A stretch of DNA of 64,000 nucleotides from an uncultured virus (IMG/VR IMGVR_UViG_3300042400_001066) (Duplodnaviria; Heunggongvirae; Uroviricota; Caudoviricetes). The DNA lies in the IMG/VR virus record IMGVR_UViG_3300042400_001066. The stretch is one strand, 5' to 3'. The position numbers and the translations under genes are program-made. Each line of letters begins with the position of its first letter. Within the stretch, counting starts at the first letter, position 1. Below the pieces are notes generated by a model. That model was not told where the DNA came from. It saw only the letters and a program-made list of their open reading frames with translations, and ran no database searches. Positions 1-64,000 of the stretch are shown piece after piece.

Positions 1-32
1 ATGGGTTGGACAATGCTAATAATAAATAAATA

Positions 33-797
33 ATGACTAAGCAAAAAATTATAGACCTTTTTGGGTATAAAGCAGGAAGAAAGTTATATAACTTACTATA
101 TAGTAGTTGTGCTAATTTTTGCTGCATGATTAAAAATTGCTTAGGGATAAGTTCTTCAGGAAACATAGCTCTATATTTAAATCAACAAGGAGACTGGATA
201 CCAGCTTCAGGGCCTCAAGGACCACAGGGTCCACAAGGACCTCAAGGTATTCAGGGAATACAAGGTGTTCCAGGACCTGTAGGTATGCCAGGATTATTTG
301 CACAAACTGGTAATAGTACTATAATTACAGGAACAACAGTAGAAAGTTCTTTAATTAACGGAGGTGTGGGTACTTTAAGTGTACCTGCAAATGGATTTCA
401 AGTTGGTGATAGCTTTAGAGCTATTTTTGCTGGTGTTATGAACGCAGCAAATAACCAAACTATAAGAATAAGAGTAAAAACAAATGGAACTATACTATTA
501 GATAGTGGTGTACAGGCTTTGACAAACTCAATTATAAATGATGTCTGGAGTTTAAATATTGATTTTACGATTAGACAAATAGGCGGTGCAACTGTAGCAT
601 CTATAGTTTCACTTGGCTCATTTCATTATATTAAAACTTCTAATGCATCAACTCAAGGCTTTGCATTTAATGTAATCAATAATACCACGTTCAATACGAC
701 AATAAACAATACATTAGACGTTACTGTTCAATGGGGTTCCAATAATGCAGGTAATAATATTTATAGTGATATATTTATATTAAACAAAACATATTAA
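33..797 (+). CDS. Tail fibre-like protein with short collagen (Gly-X-Y) repeat
   Basis: 254 aa ORF. Nine GXY triplets (GPQGPQGPQGPQGIQGIQGVPGPVGMP, ~210-290) and a beta-rich C-terminal domain. The N-terminal ~55 aa is paralogous to the next ORF. Confidence 0.65.
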   Translation: MTKQKIIDLFGYKAGRKLYNLLYSSCANFCCMIKNCLGISSSGNIALYLNQQGDWIPASGPQGPQGPQGPQGIQGIQGVPGPVGMPGLFAQTGNSTIITGTTVESSLINGGVGTLSVPANGFQVGDSFRAIFAGVMNAANNQTIRIRVKTNGTILLDSGVQALTNSIINDVWSLNIDFTIRQIGGATVASIVSLGSFHYIKTSNASTQGFAFNVINNTTFNTTINNTLDVTVQWGSNNAGNNIYSDIFILNKTY

Positions 798-810
798 AAA
801 AGTTAAATAA

Positions 811-1362
811 ATGAACAGATTAAGTAGAGCAGATATTTTAACAATGTTTGGGTACAAAGCAGGTACCAAACTATACAATTTATTATACAGCAGTTGTGCT
901 AACTTTTGTTGTATAATTAAAAATTGTTTAGGTATTTCTAGTGGAGGAAATGCAGGTTTAGTTTTAAATCAACAAGGAAATTGGGTTACTGCAGGTGGTG
1001 GAAGTAGTCAAATTGAAATACAAAGTGCTGCAAGTGATGAATTAACTCCTTTAACCTCTGGAGTATCAAAAGTTACTTTTAGAGCTCCAAGTGCATTTAC
1101 TTTGACAGGAGTTCGTGCTTCACTTACAACTGCTCAGGGATCTGGAAGTATTTTTACTGTAGATATAAATCAAAACGGAAGTTCTTTATTAAGTACTAAG
1201 TTAACAATAGATAATACAGAAAAAACAAGTGTAACCGCTGTAACTCCTGCTGTAATATCTACAAGTGCAATAATTAACGATGCTGAAATTACTGTAGATA
1301 TTGACCAAATAGGAAATGGAACTGCTACAGGTTTAAAAATAACTTTAATAGGTACTAGATGA
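811..1362 (+). CDS. Tail fibre/appendage-associated protein
   Basis: 183 aa. N-terminus is nearly identical to ORF 33-797 (FGYKAGxKLYNLLYSSCANFCCxIKNCLGISS). C-terminal beta-sandwich ends ITVDIDQIGNGTATGLKITLIG. Confidence 0.55.
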   Translation: MNRLSRADILTMFGYKAGTKLYNLLYSSCANFCCIIKNCLGISSGGNAGLVLNQQGNWVTAGGGSSQIEIQSAASDELTPLTSGVSKVTFRAPSAFTLTGVRASLTTAQGSGSIFTVDINQNGSSLLSTKLTIDNTEKTSVTAVTPAVISTSAIINDAEITVDIDQIGNGTATGLKITLIGTR

Positions 1363-2891
1363 TAATTAATCCTTATTTTTTTGGAGTTTCTTTAGACCCA
1401 GACGCTCAAGCATTTCTAACTGCTGCTGCAATTACTAACCCTACTATTTCAGTAGCTATTAATACTTTAGTAGTTCAAATGAAAGCTAATAACATATGGT
1501 CTAAAATGAAAGCGATTTATCCATTTGTAGGTGGCACTGCTAGCACTCATAAGTTTAATTTGAAAGACCCAAGAAATTTAGATGCTGCCTATAGATTAGT
1601 ATTTAGTGGTGGTTTAACTCATAATTCTACAGGTATTTTAGGAAATGGTGTAAATGGAAGTTTTAATACATTTTTAAACCCATCAACAACGTTTACATCT
1701 TTAACAGGTGCAAGTTTATTTGTTTATGTAAGAAACAACACTGTTACAGGACAGGATTTTGGAGCTTTTCAATCAGTTGTAAATTATAGATTTTCAATTA
1801 CTAGTAGAGCAACAGGAAATTTAGCTTATGCATCACCTTGTAGTACAAATTTTATTCAAGAATCTAACTTAAATTCTCTTGGTTTTTGGGGTTCAACTAG
1901 ACCTCCTTCATCAAATACATATTTTTTGATAAAAAATGCTTCATTTAGTTCAAACACAGGTGCTTTTTTAGCACCAAATACTAATGTCATTGGACTTTCA
2001 CTTCCTTTTATAGGTCAATTTTCAGACCGTCATTTAGCATTTTCTTGTATTGCTGATGGTTTAACAACTTCTGAATCAGAAACATTAAGAACAGCGGTAC
2101 AAAATTTCCAAACTACATTAGGTCGCTCAATAGGTACTCAAACAGTAAGTGATGCAGATGCTCAAGCATTCGTAACAAACGCTGCTATAGTTGACCAAGT
2201 AGAAGCTAATGCAGTTAACAAGTTAGTAATTGATATGAAAGCGGCTGGAGTATGGAGTAAAATGAAAGCAATATATCCTTTTGTGGGTGGAAGTGCTAGT
2301 AGTCATAAGTTTAACTTGAAAGACCCAAGAGATTTAAATGCTGCGTTTAGGTTAGTATTTAATGGTGGTTGGACACATTCAAGTAACGGTGCTCAGCCTA
2401 ATGGAACAAATGGGTTTGCTGATACGTTTTTAGTACCTTCAACATCATTATCAGCAAGTTCACTTCACTTTTCTAAATATAATAGAAATAATGATTTAGT
2501 AGGTAATAAAATTGATGGTGCTGTATCTAATTTTACTGATTTCTTACAACAAAATTATTCAGCAGGTAATGCTGTTATTGGAACTATTGCTTCTTTGGCT
2601 TCATATACTCAAACGGACACAAGAGGATTATTTACAGCAACAAGAACAGCAAGTAATTTGATTAAAGTATTTAGAAATTCAAGTTCAATAGCAACAAATA
2701 CAACTACAATATCTATATTACCTAATGTAAATTTATTTATTGGCGCAAGATGTGATGGTTTTGCACAAAGTTTTTTTAACTCTTACCAATGCGCATTCTC
2801 AAGCATAGGAGACGGTCTATCCGACACAGAAGCAGCTAATCTATATACAGCAGTACAAAATTTCCAAACCACTTTAAATCGCCAAGTTTAA
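1359..2891 (+). CDS. Putative virion receptor-binding/lectin-like protein with tandem duplicated domain
   Basis: 510 aa with two ~250-aa repeats, each starting DxDAQAF and containing WSKMKAIYPFVGG..HKFNLKDPR.L.AA.RLVF.GG. Overlaps the previous stop (ATGA). Confidence 0.55.
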   Translation: MIINPYFFGVSLDPDAQAFLTAAAITNPTISVAINTLVVQMKANNIWSKMKAIYPFVGGTASTHKFNLKDPRNLDAAYRLVFSGGLTHNSTGILGNGVNGSFNTFLNPSTTFTSLTGASLFVYVRNNTVTGQDFGAFQSVVNYRFSITSRATGNLAYASPCSTNFIQESNLNSLGFWGSTRPPSSNTYFLIKNASFSSNTGAFLAPNTNVIGLSLPFIGQFSDRHLAFSCIADGLTTSESETLRTAVQNFQTTLGRSIGTQTVSDADAQAFVTNAAIVDQVEANAVNKLVIDMKAAGVWSKMKAIYPFVGGSASSHKFNLKDPRDLNAAFRLVFNGGWTHSSNGAQPNGTNGFADTFLVPSTSLSASSLHFSKYNRNNDLVGNKIDGAVSNFTDFLQQNYSAGNAVIGTIASLASYTQTDTRGLFTATRTASNLIKVFRNSSSIATNTTTISILPNVNLFIGARCDGFAQSFFNSYQCAFSSIGDGLSDTEAANLYTAVQNFQTTLNRQV

Positions 2892-2902
2892 ACATAAATA
2901 AT

Positions 2903-3118
2903 ATGATATTAGTAGGACTTTTAACAGAAACACAAAAAGAACAATTAGTAGGACAGTGGTATGAAACAGACAGTTTTTTTAACCCAATACAAGACATTAA
3001 TGATAATTGGGTTATATCTATTGAAGAGATGCATGATTGCGTAAATCCTGACTTTATGTGGGTAAAAGACTTAGAGCAGATAGAATACCAACCGAAACCA
3101 ATTGAGCCTCCTTTTTAA
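2903..3118 (+). CDS. Small acidic hypothetical protein (possible tail fibre partner/chaperone)
   Basis: 71 aa ORF directly after the duplicated-domain protein with an A-rich leader. Confidence 0.55.
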   Translation: MILVGLLTETQKEQLVGQWYETDSFFNPIQDINDNWVISIEEMHDCVNPDFMWVKDLEQIEYQPKPIEPPF

Positions 3119-3159
3119 TTATTAATTAATAAAATTATATAATTTAAATATAAAAAATA

Positions 3160-3588
3160 ATGGGAAAATATTTTAATGCTTTTATAATGTCCATAATAAC
3201 TTTTTTTTCTCCTATAGCAGGATTATTATTAGCTGTTGGAGCTATGATTATTTTAGACACTATATTAGGCATTACAAAGGCTATTAAAAATGAAGGATGG
3301 GAATCTGTTACTTCAAGAAAAGCAAGTGTTATTATAAGTAAATTTTTACTTTACCAATTAACAGTAATAACATTTTTTATAATAGACTATAACTTAATAA
3401 ATGAGTTTACAAAAGTACATTATCAAAACAATTATTTATTAACTAAATTTATAACACTCTCTTTATGTTTTGTTGAAGCAAAAAGTATAGATGAAAATAT
3501 TAAATCTATATTTGGATTTTCTATTTGGACAAACCTAAAAGAAGTTTTAATGAGAACACAAGAAATAAAAAAAACTATAAAAAAATAA
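3160..3588 (+). CDS. Holin-like membrane protein
   Basis: 142 aa with three hydrophobic segments, SRK..SKFLLY and EAKSIDEN motifs resembling phage holins, and a basic C-terminus. Confidence 0.65.
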   Translation: MGKYFNAFIMSIITFFSPIAGLLLAVGAMIILDTILGITKAIKNEGWESVTSRKASVIISKFLLYQLTVITFFIIDYNLINEFTKVHYQNNYLLTKFITLSLCFVEAKSIDENIKSIFGFSIWTNLKEVLMRTQEIKKTIKK

Positions 3589-3597
3589 AATTTGACG

Positions 3598-4020
3598 ATG
3601 CAAGTTTATTTCTTAAATAGTCTTCCTGATTTTGGGCAACCATATTATATTTATTATCTTAAAACAGATGGTAAATATTATGGTTGGGATAGTCAAAATA
3701 ATAAATTTTATAATTTATCTACACCAAATATAGATGACTTAGTAGGGTTAAATTTTGACAATCTACAAGATGGAGATGTGTTATCTTATGATAGTGCTTC
3801 TCAAACATGGATTAATAAAATTCCAGAAATAGGGGTATCATATGAAAGATTAAGTGATTTCCAATTCCCATACCAATACTCAGGAAATGCTCCTTTAGAA
3901 ACACCAGAAACAAGTTCACTTTGGATAATCAACCGCATAGATTTTTCTACTCCAGGCAACCCAATCACATTACAGGCTACTGGATCGTGGACTAATAGAT
4001 ACACTTTAATATATTCATAA
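3598..4020 (+). CDS. Hypothetical virion/tail-associated protein
   Basis: ATG at 3598 (track uses TTG at 3592). Contains LQDGDVLSYDSASQTWIN, a motif typical of tail-fibre repeats, and C-terminal W..R...Y. Confidence 0.55.
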   Translation: MQVYFLNSLPDFGQPYYIYYLKTDGKYYGWDSQNNKFYNLSTPNIDDLVGLNFDNLQDGDVLSYDSASQTWINKIPEIGVSYERLSDFQFPYQYSGNAPLETPETSSLWIINRIDFSTPGNPITLQATGSWTNRYTLIYS

Positions 4021-4030
4021 ACCAAAAAAT

Positions 4031-4192
4031 ATGGAAAAAATAAACATTGTAGTAAGTCAAGATGACCAAGGTAAATTTAATCTTGTAATAAGTAAAACTA
4101 CAGAAATTCCCAATCAAGAATCCATAAAAGATAGTATTATTGAAACTGGTTTAACATTAGATGAAGTTAAAACTCTAATAAACAGACTATAA
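4031..4192 (+). CDS. Small hypothetical protein (53 aa)
   Basis: Read manually: MEKINIVVSQDDQGKFNLVISKTTEIPNQESIKDSIIETGLTLDEVKTLINRL*. It fills the gap between flanking genes and is below the track cut-off. Confidence 0.55.
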   Translation: MEKINIVVSQDDQGKFNLVISKTTEIPNQESIKDSIIETGLTLDEVKTLINRL

Positions 4193-4194
4193 CT

Positions 4195-5082
4195 ATGGCA
4201 ATAAGACACGCAGTAGCATCAGGGAATTGGAACGCAACTACAACATGGAATGGAGGTACTTTACCTACTATTGGAGATGATGTGTATGCTAATGGGTTTT
4301 CAGTAGCTATAAATCAAAACATTACAGTTGCAAAAATAACCACGGAAGTTTGCCCCTCTACTACAATAGGTGGAGGTAGTTTTACTTCTTTGGCTAATAC
4401 TATTTACACTTGTAATATTGTAGGTGGTAATAGTGTTTGTTTAATTTGTAATAATAATAACGGGCTTAATCTTAGAATTATTGGTAATGTAATTGCTATA
4501 AATGCAACTGCTATTTCCCTTGTAGCAAACGCATTTATAACACAATTAACAGGGAATGTATATGGAGGACTTTCTGTAGGTGCAATAGGAATATCAACAA
4601 GTAATGGCCCTCAAGTAAATAATATTATAGGTAATTTAATATCTAATGTTGGTCCTGCTTATGTATCATCAGGTACTAATAATGATACTATAGTAGGCAA
4701 TGTATATGCTTCATCCACTCAAGTAGGAGTTACGAATAATGGAGGGTTTACAATCACAGGAAACCTATTTAATAGCGGAGGATACATGGCCGTAAGAACC
4801 CAAAGAGTTTTTATAAATACTAATAACCAAATCCAATGGCTAGTACAAAACCAATCATCTCAAAATATTCAACTTTATAGTTCAGATTATTTTGTAGGAA
4901 TGCCTTCAAATTCAGATGTTCGTAATGGAGTAATTTACGGAGTAGGAGGATCTTTAACAGGATCACTCAAAGTTCCACCTTCAGGCTCGGTTGCAGTAGG
5001 AGTACCCGTAGATAATGGTTTTGGAACAGCTATTATATCTGTCCAAGACATGGGAGCTTTACTAGCTTCATATATAGTATAG
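4195..5082 (+). CDS. Tail fibre/spike-like beta-helical protein
   Basis: 295 aa, G/N/T/I-rich, with repeated I.GNV motifs and N-terminal AVASGNW...TW.GG.LPT.GDDV. Confidence 0.55.
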   Translation: MAIRHAVASGNWNATTTWNGGTLPTIGDDVYANGFSVAINQNITVAKITTEVCPSTTIGGGSFTSLANTIYTCNIVGGNSVCLICNNNNGLNLRIIGNVIAINATAISLVANAFITQLTGNVYGGLSVGAIGISTSNGPQVNNIIGNLISNVGPAYVSSGTNNDTIVGNVYASSTQVGVTNNGGFTITGNLFNSGGYMAVRTQRVFINTNNQIQWLVQNQSSQNIQLYSSDYFVGMPSNSDVRNGVIYGVGGSLTGSLKVPPSGSVAVGVPVDNGFGTAIISVQDMGALLASYIV

Positions 5083-5242
5083 TAAAAAATATAATATGTA
5101 TAATTATATTACAATTTATAGTATTTAAAGTGGATAAAATTACAATAAAAAGAAATAACAATTAAAAAGTAATATAATAAGATTAAAAAACTTTAACCTT
5201 ATAAAAATTTTAAAAATAAAAAAACCCTTAAAAAATAAAATT

Positions 5243-5503
5243 ATGAAATTCCTAAGAGAAATGTTTTGCGATGACAATTCAATTAATGAAAAATCTGTAA
5301 TAGGATTTTTAGCTTTCATCATGATGTCTTTATTTGCAGTGGTAGACATTGTAACAGGATATTTAGGCAAAGAGCTGATTGTAAATGAATTTATATTTAC
5401 AGCATTTGAAGTGCTTGTATTAGGTTCATTTGGAATTGCTGCAACAGAAAAAATTACTAATATTATTAAAACTAACAAAAACGAAGAAAATGAGTCTGAG
5501 TAA
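5243..5503 (+). CDS. Holin-like protein (2 TM)
   Basis: 86 aa with two hydrophobic helices and a charged tail; overlaps the endolysin start. Confidence 0.6.
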   Translation: MKFLREMFCDDNSINEKSVIGFLAFIMMSLFAVVDIVTGYLGKELIVNEFIFTAFEVLVLGSFGIAATEKITNIIKTNKNEENESE

Positions 5504-6101
5504 ATTACAAGAAAAAATTGGGGTAACTGCTGATGGAGCGTTTGGCCCTGGAACAATGAAAGCTGCTATGGCTTTTTATGGGTTTACACCTGAGAGAGCT
5601 GCACACTTTTTTGCACAAACAGCACATGAGTCTGGAAACTTTAAAGCGTTCTCTGAAAACTTAAACTATTCTGCTGACGGATTGGTAAAAATCTTTGGCA
5701 AATACTTTACAGCGGCCACTGCCCCTAAGTATGCTAGAAACCCTGAAAAAATTGCTAACAAAGTTTATTCTTCTAGAATGGGCAATGGTGACGAAGCATC
5801 AGGAGATGGCTGGAAATTTAGAGGAAGAGGAGCTCTTCAATTAACTGGTAAATCAAACTATCAAGCATTTTCAGATTATTTGAATAACCCTGATATTATG
5901 AATAACCCTGACTTAGTTGCAGGTGAGCTTTCTTTTGAGTCTGCTAAATTCTTTTTTGATAAAAACAAACTTTGGGACATATGTGATAAAGGTGTAACCA
6001 AAGAAACTATTTTAGCCCTTACTAAAAGAATAAATGGCGGAACTCATGGTTTGGCTGATAGAGAAGAAAAAACCTTTAAATATTATACATACGTTAAATA
6101 A
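5490..6101 (+). CDS. Endolysin, glycoside hydrolase family 19, with short N-terminal peptidoglycan-binding-like segment
   Basis: Motifs HFFAQTAHESGNF, ENLNYSA, GDGWKFRGRGALQLTGKSNY and TKRINGG. N-terminal LQEKIGVTADGAFGPGT. ATG at 5490 preferred over the track's TTG at 5430. Confidence 0.9.
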   Translation: MSLSKLQEKIGVTADGAFGPGTMKAAMAFYGFTPERAAHFFAQTAHESGNFKAFSENLNYSADGLVKIFGKYFTAATAPKYARNPEKIANKVYSSRMGNGDEASGDGWKFRGRGALQLTGKSNYQAFSDYLNNPDIMNNPDLVAGELSFESAKFFFDKNKLWDICDKGVTKETILALTKRINGGTHGLADREEKTFKYYTYVK

Positions 6102-6562
6102 TGAAATACATATTTATAATTCTTATTATTTTACTAGGAGTATATATGTGGCTATCACATGATAAGTTTGTTCAAAACGAAGCTATTATACAAAGACTAG
6201 AAGACAGTTTGTCTAGAAAAGTAGACACCTTGATAGTAGAAAGAGATGTGGTAAAAGACCATTACATTAAATCTAAAGAGATTGTATATAAGATAGACGA
6301 AAGATACATTGCAGGCAAAGATTCTGTTTGTGATAGCTTAGTAGTAGCCCTAAAAACATCTCTTACAAACTGTGATAAAGTAATAGTTAAATCAGATACT
6401 TTAATCAAAACCCTTCTTGTGAGAGACACAGTTAGAGTGAAACATATACAATATTTACAGGCAAGAAATAAATTTTCTTTAATAGCTGGCCCAACCCTAT
6501 CCTTTACTCCACAAGGAATACAACCTGGTGTTGGTATTGCTTTTGGGCTAAAGATAAAATAA
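6101..6562 (+). CDS. Spanin-like lysis accessory protein
   Basis: Directly follows the endolysin (TAATG overlap). N-terminal TM helix, coiled-coil-like middle, C-terminal amphipathic beta strands (GVGIAFGLKIK). Confidence 0.5.
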   Translation: MKYIFIILIILLGVYMWLSHDKFVQNEAIIQRLEDSLSRKVDTLIVERDVVKDHYIKSKEIVYKIDERYIAGKDSVCDSLVVALKTSLTNCDKVIVKSDTLIKTLLVRDTVRVKHIQYLQARNKFSLIAGPTLSFTPQGIQPGVGIAFGLKIK

Positions 6563-6567
6563 AGCTA

Positions 6568-6597
6568 TTGACAAATAAAATAAATGTTGTATATTTG
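6568..6597 (+). promoter_or_regulatory. Bacteroidota primary-sigma promoter
   Basis: TTG at 6568-6570, 19-nt spacer, TATATTTG at 6590-6597 (matches the -33 TTG / -7 TAnnTTTG consensus). Confidence 0.7.
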
Positions 6598-6601
6598 TGC
6601 C

Positions 6602-6935
6602 AAATTTATCTCACTGAGACAAATTTCTAGTGCCTGACGTTTGAGGGGAAACCCTGGTTCATAAGATTTCACTAGATAGTTTTAAATAAGTAAGGACCTC
6701 CGAGGATTAACAATTCAGATACCTTCAGGGATAGGAGAGGAAAAAATAGGATCAATGACGTAAGAACTGGGCTTCCCAGTTTCCTATTAAAATACACGAT
6801 AGTAAAGATTCCTAAGTACAGAGATGTATATGGAAATTTATGAACGAACTTACCAATAGAAACAAGATAAATGCGTTTATTGCAAAGTATATTCTGATTT
6901 CCTAGATTTTTTTTCTCGGGAGAACCCTCTATTTC
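6602..6935 (+). ncRNA. Candidate large structured non-coding RNA
   Basis: No ORF of 60 aa or more. Hairpins with GAAA, GAGA and UGCG loops plus long-range complementarity (6657-6670 with 6833-6845; 6735-6751 with 6900-6917), directly behind a consensus promoter. Confidence 0.5.
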
Positions 6936-7018
6936 TTTAAATAATATACTATAATCTTTAGTACTATTAATATGCTCTAACTATGCCCAAAAAAAATCAC
7001 AAAAAATACATTTTTTTC

Positions 7019-7047
7019 TTTGAATTAAAAAAAAAGAAGTATCTTTG
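7019..7047 (+). promoter_or_regulatory. Bacteroidota-type promoter
   Basis: TTTG at 7019-7022, 17-nt spacer, TATCTTTG at 7040-7047. Confidence 0.55.
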
Positions 7048-7083
7048 CGTGAGATAAATATAAAGATAGAGCAATTCTATCGG

Positions 7084-7124
7084 ATACCCCTTGCTGATTC
7101 CCTTTGAGCAAGGGGTATTTTTTT
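7084..7124 (+). terminator. Intrinsic terminator closing a putative ~75-nt small RNA
   Basis: 12-bp perfect stem ATACCCCTTGCT/AGCAAGGGGTAT with an 11-nt loop, followed by a T-run. Confidence 0.75.
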
Positions 7125-7154
7125 ATAAAAACTAATAAAATCATAATTTTTTTT

Positions 7155-7203
7155 TACTTTTGTGAAAAATTATGTGCAATAAATAAAAAAAGCATTACTT
7201 TTG
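7155..7203 (+). promoter_or_regulatory. Tandem -7 promoter elements upstream of the phosphoesterase/tail operon
   Basis: TACTTTTG at 7155-7162 and again at 7196-7203. Confidence 0.5.
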
Positions 7204-7219
7204 CATAAAAAATATAATA

Positions 7220-8437
7220 ATGGTAGCACAAAAAACAATAAATAGATTTTTAAGTTGGAGAGAAAATAATCAAAATTATCTACAATTTGGAAGACCGAGT
7301 AAGAAAACTTTACTTAAAAGACTTAACAGAGAAGGGTTTAACCTTTGTCCAGAAGAATTAAATTTTTTACTCAAACACTCAGGAAAAAATTCTTTTGTAA
7401 AAGAAAAAATAAATGAAGGGACTAATGTATGGGTTCCTTCGGAAATGGTAGATACAGTTAAAGAACTCAATGCCATCTACCAAGAAAGTAAAAAACTAGG
7501 ATTAGATGTGGAAGACGTAAAGCATGGGTGGTTAAAAACACAAGATGCCTCAATGTTCTTCACTAATCCTTTATATAAGAAAAAAGAAGAGGATGGCTTC
7601 TATAATGAACTAATAGAAGATTTACAAAGTTTTTCTCCTTCTTTTCCTGTCATAAAAAGAACACCTAGTAGTGAGGGCCATTTACTAATTATTGACCCTG
7701 CGGATATACATGTGGGCAAATTAGCTATGGCTTTTGAAACAGGAGATGAATATAACACTAAAATTGCAGTAGAAAGAGTTTTAAAAGGAGTACAAGGTAT
7801 TTTAGACAAGACATCAGGATTTAATATTGACCAAATTCTTTTTGTAGGCGGTAATGATATTTTACATATTGATACTCCAAAAAGAATGACTACTTCTGGT
7901 ACTCCTCAAGATACAGATGGAATGTGGTATTCTAATTTCTTGGTAGCCAAGCAGTTGTATGTAGATGTATTAATGATGTTAATGCCAGTGGCAGATGTTC
8001 ATTTCACATTTAACCCATCGAACCATGACTACACTAATGGCTTCTTTTTAGCGGATGTTATTAAAACATACTTTAAAGATTGCAAAAATATAACATTTGA
8101 TTGTTCTATTGCACACAGAAAGTATTATAAGTATTATAACAACTTAATAGGAACAACTCATGGAGATGGAGCTAGACAAGCAGATTTGCCATTATTAATG
8201 GCACATGAAAGTAAAGATTGGAGCGATTGTAAGCATAGGTATATTTATACGCACCATGTGCACCATAAAACTGCTAAAGACCATATAGGAGTTACAATTG
8301 AAAGTTTAAGAAGCCCTAGTGCTTCAGATAGCTGGCACCATCGAAATGGGTATACAGGAGTACCAAAGGCGATAGAAGGGTTTATTCACCACAAAGAATT
8401 TGGACAAGTGGCAAGGTTAACTCACATATTTATATAA
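7220..8437 (+). CDS. Calcineurin-like metallophosphoesterase
   Basis: 405 aa with ordered motifs ADIHVG, GGND, SNHD, THGD and HHVHH, plus an N-terminal extension. Confidence 0.85.
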   Translation: MVAQKTINRFLSWRENNQNYLQFGRPSKKTLLKRLNREGFNLCPEELNFLLKHSGKNSFVKEKINEGTNVWVPSEMVDTVKELNAIYQESKKLGLDVEDVKHGWLKTQDASMFFTNPLYKKKEEDGFYNELIEDLQSFSPSFPVIKRTPSSEGHLLIIDPADIHVGKLAMAFETGDEYNTKIAVERVLKGVQGILDKTSGFNIDQILFVGGNDILHIDTPKRMTTSGTPQDTDGMWYSNFLVAKQLYVDVLMMLMPVADVHFTFNPSNHDYTNGFFLADVIKTYFKDCKNITFDCSIAHRKYYKYYNNLIGTTHGDGARQADLPLLMAHESKDWSDCKHRYIYTHHVHHKTAKDHIGVTIESLRSPSASDSWHHRNGYTGVPKAIEGFIHHKEFGQVARLTHIFI

Positions 8438-8441
8438 CAGT

Positions 8442-8636
8442 ATGGGGCCTTTTTTTTATTCTACAGGAGGTACTATAAATAACAACCAAACCAATGTTGA
8501 TATGGGAGAAAACAGTATAAATCTAATATCAATTTATAGATACTTTATTTCCCATCCTTCATGCCAATTTAGAAATATGCCTTATCAAATTTTTGCAACA
8601 AGTTATAAAAATTGGTTAGAAGCTAAGTATAATTAA
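8442..8636 (+). CDS. Small hypothetical protein
   Basis: 64 aa ORF tightly packed between neighbouring genes. Confidence 0.5.
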   Translation: MGPFFYSTGGTINNNQTNVDMGENSINLISIYRYFISHPSCQFRNMPYQIFATSYKNWLEAKYN

Positions 8637-8648
8637 AAATAAAACATT

Positions 8649-9323
8649 ATGACAATAAGAGAAATTATAAGTGGATATAGGGTGCCTATAGACCATGGTC
8701 TTCCTTCAGATGACACAGATTTTCCTACAAAATATATCTATCACTTAATGAAGTTAGCTAGAGCTAAGTTATTATATGATAGATTAAATGACCCTAGGTT
8801 TAATTATAATTTAGCTCTACAAACTTTAGAATGTGTGGAGCTACAATTAGCAGATACTAACGAATGTTGTGAAAAGCTTCCTTCAGGATGCAAATGGTTG
8901 AAATCAAAAAACCCTATACCTGAAACTATCAATAACATGATTAACAAAGTGTATAATGATAGGGGAGACACTTACAATAGAATACTATCAGAGTCTTCCA
9001 ATTCATTTAAAAGATATTCTTTTATAGAAGAAAGTGATTTTAAATATTTGATTAAAAACAGCTATTTATTTGTACCAGATTTAGATAGCCCTCAATGGGT
9101 AAAAATTGAAGGCTTATTTTATGATGACGAAGTAATTAAAGCTACATGTGGACCAGTGTGTGATTTATTAGATACAGAGTTTCCTTTAGATAGCAGATTG
9201 GTTACAACTATGTACGCTATTATGAATGAAATGATACTGAAAGTATATCCTTTCTTTAAGAAGGATGTTACAAATGATGGTACAACTGACGATACTTTAA
9301 ATACTAATGCGAAGGGTAAGTAA
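8649..9323 (+). CDS. crAss-like tail ring/neck protein
   Basis: 224 aa with QTLECVELQLAD..ECC, YLIKNSYLF, V.IEGLF.D and DTEFPLD motifs. Precedes IHF-like and tail-tube genes as in crAss-like phages. Confidence 0.6.
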   Translation: MTIREIISGYRVPIDHGLPSDDTDFPTKYIYHLMKLARAKLLYDRLNDPRFNYNLALQTLECVELQLADTNECCEKLPSGCKWLKSKNPIPETINNMINKVYNDRGDTYNRILSESSNSFKRYSFIEESDFKYLIKNSYLFVPDLDSPQWVKIEGLFYDDEVIKATCGPVCDLLDTEFPLDSRLVTTMYAIMNEMILKVYPFFKKDVTNDGTTDDTLNTNAKGK

Positions 9324-9690
9324 TAAACCAAAATCTTTTTATTCTTTAACTAAGGCGACAAAGGATAGCAAATTTGAGGACAAGCAACTCTATAAAAGAG
9401 TTGTAGAAGAAATATTTAAAGTTGCTGGTCAAAGACTTATATATAAAAATAGAGTAAATCTTCCTGGATTAGGGGCATTTTATTTAACTGCTTATAAATC
9501 TGATAAGAAAATAGTAGATTTTGGAATGACAAAAAAATTAGGTAAAACTGTTTACTATACAAATTTTCATTCAAATAGAGTTAGATATAGAATATCTTGG
9601 GGAAAAAGTATAAGAACAAAGTATTATATTTTTAAACCATATAGATTTTTAAATAGAGAATTAGCTAAAAAAATAATAAACGATGATTAA
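9307..9690 (+). CDS. IHF/HU-like basic protein (crAss-like tail gene block)
   Basis: 127 aa, very basic, with VNLPGLGAFYL (HU/IHF-like) and YYTNFHS; syntenic position. Confidence 0.65.
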   Translation: MRRVSNKPKSFYSLTKATKDSKFEDKQLYKRVVEEIFKVAGQRLIYKNRVNLPGLGAFYLTAYKSDKKIVDFGMTKKLGKTVYYTNFHSNRVRYRISWGKSIRTKYYIFKPYRFLNRELAKKIINDD

Positions 9691-10633
9691 TATAGAATTA
9701 GTACCTATAAGCACTGTAATTGAAAACTGGAAACAAATTGCGGTATCAGAATTAAACTTTAACGAAGATCTACTCACTGAGTGGATTTTAGATGCTTATA
9801 ACGACATTGGAACCTATAAGCAATATAAAGAAAGAGTGCAGAAGCTTAAAGTAAGAAATTACAAAGCACAGCTTCCTTGTGGGTTTAGACAGTCTTTATA
9901 TGTATTGGCACAGCCTATACGACCTCAAGAAGAAGCTTTTTTCTTGACAGAGTACATTAGACAGGAACCTGGTAATGAAAACTGTACATGGGAGTATAAA
10001 AGAGTTTGTAAATGCCCTGAAGATAAACATTGTAATTGTGAACAAAACTACATAGAAACTGCAGGATATTTATTTATCAATAATCTAGAAAAAGCAAAGG
10101 GTTTCAAGTTTGCAACAGTACAAGATTTTACACAATGGTACGCTACAAACCCAAGAAAATGGGTGGTATTGCAACCTCAAAAAAATGAGGTGTCACTGTT
10201 AAATTATAGAGAATTAGGCATTCAGTTACATCCTTCACACTTTTTTACTATAGATAATGGGTACATTATAACAGACTTTAAAGAGGCTGATTTATTAATT
10301 GGATATTTGGGAATACCAATTGGGGAAGATGGTCTTCCATTAGTTCCAAATATGGGAAGTTATACAAATGCTTTAATTGCTGCGTTAGAAAGAAAGTTTG
10401 CTTATATACAATATAGAAAGAGCAGAAGCGGGGCTGATTTAAACTTTTTCCAACTATCTGATAGAGAATATTCAAAATGGAAAGTTAAAGCGAGAGAAGA
10501 CATGAATGCTCAGACATTTGAAGAAATGTGGGCTATGGGAGAAGCCACAAATCAGTTTTTGGTTCCTAACGAATATCATGGTTTAGATCAAAGAAAATCT
10601 CAGAAAATAAATAACGGATTTACAAGATATTAA
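9683..10633 (+). CDS. Tail tubular/ring protein (P22 gp4-like, crAss-type)
   Basis: 316 aa with LKVRNYKAQLPCGF, FTIDNGYIITDFKE and YLGIPIGEDGLPLVP, immediately upstream of the stabilization protein. Confidence 0.7.
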   Translation: MINIELVPISTVIENWKQIAVSELNFNEDLLTEWILDAYNDIGTYKQYKERVQKLKVRNYKAQLPCGFRQSLYVLAQPIRPQEEAFFLTEYIRQEPGNENCTWEYKRVCKCPEDKHCNCEQNYIETAGYLFINNLEKAKGFKFATVQDFTQWYATNPRKWVVLQPQKNEVSLLNYRELGIQLHPSHFFTIDNGYIITDFKEADLLIGYLGIPIGEDGLPLVPNMGSYTNALIAALERKFAYIQYRKSRSGADLNFFQLSDREYSKWKVKAREDMNAQTFEEMWAMGEATNQFLVPNEYHGLDQRKSQKINNGFTRY

Positions 10634-10644
10634 TAAGTTAAGCT

Positions 10645-13600
10645 ATGGCAGAGCAAAATAATAATAAAACAAGAAGTTTGCAAGATATAAAAAACTATAC
10701 CTTCACCAAAGGTATGAATGATGACGCTTCTCCAGAAGCACAGCCTGCAGATACCTACAGAGCAGCTTTGAATATGGTGAAAGAATCCTCTGAAGGAGAT
10801 GAGAATTTTCTCACCACAGAATATTCTAATGCATTTAGAATCAAGTTGCCTGGAAAAGTTTTACATTCTAACTTGATTAAGCAATTAAATCAAGTTGTAG
10901 TCTTCTTGCACACAAATGAAATAGGATTATATGACCCTAATTTAAATACTTATACTAAGTTATATGCTTCTCCTGGTTTAAATTTTTCAATATATATAGA
11001 TTCTGTATCTTTTACAAAAACAGAATGTGAAGATGTTGTATTAATTTTTTGGGACTCAGTAAATAGAGTGCGAAATATTAATATATCTAAATTTATAAAA
11101 GAAGGGCCTGGTGATGGTCCTGTTGAGGAATTAGAGTTATTCAAAACTGCAGACACTTGTATTAATTTAAGTGATGTAAGTTTTATAGAAAATGCTGCTT
11201 ATAATGTAGACGCAGGTGTTTATAGACCTTTTATTCAATATGAAGATGAGGATGGTAATACTACTAATTATTATATAATAAATGAAAATATACCTTTAAT
11301 AGAAGATGGTACAAATGGTACCTATGAGTACATTGATGGGAATGAGTCTAAAATTTTAAATAAAAGTATTGTACTAAAATTTGATAATGTAGACACTAAA
11401 TATCCTTTTATTAACGTAGGGTTTATAAAAACAGTTAATGGAGTGCCCACTGCTTTTATTTTTAAAAGAAAGCAACCTACAAATATTTTTTCTACAGTAA
11501 CGTATGAAGGAGATACTACTTTTATTCAAACTGTAGATATTGCAGAAGTTCTAACTAAAAGAGCTTTTTATTTATCTGCAAAAACAGGTTTAATTTATAA
11601 TAATAGTTTACTATTAGGAGGGTTAAAAGGTAAAAGAAATGTTGATTATCAACAATATGCAAATAAAATTTCTGTAAAATATGTAACAGGAAGAATTAAT
11701 TTAAGTAGAACAAAGGGATATAAAAATCCTGAACATATTATTCACCATAAGTCTTGGATGAGGGATGAAAATTATATGTTAGGTATTGTATTAGAGTTTG
11801 AAGATATGTCAGAATCTGCTGCATTTCCTTTAATAAATAAAAAATATACTCCTTTTCCTGACTTCACAGGTTCGGGAGGCCCTAGACCTGAGACAAATGA
11901 TACAAAATTATGTTGTACAGATGATAGAGTTTATTGGAAAGAAGTTAATACAGCAAAAAGAACTGCATATAATCATTTTGCAGGAGACCTTAGTGTAACA
12001 GATTTTTGTTCAGGAACTATAGATAATGATTCTAACAATATTAGATCTGAGGGTTATTTAGGTTATTTTGAATCAGAAGAAAAATATCCTGTTATATTAA
12101 GATGTGGAGCTTCTCCAGGGTCATTAGATGTTAATGATTATATGTATCCTGTAGATACTAGCACTGGAAAAGCAATAGGAAAAAATATTACATTATTTAA
12201 AATGCCAGACTCTACTATTGAGCCTTTCCACAATAATATAATAGATGATTTTGCTATTGAAGATAATAAAAATAGATTTGATAGTAAATATGATAATTTA
12301 GAAATTTATCCTTTAGGTTTAAAACTAGAGAATATAGAGTTTCCTACACTAGAAGAAACAGATGGGGTAAAAGTTACAGGATATAGAATTGTATATGTAA
12401 GGAGAGACACTTTTAATAAGTCAGTACAAGATAAAGGTTGGTTTGTTGAGATGTTTAAAAATAATCTTAATGGCACAGATTATATTTATCCTAAACATAA
12501 TGTTAATTCTGGAGCTAAGTGGGATTATTTTTCAAATCTTAGAGATAGAACTATTGAAAGCTCTAGCCCTATACAAGATTTTGTAAGAAATTGTGGGTAT
12601 GGAAAACACTATGATAATGGTATAATATTTTATGGGGGTAATACATTATCTTCTCAACTAGGAGTTAATGTTAATCACGTTAAAATAGAGCAACAATATA
12701 ATACAACAGGTTATTATATAGATTCTGTTAGAGGTCAAAATTCTGATAGGTTTAGTACTATAGGAGATAATACTTATGACCCTTCTACATTTTTAGATAA
12801 AGATGGTAGATTTAGGTCTGCTTCAATACAAATTTATAATTTATATAATTATGGATATGACCAAAAGGCGGATGGAACTTTAGATAGAAGTAGAGGCTAT
12901 TTTAATAGAACAGAAGTTATTTATCAATTTAAAAATATTTGTACAGATAACTATTCTTATGTAAATGATAATGTCATTCTTAATAAAATTTTAAACTCGG
13001 ATTTTTCTTTAGTTAATTTTTACAGAGAAAGTGGGTTTTATTTAGATTTTAATAACCCTACAGACTTATCATTTAATAAAAATTATAGAGAGTTTAATAA
13101 TCAAACTTTTACAGTATTTAGTATTACATGGGTCAATATTCCTGTTAATTCCTTTTTATCTCCAGGGCAAATTGTAACAATATCTAATTTAGGGGGTTGT
13201 AATACTAGTTCTGTATTTGGTCCAGTAGGTAGACAATTTACTGTAATAAATAGTACAACATTACAAGTAATAGGTGCTCCTTTTACTTTGGCTCAAGTTG
13301 GTTTAAGTTGTAATACTATTGACTATGATGTAAGTACTTCTAGACAATATTTTAACTCAGATTCTAGTGCAAAAAAATGTAATTGTACTAATTTATCTGA
13401 CAGTATTACAGAAAAGACAATTGTTGGAATAGGGGTAAGATTGCAGACAGCAACTTTAACATCTGATATATTAGTACCTATTCCTCCTGCTACAACTTTC
13501 CCTACAACAATAACTGATTATCCTAACGGAACAATATTTACTATTAATGCAGTGTCTCCTCCTACTGTTCCTTTTTTAGCGGGAGATAAATATAAATGGA

Positions 13601-15933
13601 ATAGTACATTAAATCAATTAGAAAAACAAAGTCCTTATTATAGTGGACCACCAGTAACTCCTATAGATACTACTTTAGATTTTAAAGCAGATACATGGGT
13701 AAATCAAACTTTTACAGCACCTCCAGGGTTAATATGGGTAGTTGATTATGCCAATTCTTTCACTCCAGGCTCTACAATAACTATTACAAATAATCCAGCA
13801 TCCCCTTTTTCAAACGGGCAAACTTTTATTGTAAAGAGTAATACTCAAATAACTTATACAGGTACATTTCCTTTGGTTGTAGGAACTTCAACCGTAACAG
13901 TGACAAACATTTCTATTAGAGTTAATGAAATGCCTGCAAGTAGCGATCAATATTTTTTAGAAAATTATTTAGACAATGCTACTTCAACAAATATTTTAAA
14001 TGATTGTAATACAGGGTATATTTACTATGGTTCCATAAAAAATAACTTACCTAGACAATATGGAAGTATTGATGATATGTTTTTTATTGATACAGGCTTG
14101 AAAGGATGTGTTGGTCAAAATAGTTTGACAGGATTTTATGGAGATAGTTATATTAATACTTTTTCTTTTGTAAGAACAGGTGTTACAGGAATGTTAGAAG
14201 ATTCTATTATAGATGATAATAGTGCTACATTTGCAGATAAATTTGACCCTAAATATACTATAAATAATATAATAGGAACAAGTAATAGGGCTTATTTATT
14301 AAATTTATACTTAGCTCAAAAAGCAAATATAACTTTATTAAACACTGTTACAGAGTCTGATGTAAATTTAGATTTAAGATATGAAGGACCTACTTTTAAT
14401 GAAGTGTATTATCCTAAATTAGCTAATGGTAAATATAAATTATTTTCCACTAGAAAAATTGAATATGCAGAAGACTGTTATTTAAATACTTATTTTTATG
14501 AACTATTTTGCAATGATAAAAATGATAATTGTACAACTAATGCAACTGAATTCATAGAATATAATGATGCCTATAGAAATTTCCATGATAATAAAATAAA
14601 CTTAAATAATGATTATAATGAATTAAATGGTATGAGATTTAATCTTATTAAACCAATTAATTCTACATATAAAACTTGTGAGTGTGATACTGAATTTGAC
14701 AATAGAATTGCAATTTCTTCTAAAGATAATCAATCTATTAGTCAATTAAATTATAGTAAATTTTTACCCAATGATTTTATTACATTACCTCATAAAGAAG
14801 GAAAGATAACTAATTTATTTAAAGAAAGCCAAGTACTTTATGCACATACCACAGATAATATTTGGAAATTACTTACATTAGAGTCAAAATTACAGGCAGA
14901 TAATAATCTAGTGTATTTAGGAACTAATAATTTATTATCCAGTCAATCTCTAGAATTATTTGCTTCTAATGAAGGATATATGGGATTACAAGATAAAAGA
15001 TTTTCATTCCAAAATAATACTGGATATTTCTTTGCAGACTTAAAAAACCAAACATTAAATCTAATGTCTGGGGGAAGGTTAGATGCTATTTCTACTTATG
15101 GTATGAACAGCTTCTTTAAAAACCAATGGAATACATACTTTAATTCTTATGGGGCTTCTACAAACTCTAATTTGCCTATTATACCTCAATCAAACCCAGA
15201 TTTGTCCACAGTGGAGATTTATTTTGGATATGATTATAGACATAAAAGACTTCTTCTAACGGATAAAACAAACGGATTTACCCTTAGTTATTACCCAGAA
15301 GATAAGGCATTTTATTCTTTCCATTCGTATCTACCAATGGCGTATCTTCAGAATAGAGACACTTTCTTTACTCAGAATGATAATTATGACGTTTATATTC
15401 ATCAAGATAACTTTAATTCTTATAGAAAATTCTATGGAGTTAACTACCCTTCTTTAATTGACGCAGTGTTTACCTATCATCCATTAGTATACACAACGCT
15501 AAATAATGTTGGTATGAAAATAGATGCCTATAAAAATGTTAACGGTCAGCTATTGATTACCAATGAAGTACCTACAAGTTTACAGGTTTGGACTAGCAGA
15601 CAACATAGTGGGGAAGTTTTCTTAAAAACTCCTATTAACGCTGATTACATGGAGAATGTTGTATTAAATAATCAATTTCACAACATAATAAATGGGGTTG
15701 TATATTGTAACAACTTGGCTAACTATGTGTTAGACGATACTATTAATTTTTTGAATGGGGATATTTTTCCAGTTCCTAATGCCAATGTAAGTTTTTCTAA
15801 GGATTGGACCCAAGTAGATAGGCTTGAGAATAATTTCTTTAACTATCGAATCAGTATAGATAACAAAGATTTAGAAAATTTAAAATTTATACTTAAATTT
15901 ACAGTTCTTAATTACAATATATCCATGCGTTAA
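10645..15933 (+). CDS. Tail stabilization/muzzle protein (P22 gp10-like, crAss-type)
   Basis: 1762 aa. N-terminal TFTKGMNDD..P..QP..TYR.A.N, KSWMRDENY.LGIV, GDSYI, and C-terminal FTLSY......YSFHSYLP. Confidence 0.75.
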   Translation: MAEQNNNKTRSLQDIKNYTFTKGMNDDASPEAQPADTYRAALNMVKESSEGDENFLTTEYSNAFRIKLPGKVLHSNLIKQLNQVVVFLHTNEIGLYDPNLNTYTKLYASPGLNFSIYIDSVSFTKTECEDVVLIFWDSVNRVRNINISKFIKEGPGDGPVEELELFKTADTCINLSDVSFIENAAYNVDAGVYRPFIQYEDEDGNTTNYYIINENIPLIEDGTNGTYEYIDGNESKILNKSIVLKFDNVDTKYPFINVGFIKTVNGVPTAFIFKRKQPTNIFSTVTYEGDTTFIQTVDIAEVLTKRAFYLSAKTGLIYNNSLLLGGLKGKRNVDYQQYANKISVKYVTGRINLSRTKGYKNPEHIIHHKSWMRDENYMLGIVLEFEDMSESAAFPLINKKYTPFPDFTGSGGPRPETNDTKLCCTDDRVYWKEVNTAKRTAYNHFAGDLSVTDFCSGTIDNDSNNIRSEGYLGYFESEEKYPVILRCGASPGSLDVNDYMYPVDTSTGKAIGKNITLFKMPDSTIEPFHNNIIDDFAIEDNKNRFDSKYDNLEIYPLGLKLENIEFPTLEETDGVKVTGYRIVYVRRDTFNKSVQDKGWFVEMFKNNLNGTDYIYPKHNVNSGAKWDYFSNLRDRTIESSSPIQDFVRNCGYGKHYDNGIIFYGGNTLSSQLGVNVNHVKIEQQYNTTGYYIDSVRGQNSDRFSTIGDNTYDPSTFLDKDGRFRSASIQIYNLYNYGYDQKADGTLDRSRGYFNRTEVIYQFKNICTDNYSYVNDNVILNKILNSDFSLVNFYRESGFYLDFNNPTDLSFNKNYREFNNQTFTVFSITWVNIPVNSFLSPGQIVTISNLGGCNTSSVFGPVGRQFTVINSTTLQVIGAPFTLAQVGLSCNTIDYDVSTSRQYFNSDSSAKKCNCTNLSDSITEKTIVGIGVRLQTATLTSDILVPIPPATTFPTTITDYPNGTIFTINAVSPPTVPFLAGDKYKWNSTLNQLEKQSPYYSGPPVTPIDTTLDFKADTWVNQTFTAPPGLIWVVDYANSFTPGSTITITNNPASPFSNGQTFIVKSNTQITYTGTFPLVVGTSTVTVTNISIRVNEMPASSDQYFLENYLDNATSTNILNDCNTGYIYYGSIKNNLPRQYGSIDDMFFIDTGLKGCVGQNSLTGFYGDSYINTFSFVRTGVTGMLEDSIIDDNSATFADKFDPKYTINNIIGTSNRAYLLNLYLAQKANITLLNTVTESDVNLDLRYEGPTFNEVYYPKLANGKYKLFSTRKIEYAEDCYLNTYFYELFCNDKNDNCTTNATEFIEYNDAYRNFHDNKINLNNDYNELNGMRFNLIKPINSTYKTCECDTEFDNRIAISSKDNQSISQLNYSKFLPNDFITLPHKEGKITNLFKESQVLYAHTTDNIWKLLTLESKLQADNNLVYLGTNNLLSSQSLELFASNEGYMGLQDKRFSFQNNTGYFFADLKNQTLNLMSGGRLDAISTYGMNSFFKNQWNTYFNSYGASTNSNLPIIPQSNPDLSTVEIYFGYDYRHKRLLLTDKTNGFTLSYYPEDKAFYSFHSYLPMAYLQNRDTFFTQNDNYDVYIHQDNFNSYRKFYGVNYPSLIDAVFTYHPLVYTTLNNVGMKIDAYKNVNGQLLITNEVPTSLQVWTSRQHSGEVFLKTPINADYMENVVLNNQFHNIINGVVYCNNLANYVLDDTINFLNGDIFPVPNANVSFSKDWTQVDRLENNFFNYRISIDNKDLENLKFILKFTVLNYNISMR

Positions 15934-18900
15934 TGGCTAAAGGTAAAAATAAACTTAATAAAACTAATTCTTCAGGGTGGTTAGATGACTACTCTGAGGA
16001 ATTGTCTATTAGTAAATATGCTAATGGAGATAGAGTTATTGACCCTTTACTTTCTCCTGGACAGCTAGCTCAATTAAATAAATTAAAAGAATTATCAAAA
16101 AAACTTCCAAAAGATGAAGAAATTCTTTTAAAACAAATGCAAAATAAAAGAGCTCAAGATAAATTATCTGTTTCAAAAGAAAAAACTACTGCTGATAAAT
16201 TAAAAAAGCTTGTTAGAGAGCCTGTTACTACATTAGCAGACCAAGCTGAATATAATAATTTTGATTTATTATTTGGTATTCCAGGAAGAGTAGGTACAGG
16301 TATATATAGTACTGTTGGTAATTTATTAACTCCTTCTACTTATCCTACATTAGGAAAAGGTGCGGTTAATTTAGTTAGTAATGCTTTAACAGATGAAAAT
16401 GTTTATGAGGGAGTTAATGAAGATGCTAGTAGAATATTAGGAGAAGGGTTAGATATTTTAGATATAATGGATATGGGAGTGGCTTTAAAGTCTTTGCCTT
16501 ATTTAAATAAAAATGTAAGTAATTTAGCACAAAGTGGACTTTCATCGTTGAGAAATAGATTGGTTGCCGCTAGATACCCAGATAAAGCAGATTTTATGTA
16601 TAGGGGGCTTAATGAAGAGGGATTTAGAGATGCTATAGAGAGTAAATTTTTTAGGAGTAAGCCAAACCCAGCCCCAAATATAGTAGAAAATACTTCTTTA
16701 AATTTGCGAAAAACATTTCCAGAATCAACACCTTACTTTACTCCAAATTTCTCTACAGCACAGTCTTATGGTAGTGATTATATAGCAAAAGTGCCAAAAG
16801 ATGTAGCAAATTGGACTCAAAGATATAAAAAATCAGATTGGTCTCAATATGCAGATAATACTATACCTATAGATAAAGGAGAAATATTGAAAAAACATTG
16901 GCTGTTAGGATACAAGCCAGTAAAATTTGAAAGCGGAGGGGAATTTAATAATTTGAATTTCAGAGACTTTTTTAGCAATGGCGGCAAGGTGCAACCATAC
17001 ATTACTAATAATCCTAATGATCCTAGATTAAAGAAGTATCAGGATAGCTTGGCTTTATTTAACGCATCCAATATGGGCAGAGTGAATAGTTTGTTAAAGC
17101 AGGGGTATAAGTACGACACAAAGGGTTCTGTTAAAAATAATAGAGAACTTACTCCGTCTCAGAAAAAGCAATATCAAAAAGCAATGGGAGTTAATCCAAA
17201 TAAGTTTTTACAGAATATAATTCAAGATGGAAACGATGGGATAAAGGATAATCGAGTAGGGGGTAAAAAAGATTTAAAAAAACAGGCTGAATTAATGCAT
17301 GGGCAAATAGCTCCTATAGAAATGGCTGATTTGTTCGATAGTTTATGGAGAAATTCAGAATATTTAAAAGGGGACTTAAAAAATCCAATGCCAGGATATG
17401 ATAAAACTGATAAAACTTACAGAAAGAACCCTAATTATGGGAAACCTTTAGCAAAAGATAAGGAGGGAGAAGTTATTAGAAATTTCTTTTCTGTGCCTAT
17501 TTACAAAAAGCCAGTTCAACCAGTTATTTTAAATATAGGGGATAACTCTACAATAAACACAACTAAAGGAAAGGTAAGTGGCAAAGTTGCTCCAAACGAT
17601 GTAAAAGGCTCCAAATTAATACAAGTTAGAAAGGAAATAAAGCCAGAAAACACTAATTTCAACGTAAATGCAAACGGAGAATTTAGCACTCCAGAAGACT
17701 ATGTGGAGTCAGTAGTTGAACAAATGCCTATTCAGCAAACTCCAGATTTCAGAAAATACCTACAACCAAAAGGCTTCTCAAGACAAGGACAAAGCGGAGA
17801 AAGACAAGGTGAAAGTTTTTATGATGCTAATGGGAAAATGACAGGGCAAATAATTAATGGACAATATGCCCCTACAGAATATGGAAAGTTTCTTGAAAGT
17901 GGAATGTCGGAAGATGAATATTTAAATCAAGTGCAAGAATTTGCTTATGGCGGAAAAATAAATAATGATATGAAGAAAAAACTTAAAAAGTATCCTGCTG
18001 GAGGCTACCTTGACTATCAAGAAGGGTATAAAGGCTTTGGAGTAGGCCCTCAACTATATCAAGATAATAGTTATTTTAGATCTATTATGCCTTCTAACAT
18101 TGAAAACATGGAAGAGGAAATTAACAAGCCAAGTGTGTTTTCAGGAATTAATAATATATTAGGTGGTATAGACCAAATAGCTAGTAAAGGTATTGGATTA
18201 GCGGGTAATTTTATGAAATCTAAAATGCCTGGAGCAATGGGAAATATGGAAGGCTATGAGGGTTTAAGTGGTGACGCTAAAAAAAGTTTTGATTTTAATA
18301 AACTTTTAAATTTTGCAGAGGGTAAAACTGGTTCAAATCTTATTGACACCGATTTAGAATCAATAGCTGGTAGAATATCTGGAGGAATGAGTGGAGATGG
18401 TCAAGTATTTGGAGGACTATTAGGAGGAGGAGGAAATAAAGGTATTTTACAAGGAATGTCTTTATTAGGTCAAAAAAATGGAGGCTATTTAAAACAATAC
18501 CAAAATGGAGGAATGATGGATATGCTACCTGTAGGGTCTCCTGAATATATTCATAAAAGTAATGTATTTCACGAAAACTATAATCCAGTTCCTAGAGTAC
18601 ATTTTACTGACGATACTACTCCTTATGATATGGGAGTTAATCTAAATGATTTAGTGAACATGAATGGGGGTAGAATAAATAAATATCAGAATGGAGGAAG
18701 TATGGATTTGCAGGGTTATTTTAATTATTTAACAAACCAAAATCAAAATAGGGTGCCTTCAAGAGCATTTAACGCTAATACTAACAGAGCTTCTTTAGGT
18801 GCATTAGAGGCTGCAAATGCAAATGATTTCTTAAATACAAAGGTAAGAAACGATAGACAAGCTTTTGAAGATGATAAGGTAGACTGGGGTTTTATGGATT

Positions 18901-19670
18901 GGTCTAAAGATATAGCTGCAGGAGGATTAGGTTTATTAAGTTCAGTGCCAGTTTTGGGAGATACTGTAAAAGATGTTGTAGGAGATTCATTTTTAACTAG
19001 AAGAGATGGTTATTCAGTTGGTAAAGGTGTTGGAAATGTAGGAATGGGTGCTGCAAAATTAGTTGCAGGTATACCTAAAGGAGATGTAAGTATGATAATG
19101 GGAGGAATAGGAGACATAGGAGAAGGAGTTGGTAGTACAGTGGGTAATTTAAATGCTAAATCTGCTATGAGAGATTATAATAAATCAGGATATGTTTCTG
19201 GGAAAAGATTAGCAAATGCGGCCACAGACTTTAATACAACTATGGGATTATCTAGTAAATTATACGGTATTGGATCATCCGCAGTAGGTTTAGCAAAAAA
19301 CCCTAGTAATAAATCCTTAAATACTTTTTTAAGTAATCAAACCCCATTCAACCGTGCAAATAAAGGACAAAATGATTTGAACTTTTTATTGGGACAATTT
19401 ATGCCAGGGTTAAACGGAGGTGGAGATACTGGGGGAGAAATGGCAATGGGAGGGTATTTAAATAACTATCAAGAAGGAGGAATGGTTTCAATGCCAGAAG
19501 ATTTCGAGATACCTAAATTCAAAAAAGGAGGACTGACTCCAAAAAAAGCTAGAGAAATTTTACATGACAAATCAGTTCATGGAAACCCTTTAACTGATAA
19601 ACAAAGAAAATATTTTGGTTACATATCATCACAAAAAAAATCTAGCGGTGGATGGCTAGATGAACTATAA
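15933..19670 (+). CDS. Virion cargo/ejection protein, modular (ART-like domain, glycine-zipper segment, xxGG motifs)
   Basis: 1245 aa. MYRG...G..DA....F...YF......A..Y ART-like region (~16600-16920), Gly-rich hydrophobic stretch (~18910-19150), and ~12 [YMFK]xxGG-type motifs. Confidence 0.6.
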   Translation: MAKGKNKLNKTNSSGWLDDYSEELSISKYANGDRVIDPLLSPGQLAQLNKLKELSKKLPKDEEILLKQMQNKRAQDKLSVSKEKTTADKLKKLVREPVTTLADQAEYNNFDLLFGIPGRVGTGIYSTVGNLLTPSTYPTLGKGAVNLVSNALTDENVYEGVNEDASRILGEGLDILDIMDMGVALKSLPYLNKNVSNLAQSGLSSLRNRLVAARYPDKADFMYRGLNEEGFRDAIESKFFRSKPNPAPNIVENTSLNLRKTFPESTPYFTPNFSTAQSYGSDYIAKVPKDVANWTQRYKKSDWSQYADNTIPIDKGEILKKHWLLGYKPVKFESGGEFNNLNFRDFFSNGGKVQPYITNNPNDPRLKKYQDSLALFNASNMGRVNSLLKQGYKYDTKGSVKNNRELTPSQKKQYQKAMGVNPNKFLQNIIQDGNDGIKDNRVGGKKDLKKQAELMHGQIAPIEMADLFDSLWRNSEYLKGDLKNPMPGYDKTDKTYRKNPNYGKPLAKDKEGEVIRNFFSVPIYKKPVQPVILNIGDNSTINTTKGKVSGKVAPNDVKGSKLIQVRKEIKPENTNFNVNANGEFSTPEDYVESVVEQMPIQQTPDFRKYLQPKGFSRQGQSGERQGESFYDANGKMTGQIINGQYAPTEYGKFLESGMSEDEYLNQVQEFAYGGKINNDMKKKLKKYPAGGYLDYQEGYKGFGVGPQLYQDNSYFRSIMPSNIENMEEEINKPSVFSGINNILGGIDQIASKGIGLAGNFMKSKMPGAMGNMEGYEGLSGDAKKSFDFNKLLNFAEGKTGSNLIDTDLESIAGRISGGMSGDGQVFGGLLGGGGNKGILQGMSLLGQKNGGYLKQYQNGGMMDMLPVGSPEYIHKSNVFHENYNPVPRVHFTDDTTPYDMGVNLNDLVNMNGGRINKYQNGGSMDLQGYFNYLTNQNQNRVPSRAFNANTNRASLGALEAANANDFLNTKVRNDRQAFEDDKVDWGFMDWSKDIAAGGLGLLSSVPVLGDTVKDVVGDSFLTRRDGYSVGKGVGNVGMGAAKLVAGIPKGDVSMIMGGIGDIGEGVGSTVGNLNAKSAMRDYNKSGYVSGKRLANAATDFNTTMGLSSKLYGIGSSAVGLAKNPSNKSLNTFLSNQTPFNRANKGQNDLNFLLGQFMPGLNGGGDTGGEMAMGGYLNNYQEGGMVSMPEDFEIPKFKKGGLTPKKAREILHDKSVHGNPLTDKQRKYFGYISSQKKSSGGWLDEL

Positions 19671-22600
19671 AAAAATTAATATGAAAGAATTACTTTTAAA
19701 AATAGCAGGAGTTAAAACGGAACAGGCCTTTTACAAGAAGTTTCCTGACCAAAAAAGCTTTTTCAAGGCTCACCCTGAAGCTAAAGAAATTATTGCTCAA
19801 TACCAACAACAAGAAATGATGGCTAATGCTCCAGAAAATTCTGAAGAGCAAATGATGGGTACCGAAGAAGAAATGGTAGAACAAATGGCAATGGGAGGAA
19901 TGATTAAGAGAAAAGATGGTTCTTACTCTAAACCAGGACTTTGGGACAACATCCGTAAGAACAAAGGTTCTGGTAAAAAACCTACAAAACAAATGTTAGA
20001 GCAAGCTAAAAAAATCCAAGCAGAAGAAATGATGTATGGAGGAATGGTTGACTCCTACTATAATGGAGGAGGAATAAACAACCCAGGATTTAAAGCTCTT
20101 CCTAAATCTGTGCAAAATAACATAATAGCTAATATGGCTATGGGTGGTGAAGTAGAAGAATATAAAAATGGAGGATACACTGTAAGAAAAAGTAATGATA
20201 GAAAAGGTAAGACACACGTTGTTACTGGTCCTGATGGTACTAAAGAATACTTTGGTGATCCTAAAATGGGAGAAAGAAGCAAATCTAAATATGGTAAAGA
20301 AGCCTTTTATGCAAGACATAAGACTAACCTAAAAAACAATCCTTTCTTTAGAGCTTATGCTAGGTCTACTTGGGCTGATGGGGGAATCCTTCCTGAAGTA
20401 GAACAATTAATGCTTGCAGGCCAAAACCCTTATAATATGGGAGGATATGTAGAATATCCAACGTATTATCCTGGGGGAGGTATGGTAGGAAGCGATATGA
20501 TTGATTATCAAGCAGATTATAACTATCCTACAATGTATCCTGGAGGTGGAATGATAGCAGGACCTATGATGGGTTATGAAGAAGATGATTTTATGTATGC
20601 TATGGGCGGAGGAATTAATATTAACCCTGCCAATGAAGGTAAGTTTACCGAATGGGCTGCTAAACGAGGAATGACTGTTCAAGAAGCTGCCAATAAAGTA
20701 ATGACTAATAGAAGTAAATATACTGCTGACGTAGTAAAAATGGCTAATTTTGCAAAGAACGCTGCAGGATGGAAGAAAGCTATGGGAGGCAGAATATACC
20801 AAGAAGGGGGTATGTTAAATAGCATGACACAGGGTATTCCTGTACAGACAGAAACTTTTGAAGGACAGGCAGAACAAGTCGCTCTTCCTGATGGAACAAT
20901 TAAGTCAGTAGACGCTACTACTTCTCACGAAAATATGGGAGACGATACTGTTACAGATTTATTGCCTGGAGGTTCACATATTCAAAGTGCTCGTAATAAA
21001 CTTACTCCTGACCAGTATGTACAATTGATGCAGATGTTTAAACCTGAAAGTGCAGAGCAAGATATTAAAAAACTAGCACAAGTATATCAGAGTAAATACG
21101 GAAAGAAAAACGGTAAAAAATTATCCCCTGCAGATATTTCTGAGTATGCTAAAAATAAATATCAAAATAAATCTACTCCTAACTCATTTGATACTGACAA
21201 ATTAAAAGAAGGTAACAAAAAATCCTACTTAGACTTGAGTATACAAATGAATGATTTAATTAAGTCAGGAAAAGAATTAGCAGAAGGAGCTGTTATGGAA
21301 GAACAAATGATGGCTTATGGGGGAATGGTTCCTAAGTATCAAACTGGTACTGATAAGTATGGTATTCCAACAAGTACTAACTTTACATCAGTAGCCCCTG
21401 AAGAAGGGTTTATGTCAGGAACAACTCCTGCTACAGGATATTTAGATGCAGAAGGGAATTTTGTTGCTTTAGATACTTACCAGCCTTGGTATACACCTAA
21501 AGGGGTTAAAAATTATAATCCCAATAGAACATTTAGTGATAAAGAAAGGGCGAACGCAAATTCTGAAAATAGATTTAATAATTATCAAAACTCTTCTTGG
21601 AAAGGAGGTACTTGGGACCCTGGTTCTCCAGAAGCTTATAGATGGTTTAGAGATAACTTTCAAACATTAAAAAATGTTTTATCAGAAAAAGAATTTAATG
21701 ATTTAGAGTCTGCTTATGATAAAATAACCGAGGATCCAAAAGATCCAGGATATTTAAAGGAATCTGTATTAAAAAATAGCAAAGGCTATCAAGAAGCTCT
21801 TAAAAAGGCTCAAGAAATTAGACAAATAGCTGTAGATAAACTAAACCCTGAATTTAACAGAAACATTACTGCAAAATCAGTAGCTCCTACTTGGAAAACT
21901 ATACAAGACTTACAAGGCAATAAAGAATTTGTTAATAAATTAAAAAAATATGGAGTAAATAGTTCTAATAAAGGAACTTATGGACAAGTAGCTAATTTAT
22001 CTCCTGAAGCATTAAAAGATATATATAGTGTTGTTACTGATCCAAAAGAATTGGAAATATTAAATACAGGTAATAACTTAGATGCACAGTGGGACAGACG
22101 TACCCAAAGATTTATACCTCAAACTTTTTCTTCAAATGCTGAAAAAGATGCTTGGATGAAATCTCAAGGATTAAATGAAGCTTATGGATGGGGATATGAT
22201 CCTGCTAATCCAAATAATATAGTTGTACCTAATGTTGTAAGAACCAAATTAGAGCCAAATCAAACTCCTGCACAAAAAGCAGAACAACAGATATTAAGTG
22301 AAAATACTCCAATAGCTCCTGCGGCAAGAGTTCCTATGCAGAATAGATTTAACTTTGGCTTATTAGAAGGTCAATTGGGCAGAGGACTAAGTGCTAACCA
22401 AGCTGCACTTGAAGCAGGTCTTTCCCTAGACCCATTATATATAATGGAAACTCCTGATACTTATATCAGAAGCAGAAAGAATGAAATACCTGTAGGAAAT
22501 ATATTATATAATATCGAAAGAGCTCAAAGAAACACTGCAAATGCTTTAGCAGGACAAACAGGAGATTGGAGTACATTAGCTAGTAATATTTCAAATGCAG

Positions 22601-23025
22601 GGGCTCAAGCTATGAATCAAGTGGGAGACACTTTGAGTAAGCTAAATCAGACAAATGTAGCTCTATATAATGAAACCCAAGGACTTCAACAAGACTTATT
22701 AGGAAGTAATATGGGTGTAAGAAATCAGAATCTAACAAATATGCAAAATATGTTGAACTTTAAAAGGAACTTATTGGGGCAAAAAGCTGTTAAAGATTCA
22801 GAGATTTACTCAGAATACGCTAAAAGTATGGGTGAAAACGCTCAGAAAGAGCAAAATCAAAAATTGGAAATGTTAAATATTATGGCCTCTAAACCAGATA
22901 TGTTTAAAGGAGAACAAGGACAAATGTTTGTAAATCAAATTTTAGGAAATACAGGAACTTATAATAATCCTCTTGCAGGAACTTTATTAGATAATATTTT
23001 ATCCGCTAACAGATATAACAGATAA
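19660..23025 (+). CDS. Virion cargo/ejection protein, modular
   Basis: 1121 aa with ~13 xxGG motifs separating small basic modules, a domain E...LPDG....V....SHE.......LP.G..I.S, and a Q/N-rich helical C-terminus. Confidence 0.6.
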   Translation: MNYKKINMKELLLKIAGVKTEQAFYKKFPDQKSFFKAHPEAKEIIAQYQQQEMMANAPENSEEQMMGTEEEMVEQMAMGGMIKRKDGSYSKPGLWDNIRKNKGSGKKPTKQMLEQAKKIQAEEMMYGGMVDSYYNGGGINNPGFKALPKSVQNNIIANMAMGGEVEEYKNGGYTVRKSNDRKGKTHVVTGPDGTKEYFGDPKMGERSKSKYGKEAFYARHKTNLKNNPFFRAYARSTWADGGILPEVEQLMLAGQNPYNMGGYVEYPTYYPGGGMVGSDMIDYQADYNYPTMYPGGGMIAGPMMGYEEDDFMYAMGGGININPANEGKFTEWAAKRGMTVQEAANKVMTNRSKYTADVVKMANFAKNAAGWKKAMGGRIYQEGGMLNSMTQGIPVQTETFEGQAEQVALPDGTIKSVDATTSHENMGDDTVTDLLPGGSHIQSARNKLTPDQYVQLMQMFKPESAEQDIKKLAQVYQSKYGKKNGKKLSPADISEYAKNKYQNKSTPNSFDTDKLKEGNKKSYLDLSIQMNDLIKSGKELAEGAVMEEQMMAYGGMVPKYQTGTDKYGIPTSTNFTSVAPEEGFMSGTTPATGYLDAEGNFVALDTYQPWYTPKGVKNYNPNRTFSDKERANANSENRFNNYQNSSWKGGTWDPGSPEAYRWFRDNFQTLKNVLSEKEFNDLESAYDKITEDPKDPGYLKESVLKNSKGYQEALKKAQEIRQIAVDKLNPEFNRNITAKSVAPTWKTIQDLQGNKEFVNKLKKYGVNSSNKGTYGQVANLSPEALKDIYSVVTDPKELEILNTGNNLDAQWDRRTQRFIPQTFSSNAEKDAWMKSQGLNEAYGWGYDPANPNNIVVPNVVRTKLEPNQTPAQKAEQQILSENTPIAPAARVPMQNRFNFGLLEGQLGRGLSANQAALEAGLSLDPLYIMETPDTYIRSRKNEIPVGNILYNIERAQRNTANALAGQTGDWSTLASNISNAGAQAMNQVGDTLSKLNQTNVALYNETQGLQQDLLGSNMGVRNQNLTNMQNMLNFKRNLLGQKAVKDSEIYSEYAKSMGENAQKEQNQKLEMLNIMASKPDMFKGEQGQMFVNQILGNTGTYNNPLAGTLLDNILSANRYNR

Positions 23026-23027
23026 TT

Positions 23028-24449
23028 ATGGCTAGACAAAGAAATCCATCAGGTGCATATTCCCCCTCTTCTGCAGGCATAGGACAGCAAATAATGTACA
23101 CCCCCGAATGGGCGGATATAGATTTTGCTGATTTCCAAGGATTAAATATGAATCTTATAAATCAAAATGCTCAGTTTGCTCAAGAAGTGGCTAACAAGCG
23201 TTTAGACGAAGTGTTAAAACAAAGAAATGCAATTTTAGAAAAAGTAAAGTTACATAAAAGGTTTGATGATTTACAAGGTCAGTTGGACAATAAATTAGGG
23301 TCTATTATAGATAATATGGGACAGCTTCAGCTATCTGATTCTGCAAACTTTACTTCATTAAACACTAGCTTAATAAAGGCTCAGAATGACCCTGTTTTAC
23401 AATCAGCGGTTAACGCATCCACAGACGCAATAGCTTACGAAAAAATGAAATTTGAAAAACCTGAGATTGCAGACCAACCTTGGAATAATGCAAATGAAAA
23501 CTCTTATCAAAGATTTTTAAGAGGAGAAACTAACGATTTTAGCCTTAATCCTATTTACAAAGAATATGATTTACAAACAAAAGCAGATGAGTTTGCTAAG
23601 GCGGTTCCCGCTGACGTGCAAAATGCTATTGTTAAATATGGGGTTTATGGATTACAAGAAAAAGCTATAGAGGATAAATCAGCAGGAAGATTGTTAAAAG
23701 CTTTTAATGATTATAAACAAGGATTAATGCAAGACCCTGAATTTATGTCTTGGGCTAAGAGAAGAGGGGCTTTCGAGGAAAAAAGAGGAAGCTCTATTGA
23801 TAATGTTATTAACAATATTTTTAAATCTTCTGCTGCTAAATACGGTACAACTACTCCTACAGTAAAAGTGAGTATGCCTTCAGCGAACCCTGATATTAAT
23901 GTAGGTATTAATCTTTCAGAGAATGCTAGAGCACAAGCTAGATTCGAAGCTGAAAAAGATGCAGGATTTCCTAGTTTAACAGGTAAAAGTAAAGCTGAAA
24001 AAGAGCCTGATAATTTTATTGATTATGGGGAAAAAATTATTAAAAAAAGGGGAGCTAAACTTACTCCCGATGAAAAGGCAGAGGCAGTGAAGGAGGCTTC
24101 AAAAATATTTAAGGGATATACAAATAAAAAGGGACAATTTGTACCTTATGATGCGGTAAATAACCCCATAAAATATTATGTAAAAGATAATGCGGGTAAC
24201 CTCTTAAATGCTCCTCCAGAAATTGTAGGTCCTCCAGGCACGAAAGTAACGGCATTTGAACCTACTGGTAAATTTGAGAAATCTGATAAGGGAGTGCTTA
24301 TTGAATTTAGCAATGGTCCTGTAAAAAAATATAGACAGGTATCACAAGAATTTTTTGAAAAAGCTATAGGTGCTTCTGAGTATTCAGCGGATGGTACTAC
24401 AACTACTCCTACTGGAAATGAAGATCCTTTAGGATTAGGTATAAAATAA
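23028..24449 (+). CDS. Virion cargo protein (helical)
   Basis: 473 aa, helical/coiled N-terminal half, lying within the cargo gene block. Confidence 0.55.
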   Translation: MARQRNPSGAYSPSSAGIGQQIMYTPEWADIDFADFQGLNMNLINQNAQFAQEVANKRLDEVLKQRNAILEKVKLHKRFDDLQGQLDNKLGSIIDNMGQLQLSDSANFTSLNTSLIKAQNDPVLQSAVNASTDAIAYEKMKFEKPEIADQPWNNANENSYQRFLRGETNDFSLNPIYKEYDLQTKADEFAKAVPADVQNAIVKYGVYGLQEKAIEDKSAGRLLKAFNDYKQGLMQDPEFMSWAKRRGAFEEKRGSSIDNVINNIFKSSAAKYGTTTPTVKVSMPSANPDINVGINLSENARAQARFEAEKDAGFPSLTGKSKAEKEPDNFIDYGEKIIKKRGAKLTPDEKAEAVKEASKIFKGYTNKKGQFVPYDAVNNPIKYYVKDNAGNLLNAPPEIVGPPGTKVTAFEPTGKFEKSDKGVLIEFSNGPVKKYRQVSQEFFEKAIGASEYSADGTTTTPTGNEDPLGLGIK

Positions 24450-24465
24450 TAAATTAAATTTACAA

Positions 24466-27400
24466 ATGACCAGAACTGAATTTATTAATAGTATAAGAAG
24501 TAAATATCCACAATATAATAATATTGATGATAATACTCTTTTTAATAAAATAATTGAAAAATATCCTGTATATAAAAATAAAATTACAGATACTCAAACT
24601 CCACAACAACAAACCACTCAACAACAAACTCCTATACAACAAACCACGGTACCTCCTAAACAAGAAGAGCCAGGGTTTTTTGAAGGAGTTAAGAATTTCT
24701 TGTTTGGAGATGAGGAAAAAAAACCTAAAGCTGAACTTATTAGTGAAAAGTTTGAAGAGCCGAATTTAAAACCAGAAACTCCCTATCCTTTCACTAAAAC
24801 AACTCCTATAACTGTACTAGATAAAGAATATGAGCAAAAAATAAAAGCTGTAGAGGATAAGTATAATAAGTTACAGGAAGACCCTAGTAATTACGCTGCC
24901 TATATTCCGAGTAGATTTGCTATTTTTGGGGCGGAACCATTAGTAAAAACATATAAAGTGGATTATACTGGACAAAAAGAACAAGAGATTTTAAATTTAA
25001 AGGCAGAAAAACTTAGAAGAGAGGGTAGAAATTTAACTCCTATAGAACAAGAACAAGATATTATAAATTATAAAAATAAAATTCAAGCAAATAAAACAAC
25101 GATTGAAACCAGAGCTAAGGAGAAAAAGAGTTATTTAGATGAAATAAGGAAGGTAGCAGGAGGAGATAGCCCCTCTTTATCTGATATTTTAAATGTAAGA
25201 GAAAATTTAAGCGATATTAATAAAAACGTGTCTAACATATTTAAAAGTGTTAAAAATACATGGGATTATAATACAAAAGTAGATGACGATATTTCACAAG
25301 CAGAAACACTTAAAAATGAGAATCAAAAGTTTTTGGATTATGTAAAAAAAGGGGTTAATCCTTTTAAAAATGCACCTTATAATGACGCAGAAGCAATGAA
25401 AAAAGCGGGTTCATATATTGACCCATCTATAGAATCTGGGTCTAAAAAAGCCAGAGAAAAAATAGGGGAAATTACCACAAAATGGTTCCCGACAGCGGAA
25501 AACCAAACTGATAATAGAAAATATGGCTCTATTGATATTTTAATGCAGGTTTGGAATCCTTTAATAGCTAAAGCTTTTCAAAAATTCACAAAAACAGAAA
25601 GTTTTAAAGGTTTAACTGCAGAACAACTTGAAAAACCTGCTATAGACAAATCATATAACCTGGCTGCTCACAACTTAGATAATAGTCTAACTCCGTTATA
25701 TGATAAAATACAGTCTGAAATTGGTATACCTAAGTCGGAAGTAATCGGAAAAATAGACCCATATTTGACTGCAAAAAAGCAGGTGGAAGAAGGTGCCTAC
25801 CCAAATATAGGTAAGTTATCAGAAAATGATATAAAACTATTTAATAATCCTGATTTTCAGAAGATAGCTGATACTTATAGTAAATCTGCTATTACTACAA
25901 TACGGGAGGGTAAATGGAGATTGTTATCTTTGGCTAACGTAGATCTTTATAATCAAGAAAAAGCCAATGCTTTTGGGACCATAAATAAAGTAGAAAATAT
26001 AGGGAGAAAAGAAGCAATCCGCACAGCTATATTAGATAAAAATGTAGAAGAACAGGGTGTTTTATCTAAAGCAGGGTTTGATAAAGCGTTGTATAATACT
26101 GCTTGGACTGCATTAAAAGCGGGGGATTTTACTAAAAACCAAACAGCGGCTGCAGCTCAAATAGGTACTCAATTAGCCACAGCCCCTTTTAGAGGAGGGG
26201 AGGCTTATACTCCTGAGTGGACTGAAAATATTATAAATAATACTGATTTATTTGATAATTTAACTCAGCAAGATAGTCATTTTAAACTATCTATATTTAA
26301 AGACGATAAATATATTGACAGAACATTGCCTACGGGAGATATAGTAAAGGTTCAATATACTCCTGAAGGTGATATATTAAATGCTTTTGGTGGGGGTATG
26401 GAATATACAATCAATAATCCAGAAGTAATGAAATGGCTTGCAAATGACTTTGAGACAAACAAAGACGAAATATTGGCAAACGGTAAATCTTTGTGGGAAA
26501 CTGAAGGTGGAAAAGCAGTATTTTTAGAGAATGTTTGGAATAGTATGGCTCCAGAAATAGTGGAGGAAATGCCATCTTTGTTAGTGGGGGCAACTGCAGG
26601 TAAAATTGCAGGAGCATTAATAAAAGGAGCGGCTAATGAGAGAAGATTAGCACAAGGAGCTGAGTTTATGATTAATGTTGGCACTAACATGACAGAGCAA
26701 TATCCTTCCATATACAAGAAATACCAAGAAGCTGCACAGGACAAAGACAATCCTTTTCCTGCATTAGCCACTTCTGGTGCTTTGGCATTAGGAACATTGT
26801 TTACATCTACCTTACAAAGTAAAGCAATAGGATTAACAGGGAATGATATAAACAAGGTGATAATGCCTGAAGCTATCGAAGCTACTGCTGAAGCAGTGAA
26901 AATCATTAACAAAGAATTTGCTAAAATTCCTGATATAACTTTAAGAGAAAAGTTAGCTAATGCCGCTATTAGAAAAGTAATGTTTCAGAATATTATGTCT
27001 TCATCGGGAAGATTCCTAAAAACAACTGGAAGAGTGGGAGCAGAAGAAGCTACAGAAGAAGTTGTATTAGAGCCTCTTATTAATGTTGCAGCTAATTTTA
27101 TTAATGAAAAAATAACAGGAGATAAAGCATATAACCAAGAAACTTTAAAGGATTTGAATTTTTTAAATCCAGATGTGGCAATAACTTCTTTTTTAACAGG
27201 TGGTACATTATCTACAGGAATGGATTTAGTTAAATCTATGTCAACTAAAGGTCCTTTTTCCAAAGAAGATTATTTAAAAACAGCTTTTGAAAATGAAGCT
27301 ACTTTTACTTCTATGGTGGATATTATGACTCAGAGTGGTAATAATAAATTTTCTGAAGCAGACCAAGCAAAAATGATGACTGATTATAACGCATTAAAAG

Positions 27401-30400
27401 CCTCTTATAATGCAAGAAAATCAGAACTTGGAGTTAATGATGAAGCTTTAGCTACCTTAAACTTTGCAAATCCTGTAATAAAAGGATTTGTAAAATCTAT
27501 TGGAGAGACAGAACAAAGTTTAGACAAAATTAATAGCGGGAGAACTTTTGATAATGCTATTATCAGACAAAGTTTAAATGAAAGAGAATTAGCTGAAAAG
27601 AAAATTGCTTTAGATGAAGAAGCTGCTAAAGGAAATATCTCTGTTTCCCCTGAAGGTACTTATAAAATAGTTGGTAGCAATCCTCTCTCCCAAGAATTAG
27701 GTAAACAAATTAGTGAGTATGAGCAACTTCAATTGAGTAATAACAATTTAACTTCCTTTATAGATACTTTTAACAAAGAAACTAAGCCTGTACAAAAGCA
27801 ATATATACAAGAGTTAAATCAAGTTACTTCTGAAGCTCCTGACCTTATATATGCAAAAAATAGTAAGGAAGGTAATTATGCATATAAGGCAGTAAGCAAT
27901 GCTATTATGGACAAACAAATGGCTATGAGCCAATTGGAAAAAACAAACGCTGAAATAGAGACTGCTGTAATAGATGGAACAGACACTAAAGAATTGCAAG
28001 TACAAAAGCAAAATTTAGAGAAAGCTATTAAGGCTAGTGATAAAACTATAACTACCCTTAAAAAGCAATATAAAGCAGGTAGAGTTAATACACAAAACGA
28101 GACCATAAATAGGTTTAATGAGTTTAGAACTGCCAGTTTAGTATTACAAGATAAGTTACAATCTATGGCAGGAGTAGATGCCACTGATGAAGAGATTGAG
28201 CAAAGTGAAATCAATGATGCTTATGCTGATTATTTAGATGCATATAAAGCTTTGAAAAAATCAAACTCTACCTTGAAAAAAGAATATGGAGTGGAAGTAT
28301 TCGACTCTAAATTTACACCTATAAGTTTGGAAGAATTCCAAGCTTCAAAAAATAATATTAAAGAAAAAAACGCACTTTCTAAAAAATTAGCAGAAAATAA
28401 AGGTACTTTAGGTGATGTAGAAAGATTGATAGGTCTTGAATATACTACAGGTACAAAACAACCTAAAGACAGAGTACAAGTTACTGCTCCTAGAAATAAG
28501 GAAGATATAAAAGCTATTTTAGACGATAAGGAGCAAGTATATGAGTATGCAAAAAGATTAGGGTTTAATAATAAAAAGTCTTATGCTCAAACCAAAAAAG
28601 CAGTGAGAACTTATTTAAATAAACAACTATCTACTCAAGATGAAACACGTTTAGAGGGAGTTTCTGCTGTTTTTGTTGAAAAAACCCCTAGACAAGTGAA
28701 TGGGAATCCTATGTTTGAGGTTGAAGGTGCTTTATACAAACCTGCTGGATATAGTGTTTCTCCTACTATGATGACTCAAGAAGAGAGAAATACGGTATTG
28801 ACAAATGCGGTTATTAGTGAAATAGCTAAACAAGTATTTAACAATTCATTATTACTAACGCCTTATAATGTATCTCAGATAATAAATAAAGTTATTATTG
28901 AATCTGGGTTTGATACAGAAGTAGGTATTGATAATAGAAGTTTACAATTTATAGCAGAAACAATATTAGCATTAAAAGCAGATTTAGATGCAAAAGGATT
29001 TGCTTATAAGTTTAATGATGATGTAGTTATTTCAAAGCTTTCTGAAGATGAAGTAAGAGGCTATGATGGCATAGCTACCACTCCTATATTAACAGTGGTT
29101 GATAATGAAGGAAATGTACACTTAATTGATTTTAAATCTTTTTCAGCAGGTAACTATGCTGCGTCAGCTTCAGGGTGGTCTAATAACCTCACTGAAATAC
29201 AAGCTATTTTCCAAGATAATGGAATAACAGTGGCTTCTATAAATGTTTTGCCTATTAGAGTGGATAATACTTCTACAACTCAAAATGGGTTAACTAATTT
29301 AAGTATTGGTAAAAATAGTTTTAATACAATTCCTAATAATGATAATGCTATTAGTAGAACATTATTGCAGCTTGCAACTAGCACTCCAATATTAACTACT
29401 TTGAAAGAAGAAGGGCTGTTAACCCAAGAAGAGGTAGAGTCATTTGATGAAATTCCTTTAGATGAGGCAGATGCCCCTATAACCCCTGCGGATAAATTGA
29501 AAGAAGATTCTTTGGTAGTACTTGAACCAGAAACTCCTACAACAACAGAGGTTCCTGTTACTGTTACGGAAAAAAACATGAAAGCAGAAGATAAAAATAA
29601 AGCCACTAAAGATACTCCTAAAGAGGTAATAGAGGGAGAAACCCCTAAAGGAGTATTTGCTGGTTTAGGAAAAGGTGTCTATATCCAAGTTAAAGAAACT
29701 GATGGAGGCTTCTATATGATAACAATATTTGGGGATACTGATCTTGCGAATAATATCGGAAAGAAAAGAAAGTCTTTAGAAGACGTGAGAAATATATACA
29801 AGGCTAACAATTGGTTTGCTCCAAAAACTTTTAAAGGTACAGGCGTATATCAATTAAGATACGCTGATACACTAACCCCTGTACTATCTAAAAATTATGT
29901 TGAATTTGTGCAACCTAATGGATTCAGCGAAGTAATTAATGATGTTGCAGTGGCTGCGGATATTATTGGGACAGAAGTAGAAATAGTGGAGAATAATGAA
30001 AATGGGAATAATGATAAGGATGAGGTACAAAAAGACTTTAAAAATAAAGCTTCTTTATCTATTGTAAATGCAAATGGTGAAAAAATTGCAATGGTTCCAC
30101 CTAATTCTCCTTTAAGAGAGAATTTAAAAATAACTAATAAAAAAGGACTTAATAGACTAGAGCCTACAATTGCTACAATAAAAGATATAAAATTTAACAA
30201 CTTTAATAGAAAACCTTATGAATTGTTCTCTGAATGGGAGAAAAAGGCACTAGCCTCTGGAGTATTAGTTCCAGGAGAGTATGAAATGGTTTATATTGGG
30301 GTGGAAAACAAGACACCTGTATTTAAAAATCAAAATGGAGTAGTAGTGCCTGGCAGAGTTCCTAAGAACCCAGAATTAGGGTCTGTTTATCTTTTTATAA

Positions 30401-33400
30401 CTAATTTCCCCACTAAGAATATCATGATACCAATGGGGACTCCTAAACTAGCGGAATTAGGATATACCATACAAGACTTAAAAACATTACTTGCTTTAAT
30501 TGATATAAATGAACTTACTAAAAATGAGGCTAATGCTGAAAGTATTTATACTAATTTTATAGGACAGTTAGATGCACTTATTAGAGATGGCAAATTAAAA
30601 GACCCTAAATTAAAAGATTTACAATTTTTACTTTCTAGTGATTTAGGTGGACAAGAATTGACTTTAAGAGCATCTTCAACTCAATTGAACATAGATAAAT
30701 TAGATGCAATTTATGCTTATAAAGATAAAGAAGATAAGGAAGGTGTTTTAATAAACTTTCTTTTAGATAGAATTATCACTATGAATGATGAGACTTTAGG
30801 GAGTCATAAAATAGAGGTAAATCCTGAGATACTTTTTGCTGATAATGCTTTAGTATTAGACAATATAAAAGCTAAACCTAAACCTAGAAAACAAGTATTA
30901 TCTTCTACAGTTTCAAAAAATAAAAATACTGATTTAGTTAAAGAAACTTATTATGAGTCTTTCATGACTGAGTCTGAGGATGGTAAAAACTATGTATTCT
31001 TCCATAAGTCTAATGCTACTCCAGAAGAGTTGGCTGGAGGTATAGACTCTCGTAGGTTTACTTCTCTTAGAACTTCTCGTACTGAGAAAGGTACTCAATA
31101 TGGGGTAGCTTCTTATTATACATTACCTACAGATGGGGAAAGAATGGTGGGGGGAGAAACTTATACAGTATCAGTTCCAAAGAAAAAAGTATATCCAATG
31201 GATTCTGACCCTAATGGATATAAATCAGCGGCAGAAGCTATGGTACCTGAAAACACTCCTTTTAGAATGGAGAACATTAAAAAGGAAATGGTTAGAATGG
31301 CTGCAGAAGATGGATATTTAATGGCTGTAGGTATGTGGTATTTTAATCCATCAGGAAATCCTATGTCAGGACCTGCTTTAAGGGCAGATGCTATTGTTTC
31401 CTTAGTTCCACAATCTATAACTTATAGAAATGCTACGGAAAAGCAAATTGACCATCCAATGAAAGAAAGAATACAAGCACTGGATGAGTTGAAAACAATA
31501 GTATCTAAATTTGAAAATGAAAGAAACGCAAATCAAGATTATAAAGAAGGGTATTTTATGGCACAAAATACGAGAGTTGGTAAAATAATTCCTTCAAATG
31601 TTCAATTTGACACCATGGTGGCGGGTTTACCTGAAAGCATGAATAGTGATATAGAAAGAGCAAGAGAGTTGGTAAATATGCTTAATGAAGTAGAAGAAAC
31701 TCCTTCTGCTAATAGTGAAGTTGCTTCTGCTACTATGAGTGAGGTAGTTGGGAGATTAAAAGAAACAGGGTTGGCTAACGAGGTCTTTGAAATGTCTAAT
31801 GCAGAGATTGAAGAGAAATTAGTTGAATTTGGTGCCGATAATGTTACTTTTACAACTGCAGGATTTGTTTATAATGGAGATGTTTATTTGAACATGGATA
31901 ATATGAATCTTGATACCCCTATACATGAGTTCGGTCACTTATGGTTATCTTGGGCTAAAAATAATCTTGGAGAAGCGTATGCAAGAGGTTTAGAATTAGC
32001 TAAGTCTTCCGAGGCTGATCCATATCGTCAATATGTAATGGAAACTCAACCTGATCTAAAAGTTGACAGTGATGCGTTTTTAGAAGAGGTATTGGCTCAA
32101 GCGATTGGAGATAACGGAGCTAGACTAGTGGAAGAAAATAGTACTAAAACTAAGTCTTGGTTACAAGAATTATGGGATGCTATTGGCCAAATGCTTGGAT
32201 TGTCTCAATTTACTGCCGATCAGATTATGGATATGACTATAGATGATTATGCCAAAGCGGTAGCAGTTGATTTGTTGTCAGGAGTTTCTATAAACAAAGA
32301 CGAAGTAATTCAATATGAAGAATTAATGAGACAAGCAGTGGCCATAATAGAAGGAAAAGAATCCCTTAATAAGTTTGGATTAACTGATAGTAAAAATGCA
32401 ACAAGAAAAGTTGGAGAAGCACTTCAAGCTAGACAAAGAGCTAAATACGGTACTATTGACCAGAAAGACAATTCACCAGAAGCAAGAAAAAAAATATCAA
32501 ACTGGATGGTAGATGAAGTAAAATATTTTGTTAATTTAATGGGTGAAAAAAGTGGCAAAGATTGGTATGGTGAATTATATCAAAAATCTTTAGATACAAT
32601 GGAAAAAGTATTTCCAGAAATGAAAACTGATCAGAATGCTAGAGATTTATTTACAATGCTTGTTGCGATAATGTCTGATGGACAGAAAGTTATGACTAAT
32701 TTTAAATTAGCTTCATTTGCCTATGACTATTACAAGAAAAATGGAGTAATGCCTAAAACGGTTCCTGGTCAAAGAATGGCTTCCTTTGAAAACAATCTAA
32801 AACGAATAAATGATTTATTAAGTGAATACAATGGAGATATAGCAGCTATTAAGAAAGACTTAATGAATGTTAATTCTATTGAAGAAATTAATAAAAAAAG
32901 GAAGACAGAAGGACTAGATCCCTTAACTACAAATTGGCCTACAAGCTTTAAAGCTCCATTTGCATCATCTGTTTTTGGGCCTAAACTTGGGATGTTCTAT
33001 GCAAATTTATCGGGGAATGAATCTTATCCTACACTAGACAGATGGTGGTCTAGAACTTTTAATAGGTACCGTGGTACCTTAATTCCTGAAGTAAATAGTG
33101 GGTTTACTAAAAAAGGCGAAGCTATTGGGCTTGATAGACTTAAAGAGTTATTAGGTACTCCAGCAATGACAAATGAAGAAGCTTTGCTTGCTGCCAAGTC
33201 TTATAGAGACTCATACGCAGCTAAAGGGTATAGAAACGGGTCTGATATTGAAAAAGCAGCAAATTCTATATATAAAGCAGCTTTTGAAAATTTAAATGAC
33301 GTTCCTTTTACTAAAAAAGACCGTCAATTTATGTATGACACAATATCTGAGTCAGTTAATAAATTAAATAAACAAGGCTATGATTTAACTATTGCAGATG

Positions 33401-34488
33401 TACAAGCTATTCTTTGGTATTTTGAAAAAAATCTTTATAAAACTTTAGGGGTTAGAGCTAAAATAGAAGGAATTAGTTATGAAGATGCCGCAAATTATAC
33501 CTATGATAAGTGGAAAAAATCAGGAAATAAATTTGATTATACTATTAGTCAAAATGAAGAGGGGCAAGCAGTAGAGGATGCAGATGAAGTTATTGAAGAA
33601 GAAAATGCAGAAATGAAATTTGAGGAAAATAAACAAGTACAAAAATCTGTAGTAGTAGCTCCAGGAAATAGATTATTTAATAATCCATTATTAGAGGCTA
33701 CAACAATTGCAAATAAATATAATGAAGAAAATGGTTTGGCACCAATGGTAGACAACACCATCACTAAAATTGACAAACCTTTTGCCACTAGACTTTCAAA
33801 AACTTATGATGAGATGGTAGCCACCCCTTTTGAAGAAGAGACTCAGGAGGCCTATAAAGCATTAGTTGAAGAAACGATTGCCCAACATAGAGCCATTTTG
33901 GCAGAAGGGTATAGAGTAGAAATGAGTACTTCTGAATACGATAATGCTCAAGAAATGATTGATGATTTGAGAGAGAATAAAAGAATGAAAATTTTCTCCA
34001 CAGAGGCTGGGTTTGGTGACACCCCTATTACAGAAGAACAAAGAAAGGAAAATCCTTTACTACAAGTAACAGAGTTTAAAGATGCAAATAATGTTCCTCT
34101 ATTAGCAAATGATGTTTTCAGATTTGTACATGATTTCTTTGGTCACGCAAAACTTGGTAATGGATTTGGACCTGTAGGGGAAGAAAACGCTTGGAGAGTT
34201 CACGTTCAAATGTATAGCCCAACTGCTAGAAAAGCTATAACATCTGAAACTAGAGGACAAAACTCTTTTGTTAATTTCTCAGGAATAAATGATGAAGCCT
34301 TTAAAGTAAGAGACGAGGCAAGAAAGCTAAGAAAAGAGGGTAAATTAGCCGAAGCTAAAGTCCTTTCAGACCAAGCCTATAAGATGATGAAATTTGCTGA
34401 CCAAAAAGTAGGAATATTGCCAGAATGGGCTTATAAGATTCCTTCAGAAAATCTTGAAGATACTACTACAATTCCTGACTGTGTCTAG
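24466..34488 (+). CDS. Giant polyvalent ejection protein (degenerate PD-(D/E)XK, ART-like, zincin, HhH-like and HDxxGH domains)
   Basis: 3340 aa. N-terminal EF..IRSKYPQY..IDD; VVDNEGNVHLIDFKS (~29095-29140); FFHKS..ASYYT (~30990-31120); DTPIHEFGHLW (~31915-31945); GPKLGMFYANL..PTLDRWW..QAILW (~32975-33420); FRFVHDFFGH..GEENAW..ETRGQNS (~34120-34270). Confidence 0.7.
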   Translation: MTRTEFINSIRSKYPQYNNIDDNTLFNKIIEKYPVYKNKITDTQTPQQQTTQQQTPIQQTTVPPKQEEPGFFEGVKNFLFGDEEKKPKAELISEKFEEPNLKPETPYPFTKTTPITVLDKEYEQKIKAVEDKYNKLQEDPSNYAAYIPSRFAIFGAEPLVKTYKVDYTGQKEQEILNLKAEKLRREGRNLTPIEQEQDIINYKNKIQANKTTIETRAKEKKSYLDEIRKVAGGDSPSLSDILNVRENLSDINKNVSNIFKSVKNTWDYNTKVDDDISQAETLKNENQKFLDYVKKGVNPFKNAPYNDAEAMKKAGSYIDPSIESGSKKAREKIGEITTKWFPTAENQTDNRKYGSIDILMQVWNPLIAKAFQKFTKTESFKGLTAEQLEKPAIDKSYNLAAHNLDNSLTPLYDKIQSEIGIPKSEVIGKIDPYLTAKKQVEEGAYPNIGKLSENDIKLFNNPDFQKIADTYSKSAITTIREGKWRLLSLANVDLYNQEKANAFGTINKVENIGRKEAIRTAILDKNVEEQGVLSKAGFDKALYNTAWTALKAGDFTKNQTAAAAQIGTQLATAPFRGGEAYTPEWTENIINNTDLFDNLTQQDSHFKLSIFKDDKYIDRTLPTGDIVKVQYTPEGDILNAFGGGMEYTINNPEVMKWLANDFETNKDEILANGKSLWETEGGKAVFLENVWNSMAPEIVEEMPSLLVGATAGKIAGALIKGAANERRLAQGAEFMINVGTNMTEQYPSIYKKYQEAAQDKDNPFPALATSGALALGTLFTSTLQSKAIGLTGNDINKVIMPEAIEATAEAVKIINKEFAKIPDITLREKLANAAIRKVMFQNIMSSSGRFLKTTGRVGAEEATEEVVLEPLINVAANFINEKITGDKAYNQETLKDLNFLNPDVAITSFLTGGTLSTGMDLVKSMSTKGPFSKEDYLKTAFENEATFTSMVDIMTQSGNNKFSEADQAKMMTDYNALKASYNARKSELGVNDEALATLNFANPVIKGFVKSIGETEQSLDKINSGRTFDNAIIRQSLNERELAEKKIALDEEAAKGNISVSPEGTYKIVGSNPLSQELGKQISEYEQLQLSNNNLTSFIDTFNKETKPVQKQYIQELNQVTSEAPDLIYAKNSKEGNYAYKAVSNAIMDKQMAMSQLEKTNAEIETAVIDGTDTKELQVQKQNLEKAIKASDKTITTLKKQYKAGRVNTQNETINRFNEFRTASLVLQDKLQSMAGVDATDEEIEQSEINDAYADYLDAYKALKKSNSTLKKEYGVEVFDSKFTPISLEEFQASKNNIKEKNALSKKLAENKGTLGDVERLIGLEYTTGTKQPKDRVQVTAPRNKEDIKAILDDKEQVYEYAKRLGFNNKKSYAQTKKAVRTYLNKQLSTQDETRLEGVSAVFVEKTPRQVNGNPMFEVEGALYKPAGYSVSPTMMTQEERNTVLTNAVISEIAKQVFNNSLLLTPYNVSQIINKVIIESGFDTEVGIDNRSLQFIAETILALKADLDAKGFAYKFNDDVVISKLSEDEVRGYDGIATTPILTVVDNEGNVHLIDFKSFSAGNYAASASGWSNNLTEIQAIFQDNGITVASINVLPIRVDNTSTTQNGLTNLSIGKNSFNTIPNNDNAISRTLLQLATSTPILTTLKEEGLLTQEEVESFDEIPLDEADAPITPADKLKEDSLVVLEPETPTTTEVPVTVTEKNMKAEDKNKATKDTPKEVIEGETPKGVFAGLGKGVYIQVKETDGGFYMITIFGDTDLANNIGKKRKSLEDVRNIYKANNWFAPKTFKGTGVYQLRYADTLTPVLSKNYVEFVQPNGFSEVINDVAVAADIIGTEVEIVENNENGNNDKDEVQKDFKNKASLSIVNANGEKIAMVPPNSPLRENLKITNKKGLNRLEPTIATIKDIKFNNFNRKPYELFSEWEKKALASGVLVPGEYEMVYIGVENKTPVFKNQNGVVVPGRVPKNPELGSVYLFITNFPTKNIMIPMGTPKLAELGYTIQDLKTLLALIDINELTKNEANAESIYTNFIGQLDALIRDGKLKDPKLKDLQFLLSSDLGGQELTLRASSTQLNIDKLDAIYAYKDKEDKEGVLINFLLDRIITMNDETLGSHKIEVNPEILFADNALVLDNIKAKPKPRKQVLSSTVSKNKNTDLVKETYYESFMTESEDGKNYVFFHKSNATPEELAGGIDSRRFTSLRTSRTEKGTQYGVASYYTLPTDGERMVGGETYTVSVPKKKVYPMDSDPNGYKSAAEAMVPENTPFRMENIKKEMVRMAAEDGYLMAVGMWYFNPSGNPMSGPALRADAIVSLVPQSITYRNATEKQIDHPMKERIQALDELKTIVSKFENERNANQDYKEGYFMAQNTRVGKIIPSNVQFDTMVAGLPESMNSDIERARELVNMLNEVEETPSANSEVASATMSEVVGRLKETGLANEVFEMSNAEIEEKLVEFGADNVTFTTAGFVYNGDVYLNMDNMNLDTPIHEFGHLWLSWAKNNLGEAYARGLELAKSSEADPYRQYVMETQPDLKVDSDAFLEEVLAQAIGDNGARLVEENSTKTKSWLQELWDAIGQMLGLSQFTADQIMDMTIDDYAKAVAVDLLSGVSINKDEVIQYEELMRQAVAIIEGKESLNKFGLTDSKNATRKVGEALQARQRAKYGTIDQKDNSPEARKKISNWMVDEVKYFVNLMGEKSGKDWYGELYQKSLDTMEKVFPEMKTDQNARDLFTMLVAIMSDGQKVMTNFKLASFAYDYYKKNGVMPKTVPGQRMASFENNLKRINDLLSEYNGDIAAIKKDLMNVNSIEEINKKRKTEGLDPLTTNWPTSFKAPFASSVFGPKLGMFYANLSGNESYPTLDRWWSRTFNRYRGTLIPEVNSGFTKKGEAIGLDRLKELLGTPAMTNEEALLAAKSYRDSYAAKGYRNGSDIEKAANSIYKAAFENLNDVPFTKKDRQFMYDTISESVNKLNKQGYDLTIADVQAILWYFEKNLYKTLGVRAKIEGISYEDAANYTYDKWKKSGNKFDYTISQNEEGQAVEDADEVIEEENAEMKFEENKQVQKSVVVAPGNRLFNNPLLEATTIANKYNEENGLAPMVDNTITKIDKPFATRLSKTYDEMVATPFEEETQEAYKALVEETIAQHRAILAEGYRVEMSTSEYDNAQEMIDDLRENKRMKIFSTEAGFGDTPITEEQRKENPLLQVTEFKDANNVPLLANDVFRFVHDFFGHAKLGNGFGPVGEENAWRVHVQMYSPTARKAITSETRGQNSFVNFSGINDEAFKVRDEARKLRKEGKLAEAKVLSDQAYKMMKFADQKVGILPEWAYKIPSENLEDTTTIPDCV

Positions 34489-34551
34489 GAACTAAATACC
34501 CAAAATAATTGTTAAAAAAGGGAAATTAAAAATTATTACTTACTTTTGTAT

Positions 34552-34585
34552 TGTTTCCCCTCCTTTTGGTAGGGAAACATTTTTT
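34552..34585 (+). terminator. Intrinsic terminator-like hairpin between the two giant genes
   Basis: TGTTTCCC/GGGAAACA stem with a 12-nt loop and T6 tail, immediately preceded by TACTTTTG (34541-34548). Confidence 0.6.
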
Positions 34586-34603
34586 ATAAACAATGTATAA
34601 TAT

Positions 34604-37600
34604 ATGGCTAAGTGCTCATTACCTAACGTAGAAAAAAGATTTAGAGAAAGTAACCCCCAATTAGCGGATAAGCTTAATGATATTGGCTTAAAGGTATTTG
34701 AAGATATTTCTAATTCAACCCTATTTGACAGAAAAGAGGGTAATTTTGTATTTAACGAAGAAGGCACTGAAGAAAGAAACTCTCAGAATGACTTTGTCAC
34801 TAAATTAAATACAGATTTAGGTGCCGAAGTAGTAAAGGCTTTAGAAAATAAAGTAAGTGTAGATGTCCTTCCTTTAGTGACAGAAGAAGATCTGATAGCG
34901 GTTTCTCAAATTGAAGGACAAGTTAACCCTGAATTAAAAGATGTGGAGTTGCAATACAATGATAAAGGGGAACATCTTGCACCTAATGGTAAGCCAAGTA
35001 ATTTATCTGAATCGGAATCTAAATATGTAAGGTCAAAGGGGTTTAAAGATAAATACGGAGATTGGGAGAAGGGGCAAGAAGCTACTAATCTTTTGTTAGA
35101 TAAAAAAACAGGTGAACCACTAAAGGTTTATCATGGAGTTAAAAGTAATCAGAAGTTTGATAAGTTTGAAAAAACAACCGATGTAGGGTTTCATTTCTCT
35201 CCAAATAAATCTATCGCATCTGACTTTGCAAGAAATGATGAAATCCGTCAAAGGTCAACAGAAGACGGTGAAATGTATGAACCTGTAATATATGAAGGGT
35301 TTATAAATACGAAGGATATTGAAGGCATTGAAGATTTAGAGTTATGGACTGTTCCTGATTTTAAAAAGTATTTAAACGGGCTGGCTAACGAAAATAATAT
35401 AAATTGGGAGTATGATACGAGAAAAGACAGAATACAGAATACGAGAGATTTATATTCAAAAATAAAAGGATTTAATCCTGATTTCAAAGCCTTACAATAT
35501 TTTAATGAGTACGAAGGAAGGTTTGCTAAAGGGAGTAAATTTTCTTACATTTTGTTTAACGATGCAGACTTTATAAGGGTTGACCAAAAAGCAGTAGAAT
35601 CCCTACTATCTAAAGAACAAACACCTGCATTGGAAGATGTAGAAGAATTTAAATCTTCAGAAGAGCTACCCGACTCTTTTTTAACATTATCAGATTTTGA
35701 AGAACCTGCATACACTCCTACAACTCCAGAGACACACCCTGAGAGAGTAGCACCCTTAGCCCCTGAGCCTACTAAATCTATCCCTCAACAGTGGGCTGAA
35801 TATACTAACTTAAAAGATAGAACAGATTTAACTCCTGATGAAGAATTAGATTTAGCTGTTTATAGAGCTAAGTTTGATATGTTTGACAGTCCTTCTCAGT
35901 ATGAGAAAGTTATGTCAGACCCTACACCTAAAGCTTTTGTTTCTTTTAGAGAAAAGAATTTAGAAAAATTATTACTTAGCTTTGCTGACAAATTTGGTAT
36001 CACAATTGCCAATATTGAAGATTTTCAAAAACAATACTTTGAAAAGACAGGTAAATTTATACCTGCTAATGGGGTGGCTAATTTGTTTGAAAAAGTTATC
36101 TATGTTTCTGAAGGAAATACAGATGCTCTTACCGAAGAGGTGGCTCACTTTATTATAGCTATGTTGCCTAAAGATGGGGAGCTTTACCAAAACTTAAAGC
36201 AATACATCTCAAGAACAAGGGAATATGAATTGTTTTATGACAAGTATTTGGCCCAGTATGACGGAGATGTAGATAAGACAGAGGAAGAGATAATGGGTAA
36301 AGTGTTTAAAAATGCTTTACAAGATAAAGAAGAAACGGTGCCTTTATCAGTTAAATCTGTAGTAAAAAGAATTATAAACTATATTTCTGATTTATTTTCA
36401 GATGATAAAATGGAATACTTAAATTCCTTAAATCAGTTGAAGAAAATGTTTTTCAGTGAAAATTTAGCAGAAGGATTGGATGCTGCTAATATAAATTATG
36501 ACGAACTATACCAATTAAATTTCGAGATTACAGGAAAGGAAAACGATGCTGTTTTAAATGAAAGATCTGAGAAATTTGATTTAGGTGCAAATCTCCTTAT
36601 AGAAAACTTAGAAAATACCTTGTCTAATATTAGACAACAAGCTATAGAGTCAAACCAGAAAAAAGCCTTAGACTCCTCCAATTATTTATTAAATATATTG
36701 GCTAAAAAGACTGAGCAAGATGCAGATAAAGCAAAGATTTTATCTAGTATGGTGGTTTCTTCCGTTGCTACTATAAGACGTTTACAAGATTCTTTCAATG
36801 AATTTGATAAGTTAAATATACCTAAAACATTAGAAACAGATTTTAAAAGAGATAATTTAATTAAGTTAAGCTATGATGACTATAATAAATCATTGTCAAA
36901 ATTAGCGAGTTATATAAATTATTTACAATCTTTATACTCTCTTTCAAAATCAATAGAAAGCACTTCCAAATTAATGAAGTTAGAGTCTAATGATATGATT
37001 GCATTTAAAAAAATTATTTATGATTTAGACCCATCAATAACAGAGAACGATGAAATTATAAAAGCTTTCGATTTATTAGATGGGGAGGGAGTTAAGGTTA
37101 TGGCTGCAAAGATAGAAAGCATTTATCTTAAAAATGTAAAACAAATTTTAGATATTTATATGTCTGCTTTGAGTACAGAAGACCAAAAAAGATTTTTAAA
37201 TTATCAAAATGAAGTTGATTTTGCTAATACAGATGCAAAAACTATTGCAGATAAAAATAATAATATAATAGACTATTCTAAAGGAATATTTAGCAATATA
37301 AAAAGTTTATTTAGCAAAGGAATTACTCCTGTAACCATGCAAAATGATACATTTATACAGAGTGTAGATAGATTTGTATCGGCTATGGAGCAAATGGGAA
37401 AAGAAAGAGCTTCTAAGGAAGTTGCGGAAGTTCAAAAAATTGAAAATAGATTATATCAAAATGGGGCTAACGCTCAGAATCAAGATTGGCTTTCAGAAAA
37501 AGATGATAAAGGGAGGTCTACAGGCAACTTAATAACTAAGTTAAATTTCTCTAAATACGCCAATTTAGCAGCAAAAAATCTAAAAGATAAATTGCGTAAC

Positions 37601-40600
37601 CTACCTTTTGCTAGTAATGCCCAAATCCAAGGTTTACAAAAAATAGCATTTAACTCTCCTAAACAAGTATTTGATTCTCTTGGAGAATTATTAAAAGATA
37701 ATAAAATAACTCAAGAAGAATTTGACCATGCAAAAAATTATTTAATGGCTGAAAAAGCTTTATATGATTTAGAGCATACCACTCCAAATTATACTTCCAC
37801 TACACTAAGTAACAATAGTTTAGATGCGTTAAGAAACTATATTGACAGAAATATAGTAAATGTTAGAGAAGCATTAAATGATCCAAACTTTGATTGGACA
37901 AATGATGAAATAGAACTTATTTCTGATGACTTTGGGGATTTGGAATCTGCTCTGGAAGAGTTAATATCCGAAAAAAGAGCATTATTAGAAGAAAAATATT
38001 TTACTGTAGATGAAGATAAAAGAGTTCTGCTAAAAGCAGATGGTACTCCTGACTTAGACAAAAATGGTAATGAAAAATTAAACCCTATTTATAAAACTGA
38101 ACTTGATTTTGTAGAAGGACTTCTAAATAAATATAAGTATAAAATAGGGTATGCTACAGATACTGATGGAAATTTTTATCCTGATAAGATAAACATAGAT
38201 GTATGGGGGGATGAATTTTTGTTTGAATTATCCGACTCTCACCCTGATGCTAAAGAATACGCCAACAAAGAGTACTTAGACATAGAAGAGAAGGCTGCAA
38301 AAGGAGATGCTCTAGCTGTGGCAAAGATGGACATGGTTAACTACATTAAAAAATGGAATAAACAAAATAACCTTCCTTCTAATTCTTTACCTAAAGGGTC
38401 TAAAAAAGACTCTGAGTATTTACAAATGTTTGGTGACAAAAGATTTATAAATATTTTTGGAGTAAATTTTGATGTAGCTAAAATAATTACTCAAGTAGTA
38501 ATTCCTTTTGCAGGAGTGGCAAACACTCCAATGCTATTTGGAATAGCGGCAGGATTAGTAAATCCTTTGACACTAGGAGTATCTTCTATGATTTTTTCAT
38601 ATTTTTTCTACAATAGAATAGCAAATCAAGTTGTTAAATTTATATCAATATATGTAGATACTCGTGGTAGAATAAATGATGTTAAAGGTTTGAAGAGAAT
38701 GGCAGTTGCTTTAGCTAAGTCATTAGGGGTTTATAACAAAGCTCTACAGTTTGAGCTGAACAAAGACGATAATATTATTAGTACAGGAGACCCTGAAAAG
38801 TCAGAATCTGTGATAAGTAAAAGGGTAGACCTTTGGCTAAAGAATATGTTTCATAAGATTTTTCGTGCTGTAGATGCAAAACAAGCTAATAAGAAAAACA
38901 AAATAGACGTTATTCCTAGAAAATATACAGAATATATTGAACCAGCGTTACGTTCCACCCAATACTTAGATAATTTTAAATCTTTCATATACGCCAATAA
39001 AGAGTATGAAAATAAATCTATGTATGAAGGAGCTATAAGAGCTATGAATGATTTATATAGAAAAAGAGAGGATAAAGAAGGAAATATTATTGGAGACGAT
39101 TATTTAGAGGCTATTTACATTGATAGATATTGGTATAATAAAATATATCCAAATTCTTTTGCAATGAAATTTATTAGAGTGCTGGCAGCTCAAACAGGTT
39201 TCAACCAATTGACTGGTAATATTAATACGGGTGTAAAGAATATTCTTACAGGTATTAGTATGATTTCAGCAAATGGTGGGTTATTAGCCACTATGCCTGC
39301 TATAAAAGATGCTACAATATACTCTCTTAATATGCTTTTATTAGCAAAAGGGAAGAATTCACGGGTAGCTCTTGAGCAAAATAAAATTCAAATGATTAAA
39401 AAACATTTGAGATCAAGTAGTTTTGGGGGCATTGTTGACTTTGATTATTCTGATTCTTCATTGGTACAAAAATTAAGGCTGAATAACGGAAAAATAGTAA
39501 GTGAGTTAGGAGAGTCTTTTATTAGTAGTGTTCTTGTATATAAATTTTTAAGAGACACAAAACTAATAGATGAGAATGGTAAAAAAATTGACATTATTAA
39601 GCATCTAACCATAAAAGATGGAAGGCTTTCCTTTGATGACAAGGTTGCTAAGAAAATATATTTCAATAATATTAATGAAATACAAAAAGCAGAAGACCTA
39701 CAATTAGATCCTGGGTATGTAAAAGACATCAATCTAAGGGCAATTGTACCTAAAAATTTGCAGAAAGAGGCTTTAGTGCCTTTAGAAATAGATTTCTACC
39801 TTAATAGAACCCTACTCCAAAACATAGATTATTTTAGACAAAGGTCTCAGGGTGTTTATAATATATTGTTAAAACCTAGAATATCCACTACTGCCATTGG
39901 TACCGCTTTGTTTATGTATCAGAATTATGTATTACCTGGAGCATATACAGCACTCGGGAGAAAGAAAAATAATCCAAACTTAGAAGGTAGTGAAGAAGGA
40001 TTTATAATTACACTAGCTAAAGTGTTAGGAAGAGGTGTGGGCAATAGATTTAAAGATAAATTATCCCCTGATAGTGTCAATAATATTATGAGACTAAATA
40101 ATATTAAAACAAAAGGATTGTTAGAAGACTTGGGAGTATTATCAAATGTATTTTTATATTTCTCAAAAAATAAAAATATAGTTACACAATCTTTATTAGA
40201 AGCTGCAGAATCACAAGAAAAAGCAATAAAATTTGCAGAAGAACAAGATGCAATTGTAGCTCAAGGGGGAGAGAGAAAAGAAGGCCCAGCTTATTATGCA
40301 GGATTTAAGGGTAAAACTAAAGAAGAAATCTTTAAAGAATTATTGATAGAAGCCAATAAGCAACAGAGATTGAATCAATATGAAGCAGATAACTATAAAA
40401 AAGTGGCGAGCATTTTAGCTATGTTTCTTCTTTTAAAGGCTGCATTGAAATTTGTCTACCCGCCTCTAGAGGAGGAAGAAGTTGCTACATACATGGCTTC
40501 TGTAACTGAAGTTGTATCAAGTGAACTTTTGAGAACTTGGGTTCCTTTTTTAGAAGGAAGACTTGGATTTTCTTGGAATTTTAACCCAGTGGGAATAAAA

Positions 40601-41044
40601 GCCAACGAAGGCTCAATTGGCTTTGATTTAAGAAAAACCTCCCCTATTGCAGGTACTGCAGATGATTTAGCTAAAAATATGTACTGGTCTGGATCTGTTG
40701 GCTTATATAAATTAACAGGGGTAGTGCCATTTTCACAAGAGTATGGTAAAAAATTAATGGATGTAACAGGGGGAGAAATTCCTTTGATGAAAACAAAATA
40801 CTACTATGATAAAGAGGGGTATGTTACGAGGGAAGTTAATGTATTGGATGAAACCGTAAAAGACTTCTTGATAGGAAATAGACTTAGAGACGCTATGCAA
40901 AGTAGCGAATTAAGAAGAGATAAATATAATGAATTAGGTATACCTCAAGGTGAACTGGCAAATATGATTTACAAGTTGAGAAATGGTTACTACAAAGCTT
41001 ATGGTAGAAACTTAGAAGAAGAAATAAAAGTTTCTCAAGAATAA
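34604..41044 (+). CDS. Giant ejection protein with ART-PolyVal-like domain, zincin-like domain and TM segment
   Basis: 2146 aa. LAPNGKPSNL..VRS.GFK..YGDWE..GEPLKVYHG..GFHFS (~34975-35230), LTEEVAH..EEEIMGK (~36130-36300), and hydrophobic VVIPFAGV..SMIFSYFFY (~38495-38610). Confidence 0.7.
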   Translation: MAKCSLPNVEKRFRESNPQLADKLNDIGLKVFEDISNSTLFDRKEGNFVFNEEGTEERNSQNDFVTKLNTDLGAEVVKALENKVSVDVLPLVTEEDLIAVSQIEGQVNPELKDVELQYNDKGEHLAPNGKPSNLSESESKYVRSKGFKDKYGDWEKGQEATNLLLDKKTGEPLKVYHGVKSNQKFDKFEKTTDVGFHFSPNKSIASDFARNDEIRQRSTEDGEMYEPVIYEGFINTKDIEGIEDLELWTVPDFKKYLNGLANENNINWEYDTRKDRIQNTRDLYSKIKGFNPDFKALQYFNEYEGRFAKGSKFSYILFNDADFIRVDQKAVESLLSKEQTPALEDVEEFKSSEELPDSFLTLSDFEEPAYTPTTPETHPERVAPLAPEPTKSIPQQWAEYTNLKDRTDLTPDEELDLAVYRAKFDMFDSPSQYEKVMSDPTPKAFVSFREKNLEKLLLSFADKFGITIANIEDFQKQYFEKTGKFIPANGVANLFEKVIYVSEGNTDALTEEVAHFIIAMLPKDGELYQNLKQYISRTREYELFYDKYLAQYDGDVDKTEEEIMGKVFKNALQDKEETVPLSVKSVVKRIINYISDLFSDDKMEYLNSLNQLKKMFFSENLAEGLDAANINYDELYQLNFEITGKENDAVLNERSEKFDLGANLLIENLENTLSNIRQQAIESNQKKALDSSNYLLNILAKKTEQDADKAKILSSMVVSSVATIRRLQDSFNEFDKLNIPKTLETDFKRDNLIKLSYDDYNKSLSKLASYINYLQSLYSLSKSIESTSKLMKLESNDMIAFKKIIYDLDPSITENDEIIKAFDLLDGEGVKVMAAKIESIYLKNVKQILDIYMSALSTEDQKRFLNYQNEVDFANTDAKTIADKNNNIIDYSKGIFSNIKSLFSKGITPVTMQNDTFIQSVDRFVSAMEQMGKERASKEVAEVQKIENRLYQNGANAQNQDWLSEKDDKGRSTGNLITKLNFSKYANLAAKNLKDKLRNLPFASNAQIQGLQKIAFNSPKQVFDSLGELLKDNKITQEEFDHAKNYLMAEKALYDLEHTTPNYTSTTLSNNSLDALRNYIDRNIVNVREALNDPNFDWTNDEIELISDDFGDLESALEELISEKRALLEEKYFTVDEDKRVLLKADGTPDLDKNGNEKLNPIYKTELDFVEGLLNKYKYKIGYATDTDGNFYPDKINIDVWGDEFLFELSDSHPDAKEYANKEYLDIEEKAAKGDALAVAKMDMVNYIKKWNKQNNLPSNSLPKGSKKDSEYLQMFGDKRFINIFGVNFDVAKIITQVVIPFAGVANTPMLFGIAAGLVNPLTLGVSSMIFSYFFYNRIANQVVKFISIYVDTRGRINDVKGLKRMAVALAKSLGVYNKALQFELNKDDNIISTGDPEKSESVISKRVDLWLKNMFHKIFRAVDAKQANKKNKIDVIPRKYTEYIEPALRSTQYLDNFKSFIYANKEYENKSMYEGAIRAMNDLYRKREDKEGNIIGDDYLEAIYIDRYWYNKIYPNSFAMKFIRVLAAQTGFNQLTGNINTGVKNILTGISMISANGGLLATMPAIKDATIYSLNMLLLAKGKNSRVALEQNKIQMIKKHLRSSSFGGIVDFDYSDSSLVQKLRLNNGKIVSELGESFISSVLVYKFLRDTKLIDENGKKIDIIKHLTIKDGRLSFDDKVAKKIYFNNINEIQKAEDLQLDPGYVKDINLRAIVPKNLQKEALVPLEIDFYLNRTLLQNIDYFRQRSQGVYNILLKPRISTTAIGTALFMYQNYVLPGAYTALGRKKNNPNLEGSEEGFIITLAKVLGRGVGNRFKDKLSPDSVNNIMRLNNIKTKGLLEDLGVLSNVFLYFSKNKNIVTQSLLEAAESQEKAIKFAEEQDAIVAQGGERKEGPAYYAGFKGKTKEEIFKELLIEANKQQRLNQYEADNYKKVASILAMFLLLKAALKFVYPPLEEEEVATYMASVTEVVSSELLRTWVPFLEGRLGFSWNFNPVGIKANEGSIGFDLRKTSPIAGTADDLAKNMYWSGSVGLYKLTGVVPFSQEYGKKLMDVTGGEIPLMKTKYYYDKEGYVTREVNVLDETVKDFLIGNRLRDAMQSSELRRDKYNELGIPQGELANMIYKLRNGYYKAYGRNLEEEIKVSQE

Positions 41045-41047
41045 TAT

Positions 41048-41078
41048 AAAAAGCCTCTCCGTTAAGAGAGGCTTTTTT
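41048..41078. terminator. Bidirectional intrinsic terminator between the convergent late and early modules
   Basis: AAAAAGCCTCTC-CGTTAA-GAGAGGCTTTTT at the strand switch. Confidence 0.85.
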
Positions 41079-41123
41079 ATTTACCATAATTCATCTTCTA
41101 TTATAATTTCCATATATATAAAT

Positions 41124-41345
41124 TTAATCTTCATCAAAGTTTCTTTCTCTATATTCATCTCCTTCAGATAGATCATTGAAAGGGCAATGTTTGCATGAAT
41201 TGTTGCAGCATCTGCCCTTGCGAAGGTGGTATTGTTCAGTAAATACCAAATTTCCTTCGTTCCAATAAAATTCGTCAGCTTGTAATTTAGTTTTTTCTTT
41301 AAAAATTCTTTGAGACTCTAGCTCTTGTACCCAATCTTGTTTCAT
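41124..41345 (-). CDS. Small Cys-rich protein (DUF5522-like)
   Basis: FYWNEGNLVFTEQYHLRKGRCCNNSCKHCPF motif. Start at ATG 41345 (MKQDW) preferred over the track's 41393. Confidence 0.65.
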   Translation of the reverse strand: MKQDWVQELESQRIFKEKTKLQADEFYWNEGNLVFTEQYHLRKGRCCNNSCKHCPFNDLSEGDEYRERNFDED

Positions 41346-41349
41346 AATT

Positions 41350-41649
41350 TTAAATATTTTCTGGCCTATAAATATAATAAGGACTATTTGCATAAGTCAT
41401 ACCCACATCCTCACTAGACATTCTTGGATTATTAATTTTAATCTTAGGAGGAGATTCTTTATCATAAGGCTTAATAAAGTCTGCATTGTGCCATCTTAGT
41501 AAATTATTAGGTTGGATACAAAAGTTACCACAATCTAGTTCAATAAAATGAAAGCACTTACTGTCTAAATCTTCCGCATACCCTACATTAACACTATTAG
41601 GATCAGTCTCATAATTAATTAGCTTTAATATACTTACTGTTATTGTTTT
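41350..41649 (-). pseudogene. Start-less open frame resembling the C-terminal half of a conserved phage protein
   Basis: 99 codons with no upstream ATG/GTG/TTG: ...INYETDPNSVNVGYAEDLDSKCFHFIELDCGNFCIQPNNLLRWHNADFIKPYDKE...RPENI*. Confidence 0.5.
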
Positions 41650-41959
41650 CTACTTCACAGCAATATGCTAGTTTAAGATAGTTTATAGCGTCTTCGTAAG
41701 AATCTAATAGAGATTCATTCATAATATTTTTTCCTTCTTTTTTTAGATTCCAAATTCTAACAAACTTTAATACCACCATTAGTGTAGCGTAACCTTCTGG
41801 GGCTGAAATATCTACACCCATAGTTTTAACAACATTACTCACTATTTTAAAGTTAGAAAGTACGTCTTCTGATGCATAGTCGTTTGCTTTCAACTTAATT
41901 ATATTCAAAGTTTTAGCGTCTAATTTTTCTAATAATTCTAATTGTTCTTGTGATGTCAT
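41615..41959 (-). CDS. All-helical nucleotide-modification-associated (DUF1599-like) protein
   Basis: 114 aa with K..DYA.EDVLSNF, K..RI.NL and ESL.DS..DAINY pattern. Confidence 0.55.
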   Translation of the reverse strand: MTSQEQLELLEKLDAKTLNIIKLKANDYASEDVLSNFKIVSNVVKTMGVDISAPEGYATLMVVLKFVRIWNLKKEGKNIMNESLLDSYEDAINYLKLAYCCEVENNNSKYIKAN

Positions 41960-41969
41960 ATTGTTTAAT

Positions 41970-42386
41970 TTATTTAATTTTTAAATTCATTATTGGGTGT
42001 ATTTCTGTAATACCATGAGTTTTATCAAAAACATAAGGTCCTTCTATTTCAATACTATCACCTTCTTTAGGTATAGTTATTTTATTTTTATAAAACCAAC
42101 AGATTGGAAATACTGATGGTACAGCACATACAATTTCCCCAACCATACATCCATTTTCATCTTTATAGTTGTTTTTTACCAATAATGAGCCATCCCCTAT
42201 CTTTAATCTTATATGTATGTCACCATCAATATCAGACTCGACTTTTTCAACTCTACCTTGTAATGTTTTAGATGATTCTAATACTACCAGTCTTTTGGGG
42301 TGATGCACTCTATTACAAGGACAATCTTCCTTTGAGATTAAACTTAATAATAATAAAACAACTATAGCTAATAATGTTAATTTCAT
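41970..42386 (-). CDS. Secreted/membrane-anchored OB-fold-like protein
   Basis: 138 aa with an N-terminal hydrophobic signal, DGDIHIRL and G.YVFD..HG..EIHP. Has its own promoter. Confidence 0.5.
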   Translation of the reverse strand: MKLTLLAIVVLLLLSLISKEDCPCNRVHHPKRLVVLESSKTLQGRVEKVESDIDGDIHIRLKIGDGSLLVKNNYKDENGCMVGEIVCAVPSVFPICWFYKNKITIPKEGDSIEIEGPYVFDKTHGITEIHPIMNLKIK

Positions 42387-42408
42387 ATTACAATTTCTTA
42401 ATTTAATG

Positions 42409-42416
42409 CAAAGATA
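42409..42416 (-). promoter_or_regulatory. -7 promoter element (TATCTTTG)
   Basis: CAAAGATA on the + strand, 22 nt upstream of the ATG at 42386. Confidence 0.55.
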
Positions 42417-42440
42417 TATATATTTTATTTTAAAAGCATA

Positions 42441-42474
42441 AAAATAATCCTCACAATGTAGTGAGGATTATTTT
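42441..42474 (-). terminator. Intrinsic terminator
   Basis: AAAATAATCCTCAC-AATGTA-GTGAGGATTATTTT perfect inverted repeat downstream of 42493-42726. Confidence 0.75.
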
Positions 42475-42492
42475 AGATAAGATAATTATAGT

Positions 42493-42726
42493 TTAACTAA
42501 TAATTTGTATTTCATTTTGGGTTTCAATCCAAACTTTTGCCCCACAAGATAAAGGTTTATCCTTACTATATTTTATTGTAGCAACAATATTACCTTCTTT
42601 ATCTAATATATTTACATTATTAGCATAATTATTAGATTTATAGGTTTTACAAGTAATAACAGGTAAATTGGCACCTTTAGCGTTAGCTTTTATATTATGT
42701 TGATTTACATGGATTATATTTTTCAT
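42493..42726 (-). CDS. Conserved small phage hypothetical protein
   Basis: 77 aa with IIHVNQHNIKAN and KPLSCGAKVWIET. Confidence 0.65.
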   Translation of the reverse strand: MKNIIHVNQHNIKANAKGANLPVITCKTYKSNNYANNVNILDKEGNIVATIKYSKDKPLSCGAKVWIETQNEIQIIS

Positions 42727-42737
42727 ATTTTATAAAT

Positions 42738-44933
42738 TTAAAAGTTAATTTCACATTGTCCAGAACTACAAGCAGCCCCACTTAATTCATCTGCATTGAG
42801 ATATTTTTCTGTGTAGTCTATTTTAGAGAAGTCGATAGGCTTATATTTTAGGATTCTATTTATTTTCACCCATTTGTGATACAAGTGAATGTCTTTTAAA
42901 CAGTCTGCAGCTTTAAATAAATCTCCTTTGAAATAGTTTTTAGCAAACTTTTTGATCCTGCTTACAATGTCTTTCTTCACCATTACAGTGATTCTATCTC
43001 CTGTCAAAGCAAAAGATTTGTCAGTTACAGCAGAACATACATCCCAAAGATCATTATTAAAACAATGCAATGCATCTACAATTAATCCAGAGGCAAACAA
43101 AGCAGCATCTCCATATTTATTAATTAGTTGCTCTTGTGTAAGAACTTCTGTAAATGGTGCCTGCTTGTATATTTTATCTCCTGAATTAGGGAGGAAAGAA
43201 AGGCCACAGAAGTATTCTTTATTCTCAAAGATGTAATCAAAAGCTTTATCCCAATCTGATACACTCACTGTATTTGATACGTTATGTGTAATTGTTTCAC
43301 TATATCCAAGTTCTTTATTGGTACCAGGCAATACCCAATATTTATAAACTAGCTGCACAGACTTCAAGAAATCTATCTCATCTATTTGAGACTTAACAAT
43401 AGTGTTTGGGGTTTCTTCCATTGGAATAAAACAAGCATAGTCACTATTAGTAGGACTCCACACACCTTCTTCCAATAACTCAGGGTAAGACTCGTTTAAG
43501 AACTTAGCCATAGGAGTATCTTTGTTTAGCTGAATAGTTCTAAAATACTTGTGAGCATGTGCAGGGTGAATTCCACTAGCGGTTTTTGCTAATACAGAAG
43601 CGTTTCCAGAAGGTTTTACGCAGGTGGTTCTTGCCGCTTGGTTAATACCTATCAACTTAGCTACCTCTGCATTTATTTCCTTAACAATTCCTGCTCCTTT
43701 AGTTAAGATTTCAGGATTTAATAATATTTCAGGATTGTTCATAATTCCTGTAATAGAAACTCCTAATAAAGCTTCCCATCTAACCATCTCTTCTGTGTCT
43801 TTTCCTAAGAATCCGAACTCAGTGTAAGAAGCTTGAAATGTTCCTAAGATAGCAGCAGCTTTACAAGCATCGTAGAATTCTTCCTCTGTTTTGCAGTGTG
43901 ATCCAATAATCTCATTTAGATTGCAGAATGACCAACAAGATTTACCTGTAAAAGGATTTATTGGTTTAAATCCAATTTCAACACAAGGATTCACCATCAT
44001 ATCAATATCATCCACTAATACTACTCCTGGCTCTCCGAATTGCTTAATAAATTCTTTATAAGCATCTAATTCTTCTTTTGTAAGTTCTGATTTAAGAATT
44101 TTAGCTGAGTTATTCGCTCTTGCTCTCCAAGGGGTATCCATCCACCAACTACCTGTCTTAGATTTTAGCATTAAGTCATCATCTTTGTCAAACAAAGAAA
44201 TCAAAGCACTTCTTCTAACTCCTCCAGATAAAACTGCATCTGATAAAATACAAATAATATCATGACAATCTAGGGAACTCAATGCACTCTCATTATTAAT
44301 TGTCTTGCCTTCTAATAGTTTCTCTATTAACTCCAAAGATTTTTTCAAACCATCAGGGCCTGGAGCAATAAATTCTCCTGCTATAAGAGCTCCTTTTTCT
44401 CTAATGTTTGAAAAGTCAAATAAAACTTTTTGGGTACCCATGAAAAAAGAGTTCATCAGCACATCTATTGCAATAGCCCATCCCTCAATAGAATCTTCAA
44501 TTACATGTACAAAGTGAGAACTGTTATCTCTCTTCCTAATTTGTGGAAGTTTTTTTATGAATCTTGACTCAACAGAAAACCCAACTCCTGCCCCATTTAG
44601 TAGAACCCACATAATTTCTTTAAACACCTCTTGTCTATCTACATAAGTAACTGAACAATTGTACAATTTGCAATTATGCTTCATAATGCTTTTCTCTCTA
44701 AATTGTAAATTTCTTTGAGAAGCTAAAATTCTTTGGGCTGTATATGCTTTTTTAGCAATATTAAAATAAGGCTCTATTTCTGCCCAATTTAATAATCCTG
44801 AAAATTTATTGTAGTGCATTTGCATTACATCACTTACAGACTCTTCCCAAGTTTCAAGCCTATTCTCAGACTTAATAAATTTTGCATACGACTCGTTGAA
44901 TTTCAGCTTACTAGCTATTGTTTTTCCATTCAT
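42738..44933 (-). CDS. nrdJ: Class II (adenosylcobalamin-dependent) ribonucleotide reductase
   Basis: YNCS, GAGVGFS, GGVRRSA, NPCVEI, FCNLNE, TCVKPSGNAS and C-terminal ACSSGQCE; no nrdB nearby. ATG at 44933 preferred because the track start (44996) overlaps a promoter element. Confidence 0.88.
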   Translation of the reverse strand: MNGKTIASKLKFNESYAKFIKSENRLETWEESVSDVMQMHYNKFSGLLNWAEIEPYFNIAKKAYTAQRILASQRNLQFREKSIMKHNCKLYNCSVTYVDRQEVFKEIMWVLLNGAGVGFSVESRFIKKLPQIRKRDNSSHFVHVIEDSIEGWAIAIDVLMNSFFMGTQKVLFDFSNIREKGALIAGEFIAPGPDGLKKSLELIEKLLEGKTINNESALSSLDCHDIICILSDAVLSGGVRRSALISLFDKDDDLMLKSKTGSWWMDTPWRARANNSAKILKSELTKEELDAYKEFIKQFGEPGVVLVDDIDMMVNPCVEIGFKPINPFTGKSCWSFCNLNEIIGSHCKTEEEFYDACKAAAILGTFQASYTEFGFLGKDTEEMVRWEALLGVSITGIMNNPEILLNPEILTKGAGIVKEINAEVAKLIGINQAARTTCVKPSGNASVLAKTASGIHPAHAHKYFRTIQLNKDTPMAKFLNESYPELLEEGVWSPTNSDYACFIPMEETPNTIVKSQIDEIDFLKSVQLVYKYWVLPGTNKELGYSETITHNVSNTVSVSDWDKAFDYIFENKEYFCGLSFLPNSGDKIYKQAPFTEVLTQEQLINKYGDAALFASGLIVDALHCFNNDLWDVCSAVTDKSFALTGDRITVMVKKDIVSRIKKFAKNYFKGDLFKAADCLKDIHLYHKWVKINRILKYKPIDFSKIDYTEKYLNADELSGAACSSGQCEINF

Positions 44934-44993
44934 TTTTTTTGATAATTTTTTAAAAGTTAATAATAATTTTTTTACAGGGTAAAAAAGGGGTTG

Positions 44994-45001
44994 CAAAAGT
45001 A
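44994..45001 (-). promoter_or_regulatory. -7 promoter element (TACTTTTG) for nrdJ
   Basis: CAAAAGTA on the + strand, ~60 nt upstream of the ATG at 44933. Confidence 0.55.
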
Positions 45002-45013
45002 TAAATAAATTTT

Positions 45014-45451
45014 TTAATTGGTAAATATATTTTTATAAGCATTGTTGATTAAATACTTTTCACAATTAGGGATTTTAAGCAAAAAATCTAACTCATATCT
45101 ATAACAAATTCTCTCTTCTTCGGATGCAGTAGAAAAGAAATTAGAGTTGTAGAAAAATAAATGTGCTGATTCGTGAACAATAGCTGATGCTATATTATTT
45201 AAGCTACCTCCGCTTACATCATAAGTGGAAAGTATAATAGTGTTATCTCCCTCTATGGTGGAGAATTTTAGATTTGAAAATCCAATGTTTTTACAGTGCT
45301 TTAATAAAAGATTGTATTTATGGGAATCGTATTTCTTAATTAAGATTAAGGCAGAATCCACTCTGTTTTTCCAATTAGGACCAACATCAGCAATTTTTAT
45401 TTGACCAAAAGAAGATGTAGTAAAAATTAATAGGAAAATAAATAATTTCAT
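45014..45451 (-). CDS. Secreted HEXXH zincin-like metallopeptidase
   Basis: MKLFIFLLIFTTSSFG|Q signal peptide; IVHESAHL followed by EERIC (possible third ligand). Confidence 0.6.
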   Translation of the reverse strand: MKLFIFLLIFTTSSFGQIKIADVGPNWKNRVDSALILIKKYDSHKYNLLLKHCKNIGFSNLKFSTIEGDNTIILSTYDVSGGSLNNIASAIVHESAHLFFYNSNFFSTASEEERICYRYELDFLLKIPNCEKYLINNAYKNIFTN

Positions 45452-45455
45452 GTTG

Positions 45456-45463
45456 CAAAAATA
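45456..45463 (-). promoter_or_regulatory. -7 promoter element (TATTTTTG) 4 nt from the ATG; possible leaderless transcript
   Basis: The minus strand reads TATTTTTG-CAAC-ATG. Confidence 0.45.
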
Positions 45464-45477
45464 CAACAATTTTTTTA

Positions 45478-45918
45478 TTAAGGCATCTTTTTTATAATTT
45501 TTTCTAGAGCTTTTTTTATAGAAGTTGAGACAGTCATTTTAGAAAAAGGAATTCCATCTGTAAGTTCTAACATAACTGCATGAATCTCAGACTCTGACTC
45601 TCCATATTCTTCATATTTCTTTCCTTTATATTTTAATTGAATGCCAATTTCTGTCGTTTGAACAGATTCTTCTATACCCATAATCCTTAAACTTTTTTTA
45701 GGAAGACCAAAATAAAATATATCAATGAATATTTGTTCTCCACTATCTGACAGACAAAACTTAGAAGAAAGCATATCTTCTGCCATTTGTTTCACCCCAA
45801 ATTTTACATCTCTATTTCCTAATTCTTTTATCTCAACAGAGGACTTAATCTCTTGAATTTTTACACATTGTGAGTAGGAAAGAAAAGGAATTGCTAATAG
45901 TAATAATAAAAATCTCAT
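45478..45918 (-). CDS. Secreted hypothetical protein
   Basis: 146 aa with MRFLLLLLAIPFLSYS|Q signal. KFGVKQMAEDML and C-terminal STSIKKALEKII loosely parallel the CsgG-like gene. Confidence 0.65.
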   Translation of the reverse strand: MRFLLLLLAIPFLSYSQCVKIQEIKSSVEIKELGNRDVKFGVKQMAEDMLSSKFCLSDSGEQIFIDIFYFGLPKKSLRIMGIEESVQTTEIGIQLKYKGKKYEEYGESESEIHAVMLELTDGIPFSKMTVSTSIKKALEKIIKKMP

Positions 45919-45920
45919 AG

Positions 45921-46910
45921 TTAATAAGTTATTTGCCCTCTATATCCAGGGGCTATTAAATAATAGTTTGCATTTGTAGTCCCTGATATAGGAGAATTAA
46001 TTGTAATAGAATTTAATCCAGGAATAGTGGCTCTTAAATCTGTAGTTCCTGTATTTAAAGAAGAATATTGTGTTGTGGTAAATAACCTAGAAGCAGTCAT
46101 TGTAACCCAATTATTAACCCTTCCTGTTCTTCTTAAATTAATATAGTATTGGTCAGATATAGTTATCCTACCATCTCCATTTACATCATACATATTCCAA
46201 TGTAAACTTCTTCTAGCGGTTCTACCTAATATAACATTTGAGACATTTTGCATATCTGTTAAAGATAAAGTTGTTACAGGAGTGGGGGCATTTATTTGAA
46301 TATACCATTCTGTAGCAGGGTTACTTGTCTCATTAATAGTGTATCTACCTGTTGCATCTGTGTATATTGTTTTATGTAATACCCAAGAAGTAAAAGTTAC
46401 AATATAATCAAATTCAATTACATAAGGAAGAGCTATACCATTAGGTAAGTCGTTCCATCTACCTCCTCCAACGAATTGAACATAATCTTCATTCCCTGCG
46501 TTATTAGGTTCTCCAGGATTCCAAGAAGAATATGAGTAGGGTTCTCCTGTAACCCATCTCCATTGTCCCTCTACTACTTCATCTGTTAATCCTATCCATC
46601 CTGAAGGCCATAATCCAAATAGAAAGTTATTTTCAGCAGCACTTGTCACTGTTACTAAATATCCCCCCATATTTGCACAAGCTTGTCTTGCATCTGTCCA
46701 AAACGCATTTCCTGTAGATCTATAATAAGAATGTCCATTATAGTTTTGTTGAGATGTAAATCCTGTTAATGTAGGAGTGGTTCTTTTATATATTTGTATT
46801 GGAACATTTATTGCTCCTGTACCATTAGAGTTATAAATAAATCCTGAATAGGTAAAGTTTTGCCCTATAGCTATATTACAAATAAAAAATAATATAATTA
46901 TAATTCTCAT
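45921..46910 (-). CDS. Secreted C-type lectin + dockerin-like protein
   Basis: Signal MRIIIILFFICNIAIG|Q. CTLD motifs YNGHSYY, WTDARQAC, WIGLTD, GEPNN and RWNDL; dockerin-like YDVNGDGRITISD. Confidence 0.8.
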   Translation of the reverse strand: MRIIIILFFICNIAIGQNFTYSGFIYNSNGTGAINVPIQIYKRTTPTLTGFTSQQNYNGHSYYRSTGNAFWTDARQACANMGGYLVTVTSAAENNFLFGLWPSGWIGLTDEVVEGQWRWVTGEPYSYSSWNPGEPNNAGNEDYVQFVGGGRWNDLPNGIALPYVIEFDYIVTFTSWVLHKTIYTDATGRYTINETSNPATEWYIQINAPTPVTTLSLTDMQNVSNVILGRTARRSLHWNMYDVNGDGRITISDQYYINLRRTGRVNNWVTMTASRLFTTTQYSSLNTGTTDLRATIPGLNSITINSPISGTTNANYYLIAPGYRGQITY

Positions 46911-48181
46911 AATAATAATCTTGTGCCGAAAGTTATAGTGTTATTTAATGCACTTTGCCCCACTTGCCAAGCCCCTCCAATATTTATGTTTACTTTAAAT
47001 CTTTTTGTCACTCCCACATTTACCCCCACACTAGGAAGCATTACAAAGGGAGATTTCATAAGTACATCGTTATAATAACTTACATAAGGAGAATACACAA
47101 TTAGATTAGTTAGCTTAACATCTAGTCTTTTATGTAACTTTAAATCATACATCCCTCCTGTTATAATAGCGGTACCTATAAAACCCTCTTTAAACACTTT
47201 CCCCATAGATAATGTTCCTAAATAGATAAGTTTTAACTTCTTAATCTTTTTAAATGTTTTCATTTGGCCAAAAGCTACAGTGGAATAGGCACTTCCTCCT
47301 CCCTCTAAAGAGAATGTTACAGTGCCAGAAGCTATTGTTATATTAGAAGGATTTATCCAAGCATAGAACCCTGTTATATTTGGCCCCGCCTGTGCAGATG
47401 TGTAATCAAATAATATTCCTGATGAGCACGCCCCATCCCATCTCATAGAAGTGTAACCTCCTGTCCCTTTAACTCCTAAAGGTTTCTCAGAGTCTTTAAA
47501 GCTAAATCCTACAAAATCAGATGAAGCTACAATAGCGGGTTTCCCCCCTTCTTTACTTCCAGGTTTATTGGCCTTTCCTCCTCCCCCACTAGACCCTCCT
47601 GCTCCTCTCACAGAGTTGGTACCTCCTGCTGAAATATTTGTGCTACCTCCAGAAGCTTCTTCAGATGAAGATCCTCCACTAGGTGCACCACTACTTGTAG
47701 AACCTACACCCCCTAAGTTACCCCCTGACTCTGTAGATACAGAAGGTCCTTCTCCCATTGAACTTGAGCTTGGCATTATAGAAGATGCTATATTTGCTGA
47801 CATACTAGATGTAGCTGAACCAACAGTTTCTGCAATGTTTGATATAGAGTTTATAATTCCTACAGTGTTAAGCACTTGTCCTTGTCCAATATTCATAACT
47901 GTGGGAGTACCAATAGCCTCTCCACAAGGTGAACTGTTTTTAAATTTATTGAATAAATTATCTGACCATGTTTGAAACGCACCTGAAACAAAATCATAGT
48001 ATGTGAAATTTTCTGTGTTTCCATAATAGGAAACTTTTGTACTCCCATTAATGGGGACACTAATAGTTTTAGCTACTTGTGTACAAGGGTCAGTATATTG
48101 ATAGGAATAGGTTTGAGAGTAAACAAAAGTGTTTACATTTAATAAGAGTAATAAAGCTATTAGTTTATTTCTTAAAGACAC
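46907..48181 (-). CDS. Secreted protein with Ser/Gly linker and candidate C-terminal outer-membrane beta-barrel
   Basis: 424 aa with signal ...VYS|Q, a low-complexity S/G linker, and ~200 C-terminal residues of alternating amphipathic strands ending TITFGTRLLL. Confidence 0.55.
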   Translation of the reverse strand: MSLRNKLIALLLLLNVNTFVYSQTYSYQYTDPCTQVAKTISVPINGSTKVSYYGNTENFTYYDFVSGAFQTWSDNLFNKFKNSSPCGEAIGTPTVMNIGQGQVLNTVGIINSISNIAETVGSATSSMSANIASSIMPSSSSMGEGPSVSTESGGNLGGVGSTSSGAPSGGSSSEEASGGSTNISAGGTNSVRGAGGSSGGGGKANKPGSKEGGKPAIVASSDFVGFSFKDSEKPLGVKGTGGYTSMRWDGACSSGILFDYTSAQAGPNITGFYAWINPSNITIASGTVTFSLEGGGSAYSTVAFGQMKTFKKIKKLKLIYLGTLSMGKVFKEGFIGTAIITGGMYDLKLHKRLDVKLTNLIVYSPYVSYYNDVLMKSPFVMLPSVGVNVGVTKRFKVNINIGGAWQVGQSALNNTITFGTRLLL

Positions 48182-48869
48182 CTTTTTTAATTAATCTCGT
48201 TATAACCCTAGATGCTGCGGTTTCAAGAGATTTCTTGGTGGTGATTCCTATAGTGGATTGATTAAATTTAATATCATCAACATCTGCAAGGATGGAAGAT
48301 TTTTTAACAGTATTAGCTTCTCCTAATCCTGAACCCACTATGATTTCTCCTGTAGTAGCATCTACAAATTTACATTGCAATCCCAACCTAGTTGTTTGAG
48401 TTGCCTCTGCTTTGCCATTCATTTTTACCACTTCATCTTCTGATACAGAAAAATCATATACTTCAATATAAACAAAGTAGTTAGCTAATAATACATTACC
48501 AAACACTTCCATCTTATTTGAAGAGATTCCTTTTCTAGATGCTTTATCCTGAGAAATCATTTTATTTTTAATCTCTGCTTTATCTTCAGTGATTACAAAA
48601 CGGTTTGTATTTAAGAAATATTCAGTGACAATGTTGGTTACACCAAGCCCCACTTTCTTTTCTTTAAGTTCAGGATAAGATTCGTATAATTCTTCATTAA
48701 ACCCTATTTTAAGAATAGAAATAGGAATTTGCAATGTATCATCATAATCTGATACAACTGCCAAACTCTGTTTCTTTTCAAAATCAGCTACATAAGCTTC
48801 TGTTTTAATAGAACCTATTTGAGAGAAAGCAAAAAGAGGTAAAAAGATTAGACTACCAAGGACTTTCAT
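48165..48869 (-). CDS. CsgG/HfaB-family (curli-transport-like) envelope protein
   Basis: 234 aa with signal ...FAFS|Q. GLGVTNIVTEYFLNTNRFVITE, ANYFVYIEVYDF and LQCKFVDATTGEII.GSG match the CsgG/TolB_N-like fold pattern. Confidence 0.7.
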   Translation of the reverse strand: MKVLGSLIFLPLFAFSQIGSIKTEAYVADFEKKQSLAVVSDYDDTLQIPISILKIGFNEELYESYPELKEKKVGLGVTNIVTEYFLNTNRFVITEDKAEIKNKMISQDKASRKGISSNKMEVFGNVLLANYFVYIEVYDFSVSEDEVVKMNGKAEATQTTRLGLQCKFVDATTGEIIVGSGLGEANTVKKSSILADVDDIKFNQSTIGITTKKSLETAASRVITRLIKKGVFKK

Positions 48870-49149
48870 CTTCAGCTTTTTCTTTTTTAGCAGGCTTCTC
48901 TACAACTCTTTCTTTAATGATTGTAGTAGGAGCTGCACTTTGCTTTTGTTGATTAGTGTTTTCAATATTCACTACAATAGGAGCAGGAGCTGCTGTTTCA
49001 GTTTTAGCTTCTTCCTTGTGCTCAGTTTCTCCCCCAAACAAATGTGTAGAAGCCCACACACCTGCTGCTGTAACTAATGTACCTATTGCTCCAATAATAG
49101 TTTTTTTCAAACTATCCATAGAACCATCATTTTGAATTTCTTCTGACAT
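48853..49149 (-). CDS. Small single-pass membrane protein with P/A/K/E-rich tail
   Basis: 98 aa; TIIGAIGTLVTAAGVWAS TM segment followed by a disordered tail. Confidence 0.65.
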   Translation of the reverse strand: MSEEIQNDGSMDSLKKTIIGAIGTLVTAAGVWASTHLFGGETEHKEEAKTETAAPAPIVVNIENTNQQKQSAAPTTIIKERVVEKPAKKEKAEDESPW

Positions 49150-49160
49150 AATATTTATTT

Positions 49161-51080
49161 TTATTGCTTAATAATTTTTGATACTAATACTCCTTTATTA
49201 TTTAGGAGTAATTTTGCTGTATAAACTCCTGCTGATAAGTTTCCTAAATCTGCTCTATAAGTGAATTGCCCTTTAGCAACAAGTTCGTCTAACACTTTAA
49301 TACGCAAACTTCCCAACATATCATATACCGCCAATGTGGCATTTGTGCTTTCTTCTACATTAAAAACAATATCTATAATTCCCGTTGTAGGATTTGGATA
49401 AACTTCCATAGTGTTAGCATCTATAATTCTACCAATATTAGTGGGAGACATTTTTCTAACTTGTATAATATTATGACTAGGAGTTATAGATAAATCTTTT
49501 GAGGTAAAGTTTCCTGCAAATTTATTAGAGGTGAATAGAGGACTCACACCCCAATCTGCTTGTGGTTTCAAAGCTATAAATTGGAAAGTGATTATTTCAT
49601 CTCCATTTTTTAAAGCATTGTTATTAGTGGTAGGATCATAGCCTCCCCAAGATATTTCTCCTTCATTAGGGTTCACATAAGTAATCCATTTTTGAGCATT
49701 TGCACTTGAATAGATTCCTTTGAAAGATAATAAGCTACTATCATATTTCAATCCAAATTGCAAAGCTAATACACTAACACTATCTGACTTTAAACTTACA
49801 GGAATGCTAACCATATTTCCTTCGTTAACATTTAACTTAGGAATAGTTAATTCAATATTATTTGTTGGGAAGTCATATTCCACTCTAGTGTCAATAACTC
49901 TATGAGTTTGTGGGTCTAAGTCTTGCGGACCATTTATAAGTATTTCCGTTGGAGTTGTTCTAGCCATATTGTATCCCGTAGAGTTGGCATCTCCAGGAAC
50001 CACTACATAATATGTAACCGAGTCAGGTTGTCCTGGTAATATATCAAAGTAAAAATTAGTTACACCTGAAATAGTTGATGTATAGTTTGTTGTAGGCGTT
50101 CCTGTAATTGTAGCATATTCTGCTGCTGTAAAGAATTTAATATCTTTTACATTATTAGACCAACTTGTTATTCTTCCTGCCACTCTTCCAAATACTCCAA
50201 AAGCATCCGCCACTGTAATATTAGAGTTTCCATTTACATCCGCTGTATAGAAATCAAAATCTTTCGGAGTACCAACTCCTAACACCCATTGGTTAATCAA
50301 TTGAGCGTCTGTTGTAGATACTACATTACCTACACCCATTGTATCTCCCTTAACAGCCAATCTAACATCCCAGAATGTTGTATCTAATATTTCTGAGAAT
50401 GAGAATTTACCTGATGTATTAGTTTTATAAGAGTTTACTTGAGTCCAAGATGACCCTGCTTTAGGCTTCTTTTCTAAAGATAAAGTTAAATTTTTAGCTC
50501 CAGTTCCATTCACATTTGCGAATGTACCTTTGAAGCTAAGTTTCGGTCTTTTGAATTCTCCATTATAACTGTATAGTCCTAAAGTTGTGTCCATCCCTGC
50601 TTGTGTAGAAGCATATTGTGGAAAGGTAGATACTCCTGAAAATTTCAAAGAGTCTATAAAAGTTAAATTATTAAAAATAGATGGAGCAGCATGTGTAAGA
50701 GTAAGTTCAAAAGTCTCTCCATTAGCAAGGGAATAAGCACTACTATTACCTGTATAAATTAATGTTATAGTTGAAAATCCATTTATAGAATCTGTTACAT
50801 ATTGTAAATCAAGATTGGTTGTACTTCCCACTAAGCTAACCACTGAGTTTTTAAAAGCAACTTTGTCATAAAAAACTCTGAATTGCACACCTGTTACTTT
50901 TGTAGTGGTGGTATTTTTTAATGTAACTCTTGCTTTTGTAAATCCTTGTGTAGTTGTTCCTACATTATAAGCGGTGTCAATTAATGCCCATATTCCGCTG
51001 GAAGGTGCTGCTGGACCTGTCTGTCCATAAATGTTCATACAAGCTAACAAGCTTATAATCAATAATTTAAGTGTTTTCAT
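49161..51080 (-). CDS. Secreted cohesin-Ig-dockerin-cohesin protein with T9SS C-terminal sorting domain
   Basis: 639 aa with signal ...NIYG|Q. Cohesin-like VTGVQFRVFYD and VSIPVSLK..LALQFGLKYDSSLLSF; dockerin-like ADVNGNSNITVADA; CTD VYPNPT..VYDMLG..LSAGVY..KIIKQ. Confidence 0.8.
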   Translation of the reverse strand: MKTLKLLIISLLACMNIYGQTGPAAPSSGIWALIDTAYNVGTTTQGFTKARVTLKNTTTTKVTGVQFRVFYDKVAFKNSVVSLVGSTTNLDLQYVTDSINGFSTITLIYTGNSSAYSLANGETFELTLTHAAPSIFNNLTFIDSLKFSGVSTFPQYASTQAGMDTTLGLYSYNGEFKRPKLSFKGTFANVNGTGAKNLTLSLEKKPKAGSSWTQVNSYKTNTSGKFSFSEILDTTFWDVRLAVKGDTMGVGNVVSTTDAQLINQWVLGVGTPKDFDFYTADVNGNSNITVADAFGVFGRVAGRITSWSNNVKDIKFFTAAEYATITGTPTTNYTSTISGVTNFYFDILPGQPDSVTYYVVVPGDANSTGYNMARTTPTEILINGPQDLDPQTHRVIDTRVEYDFPTNNIELTIPKLNVNEGNMVSIPVSLKSDSVSVLALQFGLKYDSSLLSFKGIYSSANAQKWITYVNPNEGEISWGGYDPTTNNNALKNGDEIITFQFIALKPQADWGVSPLFTSNKFAGNFTSKDLSITPSHNIIQVRKMSPTNIGRIIDANTMEVYPNPTTGIIDIVFNVEESTNATLAVYDMLGSLRIKVLDELVAKGQFTYRADLGNLSAGVYTAKLLLNNKGVLVSKIIKQ

Positions 51081-51106
51081 TTTATAGATTTGTAATTTAG
51101 TAACTA

Positions 51107-51114
51107 CAAAAATA
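51107..51114 (-). promoter_or_regulatory. -7 promoter element (TATTTTTG) heading the secreted-protein cassette
   Basis: CAAAAATA on the + strand, 26 nt upstream of the ATG at 51080. Confidence 0.55.
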
Positions 51115-51145
51115 TAAAAAAATTTTAATTTTATTTGAGATTATT

Positions 51146-51394
51146 TTAATCAATGAGTTCTTCTGTGTTAATATTATGTTTAGATAAAATATATTGTATT
51201 TTTTCAAAAACAATCTCTAAAGCCCCATATTTATCAATATCTTCTTTACTATCAAGTTCAAACTCTAATTTTTTTTTAGTGTTATATATTAATTCAAACA
51301 AAGCAGATGCCATAGCAGAACTTGCAACAGCTTGTTTAAACTCCCTATAATCATCAGGATTACTTAAATCGTAATCTATTCTTGCTTTTGCCAT
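51146..51394 (-). CDS. Hypothetical protein
   Basis: 82 aa ORF in the co-oriented run. Confidence 0.65.
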   Translation of the reverse strand: MAKARIDYDLSNPDDYREFKQAVASSAMASALFELIYNTKKKLEFELDSKEDIDKYGALEIVFEKIQYILSKHNINTEELID

Positions 51395-51400
51395 AATTTT

Positions 51401-51970
51401 TTATTTAATATTAGTATATAAAATTGTACTACTGTCTTTATTCACTTTGCATTTATAAAAGACATCTTGGTGGGGTATGAATTGGTTAGTATTAAAGGGC
51501 CTTGTAATAATATGTGCCCCATTAGGTGTAGGTATCTCTGCTATAATATTTTTACCTCCAGGTTCACAATCATTAATTACCTTTTGAATTTTAATAATAT
51601 CAGTATCAGATACCTCTTTAAAATCTATATCTATTATCCAATGCTCAAAATTAGATTTTAAGTTGCCGATAGATTCCTCAATTAATAAAGAGTAGTTTAA
51701 TTCTTGCTTCTCTAATTTTTTAGACAAGGTTTCTATTATTTTATATCCTAGTTTTTCTTTAGAATAAGAGCCTAGTTTAATATATACACTAGCATCTAAA
51801 TAATCAGCAATACGTTTCATTTCATCGTAATTAGCCATTAAATTTTGCAAACTATCTACCATGTAATGCTTAATTACTTTATTATTAGAGTTTTGTATGA
51901 CAAGTATTTCATAAAAACTACTATTTTGAAATACTAATAAAGGAATTATTTTTTTTAAATTGTCTTTCAT
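51401..51970 (-). CDS. AEP/prim-pol-like small protein
   Basis: 189 aa; WIIDID (DxD) and IPTPNGAHII resemble archaeo-eukaryotic primase motifs I and II. Confidence 0.45.
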   Translation of the reverse strand: MKDNLKKIIPLLVFQNSSFYEILVIQNSNNKVIKHYMVDSLQNLMANYDEMKRIADYLDASVYIKLGSYSKEKLGYKIIETLSKKLEKQELNYSLLIEESIGNLKSNFEHWIIDIDFKEVSDTDIIKIQKVINDCEPGGKNIIAEIPTPNGAHIITRPFNTNQFIPHQDVFYKCKVNKDSSTILYTNIK

Positions 51971-51971
51971 G

Positions 51972-52283
51972 TTAAATAAGAGTTAAAATGTATGAAGATA
52001 TTTTATATCCTGTAAAGGCTCCTAATGCTGAAGGATAGGGGAATACCACTAATTTGCCTAAATCTGTAACGTATTTTGGCCTATTAATAATTTTGCTTAA
52101 AAATGTATAATAAACTATATAAGATCCCAAGACAGCAATATCAGATTTAGTAGAGACAAATACTATTATTATAGACCCTAGAAAGCCCCAAATAAAGTTA
52201 TCTCTAACTCCTTCCCATATTTCCTGTCTTGTAGCGTCTTTGTATTCTTTTACAATCCTATTTAGTGATTGTTTTTTTCTCAT
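51972..52283 (-). CDS. Membrane protein
   Basis: Three hydrophobic segments. ATG at 52283 (MRKKQ) preferred over 52328. Confidence 0.6.
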   Translation of the reverse strand: MRKKQSLNRIVKEYKDATRQEIWEGVRDNFIWGFLGSIIIVFVSTKSDIAVLGSYIVYYTFLSKIINRPKYVTDLGKLVVFPYPSALGAFTGYKISSYILTLI

Positions 52284-52503
52284 TTTTAGGAGTTTTTGGT
52301 TTAACCACTGGTTTTGTTTTAACCTCATCTAAAGCGGTCTGAAGTTTATCCAAATCTTTTAAGGTGTCTTCAAAAAATGTAACTGATTCTAGTAGATATT
52401 CTTTGTATTCTTTGTTAATCCTTTTATATTCTTTTTGTAGAATGTAAATTGTCACCATCCCTAGTATGTTAGTGGCTAATAATGTGTATTCAAGTGGGGT
52501 CAT
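52258..52503 (-). CDS. Small TM + coiled-coil protein
   Basis: 81 aa with an N-terminal hydrophobic helix and a basic tail. Confidence 0.6.
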   Translation of the reverse strand: MTPLEYTLLATNILGMVTIYILQKEYKRINKEYKEYLLESVTFFEDTLKDLDKLQTALDEVKTKPVVKPKTPKNEKKTITK

Positions 52504-52590
52504 AATAAATAATTTTAATTTTATGTAAAGATACTGGTTTTTTAATAAAAAATGGTGATTAATTTTTTTAGCTTTGAAATTTTATTTAGT

Positions 52591-53037
52591 TTAGTAAAAT
52601 CCTGTGCTGCCAAATCCCCCATCTCCTCTTTCAGTTGTAGGTAATTCATCCACTTCTTCAAATTCTATTTTAGGGTAAGGCATGATTATCAATTGCCCTA
52701 TTCTTTCTCCCACCTCATACATTGATTTTGCTTTTTCGTTTCCATTAGGCATTTTCATAGTAGGCTTGAACTTGAATTTTATTTCTCCAACGTATTGCGA
52801 ATCTATAACTCCTACGGAATTTGTCAATGATTGTGTCACCTTGCAAATACTACTTCTTGGGAATATAAGCCCAACGTGCCCTTCTGGGATTTTTATAGCT
52901 AAGTCTGTTCCATACTCGTAATTTCCGAACTCATCAATAGTTAAGCTTGTAGCGGTTAAATCCATTCCTGCGTCTCCTGGCTTTCCGTAAGCGGGAGTCA
53001 CCGCAAGTTCACTCAATTTTTTTATTTTTACTATCAT
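52591..53037 (-). CDS. dut: Trimeric dUTPase
   Basis: DAGMDL, PRSS, GVIDSQYVGEI, RIGQLI and RGDGGFGSTG motifs. Confidence 0.95.
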   Translation of the reverse strand: MIVKIKKLSELAVTPAYGKPGDAGMDLTATSLTIDEFGNYEYGTDLAIKIPEGHVGLIFPRSSICKVTQSLTNSVGVIDSQYVGEIKFKFKPTMKMPNGNEKAKSMYEVGERIGQLIIMPYPKIEFEEVDELPTTERGDGGFGSTGFY

Positions 53038-53042
53038 TTTTA

Positions 53043-54047
53043 TTAATTTTTATTTGTTAAAATAACCTTGTCTCTTGAAAATTTTTCTTTTATAACTTCC
53101 TTTAAAGGCTCTACTCCTAAATCTTTGATAACATCAGAAGGATCTGTTTGTGCCCAATAAGAAGGGTTGTTGATATATTTCAATCTATTATCAATCTCTA
53201 GGGTTAATAGTCTTGAAAATCTCTTGCCCGCTTCGTCATTGTTGAGATATACGAAAACATGGTCAAACTTGCTGAATAGTTCTTCAATTATAGGAAGTAG
53301 TATTTTGTAGCTATTTTCACTTGGAAGATTAAATGCATCATATCCTAAAGAATCTAAGCACATAGTGTCCTTTAAAGAAGAAGTGATAAAGCATACATTT
53401 GTTTTGTATTCAAGTTGTGGGTAGCCCTCTAGCACTGCTTTAATTGTTCTCCACTTTTGCATAGGAATACCTAGTGGATTATATACTTTAAAAAGCTGAT
53501 TATTTTGGTAGTATCCGAATATAGGATTATATTCACTACTAGAATAGTTTAGTACTCCGTTTCGTAAAACAAACTTTACAGGGCATACATCATATTTTTT
53601 TAATGTAGCTTCTGTAATACCAAATTTTTTCCAGTAATCAATATCTTCCTTTGCAAAGAAGTTTTTCTTTATTACAGAATAATTTATCTTCTCGGCTACT
53701 TGTTGAGTGTATTTATCTTTATTTACAGAAGAAGAAAGGGGTGTTACTGCCACCCCTTTGTTTTCTCCTGAAAAACCTCCCTTCACTCTATCCGTGTACT
53801 TTAAATCATAATTTATTTTTGTAATAGCTTCTTTATTTGTTAAGTTATACTTTTGCGATACAAAAGAAATACAGTCAGAATGTGTAGGATGATGTGCCCA
53901 ATCTATAAATAAAATCTTATCATTGATAACTTTAAAATAGCATTTAGGGCTTTTATCATGCCTTAGCGGATTACTATAAGTACCCTTACTTTCCCAACTT
54001 CCAAAGTAATTTCTCCATATATCGCTCTGTTGATCTAAAGTGAACAT
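53043..54047 (-). CDS. DNA primase (DnaG/TOPRIM, crAss-type)
   Basis: NPLRHDKSPKC..DCISFV zinc-finger-like N-terminus; ITSSLKD, PSEN, NNDEAG and DPSD. Confidence 0.85.
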   Translation of the reverse strand: MFTLDQQSDIWRNYFGSWESKGTYSNPLRHDKSPKCYFKVINDKILFIDWAHHPTHSDCISFVSQKYNLTNKEAITKINYDLKYTDRVKGGFSGENKGVAVTPLSSSVNKDKYTQQVAEKINYSVIKKNFFAKEDIDYWKKFGITEATLKKYDVCPVKFVLRNGVLNYSSSEYNPIFGYYQNNQLFKVYNPLGIPMQKWRTIKAVLEGYPQLEYKTNVCFITSSLKDTMCLDSLGYDAFNLPSENSYKILLPIIEELFSKFDHVFVYLNNDEAGKRFSRLLTLEIDNRLKYINNPSYWAQTDPSDVIKDLGVEPLKEVIKEKFSRDKVILTNKN

Positions 54048-54056
54048 AATTATTGA

Positions 54057-54905
54057 TTAAAAAGGAAGTGCATCATCAAATGCCATATTATTTGACGAGG
54101 AAGCCATTGTTTCTTCAGTGCCTTCTGCCATCAATTCATTTGGGTCAAATTCTTGGAAGTTAGATGTGATTGGGGCAATATTCTTTTTAAATGCAGAATA
54201 CTCTCCTTTTAGAGCATTGATAATTTTATCAAAGCTTTTAATCCCAGGATAGTCTTTTATGAAAGCTTTGGTATAAATATCCATATCATAATATGTCTTG
54301 CCATTACTTTCACTTGAACGAATACCTACATAAACTTTGATTCCTCTTCCTTCTTCAAATAACGGATTTATGTCAGAATAATCTTGCTTAAACAATTTCT
54401 CTAATGGAAGAAAAATACTTGGAACATCTCCATCTTTCAGAGTGTATTTTGACAACTCAGTTTCCCAGTTTTTCAAGGTTATGAAAAAGTCCACTAAAGC
54501 ATCTTCTCCCACCATTGCTTTTCTTTGGTTGTCTCCATAATACCACACTTTGTTTTTATTCATAACAGCAGGGTCTTCATTATAAGAAGTAAGCCCTTGT
54601 CCATTAATGTATTTTTGCTTTCCACTTCTTGAAATATCGGGTCTAGCTTCAAGCCAAAATGTAATCTTTGTTTTTGTGTTTTCGGCTTGAGGAAGAGTTC
54701 CCCAAATATCAATCTTTAATATTCTCACTTGCTTACCATCTATATCTTTTGTAGATAGATATTCAGGGTCTTTTTCCAAATCTTTTCCTAAGAATGAGGC
54801 TAGGGCAGCTTTGTTAGGGTTAATCATACTAGGAATAAAAGTAGATACTCCGTAGAATAGTTTTCTGGTTCCTGAACCAGATGACGTTTTGACATTGTTG
54901 TTCAT
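54057..54905 (-). CDS. Putative single-stranded DNA-binding protein
   Basis: 282 aa with acidic C-terminus ending DDALPF, between the ATPase and primase genes. Confidence 0.55.
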   Translation of the reverse strand: MNNNVKTSSGSGTRKLFYGVSTFIPSMINPNKAALASFLGKDLEKDPEYLSTKDIDGKQVRILKIDIWGTLPQAENTKTKITFWLEARPDISRSGKQKYINGQGLTSYNEDPAVMNKNKVWYYGDNQRKAMVGEDALVDFFITLKNWETELSKYTLKDGDVPSIFLPLEKLFKQDYSDINPLFEEGRGIKVYVGIRSSESNGKTYYDMDIYTKAFIKDYPGIKSFDKIINALKGEYSAFKKNIAPITSNFQEFDPNELMAEGTEETMASSSNNMAFDDALPF

Positions 54906-54946
54906 GTTTAAAAAAATTAAAAATTAAAAATATTGTTTGTGTGTTA

Positions 54947-55678
54947 TTAAATAAAAATCTTGTCCCAATGAGTCTCTAGCTTATCATCATTTATAAGTTC
55001 TGAGATTTCAAACTCCTTGTTTCTAAGGTGCTTACATCTTGTGCCACCTACAATTTCTTCAGAGTGGATAAATGAAAGCATATTTACATTTGGTTTTTCT
55101 GTATTTCTATACATATACCCAATTGCATCTACTCTTAGAGCAAGTAAATCTTTCAACTTACCTTCAAGATTCAGCTCTTTAATTGTTTGTCCTGAAGTAG
55201 AAATACTTTTATCCGAAACGTGTCCTACAATAATCAACGTATCACAGAATCTTGTAAAGAATTCCATAATTTTGAATAAGGCTTCTCGTTTATAGACTTG
55301 ACCTTTTCCATACTCTAGTCTATCAATATCAAAGTCAGCAGCTTCTGATTTACCTGTATCTTTGTTATAGGTTCTCACTGCTAATTGATTTAATAGTTTT
55401 TCTTTCAAAGAAGTCACCGTATCAAGGGTAATAAACTTGTAATGAGGGGTTTCTTTGTGGAAAAGTTTAGCTAATTCATCAAACTGTTGCAGGGAATCTA
55501 TGTTAATCCTCATGGATTCATAGAAATCTGCTCCGTGCTCGAAGTTAATAATCAGGTTATCCTCCAACTCACTGAGTGCGTGGGTTTTCCCTGTCTTTTT
55601 CTGGCTAAAAATAACCATAGTTCTTGGATTGACTACTGAAGGGGCAATCTTCCCTGTTGGCAATGTTAAATTACTCAT
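54947..55678 (-). CDS. AAA-family ATPase (Sak4/AAA_24-like recombinase)
   Basis: Walker A-like SQKKTGKT, Walker B ITLDTVT, IIVGH and DAIGY. Confidence 0.8.
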   Translation of the reverse strand: MSNLTLPTGKIAPSVVNPRTMVIFSQKKTGKTHALSELEDNLIINFEHGADFYESMRINIDSLQQFDELAKLFHKETPHYKFITLDTVTSLKEKLLNQLAVRTYNKDTGKSEAADFDIDRLEYGKGQVYKREALFKIMEFFTRFCDTLIIVGHVSDKSISTSGQTIKELNLEGKLKDLLALRVDAIGYMYRNTEKPNVNMLSFIHSEEIVGGTRCKHLRNKEFEISELINDDKLETHWDKIFI

Positions 55679-56795
55679 CTTTTAAAATTTGTTGTTTATA
55701 GGTTAATAATTGGTTTAAATTTTGGGTGTCATCATTTTTTGGCATACTGAAAAAACTAAAGCCTTTAGGGTTGAAAAACAAAGGTTCTGCAACTCCTGTT
55801 CTACCAAATCGGTTTTTACAAATATGAATAGTTCTAAAGCATTCTTCAAAGCCATCTACTCTATCAGAAGCTAAAATCGGATACTTATAGTAATTTGTCA
55901 TTTTGTGCTTATAAGGAGAAAATAATCCTAAGATAACTTGGTAAGATCTTGCTACCTTTATATTATCTCCTAATTTCTGAGGCTCAGGCTCAAGCTTACC
56001 TGCTTTATAGTGGTTTAGGTCCCCTGCTGCCATTTGTTGCTGTTGTACACAACATACATGCCATTTCCAATGCTTTGTAACTTGCTTTCTCATATAAGTA
56101 TTCACAAGTCTATCTATACATCCTGACAAATCAAGCGACATTCCTAATTCATTTTTCTCTAATTCCAAAATGTTTACGTTATCTATAACTACTGCCACTA
56201 TTTCATTAGGGTCGTTTTGAGTGTAATGACTGTAAATATTAATCACTTTCCCCCCACCCAATTGTTTTTCTTTATAATGGTGCTCACCAATTTCTTTTGA
56301 ATACTCTTGACAAGTTTTATAAATACCTGTAGCATGGCCAGTTTGGTCGTCAAATTTGGTGAAAGATTTTACAGTGTCGAAATACCTTTGAACAGGATCT
56401 GATTTTATCATAGCAATTACTTCTTCCGAAATAGGCTCTATCCTGCTTAATAATTCATCTTGTGTACAATGTTTATTGAAATATTTAGAGATGGCATATT
56501 GTAGTATACTAATATCAAATTCTTCCTCAGACTCTTCTAATCCAAACCATATACATTTATATTTAAAAGACTTAAACGCAGGGTCATCTAAAATATAATC
56601 AGCAACACTAAATAAATATAAGTACTTGGCTAAAGAAGTTTTGCCTACAGAGGTTTCAGCAGTAACACACACAAGTGCCCCTGGAAATATACCACTAAAG
56701 GATTTTCTTGTTCCGTTGAATGGCATAGGAATACTATTAATATGTCCTAGTATTAATGAATCCCTGCTCTCTTCTATTACTTTTAAAATATCCAT
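55671..56795 (-). CDS. DnaB-like (SF4) replicative helicase
   Basis: AETSVGKT Walker A, FGLEES, VVIDN, VQQQ and ICKNRFG. Confidence 0.8.
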   Translation of the reverse strand: MDILKVIEESRDSLILGHINSIPMPFNGTRKSFSGIFPGALVCVTAETSVGKTSLAKYLYLFSVADYILDDPAFKSFKYKCIWFGLEESEEEFDISILQYAISKYFNKHCTQDELLSRIEPISEEVIAMIKSDPVQRYFDTVKSFTKFDDQTGHATGIYKTCQEYSKEIGEHHYKEKQLGGGKVINIYSHYTQNDPNEIVAVVIDNVNILELEKNELGMSLDLSGCIDRLVNTYMRKQVTKHWKWHVCCVQQQQMAAGDLNHYKAGKLEPEPQKLGDNIKVARSYQVILGLFSPYKHKMTNYYKYPILASDRVDGFEECFRTIHICKNRFGRTGVAEPLFFNPKGFSFFSMPKNDDTQNLNQLLTYKQQILKDE

Positions 56796-57289
56796 TAAAA
56801 TACGAGTTTATCTTGGTCACTAAATATTCCTTCTTTCATTTCATTAATAGTATCTAACAATAAGCTGCCTCCCTCTTTCTCAATAAAATATTGAGCATCC
56901 AATGTATAACGAATATCGTCAGCATTTTGATGATAATAGTTAACAGCGTATAGGATTTCTTCACTAGAAACTTTATACTTTTTCATAAATGATTCTAACT
57001 TAGTTATAACTTTATTTTTAGGACTAAATGCTTTTTTATTTATTCCTTGTAAATTTTGTTTACTAAATAATATCATATATTCATCTAAGAATTGTTCAGA
57101 AACAAGAGGTTGATATTTTTCTCCATTAAGAATAGCTTTACCAAACTCTGTTATTTCAAAATCTAAAGGATTATTAGTATTTATTTTTGTAAGATGTATA
57201 TTTCTAATAAACCCTTTCTTTATTAAGTATTGGATAATGTTTAATTGGGGAAGATTAATAGCTAATTTTCCCATTTCTTCGTAACTCAT
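56795..57289 (-). CDS. Hypothetical protein (possible helicase-loader/wHTH)
   Basis: 164 aa; LIKKGFI..EITEFGK winged-helix-like pattern; translationally coupled to the helicase. Confidence 0.55.
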   Translation of the reverse strand: MSYEEMGKLAINLPQLNIIQYLIKKGFIRNIHLTKINTNNPLDFEITEFGKAILNGEKYQPLVSEQFLDEYMILFSKQNLQGINKKAFSPKNKVITKLESFMKKYKVSSEEILYAVNYYHQNADDIRYTLDAQYFIEKEGGSLLLDTINEMKEGIFSDQDKLVF

Positions 57290-57315
57290 ATTCCCTTTGT
57301 TTTAAAAAACTTCTG

Positions 57316-57323
57316 CAAAATTA
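57316..57323 (-). promoter_or_regulatory. -7 promoter element (TAATTTTG)
   Basis: CAAAATTA on the + strand, 26 nt upstream of the ATG at 57289. Confidence 0.5.
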
Positions 57324-57334
57324 ATATATTTTTT

Positions 57335-57757
57335 TCAAATGTCAAGCGTTATTTTACTTTTTTCTGTAAATTTTTTGTGACAATCTTTACAAAGCACCTC
57401 TAGCTTGTTTAGATCCTCTACGAATAACCTATCGTGGAATGGTTTTATTTCGGAGTAATCCCTTAAACTACCACAGGGCTCAATGTGATTTACTTCTACA
57501 TCTTTTTTTAAGAACATTTTTTTACAATGATTGCATTGCCATTTTTTTAACAAGGCAGAATAAGCCCTTTTAAGTATCTCTTTTCTAAAAGGACAAGAGT
57601 ATAACCACCTCTGTCTTAAAAAAGCTCTAATGGCACCAAAAAAAGCTGATTTGGTCATTGTACCTCCACAATATTCTCTCACTACTCTAGGATTAACTAC
57701 CTTTTTCTTTTTTCTAGGAGTTGTGGTGTTGGATTTTTTTACTGTCTTTCTTCTCAT
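57335..57757 (-). CDS. HNH endonuclease
   Basis: CNHC..EVNHIEPCG..LEVLCKDCH. Confidence 0.8.
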   Translation of the reverse strand: MRRKTVKKSNTTTPRKKKKVVNPRVVREYCGGTMTKSAFFGAIRAFLRQRWLYSCPFRKEILKRAYSALLKKWQCNHCKKMFLKKDVEVNHIEPCGSLRDYSEIKPFHDRLFVEDLNKLEVLCKDCHKKFTEKSKITLDI

Positions 57758-57772
57758 AACTTTAAATTTAAT

Positions 57773-59803
57773 TTATTTGGCTTCATACCATGATTTTCCA
57801 ATATTACTTTCAGCACTCATAAATAGTGTAGGGTTGGTGAGAAATATATTACCCCCCTCTATCATACTTTTTTCCAGTATTCTAGCATATTTTTCTGATA
57901 GGAGAGTCTCAGTTTCCAAAACTATCTCATCATGTATTACATTAGCTATTCTCGCTTTCCAATAGTCATTGTTTTTTTCAATTTCATTAAATAACAATAC
58001 TGTAGCCATTTTAGTTTGATGGGCAGCAGTGCCTTGTGTAGGAGCATTTAAGCATAGTCTCATATACTGAGATTTTAAACTGAAATAATCCTTCATCATA
58101 AGTTTATTTGCATTAAAGCAATTGTAAGCCCCCATATCTGATATTACATACGAACTCCCTTTATCTTTAGCTTTCTCAAATTTCAGATTTTCTTGCTTAC
58201 CCACTCTATATTTATTCCAAAAATCTCTATCCATATTTGAAATCTTCTCATCAAGGTCTTTGAAAATATCAAACATTGGTAGCTTTAATTTAAATCCCAT
58301 TGCATATTGAATATACCCAAATTCTAAAGCTTCCTTTAGCTTATTTTCCCCATAAGAGTACACTCCATTATGTAATTCTTTGAATAATTTTTCAATACGT
58401 TCTCCTTCCTCTATAGATAATCCTTCATTCTCTGCTAAAGTAAATCCAGTGCCTCCAAATTGGAAACAAAACCTAGGTGCTTTAGAAGCATTTCGCTTGG
58501 CTTTATGGGTTTTAATAATTTCTTCGTCAGAAAGATCTAATAATTCAGGGTAGAGAACTCTAGCAAAGGCACAGTGTAAGTCCTTTCCTTCCACTATAGA
58601 AGAAATCATGGCTTGGTCTCCAGTAATATCAGCCCCTACAACTGTTTCTTGCCCTGCGTAGTCAGCTACAATAATGTCAAATCCTTCATTTGCCACGAAA
58701 CATTCTCTTGTTTCTTTATTGGAAGGGAAATTCAAAAAGTTTATCTCTCCCTTTCTTGAAGATAGTCTAGCAGTGTCTACTATCGGTTTGAAGTGGGTGT
58801 ATATTCTTCCATCCCTTATTTTAGAATAAATACCCTCTCCAAAAGTAGTTACATTATGCTCCACTTCTTTATATTTAAGCCACATTTTTACAAACTCATG
58901 ATTTGACTTAGCTATAACTCCTTTTTCTAAACTTTCTTTTATCTCTCCTTTTTCTTTATAAGTGACATTTATACCTAAATCTTTAAACACTTCTATCATT
59001 TGTTTAGGAGAACTTAATAGGCAATTTACTTTCCTTTCGTTGCTAAACATATCCATCTGTAAAACTCTATATTTAGGCAGGGTGTCAAAAATATAATCAA
59101 TTATTTCTCTCTCACATTTTTTGTATTGGGAATAATCTTTATCCATTTTTGCTTTCCACCTATCCTTTGATATTGGAAGTCCGCATAACTCCATATATGT
59201 AAGTGCCCTGATATGTCTACAATGCAATTTATAAGAATCTATGGCTTCATAATCTTTTAATTTAATCACTAAATCATTGTGTAACTCTAATAGTCTATCA
59301 ACATCATTAAAGCAATATTGAATTGTGGATGGCTGCGATAACTGAACTCTAGCAATATTAGCTTGTTCTGTTTTGTCGTATATAACCCCTAGCTCTCTTT
59401 GCATACAATTCTTAAAAGAATGTGATACTCCGAATTCTCCATTGTGTAGAATCATAGATGCCAACATCGTATCTCCCACTTTTTTAGGGAAGTAATTCTT
59501 GATAAAGAAGAAACTCAAATCGAAGGCACTATTATGAAATATCATAACCTTATCCAATATAAAAGGCATAACTTCCTCTAAATTAATTATATTCTCTTTA
59601 TGTGTCTGCAAATCAATTAGATAATTATTTGTCCCTGTTCCTATTTGAATGGCAAAAATTTCTCCTTCAAAAGCAGAGAGGGAAGTAGTCTCTGTATCTA
59701 CCGCTATTATTTCAGGAAGCACCATGTCTTCAAGATTACAGTAACTATACTCCCCTATTTTTTGGAAAAAGGATTTGTTTTTTGTGATTATGTGGTTTGT
59801 CAT
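57773..59803 (-). CDS. polA: DNA polymerase family A with 3'-5' exonuclease
   Basis: Exonuclease motifs AVDTET, FHNSAFD and YCFND; polymerase motifs TARLSS, ADYAGQE (A), R..SK..F (B) and VIHDE (C). Confidence 0.93.
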   Translation of the reverse strand: MTNHIITKNKSFFQKIGEYSYCNLEDMVLPEIIAVDTETTSLSAFEGEIFAIQIGTGTNNYLIDLQTHKENIINLEEVMPFILDKVMIFHNSAFDLSFFFIKNYFPKKVGDTMLASMILHNGEFGVSHSFKNCMQRELGVIYDKTEQANIARVQLSQPSTIQYCFNDVDRLLELHNDLVIKLKDYEAIDSYKLHCRHIRALTYMELCGLPISKDRWKAKMDKDYSQYKKCEREIIDYIFDTLPKYRVLQMDMFSNERKVNCLLSSPKQMIEVFKDLGINVTYKEKGEIKESLEKGVIAKSNHEFVKMWLKYKEVEHNVTTFGEGIYSKIRDGRIYTHFKPIVDTARLSSRKGEINFLNFPSNKETRECFVANEGFDIIVADYAGQETVVGADITGDQAMISSIVEGKDLHCAFARVLYPELLDLSDEEIIKTHKAKRNASKAPRFCFQFGGTGFTLAENEGLSIEEGERIEKLFKELHNGVYSYGENKLKEALEFGYIQYAMGFKLKLPMFDIFKDLDEKISNMDRDFWNKYRVGKQENLKFEKAKDKGSSYVISDMGAYNCFNANKLMMKDYFSLKSQYMRLCLNAPTQGTAAHQTKMATVLLFNEIEKNNDYWKARIANVIHDEIVLETETLLSEKYARILEKSMIEGGNIFLTNPTLFMSAESNIGKSWYEAK

Positions 59804-60679
59804 TTAGAAAAAAGTTAAGGTATCTTCTTCAGGGATTTCTTGCCAATCATTTTCAATGTACTTGTCAATCTTATCCAAAGTTTCTTCTAAAATACGTTTA
59901 CCTTCCATCTCGTCTTTATAAGATAGGGGGTATACTAGCACACTATCTACTTTGGTAGAATTGCATACCACCCAATGAAAAGTTTTTAGTACATAATGGT
60001 TCAAATCATTTTTCTCCATCCAGTCTTCCACCCCTTTTGTATACAAAGCCCCCTGTAAGTGATACAAATATTTTTGCACACTATCAGGAAATTTCGGAGG
60101 GTAGCTGCTGGATTTCAAATCAGTGATAATAATCTCTTGTCTATCATGATCTACTTTTAAATAATCTGTCTTTATAAAAAAGTTATATCCTCTGTATTGA
60201 AAACTCCACTCAAACTGAGCCTTACCATTACTGAATAAATAGGTGGCTTCTCTATCTTTTAGCACATTATTGGCAATAGAGGTTCCTAATTCAAAATTAG
60301 GTTTTAGAAACTTACCTTTTGGATTTTTTGCATATTCAATATATTCAGGAAACTCCAGAACGGATTCTTTTATTTTCTCAAAATTCTTAGATTTCACATC
60401 TAATATACCGCAAACCTTTTCTAAGTTTTCCATAGAAAGATCATAGTTATACTCCTCTGTAAAAATATTTTCAATAATAGCCTTAATTTGAGGCTTTGGA
60501 ATAGAAATATCTATAATAGTTTCAGTGATAGGCTCATCAAAAACTATCTTATCTATAATAGACCCTTTCTCTAAAGCATTATTTCTTTTATATACAGGGT
60601 TTAAAAATCCTTGTACTCCTTCTTTTATAAGTCTAGTGAGAGAACTATAACTTAATCTGTCTTTTTCTTTATTAAACAT
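59804..60679 (-). CDS. PD-(D/E)XK exonuclease (RecE-like)
   Basis: LSYSSL N-terminus; KTDYL..ITDLKSS..YHLQGALY. Confidence 0.75.
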   Translation of the reverse strand: MFNKEKDRLSYSSLTRLIKEGVQGFLNPVYKRNNALEKGSIIDKIVFDEPITETIIDISIPKPQIKAIIENIFTEEYNYDLSMENLEKVCGILDVKSKNFEKIKESVLEFPEYIEYAKNPKGKFLKPNFELGTSIANNVLKDREATYLFSNGKAQFEWSFQYRGYNFFIKTDYLKVDHDRQEIIITDLKSSSYPPKFPDSVQKYLYHLQGALYTKGVEDWMEKNDLNHYVLKTFHWVVCNSTKVDSVLVYPLSYKDEMEGKRILEETLDKIDKYIENDWQEIPEEDTLTFF

Positions 60680-60782
60680 GTTTATTTTTTTTTAAATGGA
60701 CAATAATTTTTATATTTATTATTTCAGTATTTATTGGCATTTAAGTTTAATTTGTGTTACAAAAATTTCGTAAAGCATCGAG

Positions 60783-60989
60783 TTATGGAACAGATTGCCT
60801 TGAGCCACATTTATCACAATATCGACTTGCAGGAAATCCGAAATGGTCATACATATCAACAAGCCAATCGTGTTGGCAATCCGATTCCATAACATCAAAT
60901 AAACGCAATATGAGTTCGTGCGCTTCTTGAAGTGTTATCTCACCATCATCCATCTGGCATAGTATCAAATATGTTTCTGTTGCTTTCAT
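60783..60989 (-). CDS. Small protein with C-terminal Cys/His zinc-ribbon-like motif
   Basis: CQHDW..YCDKCG. Confidence 0.55.
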   Translation of the reverse strand: MKATETYLILCQMDDGEITLQEAHELILRLFDVMESDCQHDWLVDMYDHFGFPASRYCDKCGSRQSVP

Positions 60990-61010
60990 ACTGCGTTTAT
61001 TTGCGTTCCG

Positions 61011-61343
61011 TTATACCACATTTTCCCAATCATCCATATCCTCCATTATTTCAATTTTTCCTTGTCCTTGTTCTATTATTTTATTTAAAATATCTAATCC
61101 ATAAGAAGTTGCTGTTCCATATCCCTTCTTATGGCACTTATAACAACTTCCGCTAAAGCCAATAAAATAATAGAAGTCCTCGTCTTGCTCTACTTTATTG
61201 ATTCCAGAGTTTAATTTCCATCTGTCACCGTCAAGATAGCCACCAGACCAAGTTCCAAAAACTTTATAGTAGTTGTTTGGGAGTTTTAATATAACCCATC
61301 GTTCAGGTTTTTCGCTTATATTTCTATTCAAACAGTTATGCAC
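61011..61343 (-). CDS. Conserved phage hypothetical protein
   Basis: PERWVILK..YKVFGTWSGGYLDGDRWKLNSGI..GFSGSCYKCHK. Confidence 0.7.
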   Translation of the reverse strand: MHNCLNRNISEKPERWVILKLPNNYYKVFGTWSGGYLDGDRWKLNSGINKVEQDEDFYYFIGFSGSCYKCHKKGYGTATSYGLDILNKIIEQGQGKIEIMEDMDDWENVV

Positions 61344-61602
61344 TAGCTTTATTCAATGACTTTAAATTGTACTGCTCTGGCATTTTTTTTGCCTTTACTA
61401 ACTTATAATACCATATAGCAACGCCATCTTTGTACCCCTCTAAAATAGTATCTATTTTCCATTCAAATGAACGTCTTAGTGCCATTACCCTTGCTCCTAC
61501 GTTGTTTGCTTTACATTTTTTTTTCATGTCATGAATGTAGCTTTTTTTGTTTTCCTTTAAATACTCTGCTACTAAGTAAGTAGAATTTAATTGCTTTTTC
61601 AT
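61336..61602 (-). CDS. Small basic (possible HTH) protein
   Basis: Start at 61602 (MKKQLNST) preferred because the longer track start runs through the tRNA-like element. Confidence 0.6.
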   Translation of the reverse strand: MKKQLNSTYLVAEYLKENKKSYIHDMKKKCKANNVGARVMALRRSFEWKIDTILEGYKDGVAIWYYKLVKAKKMPEQYNLKSLNKASA

Positions 61603-61630
61603 TCTTTTATAATTTAATGGGTTAAAAATT

Positions 61631-61726
61631 GAGTCAGAACAGGATTCGAACCTGTATTGTGTATGCTTGCACATTACATCATTCACATTCATTAGTGAAT
61701 AGCGTCTACCATTCCGCCACCTGACT
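61631..61726 (-). tRNA. tRNA-like element with Leu-type D-arm and non-canonical anticodon arm (possible pseudo-tRNA)
   Basis: AGTCAGG/TCTGACT acceptor stem, GCG-GAATGGTAGA-CGC D-arm, ACAGG-TTCGAAT-CCTGT T-arm, long variable region; no 7-nt anticodon loop and no encoded CCA. Confidence 0.65.
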
Positions 61727-61731
61727 ATTTT

Positions 61732-61851
61732 TTATGTAAACAGGTACAATAGGATTAGTATAAAAGGTATTAGAACGTAAAATCCAACTGGGTCGAACGG
61801 ATAAAGTACTTCTTCTATTTTCCTATGTGTATTAATAAACATCTTTTTCAT
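61732..61851 (-). CDS. Small membrane peptide (39 aa)
   Basis: Read manually: MKKMFINTHRKIEEVLYPFDPVGFYVLIPFILILLYLFT*, with a C-terminal TM helix. Confidence 0.45.
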   Translation of the reverse strand: MKKMFINTHRKIEEVLYPFDPVGFYVLIPFILILLYLFT

Positions 61852-61885
61852 TCTTTTAGTTTTTAGTTGGTTAATTTATTGGAAA

Positions 61886-62167
61886 TTAATTTTTAAATAA
61901 TTCATTTATATTTTTTGCAGATTCAAAATCATTCATTGAATTAGCAAATTCCTCAAGAACTCCTTTTGGTGTGAAACATATAGTTACATCGTATACTTTA
62001 TTATTGCACCCTACTTCTGCTAAATATGCAGTTAATCCATTTTCAGGAAGTTCAGTTTCTTTTGCAATATCCATAAAAACATTCATTGTTTTTATTGTCA
62101 ATACTTTACTCATGTCTTCTTGACTATTTATTTTTTTATTACCTGTGAATTTTTCTACTTTACTCAT
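61886..62167 (-). CDS. Hypothetical protein
   Basis: 93 aa ORF directly after the helicase gene. Confidence 0.6.
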   Translation of the reverse strand: MSKVEKFTGNKKINSQEDMSKVLTIKTMNVFMDIAKETELPENGLTAYLAEVGCNNKVYDVTICFTPKGVLEEFANSMNDFESAKNINELFKN

Positions 62168-62168
62168 A

Positions 62169-63230
62169 TTATTTTTTATTTTTACTAAGGTTAACTACTG
62201 CAATCTTATCTTTAAATTTATCCATACCATTCAACACCCACTTTTCTTCTAAAGTTCCTTCAGCTACTAAGAAATATATAAAACTTTTCTCATGTACTGC
62301 TATCCTGCAAAATCTTCCGATAAGTTGTTCTTTTGATGAAGGAGAGCTATCTATTCCTAGCACAAATCCATACTTTAAATTTGGTATACTAACGGATTCT
62401 TTTAGGATTCCTACATTTACTAGTCTACCTGATTCAGAGTGATAGAACTCATCATAGTTTTTCTTCTTAGTTTTATTATCCATAGAAGAATTAAACTGAG
62501 AAAACCCAAAACTAGCACCTTGCTCAATACTTCCTGCATATATTAATAACTTTTTATCCGAAAATTTCTCATTAATTAGTCTATTAGCTAGAGCCACTTT
62601 GCTAGGTAATGTATTTAAGAACTGCTTCAGTTTGCCTAATTCAGGAGGGTAGGATTCATTATATGGAGATGTTAAATAATTTTTGTGATGATAATCATAA
62701 ACACTTTTTTCTTCAGGAGTCATCTTATACTTAACCACTACCATTTGAAAATTATTCAATAAATTATTATCAATAGCATTATTGATAAGGTAGGAATAAC
62801 AAATAGGAAAGTATTTGTGAATTTCATGAGTATTGCTTGGAGTACCTGTAAGTCCTAGAATAGATACCGCAGGGTTTATTCTCATAAGTCTCAAACAATT
62901 TTCCAATATAAGATCTTTTTCCTTGTGCATTTCATCTATAATAATCAAATCGTACTTTTCGTTGTAATTTTTCAAAGATTTATTGCATATAAAGGTAATG
63001 TTATTTTCCAAACAACCCCATTTAGTTAATTCATCTTTAAAGTTTTTAATATAAATTTGTCTTGCACCACTAAATAAAATTTTACAATAAGGGTTAGTGC
63101 TTCTGTAGTGTTTAATAATATCAATAGCACACTTTGTCTTTCCCATTCCTACTGCTAGAGCAATAGTGGATCTTCTATCTTTAGAGGATAGGAAAGCGTT
63201 CACTGCTTTTTCCTGGACTTCTGCTTTCAT
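62169..63230 (-). CDS. Superfamily 2 DExH helicase
   Basis: AVGMGKT, IIIDEMH, GLTGTP and QLIGRFCR. Confidence 0.88.
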   Translation of the reverse strand: MKAEVQEKAVNAFLSSKDRRSTIALAVGMGKTKCAIDIIKHYRSTNPYCKILFSGARQIYIKNFKDELTKWGCLENNITFICNKSLKNYNEKYDLIIIDEMHKEKDLILENCLRLMRINPAVSILGLTGTPSNTHEIHKYFPICYSYLINNAIDNNLLNNFQMVVVKYKMTPEEKSVYDYHHKNYLTSPYNESYPPELGKLKQFLNTLPSKVALANRLINEKFSDKKLLIYAGSIEQGASFGFSQFNSSMDNKTKKKNYDEFYHSESGRLVNVGILKESVSIPNLKYGFVLGIDSSPSSKEQLIGRFCRIAVHEKSFIYFLVAEGTLEEKWVLNGMDKFKDKIAVVNLSKNKK

Positions 63231-63466
63231 AGGTAAAATTCACAATCTTCTTTTACTTCTATTTTTTTGTCTTGACTAAAATCAGATGCAAATATAGGCT
63301 CTTCACTTTGCCTATCATAAAGATAGTTTTGTAGCCTAGCACAATCTCTAGCAGGGCAATCTACAGAAATACATCTTGAATAGTCTTTTGGAAGCAAGTA
63401 GGAAGGCTTGGGTATAATTACTATGCCGTCTCCGCCCTCTGGGCAATTATCTATTTTTTTTGTCAT
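63227..63466 (-). CDS. Small Cys-containing hypothetical protein
   Basis: DYSRC...DCPARDCAR..DCEFY. Confidence 0.6.
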   Translation of the reverse strand: MTKKIDNCPEGGDGIVIIPKPSYLLPKDYSRCISVDCPARDCARLQNYLYDRQSEEPIFASDFSQDKKIEVKEDCEFYL

Positions 63467-63496
63467 TTTAATTTAATTTTAAGGGTGATAATTTAT

Positions 63497-64000
63497 TTAT
63501 TTGTAATAAGGTAGTCTATAATGTATAACTCCGCCTGTGTATTCTTTATGTACTAATTGCCAATCTTTATACTTTTCGAATAAAAAATCTAAATAAATAC
63601 ACATAATTTTTACTTGTTTTTCTTCAGAATATCTATTTAAAATATCCATTCCACCTCTTTTACACATAGCAGTCCAGGTACCATCTATAAATTGGAACAT
63701 ACCTTTAGCAGAAGAACTAGAGTTTTTAGCGTTTAAATTTAACCTAGACTCTTTAAATGCAATATACCATAATAAATTATGAGGACAATGATGCTTATCT
63801 ATCAAACTTTTGTGGGTAAAATACAAATAATTCAATCTTTTTTCTTCTTTTAGAGTTAATTTAAGGGGCAAACTTCTTCTGAAATCCGTATATTCAGTGG
63901 CACTATCTTGGCTTTTTACCTCTAAATGCTTAATAGTTTTTTCTTTTTGCTTCAATATGTTTAACATATTTGTATATTTCAAATTTACTGAAACATTATT
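63497..64000 (-). CDS. Lytic transglycosylase (SLT domain) protein, 5' end probably outside the window
   Basis: IAFKESRLNLNAKN..SSAKGMFQFIDGTW; the frame stays open to the window edge. Confidence 0.75.
   Translation of the reverse strand, partial: NNVSVNLKYTNMLNILKQKEKTIKHLEVKSQDSATEYTDFRRSLPLKLTLKEEKRLNYLYFTHKSLIDKHHCPHNLLWYIAFKESRLNLNAKNSSSSAKGMFQFIDGTWTAMCKRGGMDILNRYSEEKQVKIMCIYLDFLFEKYKDWQLVHKEYTGGVIHYRLPYYK

Follow-up and report, generated by a model that had tools for sequence, protein, structure and literature searches.

The 657-nt non-coding gap at positions 6563-7219 of a phage that appears to be a distantly crAss-like lake phage holds what is best explained as a self-contained accessory transcription unit (6568-7125), in which a host-type promoter drives a non-coding plus-strand RNA. 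We place the probability that the unit is a genuine gene for a structured, tertiary-folded non-coding RNA (ncRNA), encoded on the plus strand, optional, and of a class absent from Rfam, at roughly 0.9. The locus is constrained at the RNA level on one strand, its RNA has a fold of several helices, close relatives of the phage do without it, and no Rfam family accounts for it. An undescribed, promoter-driven structured phage ncRNA had been proposed here in a preliminary description of the window (the whole 64,000-nt stretch of DNA that was analyzed). That core proposal holds, given the lack of an Rfam match, the strand-specific covariation, and the conservation of the 5' domain. For its function, we tentatively propose a trans-acting binding or decoy RNA; the gene and this mechanism taken together we rate somewhat above even odds.

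The transcription unit and its surroundings

Among all gaps between ORFs of at least 90 amino acids within the window, 6563-7219 is the largest, as had been claimed, followed by 41045-41614. The longest ORF inside it reaches at most 41 amino acids, and one-base indels among homologs disrupt every frame; a coding reading of the gap was therefore rejected. The region had also been described as more GC-rich than its flanks, which is correct in direction but modest in degree (0.385 over 6600-6799 vs 0.32 upstream and 0.24-0.28 downstream). By PHROGs annotation, the upstream neighbors are a tail-fiber protein and a GH19-type endolysin (5490-6101), and the downstream gene (7220-8437) encodes an exonuclease/metallophosphatase-like protein with virion proteins after it. 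In unrelated Flavobacterium siphophage records, a homolog of the 7220-8437 gene stands at the record start. Giant ORFs are present in the window, and the matches listed for its DNA polymerase are mostly crAss-like phages (~29% identity), which together suggest that the source is distantly crAss-like.

A consensus promoter had been reported ahead of the RNA, and the sequence TTG-19-TATATTTG is indeed present as a near-consensus, host-type element (Table 1). It is the best sigma-70-type match within 6000-7700, agreeing at 11 of 12 positions, and in its alternative reading corresponds to what we take to be the Bacteroidota -7 type motif. Plus-strand sites of the form TTG-N17-21-TANNTTTG number only four in the 64-kb window, two of which (6568-6597 and 7020-7047) share this gap. 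Since the motif is not enriched window-wide (10 sites vs 8.4 +/- 2.9 in shuffles), we base the promoter call on where the site lies and on its conservation, as both the -33 and the -7 box are retained in 10 of 10 aligned homologs. Transcription would start at ~6602-6604. The second site is putatively a promoter, judged by its sequence and its retention among homologs.

At the other end of the unit, all pairs of the terminator stem (7084-7094/7108-7118) form in each of 10 aligned sequences (100% paired), two of them with compensatory changes, and the loop holds a conserved AUUCCCUUU. The stretch 7122-7164 and the region downstream are also retained in relatives that lack the RNA. The folded core ends either near 6925-6940, where a conserved T-rich tract is found, or at 7125, and the primary transcript may extend to the terminator at 7125. 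With its own promoter and terminator, no coding capacity, and constraint at the RNA level, the unit has the generic attributes of a stand-alone ncRNA gene.

Six metatranscriptome runs contain a small share of 6000-7700. Four of these RNA libraries provided one contig each, at 6701-6918, 6472-6696, 6624-6859, and 6634-6796, for a combined span of 6472-6918. None of the four libraries covers the flanks 6000-6471 and 6919-7700, an absence that does not count as evidence. These contigs, which have a depth of 2-4, carry neither strand nor end information, and may include DNA, weakly support transcription; one of them begins at 6472, upstream of the promoter.

Table 1. Features of the RNA locus in window coordinates.
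Feature	Positions	Strand	Description
Promoter	6568-6597	+	TTGACA-16-TATATT (6568-6595); alternative reading TTG-19-TATATTTG ending at 6597
Structured RNA core	6602-6940	+	~320-340 nt; approximate ends; from R1 scores, covariation, and RNA-library contigs
Helix P1, 5'-3' closing	6609-6618 / 6915-6923	+	5' strand UCUC-A-CUGAG; 3' strand CUCGGGAGA
P2 domain	6626-6676	+	Helix 6626-6632/6670-6676, large invariant internal loop, hairpin 6644-6655
Helix P3, long-range (predicted)	6679-6683 / 6859-6863	+	Alifold consensus; all pairs invariant
Helix P4, long-range (predicted)	6690-6694 / 6849-6853	+	Alifold consensus; all pairs invariant
P5 hairpin (predicted)	6697-6730	+	10 pairs, 9-nt loop AACAAUUYA; pairs invariant
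Purine-rich joining stretch	6731-6745	+	Holds invariant AGGAGAGGAAAAA; from alignment columns
Helix P6	6746-6751 / 6782-6787	+	Encloses P7
Hairpin P7	6765-6771 / 6775-6781	+	Compensatory pair 6767/6779
P8 arm	6797-6846	+	6797-6798/6845-6846, helix 6802-6805/6838-6841, tip 6816-6820/6825-6829
Variable linker	6864-6914	+	Includes the unconserved ATAAA-TGCG-TTTAT hairpin
AT-rich spacer	6941-7019	+	Poorly conserved; identity 0.52-0.60
Second promoter-like site (putative)	7020-7047	+	TTG-17-TATCTTTG; both boxes kept in 10/10 aligned homologs
Intrinsic terminator	7084-7125	+	11-bp stem 7084-7094/7108-7118, 13-nt loop, then T7
Likely -7 box of downstream gene 7220-8437	7198-7205	+	TACTTTTG

Fold, covariation, and tertiary motifs

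RNAalifold, run first with 10 and later with 14 sequences, gave a consistent fold, from which a model was fixed in window coordinates. When 61 pairs of the model were scored on a structure-blind MAFFT alignment (A4), pairing held in 99.8% of 610 cells, compared with 33-52% when the partners are slid by 1-3 columns. Covariation among homologs, which the preliminary description had put forward as a test, is present: six pairs on A4 show two-sided (compensatory) changes vs 0 in every slid control, and the covariation score was matched by 0 of 500 shuffles. Helix P6 was omitted from the A4 test because MAFFT misaligns an A-run; checked directly, it contributes a seventh pair. The seven compensatory pairs (one each in P1, P6, and P7 and four in P8) reflect few independent events, as most double changes lie on one deep split between two clades. 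A model-fitted alignment (A6) agrees with A4. The model further contains seven invariant G-U pairs, and these, together with wobble intermediates (A-U to G-U at 6629; C-G to U-G to U-A at 6767/6779), fit the plus strand only.

Folding energy by itself does not set the region apart. The minimum free energy (MFE) is -71.9 kcal/mol (z -0.60), 31 of 100 shuffles are as stable, and the minus strand has a z of -1.39. The covariation-supported fold has an energy of -52.8 kcal/mol (-65.1 when extended) vs -72.9 for the MFE structure; the supported fold is thus not the MFE fold, which is why the shuffle test fails. An energy no better than that of shuffles had been named beforehand as grounds for rejecting the RNA. 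It is what we found, and the covariation overrules it.

The helices differ in how they are supported. P1 has nine pairs, paired in 98.9% of cells, with one pair appearing as GC, GU, or AU (compensatory), and the CGGGAGAACC of its 3' strand is invariant while the surrounding 3' region is variable. It competes with a local hairpin (6609-6612/6616-6619) of equal covariation support. A 5' hairpin had been drawn at 6602-6626; it is present and has one compensatory pair, but its rival P1 is equally well supported. Similarly, GGG-AGAA-CCC (6918-6927) can form, though only as a possible alternative to P1, as can the 5' hairpin. In the P2 domain, the proposed TCTAGTG/CACTAGA stem (6626-6632/6670-6676) around AGGG-GAAA-CCCT (6644-6655) is 100% paired, and the A-U to G-U change at 6629 supports the outer stem. 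Its internal loops, 6633-6643 and 6656-6669, are invariant.

Two more hairpins recognized at the start, AACTGGG-CTT-CCCAGTT (6765-6781, in P7) and TACA-GAGA-TGTA (6817-6828, at the tip of P8), are present and backed by compensatory changes. In P7, pair 6767/6779 is CG in four, UG in two, and UA in four of the 10 distinct sequences. P6 likewise occurs in two versions that differ by a compensatory change, AUAGGA/UCCUAU (10 of 14 sequences) and ACAGGA/UCCUGU (4 of 14). The hairpin ATAAA-TGCG-TTTAT (6867-6880) is there as described, but one of its pairs is broken in 4 of 10 distinct sequences; identity to the divergent homologs over 6881-6940 is 0.53-0.60. P2a, P3, P4, and P5 never vary and are accordingly predictions, unproven by covariation. 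Three G-U pairs in P5 can be formed by the plus strand only. The long-range pairings suggested previously fared poorly. The 13-bp match between 6657-6670 and 6833-6845, offered as a pseudoknot or alternative fold, lacks compensatory changes, and four of its pairs are disrupted in 2-5 of 10 distinct sequences; its 3' strand is part of the covarying local helix P8. Pairing of 6735-6751 with 6900-6917 is kept at 76%, no better than shuffles or slid controls. A different pseudoknot, between 6731-6745 and 6667-6669, may form, on the basis of one-sided U-to-C changes only.

Two further elements bear on the three-dimensional fold. A GAAA tetraloop (6648-6651) caps stem 6644-6647/6652-6655, and CCUAAG (6811-6816) lies opposite UAUGG (6829-6833) in the arrangement of an 11-nt GAAA receptor; both are invariant in 14 of 14 sequences. 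The receptor is flanked by U6810-A6834, C6811-G6833, and C6812-G6832 and is closed by G6816-U6829. The stem above it covaries while the receptor letters stay invariant, and the tip loop of P8 (6821-6824) is always GNRA (GAGA, GAAA, or GUGA across homologs). Docking of a GAAA tetraloop in an 11-nt receptor is described in PMC11571812, and 10.1101/2024.03.11.584472 gives the receptor as CCUAAG_UA(U/C)GG. The candidate agrees with the GAAA/11-nt receptor motif. Tetraloop and cognate receptor reside on different arms (P2 and P8), and the two motifs point to a compact tertiary fold with putative docking between them.

Homologs and the accessory slot

At gathering thresholds, the 4227 models of Rfam 15 give a single match in the window, a tRNA at 61631-61726, and none in the candidate. 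Relaxing the cutoff to E<=10 over 6400-7300 yields nothing within 6675-6995; two sub-threshold chance hits touch the 5' edge of the candidate (16-19 bits vs thresholds of 60-100), and the remaining rows fall on the terminator region. The Rfam search suggested in the preliminary description, group I introns included, therefore assigns no family to the candidate at either the gathering score or E<=10. More specifically, the ribozyme models in Rfam do not match it even at E<=10, nor do the GOLLD, ROOL, and OLE covariance models or the riboswitch models. The earlier by-eye judgment that it is not a tRNA or tmRNA is borne out by ARAGORN, which finds no gene in the region, and by Rfam. A blastn search with 6400-7300 found no similar DNA in 50,697 deposited phage records, and one 20-mer had 0 matches among 185,579 prokaryote species, each represented by a single genome, which excludes only near-identical copies. 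In the literature, no paper describing the candidate RNA was found.

Homologs comprise 14 distinct sequences among 63 loci, all from one lake-phage lineage. They were collected by three routes: via the downstream protein (80 loci, six carrying the RNA region); with three 19-21-nt motifs in IMG/VR (17, 17, and 16 contigs from the same set, 17 contigs in total); and with a motif in JGI metagenomes (10 matches, seven true). The other three metagenome matches (L132, L136, L138) were discarded as chance hits inside a GC-rich coding region. DNA of the RNA region occurs in lake and freshwater metagenomes, and the homologs form three groups, namely the window type, those ~91% identical, and those ~78% identical. 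Three CheckV-complete records of 106-140 kb have one RNA copy each, away from the record ends; the nearest virus record (G001), a 45%-complete fragment, has no copy. Model R1 scores 368-408 bits in the 14 homologs. It detects nothing in 74 further loci surrounding relatives of the downstream gene (best noise 20 bits), in 12 slot loci without the RNA (E<=10), or in 69 loci retrieved with a degenerate receptor-hairpin pattern (best 10.9 bits), a scan in which 80 of 103 stretches were listed and 11 were set aside as already-known contigs.

Conservation is unevenly distributed. Identity to the two most divergent homologs is 0.97-0.98 over 6641-6700 and 0.83-0.93 over 6701-6760; for the same two, identity falls to 0.58-0.75 in the upstream ORF and to 0.52-0.60 over 6881-7000. 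One sequence (L126) is a mosaic in the alignment, indicating that recombination happens at this locus and could make it look more conserved than it is. L107 and L134 retain a nearly unchanged 5' domain between a diverged promoter and a diverged 3' half, a pattern that selection explains better than transfer.

The position occupied by the RNA is an accessory slot. A survey via ORF 6101-6562 returned 27 loci, two of them cut short, leaving 25 usable. The candidate RNA fills the slot in 15 of these. Five others have a 1247-nt gap, which in the L007/L155 contig corresponds to a 371-aa ORF, PAS-like on visual inspection; L166 carries the same ORF, and L167 is a single locus without the RNA. The remaining three (L169-L171) hold a different non-coding segment of 583-627 nt that is strongly diverged among them. 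The RNA segment is thus missing from 10 of 25 usable slots and, in addition, from L008, where the two flanking genes stand ~125 nt apart. Relative to the window, L008 lacks exactly 6599-7121, a stretch that starts immediately past the -7 box and stops with the terminator. These limits identify the cargo as the whole body of the transcription unit, which argues against an origin, a packaging (pac) site, an intron, or a leader of the downstream gene. Close relatives with other cargo or none in the slot also show that the RNA is optional. The possibility, raised from the outset, that the region is an origin or packaging site is made unlikely by these relatives without the whole segment.

Possible function and relation to known RNAs

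In the mechanism that we tentatively favor, the host-type promoter would drive a non-coding plus-strand RNA with a ~320-nt, multi-helix, tertiary-stabilized body. Closing helix P1 would hold the P2 arm with its GAAA tetraloop, while the long-range helices P3 and P4 would enclose three further arms, one bearing the 11-nt receptor under a GNRA-capped tip. This stable folded RNA would act in trans. Loops 6633-6643 and 6656-6669 and the purine-rich junction may be binding sites for a small ligand or for a protein of host or phage, and the RNA could thereby contribute to host takeover or counter-defence by acting as a decoy, sponge, or scaffold.

The P2 internal loops and the purine-rich junction could instead be the active site of a new ribozyme, self-processing or trans-acting on host RNA, with the tetraloop-receptor clamp holding the core as in group I/II introns and RNase P. 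Size, multi-helix junctions, the GAAA/11-nt receptor pair, and a second GNRA loop would fit such an enzyme, as would ~100 nt that are near-invariant vs ~30% divergence in neighboring genes, although a binding site explains this equally well. We nevertheless consider a ribozyme unlikely, in view of the null result with known ribozyme models and the lack of flanking exons; the RNA-library contigs contain no joint, cleavage end, or loose end, but could hardly reveal one. A group I intron was rejected specifically, as no model matches at E<=10 and the RNA is not inside a gene. ORF 6101-6562 keeps the same ...KIK/KLK stop codon in the RNA-less L007 and L008, the next gene begins at its own ATG in the window, L007, and L008, and no group I P3-P7 core pairing emerged from alifold. 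By analogy with GOLLD, ROOL, and OLE, copies of the RNA might also assemble into dimers or larger multimers, each GAAA loop docking in the receptor of a neighboring molecule. It is phage-borne, optional, and ornate like GOLLD and ROOL, it has one tetraloop and one cognate receptor on separate arms, and its P5 loop contains a self-complementary AAUU; GOLLD, ROOL, and OLE are reported to be homo-oligomeric in PMC12286853. Even so, self-assembly seems rather improbable: at ~320 nt the candidate is far smaller than those RNAs, matches none of them by sequence or model, and would display the same motifs if docking were intramolecular.

Readings in which the segment acts in cis are weaker. A riboswitch-like leader or processing signal controlling read-through into the exonuclease-like gene would be suitably placed, upstream of 7220-8437 on the same strand, and the conserved terminator (7084-7125) could be its attenuator. 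Yet ~280 nt separate the core from the gene and hold the spacer, the second promoter-like site, the terminator, and a third -7 box. No ORF lies between the core and the terminator, two further promoter-like sites precede gene 7220, and no expression platform overlaps a start codon. Moreover, the same gene follows the RNA-less slot in L007/L155 (80% protein identity) and in L008, which leaves a leader function very improbable. It is harder still to credit a DNA-level element, such as an origin, packaging site, or protein-binding array, with incidental hairpins. The setting would suit one, as the region is unmatched in size among the non-coding gaps of the window, includes an AT-rich stretch after a promoter, and precedes a gene whose Flavobacterium siphophage homologs open their records. 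Against this, G-U pairs and wobble intermediates suit one strand only, compensatory changes preserve RNA helices rather than DNA motifs, and in the three complete records the segment is internal rather than terminal. Nor would an origin or pac site, being essential, be dispensable in the way that this segment is.

In the most far-reaching reading, the RNA would represent a new functional class that phages exchange as a counter-defence or takeover module, whether as a ligand or protein sponge, a new ribozyme, or a self-assembling particle. We regard this as a long shot. If true, the sponge form would resemble an oversized riboswitch aptamer that lacks an expression platform, and promoter-equipped "RNA cargo" slots would be the RNA counterpart of protein anti-defence islands. 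RNAs that are both large and truly tertiary are rare, and every new class so far has brought new biochemistry (ribozymes, riboswitches, and RNA-only assemblies). At ~320 nt, the candidate is compact enough for direct structural work, and its textbook tetraloop-receptor pair eases folding tests. Natural plus/minus variants in the same phage lineage (RNA, protein gene, or nothing) offer a ready genetic contrast for function.

Several known RNAs invite comparison. The P4-P6 domain of Tetrahymena-type group I introns has a comparable layout: as there, the candidate has a GAAA tetraloop and a CCUAAG...UAUGG loop closed by G-U on separate arms. Unlike that domain, it lies outside genes, is exon-less, matches no group I model, and has no identified P3-P7 core. 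GOLLD and ROOL are phage-associated, and GOLLD, ROOL, and OLE measure ~500-800 nt. PMC12286853 presents GOLLD, ROOL, and OLE as large ornate bacterial or phage ncRNAs that form homo-oligomers and whose biochemical function is unknown. The candidate resembles them as a stand-alone, highly structured RNA with tertiary motifs carried as optional phage cargo, but it is ~320 nt long, matches no Rfam model, and belongs to one lake-phage lineage. The c-di-GMP-I riboswitch (Vc2), mentioned in PMC11571812 as a small aptamer that a tetraloop-receptor contact clamps together, shares with the candidate clamp motifs that, in the candidate, adjoin invariant internal loops, a possible ligand pocket. The candidate differs from Vc2 in being more than three times larger, in having its own promoter and terminator, and in lacking a Rfam riboswitch match and an expression platform or regulated ORF.

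Candidate structured RNAs (csRNAs) from IMG/VR intergenic regions are the subject of PMC10690425, which gives their length as 29-151 nt. Its supplements, apart from files 1, 2, and 4 with the alignments, contain no match to a motif of the RNA or to two contig numbers. That collection might list a fragment of the candidate RNA, the whole RNA being too long. The csRNAs come from the same kind of source and rest on the same kind of evidence (covariation in phage intergenic regions), and differ in size from the ~320-nt RNA described here.

Alternative occupants of the slot

The site between the 153-aa ORF and the exonuclease/metallophosphatase-like gene, where the structured RNA is optional, holds other cargo in several relatives (see table). 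One alternative is a 371-aa protein whose ORF begins 20 nt past the point where the 153-aa ORF terminates and which combines two repeated modules with a hydrophobic C-terminus; judged by eye, these modules appear PAS-like. In three other relatives (L169, L170, and L171), the slot is filled by 583-627 nt of non-coding DNA, which starts with the conserved promoter and a ~100-nt hairpin RNA with a terminator. Past this hairpin RNA, the filler is almost unalignable among the three loci, and no match was retrieved from Rfam. One relative with the structured RNA (L091/L168, a 35,080-bp contig) carries ~1.25 kb of additional DNA between the 153-aa ORF and the RNA promoter, the gap between the two flanking genes measuring 1904 nt versus 657 nt in the window.

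Coordinates of features in the window and in related loci
Feature	Coordinates	Strand	Remark
371-aa slot protein	L007 1774-2889; L166 3983-5041		L007 contig shared with L155
Non-coding slot filler	L171 3963-4560; L169 3960-4560; L170 2658-3295		unlike the RNA
Terminator hairpin loop, 13 nt	7095-7107		conserved AUUCCCUUU
Exonuclease/metallophosphatase-like protein	7220-8437	+
Giant ORF, 3340 aa	24466-34488	+
Giant ORF, 2146 aa	34604-41044	+
tRNA-like gene, 96 nt	61631-61726	-	Rfam tRNA, 39.2 bits

Terminator loop and downstream gene

The AUUCCCUUU within the loop of the terminator hairpin is kept in 10/10 aligned homologues, unlike the sequence from the second promoter-like site (7020-7047) to the terminator stem, which is not conserved. 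The hairpin may constitute a separate small RNA. The exonuclease/metallophosphatase-like gene that follows is widely exchanged. Relatives of its product occur in 1970 phage records and vary in their N-terminal 60-90 residues, and the protein shares 59% identity with the product of the gene that opens the records of Flavobacterium siphophages.

Giant ORFs and a tRNA-like gene

The two giant ORFs are placed after virion-protein genes, a layout that resembles the blocks in which crAss-like and N4-like phages encode their virion-packaged RNA polymerases. Searches with R1, the model of the structured RNA, returned weak noise matches within 34723-36101. In the tRNA-like gene the variable arm is long and the anticodon loop oversized; ARAGORN called an anticodon of four bases, to which it assigned no amino acid. 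The gene overlaps a mechanical ORF at 61336-61692.
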